This document shows, in pieces, positions 1 through 35,255 of a stretch of 35,255 nt of DNA (position 1 is the first letter of the stretch; every line of letters begins with the position of its first letter). The notes below the pieces were generated by a model that saw only the letters and a list, made by a program, of their open reading frames with translations, made no database searches and was not told where the DNA came from. The position numbers and the translations under genes are program-made. Origin of the DNA: Thermoplasmata archaeon (GTDB lineage: Archaea > Thermoplasmatota > SW-10-69-26 > JACQPN01 > JAJPHT01); assembly GCA_034667685.1 (NCBI GenBank), contig JAXDQU010000108.1:1-35255 (forward strand). The letters run 5' to 3'.

Positions 1-68
1 GTCCTGAGTCCCGAGCCCTTCGGGCGGGGCTCTGGGCTCAGGACTCAAGGCTCAGGACTCTGGGCCCT
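1..68. repeat. Heptamer-unit palindromic intergenic repeat (truncated by window edge)
   Basis: Reverse units (TGAGTCC, CGAGCCC), an 8-nt spacer, then six forward units GGGCTCT GGGCTCA GGACTCA AGGCTCA GGACTCT GGGCCCT (27-68). Same unit family as 33027-33096. Confidence 0.8.
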
Positions 69-142
69 GTCCGTTTCGGCCCCCTCCCCCATGGCCGACC
101 CCCGGACAAAGACGAAGCCTCGGACGACGCTCGTGGGCCGAG

Positions 143-403
143 ATGCCCACCGTCTCGCTGCGCGGCTTTCCGCCGCCCCTCCGCCTGGAGATCGAGCCGC
201 TTGCCCGCCTGCACGCCGACGGGTGGCTGGAGCTGCTCGGGCCCGGCTTCCCGCCCACGGGCGCCTGCATGCTCGTGCTCTGGCGTCCCGACGAGCGGCC
301 TGCGTTCGTCCTGCACCGCGCGCGGGTCCGCGGCGGGCGGGCGGAGCCTGGCGCCGAGGGTTGGGTCGTCGCGTGGGGGGTCGACACCGGAGCCTCGGCC
401 TAG
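143..403 (+). CDS. Small hypothetical protein (86 aa)
   Basis: ATG start and a protein-like composition (hydrophobic beta-strand pattern), unlike the Arg/Pro-rich shadow ORFs overlapping it. No recognised motif. Confidence 0.55.
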   Translation: MPTVSLRGFPPPLRLEIEPLARLHADGWLELLGPGFPPTGACMLVLWRPDERPAFVLHRARVRGGRAEPGAEGWVVAWGVDTGASA

Positions 404-414
404 CCCCTGACTAC

Positions 415-491
415 GCTTCGCTCTCCGCGATCACGCCAAGACGCCAACACGCCGCGTGTTGGCGTCTTGGCGTGATCGCGGAGAGCGAAGC
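415..491. repeat. Perfect 38-bp inverted repeat with 1-nt spacer
   Basis: GCTTCGCTCTCCGCGATCACGCCAAGACGCCAACACGC (415-452), C, then its exact reverse complement (454-491). Confidence 0.95.
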
Positions 492-564
492 CCAAAGCGT
501 CGCAAGCGGACCCAAACCCCGCGACACGCTAGGTTGAAGACGCGCGGACGGTCTCGCCGCGGCC

Positions 565-1431
565 ATGCGCGACCCGGCCGAATCGCGGACTCCGCAGCCA
601 GTTCGCGAGAGGCCGAACCGCAGTTCGGCCGAACTGCACGCGCGCCTCGCCGAGGCGTTCCGCGCCCGGGGCCGCGTCGTCGTCGCGTTCAGCGGCGGCG
701 TCGACAGCGCGGTGCTCGCCAAGATCAACGCGCAGCAGGGCGGCCTTGCCCTCATCGTGGACTCGGAGAGCTACGCCCGCGAGGAAAGGGAGAATGCCCT
801 GGCGTTCGCCCAGGCGCTCGCGATCCCCCACGAGGTCGTCTGGCACAGCGAGCTGGCCGACGCGGATTACGCCGCGAACCCGACGAACCGCTGCTACTTC
901 TGCCGCAAGGGGCTCGCCGAGGTCACGCTGGAGATCGCGCAGGCGCGCGGCTTCGACGCGGTCGCTGTAGGCACGAACCAGGACGACCTCTCCGACTGGC
1001 GCCCCGGCACGCAGGCCATCCGCGAGAAGGGGCTCTGGCAGCCTTTCGTGGACCTCGGCATGACGAAGGACGAGGTGCGAGCAGTCGCCAAGCACCTCGC
1101 GCTCCCGGTGTGGGACAAGCCGAGCATGGCGTGCCTCTCCAGCCGCATCCCGTATGGCGAGCCCGTGACGCTGGGCAAGCTCACGCGCATCGGGCAGGCC
1201 GAATCGCTGCTGCGCGCCCGCGGCTTCCGCCAGGTGCGCGTGCGGACGCTCGCCGAGGGAGAGCTTGCGCGCATCGAGGTCGAGCCCCACGAGATCGCGC
1301 GCCTCCGGGCCGCCCTCGATGAGATCGCCCCGGCGTTCCGCCTGCTGGGCTACGCGCGCGTCGAGGTCGACGAGCGCGGCTACCGCACCGGCGCGCTCAA
1401 CGAGATGATCGTGCGCACCACGGCACACTGA
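565..1431 (+). CDS. larE: LarE-family ATP-dependent sulfur transferase (PP-loop)
   Basis: PP-loop SGGVDS, NPTNRCYFCRK, GTNxDD..D.RPG, WDKPSMACLSSRIPYG and C-terminal GYRTGALN. Exact start uncertain. Confidence 0.9.
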   Translation: MRDPAESRTPQPVRERPNRSSAELHARLAEAFRARGRVVVAFSGGVDSAVLAKINAQQGGLALIVDSESYAREERENALAFAQALAIPHEVVWHSELADADYAANPTNRCYFCRKGLAEVTLEIAQARGFDAVAVGTNQDDLSDWRPGTQAIREKGLWQPFVDLGMTKDEVRAVAKHLALPVWDKPSMACLSSRIPYGEPVTLGKLTRIGQAESLLRARGFRQVRVRTLAEGELARIEVEPHEIARLRAALDEIAPAFRLLGYARVEVDERGYRTGALNEMIVRTTAH

Positions 1432-1510
1432 GCGTGCCTTCGCGCGCTGCTCCAACCCCGAGATAAGGGCCGACGGCGCACCTCAAGAGCCCCGTCCGGG
1501 TGGTTCGGAC

Positions 1511-2311
1511 ATGAAGGCGCTCGTCGTCGAGGGAGGTGGCATGCGCGGCGCGTACGCGGCCGGCGCGATCATGGGGCTCCAGCAGGCCGGCGAGCGTTTC
1601 GACGCCGTCTACGCCTCCAGCAGCGGCGCATGCTCCGCCGCCTACTTCGCCGCGCAGCAGGCCGAGGGGCTCCGCATCTGGCAGGAGCATCTCGACGGGA
1701 CGAAGCTCATCGCGCTGCGCAACCTCGCGCGCGGCCGCCCGCTGCTCGACCTGGGCTACCTCGTGGACGAGGTGTTCGGCCGGCGCGTGCCGCTGGACCT
1801 CGACGCGATGCGCCGCGCGCCGCACCCCACGTGGGTCACGGTCACGCACGCGCGCACCGGCGAGGCGGAGCACCGCGACCTGCGCCGCGAGAAGGCGCCC
1901 CTGGAGACGCTGCGCGCGAGCGCCGCCCTTCCGCTGGCCTACGGCCGCAGCGTGCGCCTGGGCCGCGAGCGCTACGTCGACGGCGGCCTGGCCGACCCGA
2001 TCCCGCTGCGCCGCGCGCTGGCCGACGGCGCGGACGAGGCGACCGTCGTGCTCACGCGCCCGCGTGGATACCGGCGCACGCCCGCGGGACGCGCGCTCGT
2101 GGCGCTCTCCTCGCCCCACCGCGGCGCGCGGCTCGCGATGGCGCGCATGCACGAGCGTTACAACGACGCCCTCGACCTGCTGGACCGGCCTGGCGTCCGC
2201 GTGATCGCGCCGCCGCCCACGCTGCGGCTCTCGCGGCTGATGCGCGGCGCGGAGGACTTGCGGCGCGCGGTGGCGCAGGGGATGGCGGACGCGGCGCGCG
2301 CGTCAAGGTAA
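1511..2311 (+). CDS. Patatin-like phospholipase (YjjU-like)
   Basis: Oxyanion motif EGGGMRG, nucleophile elbow ASSSG, LRASAALP and YVDGGLADPIP. Confidence 0.88.
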   Translation: MKALVVEGGGMRGAYAAGAIMGLQQAGERFDAVYASSSGACSAAYFAAQQAEGLRIWQEHLDGTKLIALRNLARGRPLLDLGYLVDEVFGRRVPLDLDAMRRAPHPTWVTVTHARTGEAEHRDLRREKAPLETLRASAALPLAYGRSVRLGRERYVDGGLADPIPLRRALADGADEATVVLTRPRGYRRTPAGRALVALSSPHRGARLAMARMHERYNDALDLLDRPGVRVIAPPPTLRLSRLMRGAEDLRRAVAQGMADAARASR

Positions 2312-2350
2312 ACACGAAACGGTCAAGAGCCGCGCTCCGGCTGGGTGGCC

Positions 2351-2764
2351 ATGCACCGTCGCCTCGCCCTGACGCTGGTCGTGGTCGGGACGCTCCTGAC
2401 CGCGCTGGGTCTCGTCGCGCTCGCCACGATCTTCCGCGTCCCCGGCGGCAACAACTACGGGATGGCCAGCCTCCTGGTGCTGGGCCTCGCGATCCTCCTT
2501 CCGGGGATCGCCTCGCTGCGCGGTCCGCCCCACGTTGCCCCGTCGCCTGCGCGCCCCACGCTTCCCGTCCCGCAGGTGGACGTGGCGCGCCTGCCCGAGC
2601 CCATCGCGGCCTGCCCCCGCTGCGGGTCACCCGAGATGGGTGGCCCCGGCCGCGATCCGCTCGCCCACGGCGGACAGGGTCGCTGCGCCCATTGCGCCTA
2701 CCGCGGCCCCGCGATCCTCTTCGATGCGCGCGCCGACTACGCGGCCTGGCTGAGCGACGCTTGA
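2351..2764 (+). CDS. Two-TM membrane protein with C-terminal zinc ribbon
   Basis: Two hydrophobic helices, a Pro-rich linker, then CPRCGS...CAHCAY. Confidence 0.7.
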   Translation: MHRRLALTLVVVGTLLTALGLVALATIFRVPGGNNYGMASLLVLGLAILLPGIASLRGPPHVAPSPARPTLPVPQVDVARLPEPIAACPRCGSPEMGGPGRDPLAHGGQGRCAHCAYRGPAILFDARADYAAWLSDA

Positions 2765-2810
2765 GCGCCCCCGCGCAACCATTTTCATCCCCTCGCGGCG
2801 TGCCCCGGCC

Positions 2811-3302
2811 GTGCGAGGCCCCCTAGGCTCCTTCCTGCTTGTCCTGCTCCTGGCGTTCGCCGGATGCGCCGCGCCCGCGACCACCAGCCCGACTCCCGCG
2901 CCGACCGAGCCCGCCCCCCTCGCGAAGGGCGTCTCCTCGATGGAGGTCTCCGACACCGGCGTCTGCCCGGGCGTGGCGCCGGACGACTGCACCAGCTACT
3001 CGCCCGGCTGGGGGCCGCTCACCCTGACCAACGCGACGTCGGGCACGCTCGTGGCGACCTGGAACGCGTCGGCCGACGGGTGGACCTCGCTCCACGTCCG
3101 CGTCACCGACGAGGGCACGACGATCTCGGGCCCCTACCGCGTGAACGCCAACACGGTGGCCGAAGGGACCGGGCCCAGCCCGCTGCGCATCGAGCTGCGC
3201 GACGTGCCGGCGGCGAAGTACCACGTGTCGCTCCAGCCGACGGGCCGCGTCATGGGTCCCTCGACCCAGTACGTCAACTGGGTCCTGCTGCCCGCGCGCT
3301 GA
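2811..3302 (+). CDS. Putative lipoprotein
   Basis: Hydrophobic signal ending in lipobox AFAGC, a Pro/Thr linker and a beta-rich body. The 3' end overlaps the convergent FAH gene. Confidence 0.75.
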   Translation: MRGPLGSFLLVLLLAFAGCAAPATTSPTPAPTEPAPLAKGVSSMEVSDTGVCPGVAPDDCTSYSPGWGPLTLTNATSGTLVATWNASADGWTSLHVRVTDEGTTISGPYRVNANTVAEGTGPSPLRIELRDVPAAKYHVSLQPTGRVMGPSTQYVNWVLLPAR

Positions 3303-4125
3303 GCGTCCCGAGCCCCTCGATCCGCGCGCTCATCGCGGAGCCTGGCCTCAGCGGCAGGGCGCCCGGCGTCCCGGTCAGCAGGAGGTCGCCCGGCTCCCAG
3401 GGGAAGACGTGGCTGAAGAAGCGCACCAGCTCGTAGGGATCGTGGCGCATCTGCGCGACCGCGCCCTCGCGCGCCTGGCCGTCGACGTCGGTGACGATGC
3501 GCGTCGCGGGCGTGGGCTCCCACTCGTCCGCCGTCACGACGAAGGGCCCCACGACGCAGAATCCCTCGTAGGACTTGGCGCGCGTGAGGTTGCGCGTGTT
3601 CTTCAGCAGCAGCTCCTCCGCAGTCAGGTCGAGCACGGGCACGAAGCCCAGCACCGCGTCGCGCGCCGCCTCGCGGCTGGGCAGGTCGCGCGCGTGCTTG
3701 CCCAGGACGACGCCGATCTCCGCCTCCGCCGTGACGCGACCGATGCCGGGCGGAAGGCGCACCGTCGCGCCGTGGTACGTCAGGCTCGTGGCGGGACGCA
3801 TCCACGCGCCCGGGTCCTCCGGCGCGGCGGCGCCCAGGTCCTTCGCGTGCTCGGCGAAGTTGAGCCCGATGCCCCAGATCTTCGGCGGGTGGGCGAGCGG
3901 CGGCGCGAAGCGGAGGTTCCCGGTTTTCCAGCCGCTGCGCGGGACGCGCGGCCCCTCCAGCGCCTTCGCGAGCGCGTCGCGCTGGCCGCGGCGGAGCAGC
4001 GCGTCGAGGTCGGGGCCGAAGTCCGTGCCCAGCGCGTCGTTGAGGTCGTCGAGCGAGACCACCCGGTCGGCGATGGCGATGCCGGTGGCGATCGCATCGT
4101 ACTCGCGAAACGCGCACAGCCGCAT
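3274..4125 (-). CDS. Fumarylacetoacetate hydrolase family protein
   Basis: PPKIWGIGLNFAEH, EAEIGVVLGK, DLTAE, RAKSYEGF and PGDLLLTGTP. Confidence 0.92.
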   Translation of the reverse strand: MRLCAFREYDAIATGIAIADRVVSLDDLNDALGTDFGPDLDALLRRGQRDALAKALEGPRVPRSGWKTGNLRFAPPLAHPPKIWGIGLNFAEHAKDLGAAAPEDPGAWMRPATSLTYHGATVRLPPGIGRVTAEAEIGVVLGKHARDLPSREAARDAVLGFVPVLDLTAEELLLKNTRNLTRAKSYEGFCVVGPFVVTADEWEPTPATRIVTDVDGQAREGAVAQMRHDPYELVRFFSHVFPWEPGDLLLTGTPGALPLRPGSAMSARIEGLGTLSARAAGPS

Positions 4126-4134
4126 GATATCACC

Positions 4135-4926
4135 TCAGAGCGGCGTCCGGACGATGCCGCCGTCGACCGCCAGCGCGACCCCCGTCACGTAGCGCGCCCG
4201 GTCGCTCGCCAGCCACGCCACCGCGTCGCCGATCTCGTCGGGCTGGCCGAGGCGGCCCAGCGGGATGGGCTTCGCGCGCTCCGCGAGCGCGGCCTCGGGC
4301 GTGGCGCCGGACTCCGCGGCGCGGGCGCGTGCCAGCTGCAGCGAGCGGTCGGTCGCGATGGTGCCCGGCAGCACGAGGTTGAAGCGGATGCCCTCGCGCG
4401 CGTAGTCCAGCGCGAGCGTCTTGAACAGGCCCGCCACCGACATGCGGATGGAATTTGATAGCAGCAGGTTGTCGATGGGCTGCTTGACGGAGGTCGAGCC
4501 GATCCCGACGACGGAGCCGCCGTGCTCGGCGCGGAAGTGGGGCAGCGCGGCGCGGATCGCGCGCACGGCGCTCATGAGCGTCAGGTCGAACGCGGCCTGC
4601 CACTGCGCGTCGGAGAGGTCCTCGAAGCGCCCGGGCGGAGGCCCGCCCGCGTTCACCACGAGGATGTCGAGCCCGCGCAGGTCCGCGGCCGCGGCGTTGA
4701 CGAAGCGCTCCACGTCGTGCGCGCGCGAGACGTCCGCGACGATGGGCACGACGCGGCGGGCCGTCCCCTCGCCGATCTCCTTCGCCGCGGCGTGGAGCTT
4801 CTCCTCGTTGCGGCCGCAGATGGCGACGTCGCACCCTTCGCGCGCGAGGGCGCGGGCGGCCGCCTTGCCGAGGCCGTCGCTCGCCGCCATGACCGCCGCC
4901 GACTTGCCCGCGAGGCCGAGGTCCAT
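4135..4926 (-). CDS. Short-chain dehydrogenase/reductase
   Basis: MDLGLAGK..AASDGLG, DILVVNAGGPPPG, LSNSIR catalytic variant, IPLGRLGQPDE and YVTG..LAVDGG. Confidence 0.92.
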   Translation of the reverse strand: MDLGLAGKSAAVMAASDGLGKAAARALAREGCDVAICGRNEEKLHAAAKEIGEGTARRVVPIVADVSRAHDVERFVNAAAADLRGLDILVVNAGGPPPGRFEDLSDAQWQAAFDLTLMSAVRAIRAALPHFRAEHGGSVVGIGSTSVKQPIDNLLLSNSIRMSVAGLFKTLALDYAREGIRFNLVLPGTIATDRSLQLARARAAESGATPEAALAERAKPIPLGRLGQPDEIGDAVAWLASDRARYVTGVALAVDGGIVRTPL

Positions 4927-4973
4927 GGGACGGCGAGTCCGCCCTCAGGGGAAAAGTGTAGCGGCCGATCCAA

Positions 4974-5038
4974 CACGAAGGCGCGAAGCCACGAAGAGCA
5001 CGAAGGAATCAGGCTTCGTGCCTTGGTGCTCTTCGTGC
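4974..5038. repeat. CACGAAG-unit (8-9 nt) palindromic intergenic repeat
   Basis: CACGAAGG CGCGAAGC CACGAAGAG CACGAAGG followed by inverted CTTCGTGC CTTGGTGCT CTTCGTGC. Confidence 0.75.
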
Positions 5039-5055
5039 TGCGTCGACCGAGAGGA

Positions 5056-6072
5056 TCAAGCCGCGCGCTTGCGCAGCCGCCCGAGCGCGACCGTCATGAG
5101 GTCCTCGACGCCCGCGCCCGTCTCGGAGGAGAAGGCGATCTCGCCGACCCCCGCGGTCTGGAGGTCGCTCTTGGACTCCGCGACGACGAAGGGCGTCTCG
5201 GGGAACATCGCCTTGGTGTCGGCGAGGAGCTTGAGCTGCGCTTCGAGCGAGTAGCCGCAGTGGCCGCTCGGGTCCACGAGGAAGACGATGACGTCCGCGA
5301 GGTGGCGCAGCGCCGCGATGGCCTGCATCTCGATGGCGTTGCGGTCGTCCATGTCGCGGTCGAGCAGGCCGGGCGTGTCCACGATCTGATGCTTGACGAG
5401 CTTGCGCTCGAAGTGGCCCAGCACGATGCCCTTCGTCGTGAACGGGTAGTTGGCGACCTCGGGCGTGCCGGTGCTGACCTTGCGCACGAGGCTCGACTTG
5501 CCCACGTTGGGGTAGCCCGCGACGACGATCGTGGGCATCGAGGTCTCCAGCATGGGCAGGCGGCGCAGGCTCTCGCGCGCGTCGGCCAGGATGGCGAGGT
5601 TCTTGTCGACCTGCTTGACGAGGCTCGCGATGCGCCCGTAGGCGTGCGCCTTGGCGGTGCGGACCTCCTCGGCGTAGCGCGCCTTCTTGATCTTCGGGAC
5701 GGCCTCGTCGCCGACCTCGTTGACGCGCTTGGCGGCCCAGTCGAGCGAGCCGAGCGCCTTGCGCACCTTGTCCATGTCCAGCAGGACGCCGGCCAATTCC
5801 TGGTAGAATGGGGGCAGGCCGTCGAAGCTGGGGAACTTCTTCACGAAGTTCGTCAGCGCCGCCGCGACGCTGTTCTGCACGCTGCGGACGCGCGCCAGCT
5901 CCGTCGTCTTCGTCCGGATGAAGGCGTCCGGGTTCGCGATGGTGATCTTGCTCGCGCGACGGAAGGCCGTGTCGAGGATCTCGTCGGCGTCGCGCACCGT
6001 CGGGATGCGGTCGAAGGACCGCGGCGAGACGCGCGCGAGATGGGCGCGGCTGGCAGGCGTTCCCTCGGGCAT
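5056..6072 (-). CDS. NOG1-family GTP-binding protein
   Basis: N-terminal helical NOG1 domain (IPTV..A.EILD.AFRRA, LPPFYQEL), G1 GYPNVGKSS, NYPFTTKGI, G3 DTPGLLDR, G4 SKSD. Start placed at ATG 6072. Confidence 0.93.
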   Translation of the reverse strand: MPEGTPASRAHLARVSPRSFDRIPTVRDADEILDTAFRRASKITIANPDAFIRTKTTELARVRSVQNSVAAALTNFVKKFPSFDGLPPFYQELAGVLLDMDKVRKALGSLDWAAKRVNEVGDEAVPKIKKARYAEEVRTAKAHAYGRIASLVKQVDKNLAILADARESLRRLPMLETSMPTIVVAGYPNVGKSSLVRKVSTGTPEVANYPFTTKGIVLGHFERKLVKHQIVDTPGLLDRDMDDRNAIEMQAIAALRHLADVIVFLVDPSGHCGYSLEAQLKLLADTKAMFPETPFVVAESKSDLQTAGVGEIAFSSETGAGVEDLMTVALGRLRKRAA

Positions 6073-6357
6073 GGGCGCCCCCACTCGATCCCTCTTCATG
6101 AACCTTTGCCGGCGGCCGGCTTTGCGCCAAACCCCCCCTGCACCCAAAGTCGAATGGGCTGCACCCAAACTCCGTTTCATCGGAGATCTCTGAGGGCCCG
6201 CTCGCGAGTGCTTCAGGCGAAGAATACGAGCTTAGGCGCCGGCCCGATTCGGTTCCGTTGCCAATTCGCGCCCAATCCCGTCCGCGAAAAAGCAACCGAG
6301 GCCCGGTCAACGTGACCGCTCGGAGAATCCACGTTGGCGGGGATAGGTTGCTCAGGT

Positions 6358-6696
6358 ATGAGCATGTCAGGCGCAAATCGCCGTCACCAAGACGATTTCG
6401 GCAGCCCCCCCGGCCCAACCACCACAGAGGACTCCGTCGTGCGACTCGCAGGCCGGCTCCTACTTCAGAGCGTTCGGAAGCACGACATGGAGGAAGCCTT
6501 CCGCGTGCCAGAAACGGGTTTGCACACCGCAGGCAAGAAGCGGGACGAATTCGGTTCCGTGATAGTCATGACCACAGAGGACGTGGGCCGAATCGAGCGC
6601 CTCACCGACTATCGCGAGGCGCATCTCACCGGTCAAACGAGGACGCGGGCTAGGGCAGACCCCGACGTTCTGTTTGCCAGCACAGCAAAAGGCTAA
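6358..6696 (+). CDS. Hypothetical protein
   Basis: Open frame co-oriented with the downstream island ORFs; internal 12-bp repeat ACCACAGAGGAC (TTED twice). Confidence 0.4.
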   Translation: MSMSGANRRHQDDFGSPPGPTTTEDSVVRLAGRLLLQSVRKHDMEEAFRVPETGLHTAGKKRDEFGSVIVMTTEDVGRIERLTDYREAHLTGQTRTRARADPDVLFASTAKG

Positions 6697-6722
6697 AGGA
6701 TCACATCAAAATACCGCATGCC

Positions 6723-7250
6723 ATGGACTTGCTGGAGGAGCAGGGCGTTCTGACCGCACCCTTGAGGATGCTGATCGCCTGCATCATATTCGCGGTCTTC
6801 CTAAGTCCGGCGACGCTTGTCCATTTCGTGCTTTGGCAAAGCGGCCTTGTCCACCTTCACTGGGCTTACACGCTCGTGGTGACGGCGCTAGTTGGAGCCA
6901 GCTTCTGGATCTATCCTCAATCATCACATAGGCCCGCCTCCGATAAGTCGAACAGCAGCGCTTTCGTCGTTGGTTACTTCGGACTCCTGATAGTCATCAC
7001 ATTCGTGGCAGTCTTAACAGGCGTCGTGCTGGCGTTCGCAGGGGCGACAACCGCGCTTCTCTTCGCTCTCGCCTACGCCGCAATCGAAATCGGGCTAGTT
7101 CGACGCTTCAGCCTCTCACCAGGTCTCTTCGTCGCCGCGCTCATCCTTGGTCCGCTTCTCCTCCACCGTCGGAAGGCCGCAAAGAAGGTCGCTGCCGGCA
7201 TTGAAACGGTCGCAGCTTGGCCCCGCACAAAGGCGACCACCGCGGCTTGA
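6723..7250 (+). CDS. Hypothetical multi-pass membrane protein
   Basis: About 5 hydrophobic segments followed by a basic tail. Confidence 0.7.
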   Translation: MDLLEEQGVLTAPLRMLIACIIFAVFLSPATLVHFVLWQSGLVHLHWAYTLVVTALVGASFWIYPQSSHRPASDKSNSSAFVVGYFGLLIVITFVAVLTGVVLAFAGATTALLFALAYAAIEIGLVRRFSLSPGLFVAALILGPLLLHRRKAAKKVAAGIETVAAWPRTKATTAA

Positions 7251-7266
7251 GACGCATGTGGCCGTC

Positions 7267-7641
7267 ATGCGTCGACTCCATGCACGCTTGCTGAAGTCGG
7301 CGCGCAGCGAAAATGTCCTGGTCCGGGCGCTCGGCACAGCGTTGCTCATGGTCTTCGACATTGTTTTTCACGTCATCGTCTGGGCTATCTTTGTCCTTGT
7401 CGTCTATGGCGCGTGCCGGATGTTCGTGGCTGATCCGTTCAAGTCCTTCTTCGGCATTGATGCCGACACACCCTTCCTGCTCGGCAAGATCATCGGCGTC
7501 CTAGCCCTTGCTCACGTTGCGCTTGGCGGTAATCGCCCCTTTAGTGTCCAAACGAGGTTATCTGAGGAACCTGCTTCACGACGAGTCCCCGTTGAAGAAA
7601 AGGACCCCCCACAGGAGCGGGTGAGAGCTCGAAGAAAGTGA
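7267..7641 (+). CDS. Hypothetical membrane protein
   Basis: 2-3 hydrophobic segments; ATG 17 nt after the preceding stop. Confidence 0.6.
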   Translation: MRRLHARLLKSARSENVLVRALGTALLMVFDIVFHVIVWAIFVLVVYGACRMFVADPFKSFFGIDADTPFLLGKIIGVLALAHVALGGNRPFSVQTRLSEEPASRRVPVEEKDPPQERVRARRK

Positions 7642-8089
7642 GCGCATCTGCGGGTGGCGGGACCGGCCTGCGTGCGGCGCTCAGTGGTTGCACGCGGTGC
7701 ACAAATGAGCGCGGCAACGCGGGCCCCGCCTCGCGGCGCGATGGCTGCATTCTCAAAGAACCTGCAAGGCAGACATGGTTGCGGAGGCTCGCGTGTCCGC
7801 GCAACTGCACAAGCAATCGCTCGGCCAGAACCCCAGACGATGGCGCGCCACCGTGATGGTACGGAGCGGTCGCCACGAAGAGCTAGCCGAGAAGGCTTCC
7901 GTCGACAACCACCCTAATCTGGGACAGTTGGACGAATTCGATGCGAAATAAGGGCTGTCCGACGACAAGGCCACTGAACCTACGCCTGTACTGAAAGACA
8001 CCCTGCCTATTCGCGACATTCAGGCGACCTTAAGGCGCAAGACCCCGCCGGTCGCAACGCTGATGTTCCGCCCCAAGCTCCCCCGCGCG

Positions 8090-8935
8090 ATGGCGGCTCC
8101 CAACACGTTCACCGTCCCACCTTCGCAGATCGGCGGGTGGGTCTCTCGACTGGCGGCGTGGCGCGGCACGAAGGGCATCGACGCCGTCCTGCGCGAGATG
8201 GAGGACGCCGCGCGCAAGGCCTCGCCCGAAGGCGCGACGGTCACGCGGCACCAGCTCTTCTCGTGGTCCGAGGCGCTCCAGGGGCAGGCCGCGAAGCTCC
8301 CGCTGGCGGGCGCGGACGCGGCGCGGCAGCTTGCCGCCGATCTGAAGCAGATGCTCGCGGGCTCGGTGCCCCCGTCCGCGCCGGCGCCGCCCTCCGCTCC
8401 GCCGGCCCCGCCCGCTCCGCCCGCCCCGGCCTGGGCCGCGCCCGCGGTCACCTACATGCCCCCGCCGCCGATCACGTACGTCAAGCCGCCCGCGCCCGGC
8501 GCGGAGGGCCTGCGCTTCCTCGACACGCGCGACGTGGGAGCGGCCGTGCAGCAGCTCGTGCGGAGCGCGACGACGGAGATCCTCGTGCTCTCGCCCTGGA
8601 AGGGCGGGCTCGACACGCTCGTCCCCGAGCTGCTCGCCACGCCGCCCGCGGTCGCGCTGCGCGTCATCTCCCGCGCGCCCAGCCCCGACGAGCCCGACTG
8701 GCACCGCGCGCTCCAGGACCTGCGGCGCCGCGGCGCGGAGATGGTCGTCTCGCCCTTCCTCCACACGCGCATGCTGATCGTGGACGGGAAGGCGTTGATC
8801 CTGGGTGCCGCGAGCGTGCCGGGGCCCTCGACGCCCTACACGCGCGAGACGGCGCTCCTGGTGAGCGACCCGGCGGTCGTCAACGCGGCGCGGCTGCATT
8901 TCGCCAACGTGCAGAAGGACGCTAGGCCGTCCTGA
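8090..8935 (+). CDS. Phospholipase D/nuclease-like domain protein with N-terminal helical domain and Pro/Ala linker
   Basis: LVRSATTEILVLSPW and LHTRMLIVDGKALILGAAS resemble HxKxxxxDx6GSxN, followed by a downstream E (RETALLV). Confidence 0.75.
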   Translation: MAAPNTFTVPPSQIGGWVSRLAAWRGTKGIDAVLREMEDAARKASPEGATVTRHQLFSWSEALQGQAAKLPLAGADAARQLAADLKQMLAGSVPPSAPAPPSAPPAPPAPPAPAWAAPAVTYMPPPPITYVKPPAPGAEGLRFLDTRDVGAAVQQLVRSATTEILVLSPWKGGLDTLVPELLATPPAVALRVISRAPSPDEPDWHRALQDLRRRGAEMVVSPFLHTRMLIVDGKALILGAASVPGPSTPYTRETALLVSDPAVVNAARLHFANVQKDARPS

Positions 8936-9800
8936 TCTCGGCGAGCGTCGTCTCGCGCTCGGCGAACGCATTGTGCTTGTGGATGCTCTCCTCGGCCTCG
9001 CTGCGCGCGACGACCAGCGTGTCGTCCGGCAGGCTGGCGTAGCGCGTGGCGACCGCGTGCAGCATCTCGCGCACCACGTCCTCCACGAAGCGCGGGTTCT
9101 CGTGCGCCTGCATGACGAGCGCCGTCTCGTCGCCGCGCTTGAGCAGCTCGAAGGTGGGCGCGGAGAGCGAGCCCTCCGCGATGTCGATCAGGTCGTCCGC
9201 CTCGACGGACGCGCCCGCGCCGGTCTCGATCATGAGCGTGGCGACGTTGCGCTGGTTGTGCGTGATCGTCGGGAAGCCCGCGACGTCGTGCCCCTTGCCC
9301 GCCAGGATCGCGCGGCTCCCCTCCATCGCGCAGGGGCACGCGCTCATGCCGACGACCTCGACGCCGATGGCGCGCCGCTCCTCGCCGGCACGGGTCGCCA
9401 CGACGCGCGCCTCCAGGGCATAGCGCTCCAGCGTGGGCGCCTGGTTCTGCGGCGTGCGGCGCTCGCGGAAGTAGTCGGCGCTCACGCGCGCCTCGGCCTC
9501 GGCCGCGTACTCGTGGCGCTCCAGCAGCGCGTGCGCGATCCCCGAGGCGAGGTCCTCCAGGGAGTTGCTTTCCTTGCGCACGTGCTCGTCGATGACGCGG
9601 TTGACGACCTCGATGTTGCGGCTCATGTGCGTGCCGCGCTGCTCGGCGGGCAGGTCCACGAAGACGTCGAAGGTCCCCACGAGGTGGTTGGCCCGGCCGT
9701 GGCGCGCGACGCGGAGCGGCTTGACGACGCCGGTGACGCCCACGCGCGTGAGCCGGAACGGCCGGGCGGCCCGGTGCGACTGCACGTCGGGGAGCTTCAT
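8922..9800 (-). CDS. mptA: GTP cyclohydrolase MptA (FolE2 family)
   Basis: LPDVQ, LTRVGVTGV, QRGTHMSRN, GMSACPCA, THNQR, LLKRGDE, NPRFVEDVVR and ESIHKHNAFA. Confidence 0.92.
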   Translation of the reverse strand: MKLPDVQSHRAARPFRLTRVGVTGVVKPLRVARHGRANHLVGTFDVFVDLPAEQRGTHMSRNIEVVNRVIDEHVRKESNSLEDLASGIAHALLERHEYAAEAEARVSADYFRERRTPQNQAPTLERYALEARVVATRAGEERRAIGVEVVGMSACPCAMEGSRAILAGKGHDVAGFPTITHNQRNVATLMIETGAGASVEADDLIDIAEGSLSAPTFELLKRGDETALVMQAHENPRFVEDVVREMLHAVATRYASLPDDTLVVARSEAEESIHKHNAFAERETTLAEIRTA

Positions 9801-9824
9801 GGAATGCGCGACACGGCGTTTCCC

Positions 9825-10106
9825 TCATAAACGCTCGGTGACGAGCCGCCGCTCCAGGAGGGCGAGCACGCTCCACGTGGCGAGCCAGCCCAGGATGCCG
9901 GCGCCGGCACCCAACTCCAACGGAACGACGCACCGCGAGACGGACTTGGGCGGGACCGGCGTGGACCTGGGGGTGTCGTTGGCGCCGGACGGAGGCGCCA
10001 GGGGCTCGCAGTGCGGGTTCGAGAAGTCGGGATGGAACGTGCGCACGCCGCCGTCCACCAGGAGAAGGAGCGCGAGGGCCACGAGCCACGGCGCCCACCT
10101 CCTCAT
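9825..10106 (-). CDS. Small two-TM membrane protein
   Basis: Two hydrophobic helices around a Cys-pair loop; ATGA overlap with the upstream gene. Confidence 0.6.
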   Translation of the reverse strand: MRRWAPWLVALALLLLVDGGVRTFHPDFSNPHCEPLAPPSGANDTPRSTPVPPKSVSRCVVPLELGAGAGILGWLATWSVLALLERRLVTERL

Positions 10107-10813
10107 CGTGGCGCCTCCAGGGAGTCGAGCATCGCCTCGAGCCGCAGGGCTTGTCGCACGAACGTCTGCGCGGTGGCGGCGTCCACGGTGGCGCCGTTGC
10201 GCACGTCGCGCGCCGCCGCGCGGAGCTTCTCGACGGCGAGGTAGAAGCTGGGCGGAAGGCGAGCCACCTCGTCGAGCGCGTCCAGCGCCTCGGCGAAGCC
10301 TTCAGGGCGCGGGCGCGGAGCGCGCTTCGTCCCCAGCGCCCGCGTGATCGCATTGTCAAGGTCGCGCCACGCGACGTCCAAGGCGTTGGCCGGGTTCTCC
10401 CCGAGCGCCGTGGCCGTCTCGCGTGGGAGGTCGGCCGGGAGCGACGGGCGGGCCCGTCGGCGCCGGTCGGCGATCTTCTCCAAATGCTCGACGCGTTTCT
10501 CGCAGGCCGCGAGCCTCGCGGCCTCGGCATTGTGGGAAGGGAGAAAGACCTCTTTTTGGATGTCGAGCGCAGCAACCGTCTCCAGGTGGTCCTCCGGGGT
10601 CAGGTGGAGCGCCTTGGCTGCGGCCGCGGCCGCGTCCGTGCTCTTCTCCGCCTCGCCCACCGTCACCTCCACGCCGCTGGCACCCGCCTTGAGCGTCTTG
10701 ACGTGCGCCGCGAGGTCCCGGAGCTGGGGATAGAAGAGCACCACCAGGAGCAGGACGAAGCCCGGCCACACGAGCGTCTTGAGCGTCGTCGCGAAGAACT
10801 CCAGCCAATCCAT
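10103..10813 (-). CDS. Membrane-anchored hypothetical protein with helical C-terminal domain
   Basis: N-terminal TM (LVWPGFVLLLVVLF), then KTLKAGASGVEV and a helical C-terminal domain. Start placed at MDWLEFF. Confidence 0.7.
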   Translation of the reverse strand: MDWLEFFATTLKTLVWPGFVLLLVVLFYPQLRDLAAHVKTLKAGASGVEVTVGEAEKSTDAAAAAAKALHLTPEDHLETVAALDIQKEVFLPSHNAEAARLAACEKRVEHLEKIADRRRRARPSLPADLPRETATALGENPANALDVAWRDLDNAITRALGTKRAPRPRPEGFAEALDALDEVARLPPSFYLAVEKLRAAARDVRNGATVDAATAQTFVRQALRLEAMLDSLEAPR

Positions 10814-10910
10814 GCGCGACCGATCCGGTAACATCGGCCCAGGTGCATCATCCTTCGGCCTCGGCGGCGCCCGAGCAAACGGCTTTGGCGAGGGAGCGAG
10901 GTGCGGCGGC

Positions 10911-12122
10911 GTGGACGTCGTGGTCGTCGGAGGGGGGGCCGCAGGCTTCTTCGGCGCGTTGCGGGCCGCCGAGCTCGGCGCCTCGGTGACGCTGCTCGAG
11001 GCCACCGCGACGCCGCTCCAGAAGGTGCGCATCTCGGGGGGCGGGCGCTGCAACGTCACGAACGCCGCGACCGACCCCGCGCTGCTCGCGACGAAGTACC
11101 CGCGCGGGGGCAAGGAGATGCGCGGCGCGCTGGCGCGCTTCGGCCCGCGGGAGACGATGCAGTGGTTCGAGTCGCGCGGGGTCGCGCTGAAGACCGAGCC
11201 CGACGGGCGCGTCTTCCCGACCACGGACGACTCGGAGACCATCTGCCAGTGCCTCTTGCGCGAGGCGGAGAAGCTCGGCGTGGCGGTGCGGACGGGCGCC
11301 AAGCCCACGGGCCTGACGCGCGCGGAACGATATCAGGTGGCGCTGAAGGACGAGACGCTCCTCGCGGATGGCGTGCTCCTCGCCAGCGGCAGCAACCCGC
11401 AAGGGCTCGCGCTCGCGGCGTCCTTGGGGCACAAGCTCGTGCCGCCCGTGCCCAGCTTGTTCACGTTCGAGGTGAAGGACGCGCGGCTCGACGGGCTCGC
11501 GGGCGTCGCGGTGGAGCGCGTGCGGGCGAAGGCGCTCGTGGGAAGCGAGACGTTCGAGCAGGAGGGGCCGCTGCTCGTGACGCACTGGGGACTCTCGGCG
11601 CACGCGGTGCTGCGGCTCTCCGCCTGGGGCGCGCGGGCGTTCCACGACGCGGGTTACCGGGGCAGGCTCGTCGTCGACCTGCTGCCCGGAATGAGCGAGG
11701 CGACGCTGCGCGACCGGCTCATGGCGGCGCGCCAGCGCGAGGCGGGGCGCACGCTGGGCGCGCATCCCGTGGCGCCGGAGATCCCGCGCCGGCTCTGGGA
11801 GCGCCTGGTCGAGGCGGCGGGCGGGGCCGCCGACATGCGCTGGAGCGACGTGCCCAACCGCGGCGTGCAGGCGCTTCTCGACCAGCTCAAGCGCGCCACG
11901 TTCGAGATCACGGGGAAGGGGCCGTTCCGCGAGGAGTTCGTGACCGCGGGCGGCGTCCCGCGCGGCGAGGTCGACTGGCGCGCGATGGAGTCGCGCGTCG
12001 CGCCGGGCTTCCACGTCGCGGGCGAGGCGCTCGACGTCGACGCGCTCACGGGCGGCTTCAACCTCCAATGCGCGTGGACGACGGGCTGGATCGCCGGCAC
12101 CCACCTCGGCCGCGCGCCATGA
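10911..12122 (+). CDS. HI0933/YhiN(BaiN)-family NAD(P)/FAD-dependent oxidoreductase
   Basis: GGGAAG dinucleotide motif, KVRISGGGRCNVTN, GRVFP, THWGLS, FVTAGGV and DVDALTGGFNLQ. GTG start at 10911. Confidence 0.93.
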   Translation: MDVVVVGGGAAGFFGALRAAELGASVTLLEATATPLQKVRISGGGRCNVTNAATDPALLATKYPRGGKEMRGALARFGPRETMQWFESRGVALKTEPDGRVFPTTDDSETICQCLLREAEKLGVAVRTGAKPTGLTRAERYQVALKDETLLADGVLLASGSNPQGLALAASLGHKLVPPVPSLFTFEVKDARLDGLAGVAVERVRAKALVGSETFEQEGPLLVTHWGLSAHAVLRLSAWGARAFHDAGYRGRLVVDLLPGMSEATLRDRLMAARQREAGRTLGAHPVAPEIPRRLWERLVEAAGGAADMRWSDVPNRGVQALLDQLKRATFEITGKGPFREEFVTAGGVPRGEVDWRAMESRVAPGFHVAGEALDVDALTGGFNLQCAWTTGWIAGTHLGRAP

Positions 12123-12590
12123 CAACATTTGTCACAGATCGGCGGCGCGCCCCGTGTCCGAACGCGCTTCTGCAGATCGTGGACCATCTTCGCGTTATCG
12201 CTCGTGGTTGATATCCCCAATCCATTCGACGCGAGAGAGCCGAGGCTCGGCCATGGCGCGAATCCGGACAATGAGCGAGGCGGGGTTGCGTTCCCGCTGC
12301 GCTTATGACCGGGCGCGGCAGTGGGCAGGTGCGCGCGCCTCGCGTCGATCGCGCGGCCTCCCCGCGTCGGGGCGCACCTTTTCACACGTTACTTCGAACA
12401 ATCTTTCCACGTTGGCATTACACGTCCCGTGTGGCTTCTCGTGGGAACAAAGGATGGACCACAAGGACGTGATGCCGAGAACCGTCATTTTGTCGATTGG
12501 TTTATGCACAGCGCTCGCTTTGCTGGGCGCACCTGGAGGCTGGACACGCGCGAACCGCGAGCGCGCGTCTCCCAGGGGAGTGTCAACCAC

Positions 12591-14264
12591 ATGAGAACCA
12601 TGATCCTCGGGATCTCGATCGCGATGGTCGCCGCCCTCGCGCTGCCCTCGTTCGGCGGCGCCACGACGACCAACGTCACCCTGCAAGGCAACGTCTCGCC
12701 GCTCCTCGCCGACGCGGTCGACCTCGGCCCCGCGCAGGCGGCCCAGACGATCCACGTCGTCTGGTCGCTGCAGCTGCGCGACGCCGCCGGGCTGGACGCG
12801 TTCCTCGCCAACGTGCAGGACCCCGCGAGCCCCGTCTACCACCAGTTCCTGACGCAGGACCAGTTCAACCAGCTCTATGCGCCCACGCCCGCGCAGGAGC
12901 AGGCCGTCGTGGACTTCCTGACGGTCAACGGCTTCACCGTCACGGACACCTTCTCGAACCACCTGCTCGTCGGCGCCAACGCGCCCATCGCGACGGTCGA
13001 GAAGACGTTCGGCGTCGACATCCACAGCATGGCGCTGGGCACGACGCTGGGCTACGCGGCCCTCAACGAGCCCTCGGTGCCCACGGACCTCGCCGGGTTC
13101 ACCACGGGCATCGGCGGCCTCGACAACCTCGGCCAGGCCCAGCCCATGCACAGCACGCCCACGCCCGTCCTGGGCGGCGCGAGCCCCCACGACAACCTGG
13201 GCACGAGCTGCTGCTACTTCTCGCCCCGCGACCTCGACAACTTCTACAACGAGGCGCACACGACCACGAACACCGGCTCCGGCCAGACCGGCGTCATCGT
13301 GGGTGCGTACGACTTCAAGACCACGGACTTCTCGGCGTTCAACACGCAGATGGCCCTGGCCAACCCCAGCGTCACCCGCGTCTGCGCGGGCGGCACCCTG
13401 GGCACGGGCGCCTGCGCGTTCGACACCAGCTCCGCGGGCAACTCCATCGAGATCAGCCTCGACGTCGAGTACCTTCACGGCACGGCGCCCAGCGCCGCCA
13501 TCGTGAGCGTCATGGCGAAGACGACGGCGTTCACCGACTTCCAGACGGCCTACAACCAGGTCGTGACGAGCAACTACGGCCACTCCGTGAGCACGAGCTG
13601 GGGCGCCTGCGAGCAGAACATGGCGGCCAGCCAGCGCTCGGCGGACGACAGCATCTTCGCCAACGGCATCGCCGTGGGCCAGAGCTGGTTCGCGGCCTCG
13701 GGCGACAGCGGCTCGAAGGACTGCGGCCTCCGCGGCACCCAGACCGGCGTCGACTACCCCGCCTCCAGCCCGTACATCATGGGCGTCGGCGGCACGCACC
13801 CCAACTGCCCCGCGGGCAGCTTCACGGCGTCCAACCCCGTCTGCAGCGGCTACGGCAGCGAGAGCGGCTGGAGCGGCTCGGGCGGCGGCGACTCCGTCTA
13901 CTACGCAAAGCCCTCCTGGCAGACGGGATGCACGGTGCCCTCGGGCAACCGCCACGTCCCCGACGTCTCGCTCGAAGCGGACACCACCCCCGGCAACCTC
14001 GTCGCGTACAACGGCGGCTGGTACGCGGTGGGCGGCACGTCCGACGCGGCGCCCCAGATGGCGGGCATGTTCACCGCCCTCAACGCGCACAAGGGCGGCA
14101 GCGGCCTGGGCAACCCCGGCACGCGCCTCTACCAGCTCTGCGGCACGACGGCGTTCCACGACGTGACGTCGGGCAGCAACGGCGGCTTCTCGGCCGTCGC
14201 GGGCTACGACCGCGTCACGGGCATCGGCTCCGTGAACGAAGGCAACCTCGTCAACACGTACTGA
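12591..14264 (+). CDS. Secreted S53 (sedolisin/kumamolisin) peptidase with pro-domain
   Basis: Signal peptide, pro-domain (DPASPVYHQFLT), EISLDVE, SGDSG, GGTSDAAP and Ca-site YDRVTGIGS. Confidence 0.93.
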   Translation: MRTMILGISIAMVAALALPSFGGATTTNVTLQGNVSPLLADAVDLGPAQAAQTIHVVWSLQLRDAAGLDAFLANVQDPASPVYHQFLTQDQFNQLYAPTPAQEQAVVDFLTVNGFTVTDTFSNHLLVGANAPIATVEKTFGVDIHSMALGTTLGYAALNEPSVPTDLAGFTTGIGGLDNLGQAQPMHSTPTPVLGGASPHDNLGTSCCYFSPRDLDNFYNEAHTTTNTGSGQTGVIVGAYDFKTTDFSAFNTQMALANPSVTRVCAGGTLGTGACAFDTSSAGNSIEISLDVEYLHGTAPSAAIVSVMAKTTAFTDFQTAYNQVVTSNYGHSVSTSWGACEQNMAASQRSADDSIFANGIAVGQSWFAASGDSGSKDCGLRGTQTGVDYPASSPYIMGVGGTHPNCPAGSFTASNPVCSGYGSESGWSGSGGGDSVYYAKPSWQTGCTVPSGNRHVPDVSLEADTTPGNLVAYNGGWYAVGGTSDAAPQMAGMFTALNAHKGGSGLGNPGTRLYQLCGTTAFHDVTSGSNGGFSAVAGYDRVTGIGSVNEGNLVNTY

Positions 14265-14276
14265 GGCGCATGGCCT

Positions 14277-14320
14277 CGGGGTGGCCGCCGCGTGGTGGCC
14301 GCCCCCTCTCCTTCTTCTCT
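14277..14320 (+). terminator. Hairpin plus pyrimidine tract after S53 gene
   Basis: GGGGTGGCCGCC..GGTGGCCGCCCC stem followed by CTCTCCTTCTTCTCT. Confidence 0.5.
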
Positions 14321-14393
14321 ATGCGGATCGCCGCCGCGCGCGACAGATAGATGTCTCCCTCCGGGTTTCCGCGCCGCGGAGGCAACTGAGAGC

Positions 14394-16190
14394 ATGACGA
14401 TACGAGCGGTGAGCCTGGCTTTGGCCGCGCTTCTGATCATCCCCCTCGCGCCCCTGGCCGCGCTTCCCCCCGCGCAGGCCGTGGCGCCGAACACCACCTA
14501 CTACCTGCATGGCCAGACGCCCGCGGGCAACCTCGAGGAGAGCGCCACGTTCGCCGTGGGCCTGCTCACCCCGAGCATGGACGCGACGCCCCCGGCGACG
14601 CCCGCGCCCAAGCTCGTGGGCACCGAGCAGATCGCGTGGTTCACCAGCAACGACAACCCGACGTTCGGCTACTGGGACGCGCCCTTGCACGCGGACCTCT
14701 CCGACGCGGTGGCGACGCTCTACGTCATGGGCAGCGGCCCCGTGAGCGTCGAGCTGCTCGCGGACGGCGCGCGGGTGGGCAGCGCGAGCGCGGACGTGAC
14801 GCTGGCCCCCTCGGCCGTCACGGTCTCCATCCCGACCACCGCGGTCCCCGTGGCGGGCACGCTGCGCCTCATCGTCGCCGTGAGCGCGGGCGCCGTCCTC
14901 TACGACTCCACGCAGTTCCCCTCCTCGCTGAGCTTCGTCGCGTCCGACTACACGCCCCCCTCGGGCGGCAGCGGCGGCAGCGCGTGGGTCGCCCCCTCGC
15001 CCGCCTCGGGCTGGGGCGCCGTGAGGCTGGCCGACGACGCGTGGGCCGGGCGCGAGGCGAGCCTCGCCCTCGATCCCACGGACGCGCAGCGCATCGCTCT
15101 CTGCTCGCCCACCGGCGTGCCGCAGACCAGCTACGGGCACTCGCTCTTCGTGCGCTCGCAGGACGGCGGCGACACCTTCGCCGCCATCGAGGTCGAGCAG
15201 AAGGCGACGGACACGCGCAAGTACGCCTTCGAGGGCGGCGATTGTGATATCACCTTCGACGCGGGCGGCACGATGTACACCGCCGACACGTGGCTGGGCG
15301 ACCTCTCGGTGGGCCACAGCACCGACGGCGGCGACACCTGGGACGGCACCGCCGTCGCCACCACCGCGCCCGTCGTCGACCGCCCCTGGCTCGTGGGCGG
15401 CCCGGCCGGCACCGTCCACCTGACGTGGCAGGACGTGCAGTTCGCCATGCCCACCGCGATCTGGTACGAGCGCAGCACGGACTACGGGCAGACCTTCACG
15501 CCCGCCGTGCCCATCGCGACCTCGCACGCCAACCAGGCCTTCTCCTGGGAGGGCAACCTCGTCGTCGCGCCCGGCGGCCACGACCTCTACCTCGCGTACA
15601 CGACGCGCGCGGACGCCGAGTACCTCACCTCGTCGGCCGAGAGCGTGTGGGTCGCCGCGAGCCACGACGACGGCCTGACGTGGACGCAGAACCTCGTGCG
15701 CAGCAACGCGCGCGCGGCGAGCTACCTCTACCCGAGCCTCGGCCTCGACAGCGCGGGCGGGCTGCACGTCGCGTGGGCGATGAACGACACGCACGACCAG
15801 GCCGTCTGGTACAGCCACTCCGCGGACCAGGGCGTCTCGTGGAGCGCGCCGGTGAAGGTCGCCTCTGGCGTGGGCGCGTACGGCCCCTGGATCGTGGGCG
15901 CGGGCCCCGGCCAGGCCGTCGTCGCGTGGCTGGGCACGCCCAGCGGCTTCGCCGACTCGGGCCAGGACTGGTACTTCTACGCCTACCGCGAGAGCGGCGC
16001 CGACACCGGCGCGCCGGCCTTCACGGGCGGCAAGACCACGACGACGCCGGTCTTCGTGGGCGCCGAGGCGATGCCCGAGTTCAACCAGGTCCGCCTCGAT
16101 GGCGCGGGCAAGATCCACCTCGGCATGTCCGCCCTCGTGCCGGACGCCAACGGTGGCCACTGGGGTCTCTTCCACCAGATGGAGACTTGA
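14394..16190 (+). CDS. Secreted BNR/Asp-box beta-propeller (sialidase-like fold) protein with N-terminal beta domain
   Basis: Signal peptide and five Asp-boxes: SQDGGDTF, STDGGDTW, STDYGQTF, SHDDGLTW, SADQGVSW. Confidence 0.85.
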   Translation: MTIRAVSLALAALLIIPLAPLAALPPAQAVAPNTTYYLHGQTPAGNLEESATFAVGLLTPSMDATPPATPAPKLVGTEQIAWFTSNDNPTFGYWDAPLHADLSDAVATLYVMGSGPVSVELLADGARVGSASADVTLAPSAVTVSIPTTAVPVAGTLRLIVAVSAGAVLYDSTQFPSSLSFVASDYTPPSGGSGGSAWVAPSPASGWGAVRLADDAWAGREASLALDPTDAQRIALCSPTGVPQTSYGHSLFVRSQDGGDTFAAIEVEQKATDTRKYAFEGGDCDITFDAGGTMYTADTWLGDLSVGHSTDGGDTWDGTAVATTAPVVDRPWLVGGPAGTVHLTWQDVQFAMPTAIWYERSTDYGQTFTPAVPIATSHANQAFSWEGNLVVAPGGHDLYLAYTTRADAEYLTSSAESVWVAASHDDGLTWTQNLVRSNARAASYLYPSLGLDSAGGLHVAWAMNDTHDQAVWYSHSADQGVSWSAPVKVASGVGAYGPWIVGAGPGQAVVAWLGTPSGFADSGQDWYFYAYRESGADTGAPAFTGGKTTTTPVFVGAEAMPEFNQVRLDGAGKIHLGMSALVPDANGGHWGLFHQMET

Positions 16191-16201
16191 GCCGCTTCGA
16201 A

Positions 16202-16309
16202 GGGAAGACGGGAAGCGAGGAAAGACGGGAAACGCGGGGGAAGAAGGGCGCCCTGCAAGGGACCCTTCTTCCCCCGCGTTTCCCGTCTTCCCATCTTCCC
16301 TCGCTTCCC
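16202..16309. repeat. Purine/pyrimidine-segregated inverted repeat with 27-bp perfect core
   Basis: AAGACGGGAAACGCGGGGGAAGAAGGG (16222-16248) and its reverse complement (16263-16289), flanked by ~9-nt GGGAAGACG-type units. Confidence 0.9.
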
Positions 16310-16354
16310 TCCACTGCCACAATCGCTTTGACCCGGCTCTTGTCTCGCGGCGTC

Positions 16355-17479
16355 GTGCGAGGCGTTTCCCTCCTTCTCCTGATCGCGCTCGTGGCCGGCT
16401 GCCTCGCGCAGCCCCAGGCGCCCGCGGCCGTCGCGCCCGCGCCCGCCGCGCTGCCGGCGCCGACGCACGTGGGGCACGTGTTCATCATCGTGCTGGAGAA
16501 CGAAGGCTACGACACGACGTTCGGCCAGGCCGAGTCGCCCTACCTCGGGAAGGACCTGCCCGCGCAGGGCCGCCTCCTGACGCAATACTACGCGATCGGC
16601 CACGCGAGCCTCGACAACTACGTCGCCATGATATCAGGCCAGGCGCCCAACCCGATGACGCAGGGCGACTGCCCTGTGTACGTCGATTTCCGCGAGGTCA
16701 CGCAGCTCGATGGGCAGGCCGTGGGGCAGGGGTGCGTCTACCCGAAGGACGTGGGCGACCTGGGCACGCAGATGACGGCGAAGGGGCTTTCGTGGCGCAT
16801 GTACGCCGAGGACATGAACGCCTCCGCGCCCGACGTCCCCGGCGCGTGCCGCCACCCGGCGCTCGGCTCGCGCGACCCGTGGGAGGGCGCCACGAGCGCG
16901 AAGGACCAGTACGCGACGAAGCACGTGCCGTTCCTGTACTTCCACAACGTGATCGACGACGCGAAGGCGTGCGCCGAGCGCAACGTGGACCTCGCGCTGC
17001 TCGAAGCCGATCTGAACGACTCGGCCGCGACGCCGAGCCTCGCCTTCATCAGCCCGAACCTGTGCCACGACGGGCACGACATGGGCTGCGCGAGCGGCGA
17101 GCCGGGCGGCTACAAGTCCATCGACGCCTTCCTGCGCGTCTGGGTCCCGCGCATCCTCAACAGCACCGCCTACCAGAAGGACGGGCTGCTGATCGTCACG
17201 TTCGACGAGTCGGAGTCGGACGCCAGCGCGTGCTGCGGCGAGAAGGCCGGCTACGGCACGCCCGCCCCCGGCGAGCAGGGCCCCGGCGGCGGGCGCACCG
17301 GCGCCGTCCTGCTATCACGCTGCCTCGTCCCCGGCACGAAGGACGAGACGCCGTACAACCACTACTCGCTGCTGCGGACGCTCGAGGACGACTTCGGGCT
17401 CGCGCACCTCGGCTACGCCGCGGACGCCGGGCTCAAGGACTTCGACCTTGGCGCGTGCGCGGCCAAGGCCCCGTCGTGA
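16355..17479 (+). CDS. Phosphoesterase-family (acid phosphatase/phospholipase C) lipoprotein
   Basis: Lipobox LVAGC, HVFIIVLENEGYD, HASLDNY, KHVPF, PNLCHDGHD, IVTFDE and YNHYSLLRTLED. Confidence 0.88.
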   Translation: MRGVSLLLLIALVAGCLAQPQAPAAVAPAPAALPAPTHVGHVFIIVLENEGYDTTFGQAESPYLGKDLPAQGRLLTQYYAIGHASLDNYVAMISGQAPNPMTQGDCPVYVDFREVTQLDGQAVGQGCVYPKDVGDLGTQMTAKGLSWRMYAEDMNASAPDVPGACRHPALGSRDPWEGATSAKDQYATKHVPFLYFHNVIDDAKACAERNVDLALLEADLNDSAATPSLAFISPNLCHDGHDMGCASGEPGGYKSIDAFLRVWVPRILNSTAYQKDGLLIVTFDESESDASACCGEKAGYGTPAPGEQGPGGGRTGAVLLSRCLVPGTKDETPYNHYSLLRTLEDDFGLAHLGYAADAGLKDFDLGACAAKAPS

Positions 17480-17548
17480 GCCTCCGAGTCCAATGTGGGG
17501 CTAGTGTCGTCATGTGCGACCGGGGCATCGTGGTCACGGTTGTTCCAC

Positions 17549-18034
17549 ATGCTTGGAAGACTCATTTGCGTCGCAGCCCTGATGGCGGGCCTCGTCGTCG
17601 CCGCAGCTCCAGCGTCCGCCGGCGTCTCCGTCTGCGCCCCTGGAGCGTTTCCCGCGAAGCCCCTTCCGGGCGGGATCATCGGCACGACCTGGGACACCGT
17701 GAAGCAGACCTACGACGGTTCGCCCGTGGCGAGCTTCTGCACACCGGACACGGACGGCCTCGTCGCGACGGTCACGGGGGCCGCGGAGACCAGCTGCGAC
17801 GTGCTCGCCGGAGAATCCTGCGAAGCGCTCGCCAACGTCGACTGCGGGAATCCGCTCACGGCAGACCTCACGTCGGTGTGCGTCGACCCCGCGCGCATGG
17901 GGCTGGGCGTTTGCCTCGGCTCGTGGTCCCTGGGCGCGGGCGTCAGCGTCCGAGGGGCGTGCCATCGCGGCGAACCGACGTCCACCGTCGTGGTCGTGTG
18001 CGTCGATCCGATCTGCGTATTCTATCCCCAGTAG
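17549..18034 (+). CDS. Secreted cysteine-rich small protein
   Basis: Signal peptide ending APASA; 10 Cys in the mature part; VCVDP occurs twice. Confidence 0.7.
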   Translation: MLGRLICVAALMAGLVVAAAPASAGVSVCAPGAFPAKPLPGGIIGTTWDTVKQTYDGSPVASFCTPDTDGLVATVTGAAETSCDVLAGESCEALANVDCGNPLTADLTSVCVDPARMGLGVCLGSWSLGAGVSVRGACHRGEPTSTVVVVCVDPICVFYPQ

Positions 18035-18039
18035 GTCGT

Positions 18040-20220
18040 CTACCGCCAGTCGTCGAACCACACCACGAGCCGCGCGTTGTAGAGCGGGCTCGCGGGCGTC
18101 AGCAGCGAGGGGGGCGTGACCTGCACGTAGTCGTAGACGTGCGCGCTGCGGGCGATGGGCGCGCTGACGGAGTGCCCGGCGACGACCGCGGAAAGCGTGT
18201 CGTTCCAGTCGACCTCGGCATCCAGGATGTACGGCCCGAAGAGCCAGCTCTGGCCGATCGGGACCGTGGCGTTGTAGCGGCCGATGCTGCTGGCCTGCGG
18301 CGAGGAGGCGTTGTTCGGCTCCAGGACCGAGAGGAGCGTCGCGTTGCCCAGCACCGCGGGCGCGTCGTAGAGCGTCGTGCTCCAGATGGGCGTGCGCGTG
18401 TCGCCGGCCCACGGCGGGTACAGGTTCAGCTTCACGACGGGCTTGAAGCCCAGCTCCGCGAGCTGGTACGCGAGCGACTGCACGTTGACGCCGACGGTCG
18501 CGTTGGTGCCCACCGCGACGTGGCGCTGGACGGGCGCGAGGTCGGAGCCGAAGAGCGCGTCGCGCAGGCCCGTGCCGTAGCCCGCGGAGTAGCCGAAGCT
18601 GCCCGGCAACGACGTGCCGCGGTAGATGCTCTCGCTCAGGCCCGTGTGGTTGTCCTCGACCCACGCGCCCGTGGAGCTGTTGTAGCCGTAGTAGCCCGAG
18701 CCGCTGGGAAGGAACGCCTGGCGGAAGACGCCCGGCGAGCTGGCGTCCGAGACGCGGCCCGACCAGCCGCTCATCGCGACCGAGGGCCAGAAGGGGGACG
18801 CGCCGCCGGTGGCCGAGCCGGCGCCCAGCCCCGCGAGCTGGAAGGTCAGGTTGAGCGGCGAGGAGTGCGAGACGGTCACGTTGCCCGTCCAGACCAGCGC
18901 CGTGCCGTTGCTCGTCCACGCGCCGCCGCCGCTCGTGATGGGCGTGACGGCGCCGAAGAGCCGCGCGCCGCTCTCCTCGGTGACGTCGATCTCCGTGACG
19001 ACGACGCTGTCCGAGACGCCCGAGACGGAGGACTGCGAGACGTGCGTCGCCAGCGTCCACGTCGTCGTCGCGGTGGCGCCCATCGGGTTGGGCGCGCTGA
19101 CGTACACGCCGGGCGTCTCGAACGGGGGCAGCGTGGCCTGGTTGTCGCCGCGCACGAGGAGCGCCGCGTTCGCCAGCGCCCCACGGCTCATCGCCGCGCG
19201 GATCACGTAGTGGTCGTTGATATCACCATCGTAGGTGACGTTGATCTTCAGGTCGGCCGTCGCGCCCGAGAGCGCGCTCTTGAGGCTCGCGACCAGCGCG
19301 GAGCCGGCGGCGCTACCGCTCGTGTCGGTCGCGTTCGAGACGATCGTCCACGCCGGGTTGAGCGCGGTCGACGCGCTCGCGTTCCAGCCGCGCGGCATGA
19401 GCACCGTGACGTTCGCGCCCGCGGGGATCGCGACGCCCGCCGTCTCGTTGACGCGCAGCGTGAGCGCCACGGGCGTGAGCGTCCGAACGCCGGGCGCGGT
19501 GATGGTCTGCGAGCGCACGTCCTGCGACGCGAGAGGATTGCCCGAGCCGTCCACGAAGTAGAGCGAGACGGCGGGCGTCGAGCCGGCGCTGGCGTTCGCG
19601 GCCTCGCGCGTGCTCACGCTCGTGCGCTGCACGTACGTCGCGTTGTCGCCGCTGCGCACGCCGTGCACGACGATGTCGAGCAGGTTGCCCTGCTGCGTCA
19701 CGACGTTGCTGTCGACGATCGGGATGTCGTAGATCTGCACCGGGTCCTCCGTCGGGTTCACGACGGGGAGCGAGGGCGCCACGAACGACCAGCTCCAGTC
19801 CGGCTCCAGCAGGTGCTGCGCGGAGACCGCCTCGCCGGTGGGCGCCTGCGGCTCGTAGACCGGATAGGTGCCGTAGCCATTGCTCAGGTAGACCGCATAG
19901 CGCACGCCGTGCGGCAGCAGCGTCGACATCTTGTCCGTCAAGCGCGAGCAGTCGCCCTGCAGGCACTCCATGAGCGAGACGCTCATCGCGTTCGTGCCCA
20001 GCGTGCTGTCCGTGACCGGCTCGTCGCCCAGGATGTTGAGCGCGTCCTGCGCCGAGGCCGCGACGATCCCGCGCGCGCCCTGGTTGGGCGCCGGGGGCGA
20101 CTGGAACGTGACGACGAACGCGACCGCGGTGACCATGACCGTGGCGATGATCATGGCCTCCAAGACGTGGGTCGCAGCGGCGTCGTGGCGCTCACGCTGG
20201 CGCCCCGCCGATCGATGCAC
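18040..20220 (-). CDS. Large pilin-like surface protein (class III-type signal peptide)
   Basis: Charged leader followed by AAATHVLEAMIIATVMVTAVAFV, resembling archaeal minor-pilin N-termini; Ser/Thr/Gly-rich beta body with many N-x-S/T sequons. Confidence 0.7.
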   Translation of the reverse strand: MHRSAGRQRERHDAAATHVLEAMIIATVMVTAVAFVVTFQSPPAPNQGARGIVAASAQDALNILGDEPVTDSTLGTNAMSVSLMECLQGDCSRLTDKMSTLLPHGVRYAVYLSNGYGTYPVYEPQAPTGEAVSAQHLLEPDWSWSFVAPSLPVVNPTEDPVQIYDIPIVDSNVVTQQGNLLDIVVHGVRSGDNATYVQRTSVSTREAANASAGSTPAVSLYFVDGSGNPLASQDVRSQTITAPGVRTLTPVALTLRVNETAGVAIPAGANVTVLMPRGWNASASTALNPAWTIVSNATDTSGSAAGSALVASLKSALSGATADLKINVTYDGDINDHYVIRAAMSRGALANAALLVRGDNQATLPPFETPGVYVSAPNPMGATATTTWTLATHVSQSSVSGVSDSVVVTEIDVTEESGARLFGAVTPITSGGGAWTSNGTALVWTGNVTVSHSSPLNLTFQLAGLGAGSATGGASPFWPSVAMSGWSGRVSDASSPGVFRQAFLPSGSGYYGYNSSTGAWVEDNHTGLSESIYRGTSLPGSFGYSAGYGTGLRDALFGSDLAPVQRHVAVGTNATVGVNVQSLAYQLAELGFKPVVKLNLYPPWAGDTRTPIWSTTLYDAPAVLGNATLLSVLEPNNASSPQASSIGRYNATVPIGQSWLFGPYILDAEVDWNDTLSAVVAGHSVSAPIARSAHVYDYVQVTPPSLLTPASPLYNARLVVWFDDWR

Positions 20221-20305
20221 CCCTCTAGCTCTGCGAGGGAAGATTCAAGGTCCTTGCGGTGGGGCGGGTTCGGCGGCAGCCACTGTGTCGCGCCGCCCAG
20301 GCGTC

Positions 20306-20336
20306 ACGCCGCCATCGCGACCCTATGGTGGATCGC
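20306..20336. repeat. Direct-repeat copy of the phoU 3' end (att-like, left)
   Basis: 29/31 identical to 24247-24277; on the minus strand it reads AIHHRVAMAA-stop versus AINHRVAMAA-stop in phoU. Confidence 0.88.
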
Positions 20337-20499
20337 CGCGATTCTGGCCTTGACTGTCGTGGACGTGAAAACGCGGGTCGGATCAAGGCTCGCCGCCGAT
20401 CCTTCGTTGCTCGCCCGGGCCTGCACGCAGGCAGGAGGCTCCGCGGGCGTTCAGGGGACGACCCTGCCCGCCCACGCCTCTCGCCTGCGTGCAACCGTC

Positions 20500-21222
20500 T
20501 CAGAACAGCGGGCCGAACTTCACGTTGTCAAAGGCAACGTCGGGAGCGGGCCTGCCGCAATCGCAGCCGGCCACGTCCCCCAGGAAGAGCACGTCGGGCG
20601 GGATGACGTTGTCCGTCCCTCCCATGCCCACGGCTGCCGCGCCGTCGATGCGCAGCGACGCGAAGCGCAACGCAGGGTCGGTGTCCCAGTAGACGAACAC
20701 CTCGTAGTGGTGGCAGAGACCGTCCGTGGGCGCAGGGGTCGTCACGGGCGTGACGGCGTGGGTTCCGCTGACCGAGAAGACGAGATAGACAGTCCCGGCC
20801 CGGAAGCCGACCTCGAGGAAACGGTCCGCGTACCCCGCGCCCCCGTCCCAGTGGGAGGCGAGATCGACGACGCTGCCACCGGCGTTGGCGACGTTCGTCG
20901 CTTGGGCGTCGAACTGGAGCTGGTACTTCAGGGCCAATGGCGTGGAGATGGCCTGCCAACTGAGGTGGCCCGAGGGGAGGTTCTCGAAGAGCGCCATCGT
21001 CCCCCCTCCGGGAGCGCAGCTGGGCACGAGCGTGGGCGGCGTGCCGAAGCCGGTCGAGCCGTTCGTCCAGCCGGTCGTGCCCGCTTCGAAATCGCCGTTG
21101 GTGACGACGTCGACGAGCACGCCCGCGGCGGCAGTGGGAAGCAGCGCGAGCGCAGCGGCGGCGAGCGCGAACGCGACGCGGGAGCGCAGGCGGGCGGATG
21201 GGGTCGGGAATCGGGTTGTCAT
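20500..21222 (-). CDS. Secreted beta-sandwich protein (carbohydrate-binding/lectin-like)
   Basis: Signal peptide ending PTAAA, VVTNGDFEAG..GW at the start and FDNVKF at the end, as in galactose-binding/CBM-like jelly rolls. Confidence 0.7.
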   Translation of the reverse strand: MTTRFPTPSARLRSRVAFALAAAALALLPTAAAGVLVDVVTNGDFEAGTTGWTNGSTGFGTPPTLVPSCAPGGGTMALFENLPSGHLSWQAISTPLALKYQLQFDAQATNVANAGGSVVDLASHWDGGAGYADRFLEVGFRAGTVYLVFSVSGTHAVTPVTTPAPTDGLCHHYEVFVYWDTDPALRFASLRIDGAAAVGMGGTDNVIPPDVLFLGDVAGCDCGRPAPDVAFDNVKFGPLF

Positions 21223-21355
21223 GAGATCACCGTTGCCGGCGCGTGGCCGGCGGGAGGACATGACGCGACGGCGGGTGGACCCTTTGCAGGGAGCCGGTTG
21301 GAGCCGCAGGAAGTTGCTTGACAAAGAACACGTGACCCCACGCTGTTACGCACCC

Positions 21356-22072
21356 ATGAGCGCCGCATCGCTCGACCGCGTCCAGCTCGCCGAATGCCTG
21401 CGCGCGCTCGCGCACGAGAATCGACTGGATCTCCTGGACCTGCTTCGGGTGCCCCATGCCCTGCCGCAGGTCCGCCTCTCGCCCACGCGCCTGCTTCCGG
21501 GGGAGAACCCGGCGCGCGCGATGTCCCGGCAGGCCGTCCACGAGCACGTCGCGAAGCTTCTGGAGGTCGGGCTGCTCCTCCAGCGCGATGCGGAAGGGCG
21601 GCGCGGCCGCGAATACGTCGTTAACCCCCAGCGTCTCTACCAAATCCTGGAGGAGCTGCGCGGCGTCGCGGCCGCCTCGCCCGATCACCCCGCCGCGCGC
21701 GACGAGACCGTGCCCCTCGCGGAAGCGCCACCCGTGCCCCGCGCGCCCGGCCCACGCCTGGTCCTCGCCCACGGCCTGGCCCCCGGACAGGTCTTTCCGC
21801 TCCATCGCAACGCGCTGCGGGATGGACGGGGCTGGATCATCGGCCGGCGCGCGGGGCTCCACGTCAGCCTCGACCACGACCCATTCGTCAGCCTCGAGAA
21901 CTGCGAAATCGTCCCCGAGCCCGGCGGGTTCACCCTGGTCGACCTCCGCCACAGCAGGAACGGGACGCATCTCAACTGGTCGCGGCTGGCCCGCGGAAGC
22001 CGCGCGCATCTGAAGGCGGGAGACATCATCGGCGTGGGGCGAAGCCTCCTCGTGCTCCAGACCGAGCCATAA
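21356..22072 (+). CDS. ArsR-like winged-HTH + FHA domain transcription regulator
   Basis: N-terminal LRALAHENRLDLLDLL...MSRQAVHEHVAKLLEVGLL...REYVVN; C-terminal FHA WIIGRR...DPFVSLEN...SRNGTHLN...LKAGDIIGVG. Confidence 0.88.
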   Translation: MSAASLDRVQLAECLRALAHENRLDLLDLLRVPHALPQVRLSPTRLLPGENPARAMSRQAVHEHVAKLLEVGLLLQRDAEGRRGREYVVNPQRLYQILEELRGVAAASPDHPAARDETVPLAEAPPVPRAPGPRLVLAHGLAPGQVFPLHRNALRDGRGWIIGRRAGLHVSLDHDPFVSLENCEIVPEPGGFTLVDLRHSRNGTHLNWSRLARGSRAHLKAGDIIGVGRSLLVLQTEP

Positions 22073-22149
22073 GCACCCGCCTCCTCCGGCGGTTCCTGTT
22101 ACCCGAAGGATTTAGGATCGCGACCGCCCGTCCCCCGGCGGGCAGGCCT

Positions 22150-24144
22150 GTGGACGCGCCAGTGCTCATCCCGGAGGCCACGCTGGCAACGGCGGTCTTC
22201 GCCGTGCTGCTGGGAGCCCTGGTCCTCGCGGCTCGGTTCCAAGCCCTCAACATCGCGGCGGCCGGCTTCCTCATCTCGCGCGGCGCGGCGGACTTCGCGT
22301 ACCAGATGGCGCGGCAGGCGCCGGACGTCGCCTACGCCACGAATTGGACGGGGATCGCGCAGTGGCTGGAACTTCCCGCCGCCTCCTTCTGCGTGATGGT
22401 CGCCTATGTCCTCTTGGTCCCACGCCCAGCGCTCCACAGGAGCCTCGCGCTCGGCGCGGTCCTCCTGGTTGCCTTCGGAGTGTCCGCCTGGGCGCTCGCG
22501 CAGTACCCCGCAGGCGTCGTCGCGCGGGCGGCCTTGGGTGGCGCGCAAATGTTCGTGCCGGCCGGCTCGCCGGTCGGGCGCACCTACCGCGTGCTCACGT
22601 GGCTGGTCGAGGCAGCCGCGCTCCTCGCGGCGGCGCGCGCCGCCGTCGCGCCCCGACGAGATTCCCGGCAACGCCGGCAGATGGCGCTCGTGGGGCTGGC
22701 CTTCGCCGTTCCTCTGGTGAACGTCACGCTGCTCTGGCTCTTCGGCATTCCACGCGACGTCATCCGCGGCGCGTTCTCGGTGCAGGCTCTCATCGGCAAC
22801 AACGACGGCCCTGGATGGCTTCTGTTCGTCGCCGTGGGCGCGGGGCTGGGGATCCTTGCCGTCGCGATGAGCGTGCGAAGCCTTGCGGAAGCCTTCGAAG
22901 GGCGCCAGCGAAGGGCCGCGTATGCGCTCGTGGCCGCCGCGGTCGCATTGGCTGCATTCGACGACGCGTATTACTTCACGCTCTATGCTCACGGGCTGCC
23001 GATGCCAAGAGGCTACGTCAACGCCCGCTTCCTCGTGGTGGGCGTATCGGCGGCATGTCTCGCGTTGGCGTTCGTGCAGCACGACCTGGCGGGTTTTGAC
23101 GAGCGGATGCGCTTGCGCTTGCGGATCGCCGCGAGAATCGCCCTCATGATCACGCTCGTCGGCCTGCCGGTCACCCTGGTCCTCGCCTTCGCGGGCCTTG
23201 CGTCGTGGGTATTCGTGCTCGTCCTTGTCCTCGCCTTGGCATCCCTCACCCTCGCCGCGGCTCCCCTGGGTGCGCTCAGGGCGGCGACAAGCCGGCTCGT
23301 CCTGGCTTCGCACGAGTCTCCTGCTCGCGCGGACCCCGCGCCGCTGGGCCCCGGGCGGTTCCGCGTCGAACGCGAGCTGGCGCGTGGCACATTCGGCACG
23401 GTGCTCCTGGCCCAGGACGTGACGACGGGCCGCCGCGTCGCCCTGAAACGTCCCCACGCAGGCGGGGAGGGGCATTTCGACGAGGAGGCGCGCGCGCTCC
23501 GCAAGGTCCAGTCCCCGCGTGTCGTGCCGCTCGTCGAAGTCGTGCAGAGCGACGCCGAGAGCCTGCTGGTCCTCGATTACATGCCAGGAGGCGACCTCGC
23601 GACGCTGCTCCGCACCGAAGGGCCGCTTCCCGTGGCGCGCGCGGTTGCCCTCACAGAGGACCTGCTCGAAGGTCTTGCCGCGATCCACGCGGCCGGCCTT
23701 GCTCATGGCGACGTGAAACCATCCAACGTCCTGCTCGACGCGCAGGGGCGCGCCGTCCTGGCCGACCTCGGGGCGGCGCGTCGGATCGAAACCGCGGACC
23801 GGACGCTCACCGCCAGCTTGGGTGTCGGGACCTACCTGACCCTGGCGCCCGAGCGCCTTCGCGGGGGGCGCGCCGACGTGGCGGGTGACGTCTACGCCCT
23901 CGGAGCCGTGCTCTACCGCATGCTCACCGGCGAGGACTACATCTCCTTCGAAGGGCTGACCGCCCTGCAGGCCTCGGACGCAATCCTCCACGAGACGCCG
24001 CGCCTTCCTCATGCGCGCGTGCCCGACGCATTGGCCTGTTTCCTCATCACCGCTCTCCAAAAGGAGGCCGGCGCCCGGTATGGGGACGCGCTTGGCATGC
24101 GCTCGGCTCTCGAAAAGGCGAAATCCGAGCTGACAAGCGACTAG
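22150..24144 (+). CDS. Multi-pass membrane Hanks-type Ser/Thr protein kinase
   Basis: About 11 hydrophobic segments, then LARGTFGTV, VALK, alphaC Glu (FDEEARAL), HGDVKPSNVLL, DLG, GTYLTLAPE and DVYALG. Confidence 0.92.
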   Translation: MDAPVLIPEATLATAVFAVLLGALVLAARFQALNIAAAGFLISRGAADFAYQMARQAPDVAYATNWTGIAQWLELPAASFCVMVAYVLLVPRPALHRSLALGAVLLVAFGVSAWALAQYPAGVVARAALGGAQMFVPAGSPVGRTYRVLTWLVEAAALLAAARAAVAPRRDSRQRRQMALVGLAFAVPLVNVTLLWLFGIPRDVIRGAFSVQALIGNNDGPGWLLFVAVGAGLGILAVAMSVRSLAEAFEGRQRRAAYALVAAAVALAAFDDAYYFTLYAHGLPMPRGYVNARFLVVGVSAACLALAFVQHDLAGFDERMRLRLRIAARIALMITLVGLPVTLVLAFAGLASWVFVLVLVLALASLTLAAAPLGALRAATSRLVLASHESPARADPAPLGPGRFRVERELARGTFGTVLLAQDVTTGRRVALKRPHAGGEGHFDEEARALRKVQSPRVVPLVEVVQSDAESLLVLDYMPGGDLATLLRTEGPLPVARAVALTEDLLEGLAAIHAAGLAHGDVKPSNVLLDAQGRAVLADLGAARRIETADRTLTASLGVGTYLTLAPERLRGGRADVAGDVYALGAVLYRMLTGEDYISFEGLTALQASDAILHETPRLPHARVPDALACFLITALQKEAGARYGDALGMRSALEKAKSELTSD

Positions 24145-24244
24145 CCCATTTCCTGACTTTCTCAGGCAGATGATGACCGTTGTAACGTGGAGGAAGCGCG
24201 CCACGGCGCTCCGCGCCGGGCGCTCTCCAAGCCTCAAATGGCCC

Positions 24245-25249
24245 CTACGCCGCCATCGCGACCCTGTGGTTGATCGCGGTCTCCGCCACGTCGGCGGCGT
24301 AGGCGGCCGTGCGGCCGATGCTCTCCAGGGCGAGCGCCACGTGGAGCATGCTCTCGCCGCCGAGGCTCAGGCTCTCCTTCATGACCGATTCCTGGGTCGT
24401 CTTGAAGGCGTGCGCCTCGGCGATGATCTTGTTCGCGGCGCCGAGGTCCTGCTTGTGGAACGCGGCGAGCGCGTCGGCGAAGAGCGAGACGGCCTTGCGC
24501 GCCTGCTTCTCCAGGCGGCTCTCCAGTTTCTGCTGCACCTTGTCGTTGCGCAGGGCGTCGATGTTCTCCGCGAGGCGCGTGGCGTGGTCGGCGGTGCGCT
24601 CGATGAGGCGCGCGCAGAGCAGGTAGTTGAGCGCCTGGTTCGCGTTGAGGCCCATCTTCTGGGCGTAGGCCGGGTCGCGCAGGATCGCGTGGTACTGCTT
24701 GTTGACCATCCAGAAGAGCGAGTCCACCTCGTCGTCGCGCTCGCCGAAGACGGCGGCGAAGTCGTCCATCTTCTCGTTGAAGAGCTTCAGCGCGTCCTCC
24801 TGCATGTTGCGCGCGAGCGTCTGCATGCGGCGGAGGCCCTTGTCGATGTGGAACTCCTTGGGGTCCATGAAGTCCTGGAGCGTGATGCTGTGCGAGTCCT
24901 CTTCCGTGACCTGGATGCCGATGATGCGCTTGGAGGCCTGGCGCACGGCGCGGCGCGTCGCGGGCGAGAGCGCCTTCTTGGAGCGGATCACGATTACGTC
25001 GTAGCCGTTGAGGTAGGCGCCCACGATCGTGCGGAAGCTCGCGTCCGGGTCCTCGGCGGTCAGCTCGGCCTCGTACTTGGCCTGCTGCGCGCGGAACCGC
25101 GCGTGGGGATAGACGGCCAGGCTGCCGTCCGCCTGCGGGTTGAACCCGACGACGTCTCCCGCGCCCATCTGGGCCTGGTCGACCCAGTCCTTCGGCAGGG
25201 TGACCGTGTAGCTCGAGCCGCCCGTCAGCTGGATCTTGCGAAGCTCCAT
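24245..25249 (-). CDS. phoU: Archaeal phosphate uptake regulator PhoU (N-terminal AbrB-like DNA-binding domain + two PhoU repeats)
   Basis: MELRKIQLTGGSSYTVTLPKDWV, ERDDEVDSLF, ARLIERTADHA and LESIGRTAAYAADVAE. Confidence 0.92.
   Translation of the reverse strand: MELRKIQLTGGSSYTVTLPKDWVDQAQMGAGDVVGFNPQADGSLAVYPHARFRAQQAKYEAELTAEDPDASFRTIVGAYLNGYDVIVIRSKKALSPATRRAVRQASKRIIGIQVTEEDSHSITLQDFMDPKEFHIDKGLRRMQTLARNMQEDALKLFNEKMDDFAAVFGERDDEVDSLFWMVNKQYHAILRDPAYAQKMGLNANQALNYLLCARLIERTADHATRLAENIDALRNDKVQQKLESRLEKQARKAVSLFADALAAFHKQDLGAANKIIAEAHAFKTTQESVMKESLSLGGESMLHVALALESIGRTAAYAADVAETAINHRVAMAA
24247..24277. repeat. phoU 3' end, partner of the direct repeat (att-like, right)
   Basis: ACGCCGCCATCGCGACCCTGTGGTTGATCGC matches 20306-20336 at 29/31. 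Confidence 0.88.
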
Positions 25250-25326
25250 GGAACCAGGGTCCTCGGGATTGTCCTCAGGAGGGAAGCTCTCCTGTGGAGA
25301 ATTCCCTCTTCTCTTGGGACTCTCCG

Positions 25327-25343
25327 TATCACTATATAGTTAC
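25327..25343. promoter_or_regulatory. AT-rich palindrome between divergent phoU and pst remnant
   Basis: ACTATATAGT (25331-25340) is a perfect palindrome in a GC-rich background; candidate TATA box or operator. Confidence 0.5.
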
Positions 25344-25435
25344 GCCCCGAACGAGCGGATCGCCCAGAGCGCTCCGGGTCCTCCGTCGGGTCGCGTCTTC
25401 CCCTCGGGATGCCGCTCGGAGTCCGGAGAGAGCGC

Positions 25436-26163
25436 GTGGACCACCGTGAGCATCCCACCGATCGCGCGACGCGCTGGGCCCTCACGCTCGTCGCGGCCGC
25501 GGTCGCGCTGACGGTGCTCGCCATCGGCTTCGTGCTCGCCACGCACGCATGGGACGCCATCAAGCTCTTCGGGTGGGGGCTGCTCGCGGGCATGCTGAGC
25601 ATCGTCTTCGGCATGTGGGCCTCTTCCTCGTGGCGCCCAAGCTGCGCGCGTCGTTCGAGCCGTGGGTTCTGCATCACCTCGGCTGGATGCACGTCTGGGG
25701 CTCGCGCGCGCAGGGCATCGGCTTCCTCCTCGCGGGGATCGTGCTCGCGATCATGATCCTGCCCACCATCACGAGCATCGCGCGCGACGCGCTCCTCGCC
25801 GTTCCCCGCCTGGAGCGCGAGGCCGCGTACGCGCTGGGCGCCACGCGCTGGGAGGTGGCGCGCGCGGCGCTGAAGTCCGCGAAGGCCGGCCTCTTCGCCG
25901 CCGCGACGCTCGGCTTGGGGCGCGCCCTCGGGGAAACGATTGCCGTTACTTTGGTCATCGGCAACCGCCCCAACGCGCACTTCCACCTCTTCGACCAGGG
26001 GCAGACGCTGGCCTCGACGCTCGCGACGCAGATCGGCGAGGCGAGCGACCCCCTCTTCCTCTCCGCGCTGATCGCGCTGGGCCTCATCCTCTTCGTCATC
26101 ACGCTCGTGGTCAACCTGAGCGCGCGCCTCGTCATCGAGCGCCCCTGGAGGAAGCACGCTTGA
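25436..26163 (+). pseudogene. pstC: pstC phosphate ABC permease pseudogene (internal deletion + frameshift)
   Basis: The N-part ..AWDAIKLFGWG jumps directly to LLAGMLSIVFGMW; frameshift at ~25616-25620; the C-part is intact PstC (IMILPTITSIARDALLAVP..EAAYALGATRWE..LGLGRALGETIAV). Confidence 0.85.
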
Positions 26164-26601
26164 CGAGCCTGAGGCGCAAGCTGACGAACCACGGCTTCAC
26201 GGCGCTCGCCGCCCTCGCGCTGGCCGTCGCGCTCGTCCCGCTCGTGGGCGTCACGTGGGACGTCGTCGCCAAGGGCGCGCCCGCGATCTCGTGGAGCTTC
26301 CTCACGCAGGTCCCCAAGGGGCCCGACGATCCCACGAGTGGCGTGGGGCCCGCGATCCAGGGGACGTTCGTGCTGACGCTCATGGGGGGCGCGATCGGCG
26401 TGCCGCTCGGCGTCGCGGCGGGCACGTGGCTCGCCGAGCACGGGCGCAACCTCTGGGGCGACGTCTTCCGGCTGCTCGTGGACGCGCTCGCCGCAGTGCC
26501 CAGCATCGTGATGGGCATCTTCGTCTTCGCCATCGTCGTCGAGTCGAAGGGCTTCAGCGCGCTCGCGGGCGGGATCGCGCTGGGCCTGATGGTGGTCCCC
26601 C
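26160..26601 (+). pseudogene. pstA: pstA permease, 5' half only
   Basis: TTG overlaps the pstC stop; GVGPAIQGT, GVPLGVAAGTWLAE, LAAVPSIVMGIF and ALAGGIALGLMVVP, after which homology ends. Confidence 0.85.
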
Positions 26602-26706
26602 GTCGTCGCGCGCCCCCTCGAGCGCGTCGGGGACAACGCGGGCAAGATCGCCGAGAAGACGATCTACATGGCGACCGGCGAGCGCAGGCTCGACCCTACC
26701 GCCTGA
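26602..26706 (+). pseudogene. phoU: C-terminal remnant of a canonical phoU
   Basis: Frame from 26602 reads VVARPLERVGDNAGKIAEKTIYMATGERRLDPTA-stop, matching the PhoU C-terminal consensus (AR.LERIGDH..NIAE..IY..TG). Confidence 0.8.
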
Positions 26707-26710
26707 GGCG

Positions 26711-27116
26711 TCACGAGACGTCGATCTCGACCAGGTTGGGGAACGGCGACGCGTCGTCGCGTTGCGTGAAGGCCGTCGCGTTCCAGTGGCCCGGCTGCGC
26801 GGCGCGGACGTGCGCGACGAGCGTGACGGTGACGTCCCGCGGCTGCAGGGGGACGATCTCCAGGTGGACGCACGCCTCGTCGCCCACCGCGAGACTGCGC
26901 GGAGGGCCCATGTGCAGCGTCTCGTTGACGTACTTCACGACGAAGTAGTCGGGCGGCCCCCCGGGAACGCGTGCGCGTCGCAAGGCGTTGGGGCTATCCC
27001 ACCCACAGGATCGCGACGGCGCTCACCACCATCGCGGCAAGAATGCTGACGTGGATGCACACGTCGACCCAGAATCCTTCGGTGCGGTCGCGGAAATACT
27101 CGGTCAGGCTGGCCAA
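26711..27116 (-). pseudogene. Probable disrupted membrane-anchored protein
   Basis: Frame from TTG 27116 gives a TM segment (VCIHVSILAAMVVSAVAILWVG) ending in TAG at 26994-26996. A beta-rich continuation (DYFVVKYVNET...LVEIDVS) lies in another frame. Confidence 0.45.
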
Positions 27117-27218
27117 GGTCGATCGCCCCGCTGCGGAACGGAGCGCTGCGAAGTAGCGGCGCCGCGCGGATCAAGGGGCGGGCGAGGGGACCTGGGGCCA
27201 AGGCGCCGCGCAGGGACG

Positions 27219-27271
27219 ATCCGACGCCCGGCATGGCTTTCGCTTCGCTCAAGCCATGCCGGGCGTCGGAT
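27219..27271. repeat. 21-bp perfect inverted repeat overlapping the tRNA 3' end
   Basis: ATCCGACGCCCGGCATGGCTT (27219-27239), 11-nt loop, AAGCCATGCCGGGCGTCGGAT (27251-27271). Confidence 0.92.
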
Positions 27272-27341
27272 TCGAACCGACGAACTCCTGAGAGAGGAGA
27301 TCTTGAGTCTCCCGCCTTTGACCAGACTGGGCGAGCCCGGC
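27257..27341 (-). tRNA. tRNA-Leu(CAA)
   Basis: Acceptor stem GCCGGGC/GCCCGGC plus discriminator A, anticodon arm GGAGA-CTCAAGA-TCTCC, long variable arm, T arm GTCGG-TTCGAAT-CCGAC; CCA not encoded. Confidence 0.95.
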
Positions 27342-27391
27342 GACTGGGATGGAGCGGCGGAGGCTGCGCCCGGGGAAAAAGATTGGGAGAG

Positions 27392-27432
27392 AAAAAGTGG
27401 AGCCCGACGAAGGCGACTAGGCCTTCGTCGGG
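27392..27432 (-). terminator. Hairpin plus U-tract at lipoprotein gene end
   Basis: 12-bp inverted repeat CCCGACGAAGGC/GCCTTCGTCGGG spanning the stop codon, followed by TTTTT on the minus strand. Confidence 0.6.
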
Positions 27433-28712
27433 GGCGTGGGCGAGCCCGCGTTCGGATCGTCGATGCCGTTGGCCGTGCTGTGGCCGTGGGCGACGATCTT
27501 CATGTGGTACGTCATGGACCACGGGATGAACTGGCAGCCCATCAGGACGTCCTGCTTGTCGATGAAGACGTCAGGCGTGCCAGCCAGACAGTTCGTGGGG
27601 TCGCTGCCGAACTGCGGCACGAAGCGGAAACCCCAGCGGGACTTCTGGCCGTAGGGCGAGTCGTAGCTCTGGGCGTCCACCTTGGGTTGGAAGCGCCAGG
27701 TCTTCCCGTCTGTGGCCTTGTCGACGTCGCGCTCGCCGAACGCCGCGCCGTTGCCCAGCTTGGGGATGTACGTGGCGTTGTGGATCTCGAGGAGGTAGGA
27801 CGACGGGGAACCGAGGGGCGTGGCCTCGGCGCCGCTGGCGCTGAAGACAGGGTTCGTCACGGTCACGTCCACGGAGTCCGTGCCCCAACTGATGATCCGC
27901 TCGGGATTGACCCACTGGACGTCCTTGCCGTCGATGTTGCCCTGCGCGGTGCCGGCGCTGGTCTCCTTGACGTCGCCGTCGAAGATGACGCGCTCGGCCT
28001 TCTCCGCGTACAGGTTGGGGTGCGGGGGCCAGTTGGCCACGACGTTGCCCTTCACCGCGGTCACGGTGATGTTGAACGTGATGGCGTTGGCCTCGCCCGT
28101 GAACAGGCGGAAGACCCAGAGCGACTTCTCGCTGTGCGGCATGTCCGCGTCCGTGGGCTTGATGGGGAGGATGAAGGGCTGGCCCTCCTTGAGCTCGCCG
28201 CCGGTGCGGAACTTGCCGGGCTCGTCGCCCGCGGTCAGGTAGTCGAAGAAGAAGGTGACGTGCGGATGGGAGGTGGGCTCCTGGCTCGCGAGGACGTGGT
28301 AGTCCTTGGCGACGATCTCCAGGTGGTCCGTGCCTTCGAAGACCATCTGCGGGTGGCCGGGGGCGCCCGCTGGGATGTCGAAGTCGGCGATGGCCGTGCC
28401 AGCGGGCTTGCCGTCGGGCAGCAGGGGGAACGGGATCAGGCCGGTGTCGGTCTGCCAGATGATCTTGCGCGTCTGCCCGCCCCAGTAGTCGTGGGCATGC
28501 ATGCTCGCGCCGATGCCCGACGTCTCGGTGGCGTTGGTCTCCTTGAACGCGGAGATCTGCCCGCCGTTGGGCTGGTCGGTCTGGTTCGCCAGGATGGTGC
28601 CCGTCGTGTTCGTCGAGGCGGGCGCCTCCTTGTGGTCATCCTTGCCGCCGATGCAGCCCACGAGGGCGGACGCGCCCATCAGCAGGACAATCAGCCAAGC
28701 TCTCCCAAGCAT
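27417..28712 (-). CDS. Putative lipoprotein, tandem paralog 1
   Basis: Lipobox LVGC; long identical blocks shared with 28909-30249. Start placed at MLGRAWL. Confidence 0.85.
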   Translation of the reverse strand: MLGRAWLIVLLMGASALVGCIGGKDDHKEAPASTNTTGTILANQTDQPNGGQISAFKETNATETSGIGASMHAHDYWGGQTRKIIWQTDTGLIPFPLLPDGKPAGTAIADFDIPAGAPGHPQMVFEGTDHLEIVAKDYHVLASQEPTSHPHVTFFFDYLTAGDEPGKFRTGGELKEGQPFILPIKPTDADMPHSEKSLWVFRLFTGEANAITFNITVTAVKGNVVANWPPHPNLYAEKAERVIFDGDVKETSAGTAQGNIDGKDVQWVNPERIISWGTDSVDVTVTNPVFSASGAEATPLGSPSSYLLEIHNATYIPKLGNGAAFGERDVDKATDGKTWRFQPKVDAQSYDSPYGQKSRWGFRFVPQFGSDPTNCLAGTPDVFIDKQDVLMGCQFIPWSMTYHMKIVAHGHSTANGIDDPNAGSPTPPTKA

Positions 28713-28814
28713 CGTCCGCTCAGACTCCCCAGGGCTTCTTAAGCCTTGAGGGCCGGCCCTCCCCACGGGGGAACGCTGGCTTCGTGATGACGTGAAAACA
28801 CGGCGGGACGCGCG

Positions 28815-28909
28815 GGTCAGGGTGACCAGACACATCGCCCGGCGCCCGGGGCTCACCGGTCTAGTCACCTGACCCACCGTGCTCCGACAAGGTGTCTAGT
28901 CACCTGACC
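28815..28909. repeat. Direct plus inverted 16-19 bp repeats between the paralogs
   Basis: GTCTAGTCACCTGACC at 28859-28874 and 28894-28909; near-identical inverted copy at 28815-28833. Confidence 0.8.
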
Positions 28910-30249
28910 TAGGACGCCGCCGTCGGCGGCGTCGGCCCGCTGCTCTGCGCGACCGCGGTCGAGAGTCCGCCGTCGACGCCATTGGCCGTGCTGTGGCCGT
29001 GGGCGACGATCTTCACGTGGTACGTCATCGTCCACGGGTAGTACTGGCAGCCGATCATCGTGTTCTGGTAGTCGTGGTAGAAGCCCGGGCTGATGGGCTC
29101 GAACGCGGCGCCGCAGTCCGTCGGATCGTTGCCGAAGCGCGGCATGAGGCGGAAGCCCCAGCGCGACTTCTGCCCGTAGGGCGAGTCGTACGACTGGTTG
29201 TCGGGGACGATGTGGAAGTGGAACGTCTTGCCGTCGGTCGAGGCGTCCACGAGGCGCGCGCCGGCCTGGTCGCCGTTGCCGAGCTTGGGGACGAAGCTCG
29301 CGTTGTCGTACTCGAGGACGTAGTGGTCCACGGGCACGGGCGCGCCGCCCTGGAGCTGGAGGTTGACGTTGCTGATCGTGACGTCGAGGCTGTCCGTGCC
29401 CCAGCTGATGATGCGCTCGGGGTGCGTCCAGGCGGGGTCCTTGCCGTCCACGTTCTCCTGCGCGGTGCCGGCGTTGGAGAGCGAGACGTCGCCGTCGATG
29501 ACCGTGCGGTCGGTCCTGTCGGCGTAGAGGTTCGGGTGGGGCGGCCAGTTGGCCACGACGTTGCCCTTCACCGCGGTGATCTTCAGGTGGAAGCTGATCG
29601 AGGTCGCCTGGGGCGTGTAGATGCGGAAGACCCAGAGCGACTTCTCGCTGTGCGGCATGTCCGCGTCGGTGGGCTTCACGGGCAGGAGGAAGGGCTTGCC
29701 CTGGTCGACCTCGCCGCCCGTGCGGAACTTGCCGGGCTCGTCGGAGGCCGAGAGGTAGTCGAAGTCCAGCGCGGGCTGCGGGTGCGAGGGCGTGCCGGGC
29801 GGGAGCATGCCGCCGGTCGGATCGGGCGCGGGCGTGACGTTGGTCAGCTCGACCTCGAGGTGGTCCGTGCCCTCGAAGACCATGTTGGGGTTGCCGGGCG
29901 TGCCGGTGGGGACGTCGAAGTCCGCGATGGCCGTGCCGGCGGGCTTGCCGTCGGGCAGCAGCGGGAGCGGGATGAGCCAGGCGTCCTCGTCGAAGATGAC
30001 CTTGCGCGTCTTGCCGCCCCAGTAGTCGTGGGCGTGCATCGCGGCGCCCATGCCGGTCGTCTCGGTGGCGTTCGTCTCCTGGAAGGCGGAGATCTGGCCG
30101 CCGTGGGGCTGCGAGGTCTGGTTGGCCAGGACGTGCCCGGTCGTGTTGGCCGTCTGCTCCGGCTGCTTGCCGCCGTCGTTCTTGCCGATGCACCCGGCCA
30201 GGCCGCTGCCCATCAGGAGGAGCGCGAGGACCACGATACGCCCGTTCAT
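28909..30249 (-). CDS. Putative lipoprotein, tandem paralog 2
   Basis: Lipobox LAGC; shares MHAHDYWGG, KPTDADMPHSEKSLWVFR and SYDSPYGQKSRWGFR with paralog 1. Confidence 0.88.
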   Translation of the reverse strand: MNGRIVVLALLLMGSGLAGCIGKNDGGKQPEQTANTTGHVLANQTSQPHGGQISAFQETNATETTGMGAAMHAHDYWGGKTRKVIFDEDAWLIPLPLLPDGKPAGTAIADFDVPTGTPGNPNMVFEGTDHLEVELTNVTPAPDPTGGMLPPGTPSHPQPALDFDYLSASDEPGKFRTGGEVDQGKPFLLPVKPTDADMPHSEKSLWVFRIYTPQATSISFHLKITAVKGNVVANWPPHPNLYADRTDRTVIDGDVSLSNAGTAQENVDGKDPAWTHPERIISWGTDSLDVTISNVNLQLQGGAPVPVDHYVLEYDNASFVPKLGNGDQAGARLVDASTDGKTFHFHIVPDNQSYDSPYGQKSRWGFRLMPRFGNDPTDCGAAFEPISPGFYHDYQNTMIGCQYYPWTMTYHVKIVAHGHSTANGVDGGLSTAVAQSSGPTPPTAAS

Positions 30250-30350
30250 CGGACCCGAGCCTGCGCGAAGGGCATATGAATCATGTTGTCAAGATGTGCA
30301 AATCAGGCCAGGAGTCGAGGCGCTGCCCAACGTTTCCCGGGGCCCAAGCC

Positions 30351-30359
30351 CTTTTATAC
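30351..30359 (+). promoter_or_regulatory. Candidate TATA box for the rps13 operon
   Basis: CTTTTATAC in GC-rich context ~145 nt upstream of rps13; GGAGG Shine-Dalgarno at 30489-30493. Confidence 0.55.
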
Positions 30360-30502
30360 GGGGGTCGGTATCGCTCGCTTCCCCTCCTCACGGAAGGGCA
30401 GATCTGTCCACCCGCGTCGCGGCGTGGACTGGGCGCTCCGCGCGCCCACGCACCGGGCGCCCCCGCACGGGGTCGCGCGCGTGATCTCGGAGGAACCCCC
30501 TC

Positions 30503-30976
30503 ATGGCAGACAAGAAAGAAGAGAATCCGGACTTCAAGTACATCGTCCGCGTCGCCAACACCGACCTGGACGGCAAGTACCAGATCATCCCCGCCCTCGC
30601 GATGGTGAAGGGCCTCGGCATCCGCACCGCGGCCGTCGTCGCGGAGAAGGCGGGCGTCAACGCCTACCAGCGCATCGGCGACCTCCAGGACGCCGACGTC
30701 GCGAAGCTGCAGGAGGCCGTCGAGAACCTCGAGGGCAACCTGCCCGCGTGGATGCTCAACCGCCGCAAGGACATCGAGACGGGCGAGGACGGCCACCTCA
30801 TCGGCACCGACGTGGAGATCAAGCTCCGCGACGACCTCAACCGCCTCAAGAAGATCCGCACCTACCGCGGGCTGCGCCACGAGTCGGGCCAGAAGGTCCG
30901 CGGCCAGCGCTCCAAGTCCAACGGCCGCACCGGCCTCACGCTGGGAGTCCAGAAGAAGAAGCAGGGTGAGCAATAA
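30503..30976 (+). CDS. rps13: 30S ribosomal protein S13 (uS13), archaeal type
   Basis: FKYIVRVANTDLDG, WMLNRRKDIETG and YRGLRHESGQKVRGQRSKSNGRTG. Confidence 0.97.
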   Translation: MADKKEENPDFKYIVRVANTDLDGKYQIIPALAMVKGLGIRTAAVVAEKAGVNAYQRIGDLQDADVAKLQEAVENLEGNLPAWMLNRRKDIETGEDGHLIGTDVEIKLRDDLNRLKKIRTYRGLRHESGQKVRGQRSKSNGRTGLTLGVQKKKQGEQ

Positions 30977-31767
30977 TGGGCGACCCGAAGTTCAGCCGCA
31001 AGCAGTACGAGACGCCCAACCACCCCTGGCAGACGGCGCGCATCCAGGAGGAGAAGGCCATCCAGGGCAAGTACGGCCTGAAGAACAAGACCGAGATCTG
31101 GAAGGCGCGCTCCAAGCTCCGCCAGATCCGCGGCCAGGCGCGTGACCTCCAGGGCAAGCAGCTCCTGGGCATCCCCCAGGTCGCGATCGAGACGCAGGGC
31201 CTCCTGGCCCGCCTGACGCGCATGGGCCTGATCTCCGAGGGCGCCGGGCTCGACGACATCCTCGCGCTCAACGTCGAGGCCGTCCTCATGCGCCGCCTCC
31301 AGACGATGGCGTACCTCCGCGGCCTCGCCGCGACGCCCACGCAGGCGCGCCAGCTCATCGTGCACGGCCACGTGTCGATCAACGGCCGCCGCGTCAACAT
31401 CCCCGGCTATCACGTCATGAAGGCCGAGGAGATGCAGATCGAGTACGCGTCGACCTCGCCCCTCACCAACCAGGACCACCCCGTGCGCCCGCGCGCGTCC
31501 GAGGGTGGCAACCAGCTCATGGAGATCGCGCCTCCCGAGCCCGGCCGCGTCAAGCCGGCCGGCCGCGGCCGTGGCCCCAACGCGGGCGGCGGCGCGGTGC
31601 AGCGCGCGCAGTTCGGCGACCGCTCGGGCCGTGGTGGCCCCGGCGGCAACCCGTTCGGTCGCGGTCCCCCGCGCGGCCGCGGCCCCCCGCGCGGTCCCCC
31701 GCGCAGCGGTGGCGCGGCGCCCGCGACGGCGGCGGCGCCCGCCGAGAAGAAGGAGGGTGACCAGTAA
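30976..31767 (+). CDS. rps4: 30S ribosomal protein S4 (uS4) with Gly/Arg/Pro-rich C-terminal extension
   Basis: [33 protein letters not shown] and [15 protein letters not shown] coupling with rps13. Confidence 0.97.
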
Positions 31768-32150
31768 TGGCTCGCTGGGCAGTCGTCAACATCTACGCCA
31801 GCTTCAACAACATCCTGATGACGGTCACCGACGTGACCGGCGCCGAGACCATCGCGAAGTGCACGGGCGGCATGGTCGTCCGCGCCGCGAAGGACGAGGC
31901 CAGCCCCTACGCGGCCATGAAGGCCGCGGAGCGCATCGCGGACCAGATCCGCGAGAAGGGCATCGACTCGCTGCACGTCAAGGTCCGCGCGCCTGGCGGC
32001 CACAAGTCGAAGAGCCCGGGCCCCGGCGCGCAGGCCGCGATCCGCGCGCTCGCCCGCGCCGGCATGCGCATCGGCCGCATCGAGGACGTCACCCCGCTTC
32101 CGCACGACGGCACCCGCAAGAAGGGCGGCCGCCGCGGCCGGAGGGTGTAA
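31767..32150 (+). CDS. rps11: 30S ribosomal protein S11 (uS11)
   Basis: [30 protein letters not shown] and [26 protein letters not shown]. Confidence 0.97.
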
Positions 32151-32151
32151 G

Positions 32152-32979
32152 ATGAAGGTGGCGGTCGTCGAGCTCACCGACCAGATCGGCGTGTTCGATG
32201 TGAGCGGAGCGACCCCGTCCTTCTTGAACGCGCTGCGCAGGATGCTCATGGCGCAGGTGCCCAAGCTCGCCATCGAGGACGTGACGGTGTACGACAACAC
32301 CAGCGCGCTCTTCGACGAGATGGTCGCCCACCGCCTCGGCCTGCTCCCGGTGCCCACGGACCTCAACCAGTTCGTGCGCCGCCAGGACTGCACGTGCAAC
32401 GGCGAGGGGTGCGCGAACTGCACCGTGCTCTTCACGCTCTCGAAGGAGGGCCCGGCCATGGTGTACTCGGGCGACCTCGTGCCCGCGGCGGACGCGAAGT
32501 TCCGCATCGTGGACCCGAAGATCCCCGTCGTGAAGCTGCTCGAAGGCCAGCGCCTCATGCTCGAGGCCGGCGCCATCCTGGGCAGCGGCACGGAGCACGC
32601 CAAGTGGCAGGTCGTGACGGCCGTCGGCTACATGGAATACCCCGTGATCAAGGTCAACGGCCCGCTCACGCAGGCCCAGGCGGACCGCCTCTCGAAGGTC
32701 GCGCCGCCCGGCGTCGTGAGCATCGAGGGCACGACCCTGAAGGTCAACGAGCCGCTCAAGGCGGTCGCGTGGCTGCGCAGCGTCAAGCGCGAGGAGGACC
32801 TCACGCAAGTCGAGCTCTCCTTCGAGCCTGGCCGCTGGCTGCTCCGCGTCGAGACCGACGGCGCGCTCTCGCCCGTGGCCGCCCTGCGCAAGGCCTCCTC
32901 CATGCTCATGGAGAAGCTCAAGCAGGTCGAGTCCGAAGTCGGCTCGCTCAAGGCGCCCGCTGCGCCCGCGGCGAACTAA
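32152..32979 (+). CDS. rpoD: DNA-directed RNA polymerase subunit D (Rpo3)
   Basis: NALRR, LAIEDV..NTSALFDEMVAHRLGLLP, VYSGDL, HAKWQ and VETDGAL. Confidence 0.96.
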   Translation: MKVAVVELTDQIGVFDVSGATPSFLNALRRMLMAQVPKLAIEDVTVYDNTSALFDEMVAHRLGLLPVPTDLNQFVRRQDCTCNGEGCANCTVLFTLSKEGPAMVYSGDLVPAADAKFRIVDPKIPVVKLLEGQRLMLEAGAILGSGTEHAKWQVVTAVGYMEYPVIKVNGPLTQAQADRLSKVAPPGVVSIEGTTLKVNEPLKAVAWLRSVKREEDLTQVELSFEPGRWLLRVETDGALSPVAALRKASSMLMEKLKQVESEVGSLKAPAAPAAN

Positions 32980-32992
32980 GGCCTCACCGCCA

Positions 32993-33010
32993 ACCCTCTT
33001 TTCTCTTCTT
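32993..33010 (+). terminator. Pyrimidine/oligo-T tract after rpoD
   Basis: CCCTCTTTTCTCTTCTT 14 nt after the stop; archaeal-type U-rich terminator. Confidence 0.55.
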
Positions 33011-33026
33011 CCGCGATCGATAGCTT

Positions 33027-33096
33027 GGGCTCTGGGCTGAGGACTCCGGACTCAAGGCTCCGGAGCCCCGAGTCCAGAGTCCGGAGCCCCGAGTCC
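33027..33096. repeat. Ten-heptamer palindromic repeat
   Basis: GGGCTCT GGGCTGA GGACTCC GGACTCA AGGCTCC | GGAGCCC CGAGTCC AGAGTCC GGAGCCC CGAGTCC. Confidence 0.88.
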
Positions 33097-33177
33097 CGTT
33101 CGTTCGTCGATGCGTCGCACGTTCGCCGGAACGCTGTACCAGAACGGGAATCCTACCCTCGGGGAACGAGCGCCCCA

Positions 33178-33402
33178 ATGGACGCCACGTCTGCCGCTCC
33201 GGCGGCTCCGACCGGCAAGAGCCGCTACACGACCATCAGCATCCCGCAGCCGCTCTACGAGGACATCAAGAAGGCCATCGAGGGGAGCGGCTTCCGCTCG
33301 CCCACCGAGTTCCTCGTCTACGTCGCGCGTATGTCGCTCCAAGGGCCGCTCGTGCGCGAGGACGCGCGCGTGCGCGGGCCGCCCTTCTACGGGGCGCGCT
33401 GA
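33178..33402 (+). CDS. Ribbon-helix-helix (CopG-like) DNA-binding protein
   Basis: YTTISIPQPLYEDIKKAIEGSGFRSPTEFLVYVAR follows the strand-helix-G-x-x-S-helix pattern. Confidence 0.8.
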   Translation: MDATSAAPAAPTGKSRYTTISIPQPLYEDIKKAIEGSGFRSPTEFLVYVARMSLQGPLVREDARVRGPPFYGAR

Positions 33403-33675
33403 ATGGAGCACGCCGTCGCGCTGCGCGTGCAGGGCGAGGCCGCGTGGGCCCGCGCGGTGGTGGATGCGCTCCAGCGCGACCTGCGCCTGCGCGCGCGGGC
33501 GGGCAGCGCCATCCGCGTCGAGCCGACCGAGGGCCCGACCCACGCCATGCGCATCGCGATGCCCGGCGCCGAGCTGCCGCCGCTCGCGTTGCCCGACGAG
33601 CCCGACGCCGCCGCGACGGAGGCGCTCGACTTCCTGAGCCGGTGGGGATTCGTCGGGATGAAACAGCAGGAGTAG
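33403..33675 (+). CDS. Small hypothetical protein
   Basis: ATG directly follows the RHH stop; protein-like composition. Confidence 0.6.
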   Translation: MEHAVALRVQGEAAWARAVVDALQRDLRLRARAGSAIRVEPTEGPTHAMRIAMPGAELPPLALPDEPDAAATEALDFLSRWGFVGMKQQE

Positions 33676-33703
33676 CTTGGTTTCGTCCCGATAGGCCGAA
33701 GCA

Positions 33704-34549
33704 TCAGCTTCGGCCGTGTCGGCGTGCGCGCGTCCTAAGGGCGTCCACGACCTCGCGCCCGACGCGCACCGACCCGAGCGCCACGCCCGGCTTGTTCGCG
33801 CCGTGGAAGTCGCTGCCGCCGGTCGCCACGAGGCCCCACGCCTGCGCCCATGCGGCCAGCGTCGCGCGCTCCTGCTCGCCGTGCTTGCTGTGCGCGACCT
33901 CCAGCCCGTCGAGCCCCATCGCCGCGAGCCGCCGAACGAGGCCTTCGCGCTCCGGCTCGTCCACGGTGACCGCGTGCGCGAGCACGGCCACGCCGCCCGC
34001 CGCGTGCACGAGCGCGATCGCGTCCTGCGGGCTCAGGCGCTCCTTGGGGACGTAGCCGGGCCGCCCCTCGGCGAGCCAGCGGTCGAAGACGTCCTGGATG
34101 CTCGTCGCGTGCCCCTTCGCCACGAGCACGCGCGCCACGTGCGGCCGGCCCAGCGCCGCGCCGGGCGCGACCTCGCGCTCGACCTCCGCGAGCGTGATCG
34201 GGACGCCGGCCGCGCGCAGCCGCTCGACCATCGCCGCGCCGCGCCGCGCGCGCATGTCGCGCAGCTCCGCGAGGCGCGCCAGCAGCGCCGCGTCGTTCGG
34301 GTCCACGAAGTAGCCCAGCAGGTGCAGCTCGCCGGCCTGCGCGTCCTCGGCGGAAAGCTCGACGCCCGCGATGACCTCGATGCCGAGCCGCCGGCCGGTC
34401 GCCTGCGCCTCCGCCACGCCGCCCACGTGGTCGTGGTCCGTGAGCGCCATCCCTTCCAGCCCGGCCTCTGCGGCGCGCGCCACGACCTCGGCCGGAGGCA
34501 GCGTGCCATCCGAGACCGTGCTGTGGGCGTGCAGGTCGAAGCCGGCCAT
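33704..34549 (-). CDS. PHP-domain phosphoesterase (TrpH/YciV-like)
   Basis: DLHAHSTVSDG, ALTDHD, GVELS, HLLGY, GRPHVA, VLAH and TGGSDFHG. Confidence 0.93.
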   Translation of the reverse strand: MAGFDLHAHSTVSDGTLPPAEVVARAAEAGLEGMALTDHDHVGGVAEAQATGRRLGIEVIAGVELSAEDAQAGELHLLGYFVDPNDAALLARLAELRDMRARRGAAMVERLRAAGVPITLAEVEREVAPGAALGRPHVARVLVAKGHATSIQDVFDRWLAEGRPGYVPKERLSPQDAIALVHAAGGVAVLAHAVTVDEPEREGLVRRLAAMGLDGLEVAHSKHGEQERATLAAWAQAWGLVATGGSDFHGANKPGVALGSVRVGREVVDALRTRARRHGRS

Positions 34550-34580
34550 CGTGGGTCCATCGAGGACCGACCTCAAGAGC

Positions 34581-34670
34581 GATTCGACCCGAGCCCGGGC
34601 CCTCTTCCGATTCCGAGCCCTGCGACAGCAAGCAGGGCTCGAAAGAGGGCTCGGGCTCGAAAGAGGGAAC
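34581..34670. repeat. Hexamer-unit palindromic intergenic repeat
   Basis: GAGCCC/TCTTCC-type units opposed by GGGCTC/GAAAGA units; core inverted repeat CGAGCCCTGC (34614-34623) / GCAGGGCTCG (34632-34641). Confidence 0.6.
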
Positions 34671-34671
34671 G

Positions 34672-34704
34672 AAAAGAAAAGACGCGGGGGCGCGAGGCCC
34701 CCGG
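34672..34704 (-). terminator. Hairpin plus U-tract after archaellin
   Basis: CGGGGGC..GCCCCCG stem followed by TTTTCTTTT on the minus strand. Confidence 0.6.
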
Positions 34705-34725
34705 TGTTGGGCATCGCGTGGCGCT

Positions 34726-35255
34726 TCAGCGCAGCGTGATGGTGGTGTCCGTCGAGTACGTGCTCGGCGTCTTGAAGTCGGCCGCGACGGGGGTGCCGGT
34801 CTCGGGGATCAGCGAGAGCTGCACCGAAGTGCGCGGCGCCAGCGTCGCGCCCAGGTCGAACTGGAGCTCCACGAGGTCGCCGCTCGACATCACGCCGGTG
34901 TTGTTCGTGCCGCGGATCCAGGTCGGGCTGAAGCCGGGCGAGCCATAGTTGTAGGTGTAGACGTTCGTGCCGTCCGTGTACCGGATGATGAGCTTGGTCA
35001 GGTCCATCGGGAGCGCGCCGGCCGAGAGCTCGACCTGGGTCTTCACGCGATAGATGTCGACGCCCGTGCCGTTGCGGATGCCGTACACGCCGGCGACCTT
35101 GAGGTTCGAGGAGACCTCCTGCGTGGCTTCCTTGCCGGTCGACTGGGCGCGCTGCTGCAGCGTGCCGGTGGTGTTGATCAGCACCGCGGCCGCGACGGCC
35201 GCGACGAGGACCATCGCGATGAACACGATCAGGGTACCGACGCCGACCTCGGCGC
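34726..35255 (-). CDS. arlB: Archaellin (archaeal flagellin), 5' end outside window
   Basis: AEVGVGTLIVFIAMVLVAAVAAAVLINTTGTLQQRAQSTG conserved N-terminus and C-terminal LIPETGTP. Confidence 0.93.
   Translation of the reverse strand, partial: AEVGVGTLIVFIAMVLVAAVAAAVLINTTGTLQQRAQSTGKEATQEVSSNLKVAGVYGIRNGTGVDIYRVKTQVELSAGALPMDLTKLIIRYTDGTNVYTYNYGSPGFSPTWIRGTNNTGVMSSGDLVELQFDLGATLAPRTSVQLSLIPETGTPVAADFKTPSTYSTDTTITLR

Follow-up and report, generated by a model that had tools for sequence, protein, structure and literature searches.

The locus and its divergent gene

The window is the whole stretch of DNA that was analysed, 35,255 nt long. It comes from the 99%-complete, 3.48 Mb genome of a soil archaeon of the Thermoplasmatota, for which two soil-metagenome DNA datasets, and no RNA dataset, are listed. 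Three genes were found at the coordinates given in the original prediction. P0003 (positions 20500-21222, reverse strand, 240 aa) is separated by a divergent intergenic region of 133 nt (21223-21355) from P0001 (21356-22072, forward strand, 238 aa), which encodes an HTH-FHA regulator, as identified by Pfam and by profile matches to the PDB. A spacer of 77 nt (22073-22149) lies between the stop codon of the regulator and the GTG start of a kinase gene (22150-24144, forward strand, 664 aa), whose product has a Hanks-type kinase domain behind a membrane domain. The GC3 of the regulator-kinase pair is 0.84-0.86 and that of neighbouring genes 0.92-0.99. No Rfam match was obtained over the whole window.

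The divergent gene had been described as encoding a secreted beta-sandwich protein, and P0003 agrees with this description. Its N-terminus was judged by eye to be signal-peptide-like, and the Atlas model (pTM 0.78) predicts a jelly-roll fold, with jelly-roll and heparin-lyase-I-like beta-sandwiches matching at TM 0.65-0.69. Searches of Pfam and NCBIfam with P0003 gave no match. The further claim, that this protein is the output of the module, was not supported: P0003 has no paralog in its own genome, only one of 20 relatives had a match to it (E 9e-9), and the 12 loci compared showed no recurring third gene family beside the pairs. Judged from these sequence comparisons, P0003 is a neighbour of the module and does not belong to its conserved parts.

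In the intergenic region, TTGACAAAGAAC at 21317-21328 is the sole AT-rich patch. It lies about 30-38 nt upstream of the ATG of the regulator and is a candidate TATA-like element of a putative regulator promoter. GGTGAT immediately precedes the ATG of P0003. A three-part unit, in which P0003 is the direct and dedicated output of the regulator through the shared 133-nt region, would suit the divergent arrangement and the short common region, and adjacent promoters are common targets of ArsR-family regulators. Such a unit is unlikely, given the distribution of P0003 described above, the lack of a convincing operator palindrome in 21223-21355 and the finding that regulator and kinase are divergent to each other in just 2 of 48 pairs in relatives. 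No defensible shared operator emerged from inspection of the 150 nt preceding each of the 11 regulator genes of the genome.

Domains of the kinase and the regulator

Residues 404-663 of the kinase, together with the stop codon, are encoded at 23359-24144 on the forward strand and make up a Hanks-type Ser/Thr kinase domain. Pkinase (PF00069) matched residues 405-599 with an E of 5e-37 (score 128.1 bits, cut-off 31.7), and also matched 10 of 10 kinase paralogs in the same genome. K433, E446, D521, N526, D539 and P567-E568 were invariant in the ten kinases. The window kinase is of the non-RD type (H519-G-D521), and DLG replaces DFG at D539. With its catalytic residues intact, it is predicted to have Hanks-kinase phosphotransfer activity. 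Complex prediction with kinase residues 395-664 and P0001 resulted in a score of 0.00, which is informative in neither direction. Three of the 10 kinases matched TCAD9 (E 0.008), but too weakly to be considered, and a defence system was rejected, as the partial NCBIfam MAD6/PglW matches span the generic kinase domain only and lie far below the cut-offs.

The polytopic membrane domain covers residues 1-389 (22150-23316, forward strand). About 11 transmembrane segments had been predicted for the N-terminal region, and the AlphaFold2 model (pLDDT 79.3, pTM 0.79) agrees with this number, showing 11 long helices within residues 6-389 and short loops. A crude hydropathy scan gave 8 segments at the threshold chosen. 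The membrane domain is dedicated to kinases: a kinase domain, counted with a purpose-built HMM, was present in 138 of the 149 best representatives. None of the ten membrane domains of the genome matched HisKA_7TM (PF16927) at E<=1; matches to PF16927 were found in the N-termini of paired kinases of relatives, up to over the cut-off (G003:C23, G012:C418, G010:C12). Comparison of the membrane domain with HisKA_7TM gave a probability of 59%, an E of 9e-5 and 80 columns in hhalign, and a feature score of 0.90 with a structure TM of 0.44-0.50 in Atlas. The domain may be a distant relative of HisKA_7TM. A Foldseek search of the PDB with the membrane-domain model gave no hit at E<=0.001, and the best matches were GPCRs at a TM of about 0.25, so that no solved fold can be named. 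A word-based search with the domain returned the self-match alone.

All FHA motifs expected in P0001 were found, namely G163-R164, S179 and S-R-N-G-T at 200-204. The FHA domain takes up about residues 132-236 (21749-22063, forward strand). FHA PF00498 matched residues 160-228 in Pfam (E 7e-10; score 39.6 bits, cut-off 20.7), and the domain was matched in 85 of 85 P0001 homologs. The residues of the phosphothreonine pocket, G163, R164, S179 and N202, were kept in 150 of 150 unique homologs; the histidine of the S-x-x-H motif is Asn in P0001 and in the family consensus. GarA/OdhI were the nearest solved FHA proteins to the regulator family profile (E 2e-11), and EmbR (2fez) matched with an E of 1.7e-8.

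GarA and OdhI of the Actinobacteria are metabolic-enzyme regulators. After phosphorylation, a Thr in the flexible segment that precedes their FHA domain is bound by the protein's own FHA. On conservation, a threonine of this kind is present in P0001. Thr118 (codon at 21707-21709, forward strand), in the linker sequence D-E-T-V, lies in an equivalent kind of segment. It is retained by 149 of the 150 unique homologs, with flanking columns at no more than about 40%; in the 85 aligned homologs it was Thr in every case, inside an otherwise variable linker. T118 is the predicted phospho-acceptor and ligand of the FHA domain. About 30 residues separate the acceptor motif of GarA/OdhI, ETTS, from the FHA core, whereas T118 is about 14 residues from it, a distance that may be short for binding in cis. 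A second difference is that P0001 carries a winged helix, whereas GarA and OdhI have no DNA-binding domain.

The regulator could instead act unphosphorylated, its FHA domain binding the autophosphorylated kinase, so that an active kinase would sequester the transcription factor at the membrane, much as an anti-sigma factor does its target, and free it when the signal ends. An intact phosphothreonine pocket and a kinase that is membrane-anchored in the model are consistent with such tethering, and GarA-PknB and EmbR-PknH are established examples of an FHA domain docking on the phosphosites of a kinase, according to the available part of PMC6213207. It is nevertheless doubtful, because it leaves unexplained the near-invariance of T118 within a variable linker. 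Phosphorylation of T118 remains the preferred reading.

P0001 begins with an ArsR-clan winged helix (about residues 10-100), followed by the variable linker and the C-terminal FHA domain. The Pfam match of its N-terminus to HTH_20/ArsR was weak (E 0.002), its 18.5 bits falling short of the cut-off of 27, and at E<=0.01 HTH_20 (PF12840) was found in 35 and HTH_5 (PF01022) in 10 of the 85 homologs. The sub-threshold match and the low proportion of HTH_20 matches would agree with an adaptor for kinase regulation or phosphoprotein recruitment, in which the winged helix serves protein contacts or dimerisation; Sulfolobus ArnA works via a protein partner, ArnB, in the portion of PMC6509490 available. 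A role as adaptor and not as transcription factor is very unlikely, since the family profile matched solved ArsR-family DNA-binding domains in the PDB (2oqg, E 6.6e-6; 3f6v, E 9.4e-5) and the recognition-helix positions Q59 and H64 were kept in 145 and 150 of 150 homologs, respectively. P0001 is best read as a DNA-binding regulator. Neither Trans_reg_C nor BTAD was matched by P0001 or among the families of the 85 homologs, and the same was true of zinc-finger families, the N-terminus being a winged helix. Same-genus "orthologs" of P0001 were merely 36-50% identical, too distant for comparison of neighbourhoods or promoters, and a related-locus search of genome contigs with P0001 as query recovered nothing.

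Pairing and joint duplication

The genome contains 11 full-length HTH-FHA genes and 11 membrane kinases, and 10 of the 11 HTH-FHA genes adjoin a membrane kinase. The window pair belongs to a family of 11 paralogous sets. Stretches within 5 kb of a kinase match make up roughly 3.7% of the genome, which gives a chance expectation of about 0.4 HTH-FHA genes near a kinase, compared to the ten observed. Chance placement falls far short of explaining the adjacency. Of the 59 HTH-FHA genes in ten relatives, 48 were located 5 kb or less from a kinase domain, 42 of them 2 kb or less, and 11 had no kinase within 5 kb. Viewed in reverse, an HTH-FHA gene was present within 5 kb of 51 of 68 kinase matches. 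In these genomes, homologues of the two genes are commonly and not rarely adjacent. In five genomes of other classes, adjacency held in 22 of 24 cases, and four gene orders were seen overall. The HTH-FHA family was present in 21 of 21 genomes of the class (135 matches), with up to 14 regulator copies per genome, and the pair extends to three or more further families of the phylum.

Convergent orientation was found in 25 of the 48 pairs in relatives and in 6 of 10 in the window's own genome. With about half of the pairs convergent, most are not operons. Two pairs of the own genome have an overlapping stop and start (GTGA, ATGA), and in one the start follows right after the stop (TAGATG).

Divergence between regulator paralogs ran parallel to that between kinase paralogs (r=0.87, Mantel 0/20000), and the best paralog was concordant between regulator and kinase in 7 of 9 pairs. 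The pair therefore duplicates as a unit. Any linked genes that co-duplicate should diverge in parallel, and the pattern shows the unit of duplication, not specificity. Together with the adjacency and the intact catalytic and phosphothreonine-binding residues, joint duplication bears out the conserved kinase/HTH-FHA pair of the original prediction. Hitch-hiking duplication or a mobile cassette of functionally unlinked genes, which would give correlated divergence unaided and would fit the lower GC3 of the window pair, is highly improbable in view of an adjacency that holds over four gene orders and in other classes, and of the biochemical complementarity of FHA domains and Hanks kinases.

Proposed switch and related systems

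In the preferred model, to which we assign a probability of roughly 0.7, a membrane sensor kinase phosphorylates its cognate regulator, and a GarA-like phosphothreonine-FHA switch changes DNA binding. The kinase would act as a membrane sensor with its N-terminus outside and its catalytic domain in the cytoplasm. As its membrane domain has 11 helices and is poor in loops, the stimulus is most likely sensed within or at the membrane. Activation would lead to autophosphorylation of the kinase, and the FHA domain of the regulator would dock on a phosphothreonine of its cognate kinase. The docked kinase could then phosphorylate T118 in the linker, and pThr118 would be bound by the regulator's own pocket (G163-R164, S179, N202), either in cis or across an ArsR-type dimer. 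This capture would alter DNA binding by the winged helix and change transcription of a putative regulon. PP2C_2 and PP2C profiles gave no match in the 99%-complete genome, in a search that covered phosphatases of the PP2C type; without a PP2C-type phosphatase, reversal of phosphorylation is unexplained by the model.

The known kinase/FHA-regulator partnerships, among them PknH/EmbR and ArnA, are isolated cases, and these two are precedents for the pairing described here. Bacterial Hanks kinases are usually few, with pleiotropic targets. PknH is a single-pass protein with an extracytoplasmic sensor, whereas the membrane domain of the window kinase consists of 11 helices without a large loop. 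Several kinases target EmbR, whereas the archaeal pairs are one-to-one and amplified 11-fold. EmbR also combines an OmpR/SARP-type winged helix with BTAD, whereas the winged helix of P0001 is ArsR-type and comes without a BTAD match. P0001 is not a member of the EmbR type, but by analogy would work like one. As described in the accessible text of PMC6213207, the gene for the membrane Hanks kinase PknH of Mycobacterium tuberculosis likewise lies beside that of a DNA-binding regulator with a C-terminal FHA domain, and the EmbR FHA domain mediates phosphorylation by PknH, upon which promoter binding changes.

The Sulfolobales protein ST0829/ArnA, which consists of a zinc ribbon and an FHA domain, is the substrate of a Hanks kinase, and binding to a promoter was reported for it (PMC5007285, in part). 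The interaction requires R, S, T and N of the FHA domain, and in both ST1565-ST0829 and ArnC,D-ArnA-ArnB archaeal Hanks kinases phosphorylate or interact with an FHA protein that affects transcription of archaellum genes, as in the pair described here an archaeal Hanks kinase would act on an FHA protein (available sections of PMC5007285 and PMC6509490). ArnA differs from P0001 in having a zinc ribbon and a vWA partner, ArnB, in place of a winged helix, and its system is single and from another phylum, whereas the HTH-FHA pairs form a paralogous family. Gene adjacency of ArnA with a kinase is not reported in those sections of the two papers. The view that such an architecture had not been described in archaea stands for the pair of winged-helix-FHA protein and polytopic kinase, of which the literature searches gave no description, but not for archaeal kinase/FHA regulation in general, given the ST0829/ArnA precedent.

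HisKA_7TM is known as a sensor domain of archaeal histidine kinases (PMC5847659, available part). Two-component systems with this domain resemble the pairs in combining a polytopic sensor kinase with a cognate cytoplasmic DNA-binding partner, and in the amplification of insulated-looking pairs; their sensors may be homologous to the kinase's membrane domain. The difference lies in the chemistry, His-to-Asp transfer in two-component systems and Thr phosphorylation read by an FHA domain in the archaeal pair. With paired genes, duplication as a unit and multiple copies per genome, the archaeal partnership is two-component-like and looks like a threonine-based, previously undescribed counterpart of bacterial two-component signalling. 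The fuller proposal is a system, parallel to His-Asp signalling, of insulated, one-to-one pairs of HisKA_7TM-derived Hanks kinases and ArsR-FHA regulators, with specificity and switching based on phosphorylated T118 as read by the regulator's own FHA domain, and with amplification by duplication of whole pairs; we put its chances at about even. If confirmed, the two-component-like partnership would offer a clean natural system for the study of partner specificity in Ser/Thr-kinase signalling and a new class of archaeal transcription-factor switch; T118 is a concrete single-residue prediction. Phosphothreonine signalling in place of a His-Asp relay, as originally proposed, holds for the module, as no HisKA, HATPase_c or REC domain was matched in P0001 or the window kinase (Pfam, NCBIfam), but not for the genome, in which 26 receiver-domain and 24 HATPase_c matches exceeded the cut-off.

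Kinase-regulator pairs in the source genome

The original prediction of three genes in this part of the window proved correct. The divergent secreted-looking gene P0003 lies at 20500-21222 (minus strand, 240 aa), the HTH-FHA regulator P0001 at 21356-22072 (plus strand, 238 aa) and the membrane Hanks-type kinase P0002 at 22150-24144 (plus strand, 664 aa; 660 aa in the database record, which starts four codons later). The FHA domain of P0001 (residues 160-228) scored above the Pfam cut-off (39.6 bits vs 20.7), and the HTH_20/ArsR match at its N-terminus was sub-threshold (18.5 bits vs 27). The Pkinase domain of P0002 covers residues 405-599 (E 5e-37); its first approximately 390 residues matched no Pfam or NCBIfam family. 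Base composition of the window is about 70% G+C. GC3 was 0.84-0.86 for the module (21356-24144) and 0.88 for P0003, compared to 0.92-0.99 for most neighbouring genes and 0.94-0.98 for the other paralogous kinases.

The pair of kinase and HTH-FHA regulator is a real, conserved kinase-regulator module, as predicted; conserved adjacency, co-duplication and intact residues all argue for it. The source genome (3.48 Mb, 99% complete, sequencing runs listed as soil metagenomes only) contained eight Pfam FHA and 12 Pkinase matches. All eight FHA proteins were HTH-FHA paralogs of 228-239 aa with 33-39% identity to P0001, and a profile of the eight retrieved three further full-length copies, on contigs C122, C25 and C12, that have no Pfam FHA match. 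A kinase profile identified ten complete membrane kinases; two kinase fragments, each at the end of a contig (C109 and C88), together probably form an eleventh. A membrane kinase adjoined 10 of the 11 regulators. Kinase matches with 5 kb on either side of them cover about 3.7% of the genome, so that chance alone would give about 0.4 such regulators. A regulator on C17 and a kinase on C85 were unpaired.

Six of the ten pairs were convergent, and in five of these (C31/L001, C97/L006, C122/L011, C12/L009 and C25/L010) the 3' ends overlapped by 11-96 nt, a conserved tail-to-tail arrangement that hints at antisense or termination coupling. The regulator preceded the kinase in three pairs, in the window (77-nt gap), on C28 (GTGA overlap) and on C95 (TAGATG), and followed it only on C54 (ATGA overlap). 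Pairwise-identity matrices of regulators and partner kinases were correlated over nine pairs (r=0.87, reached by none of 20000 permutations), and the nearest paralog of both genes was at the same locus in 7/9 pairs. Judged from these comparisons, the kinase-regulator pair is the unit of duplication. Such parallel divergence is expected of linked genes duplicating together and does not alone prove specificity.

In six of the ten complete kinases (L008/C85, L003/C54, L002/C28, L010/C25, L006/C97 and L004/C95), a segment of about 45 aa with the conserved pattern L-x-x-L-R-x-x-L/F-G-I/L/V-S/T-x-x-E separates the kinase domain from the last membrane helix; the window copy lacks it. The segment had no confident family match (TCAD9 in 3/10 kinases, E 0.008). 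A Kae1-Bud32 fusion is encoded elsewhere in the genome and, together with homologs whose source is given as, for example, "Candidatus Thermoplasmatota archaeon", assigns the organism to the archaeal phylum Thermoplasmatota.

Relatives and conserved residues

Full-length HTH-FHA genes were found in 21/21 species genomes of the class of Thermoplasmatota to which the source genome belongs (E<=1e-30; 135 matches, 1-14 per genome). At E<=1e-25, 32 of 401 genomes sampled across the phylum had a match, namely the 21 of the class and 11 from three further families (9/19 searched in one and a single genome apiece in the remaining two); with the seven best candidates scored per genome, 369 had none. The expectation that HTH-FHA genes would recur beside membrane kinases was borne out in the source genome and also in ten relatives, where scripted positions put 48 of the 59 HTH-FHA matches listed no more than 5 kb from a Pkinase match of the same contig, and 42 of them no more than 2 kb away. 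In the five genomes of other classes among the ten, the count was 22/24. Conversely, 51/68 kinase matches had an HTH-FHA match within 5 kb. Convergent order was again the commonest (25/48), followed by regulator-then-kinase (11), kinase-then-regulator (10) and divergent (2). For eleven regulators there was no kinase in the vicinity; at least two of these lie at the end of a contig. Paralogs turn over fast, since the best same-genus matches to P0001 reached only 36-50% identity.

Nine residues were invariant over ten kinases (K433, E446, H519, D521, N526, D539, P567, E568 and R643). The window kinase is non-RD (HGD), with DLG present. The FHA pocket residues G163, R164, S179 and N202, as well as D175 and H64, were present in 150/150 unique HTH-FHA proteins. 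Thr118, in an otherwise variable linker whose flanking columns nowhere exceed about 40% conservation, was found in 149/150, a count tilted slightly towards the hypothesis because MAFFT can align isolated Thr residues in a variable region; in the one protein that lacks it, a Thr stands two positions upstream. All 11 copies of the source genome have the linker Thr. In profile searches the nearest solved FHA relatives were GarA/OdhI (E 2e-11), with EmbR at 1.7e-8, and the N-terminal half matched the ArsR-family chains 2oqg (6.6e-6) and 3f6v (9.4e-5). Among 85 homologs, FHA was matched in 85 and HTH_20 in 35. Database annotation of the proteins goes no further than "FHA domain-containing protein" and "ArsR family regulator".

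Membrane domain and divergent gene

The approximately 11 TM segments predicted for the kinase N-terminus agree with an AlphaFold2 model from 118 aligned sequences, which has 11 long helices with short connecting loops (pLDDT 79.3, pTM 0.79). Arg-rich loops at 166-171, 242-251 and 311-317 are consistent with an N-out, C-in topology. A membrane-domain profile matched 546 cluster representatives among 1.84 billion at E<=1e-3, and 197 at E<=1e-10. A kinase domain was present in 138 of the best 149; the other 11 were 118-450 aa long. A free-standing copy of the domain (E 4e-22), without kinase domain and with one in-frame TGA, lies at C7:4591-5865 (plus strand); elsewhere, five representatives of 434-450 aa are likewise without kinase.

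No solved structure resembled the membrane-domain model. An Atlas feature score of 0.90 (TM 0.44-0.50), an hhalign match over 80 columns (probability 59%, E 9e-5) and PF16927 matches, some over cut-off, at the N-termini of paired kinases in relatives suggest a possible relationship to HisKA_7TM; against it, none of the ten copies in the source genome matched PF16927 at E<=1. PMC5847659 places HisKA_7TM in archaeal histidine kinases. The proposal that Thr phosphorylation replaces His-Asp relay held only for the Thr-based module: the genome also yields, above cut-off, 26 matches to receiver domains and 24 to HATPase_c, so the Thr system runs alongside His-Asp signalling. No PP2C or PP2C_2 match was found in the whole genome despite its 11 Hanks kinases.

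The suggestion that the secreted divergent gene is the output of the module was not sustained. P0003 has the look of a secreted protein, without a Pfam or NCBIfam match, and in its Atlas model it is similar to jelly-roll lyase/CBM-like sandwiches. It had no paralog in the source genome and a homolog in 1/20 relatives searched, and no third gene family recurred among 12 loci compared. A single AT-rich patch was seen in the P0003/P0001 intergenic region, and no palindrome there was convincing. P0003 as target is possible but unsupported.

Candidate phosphothreonine switch

P0002 is probably a sensor kinase and P0001 its cognate transcription factor. The proposed steps follow two analogies, the GarA/OdhI switch and EmbR/PknH (PMC6213207). 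The FHA domain would dock on the autophosphorylated kinase, which would then phosphorylate T118; an FHA pocket would bind pT118, in cis or across a dimer, and this capture would alter DNA binding. Only about 14 residues separate T118 from the FHA core that follows it, a spacing that could make trans binding more likely. PMC5007285 and PMC6509490 provide an archaeal precedent in Sulfolobus ST0829/ArnA, an FHA protein with kinases, and bioRxiv 10.1101/2024.02.06.579148 an FHA-ESCRT association in haloarchaea. The module is a variant of the known kinase/FHA-regulator theme with two-component-like organisation, and its mechanism is one we infer. Full-text searches, with subscription journals and supplementary files outside their scope, returned no description of the wHTH-FHA/polytopic-kinase architecture.

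Directly downstream of the kinase, an AbrB/MazE-like and PhoU fusion protein (24245-25249, minus strand; PhoU E 1e-18) and a membrane permease-like gene beside it (25549-26163, plus strand) are probably a phosphate-uptake locus. Just beyond P0003, 18040-20220 (minus strand) encodes a 726-aa protein whose hydrophobic N-terminus resembles that of archaeal pilins; its DUF7262 match is weak and below cut-off (E 7e-5). No Rfam match was found in the window. The region 6001-8000 has about 61% G+C, and a crude ORF finder picked no high-GC3 ORF in it. The N-terminus of the ORF at 34726-35226 (minus strand) presumably resembles an archaellin or type IV pilin-like signal.
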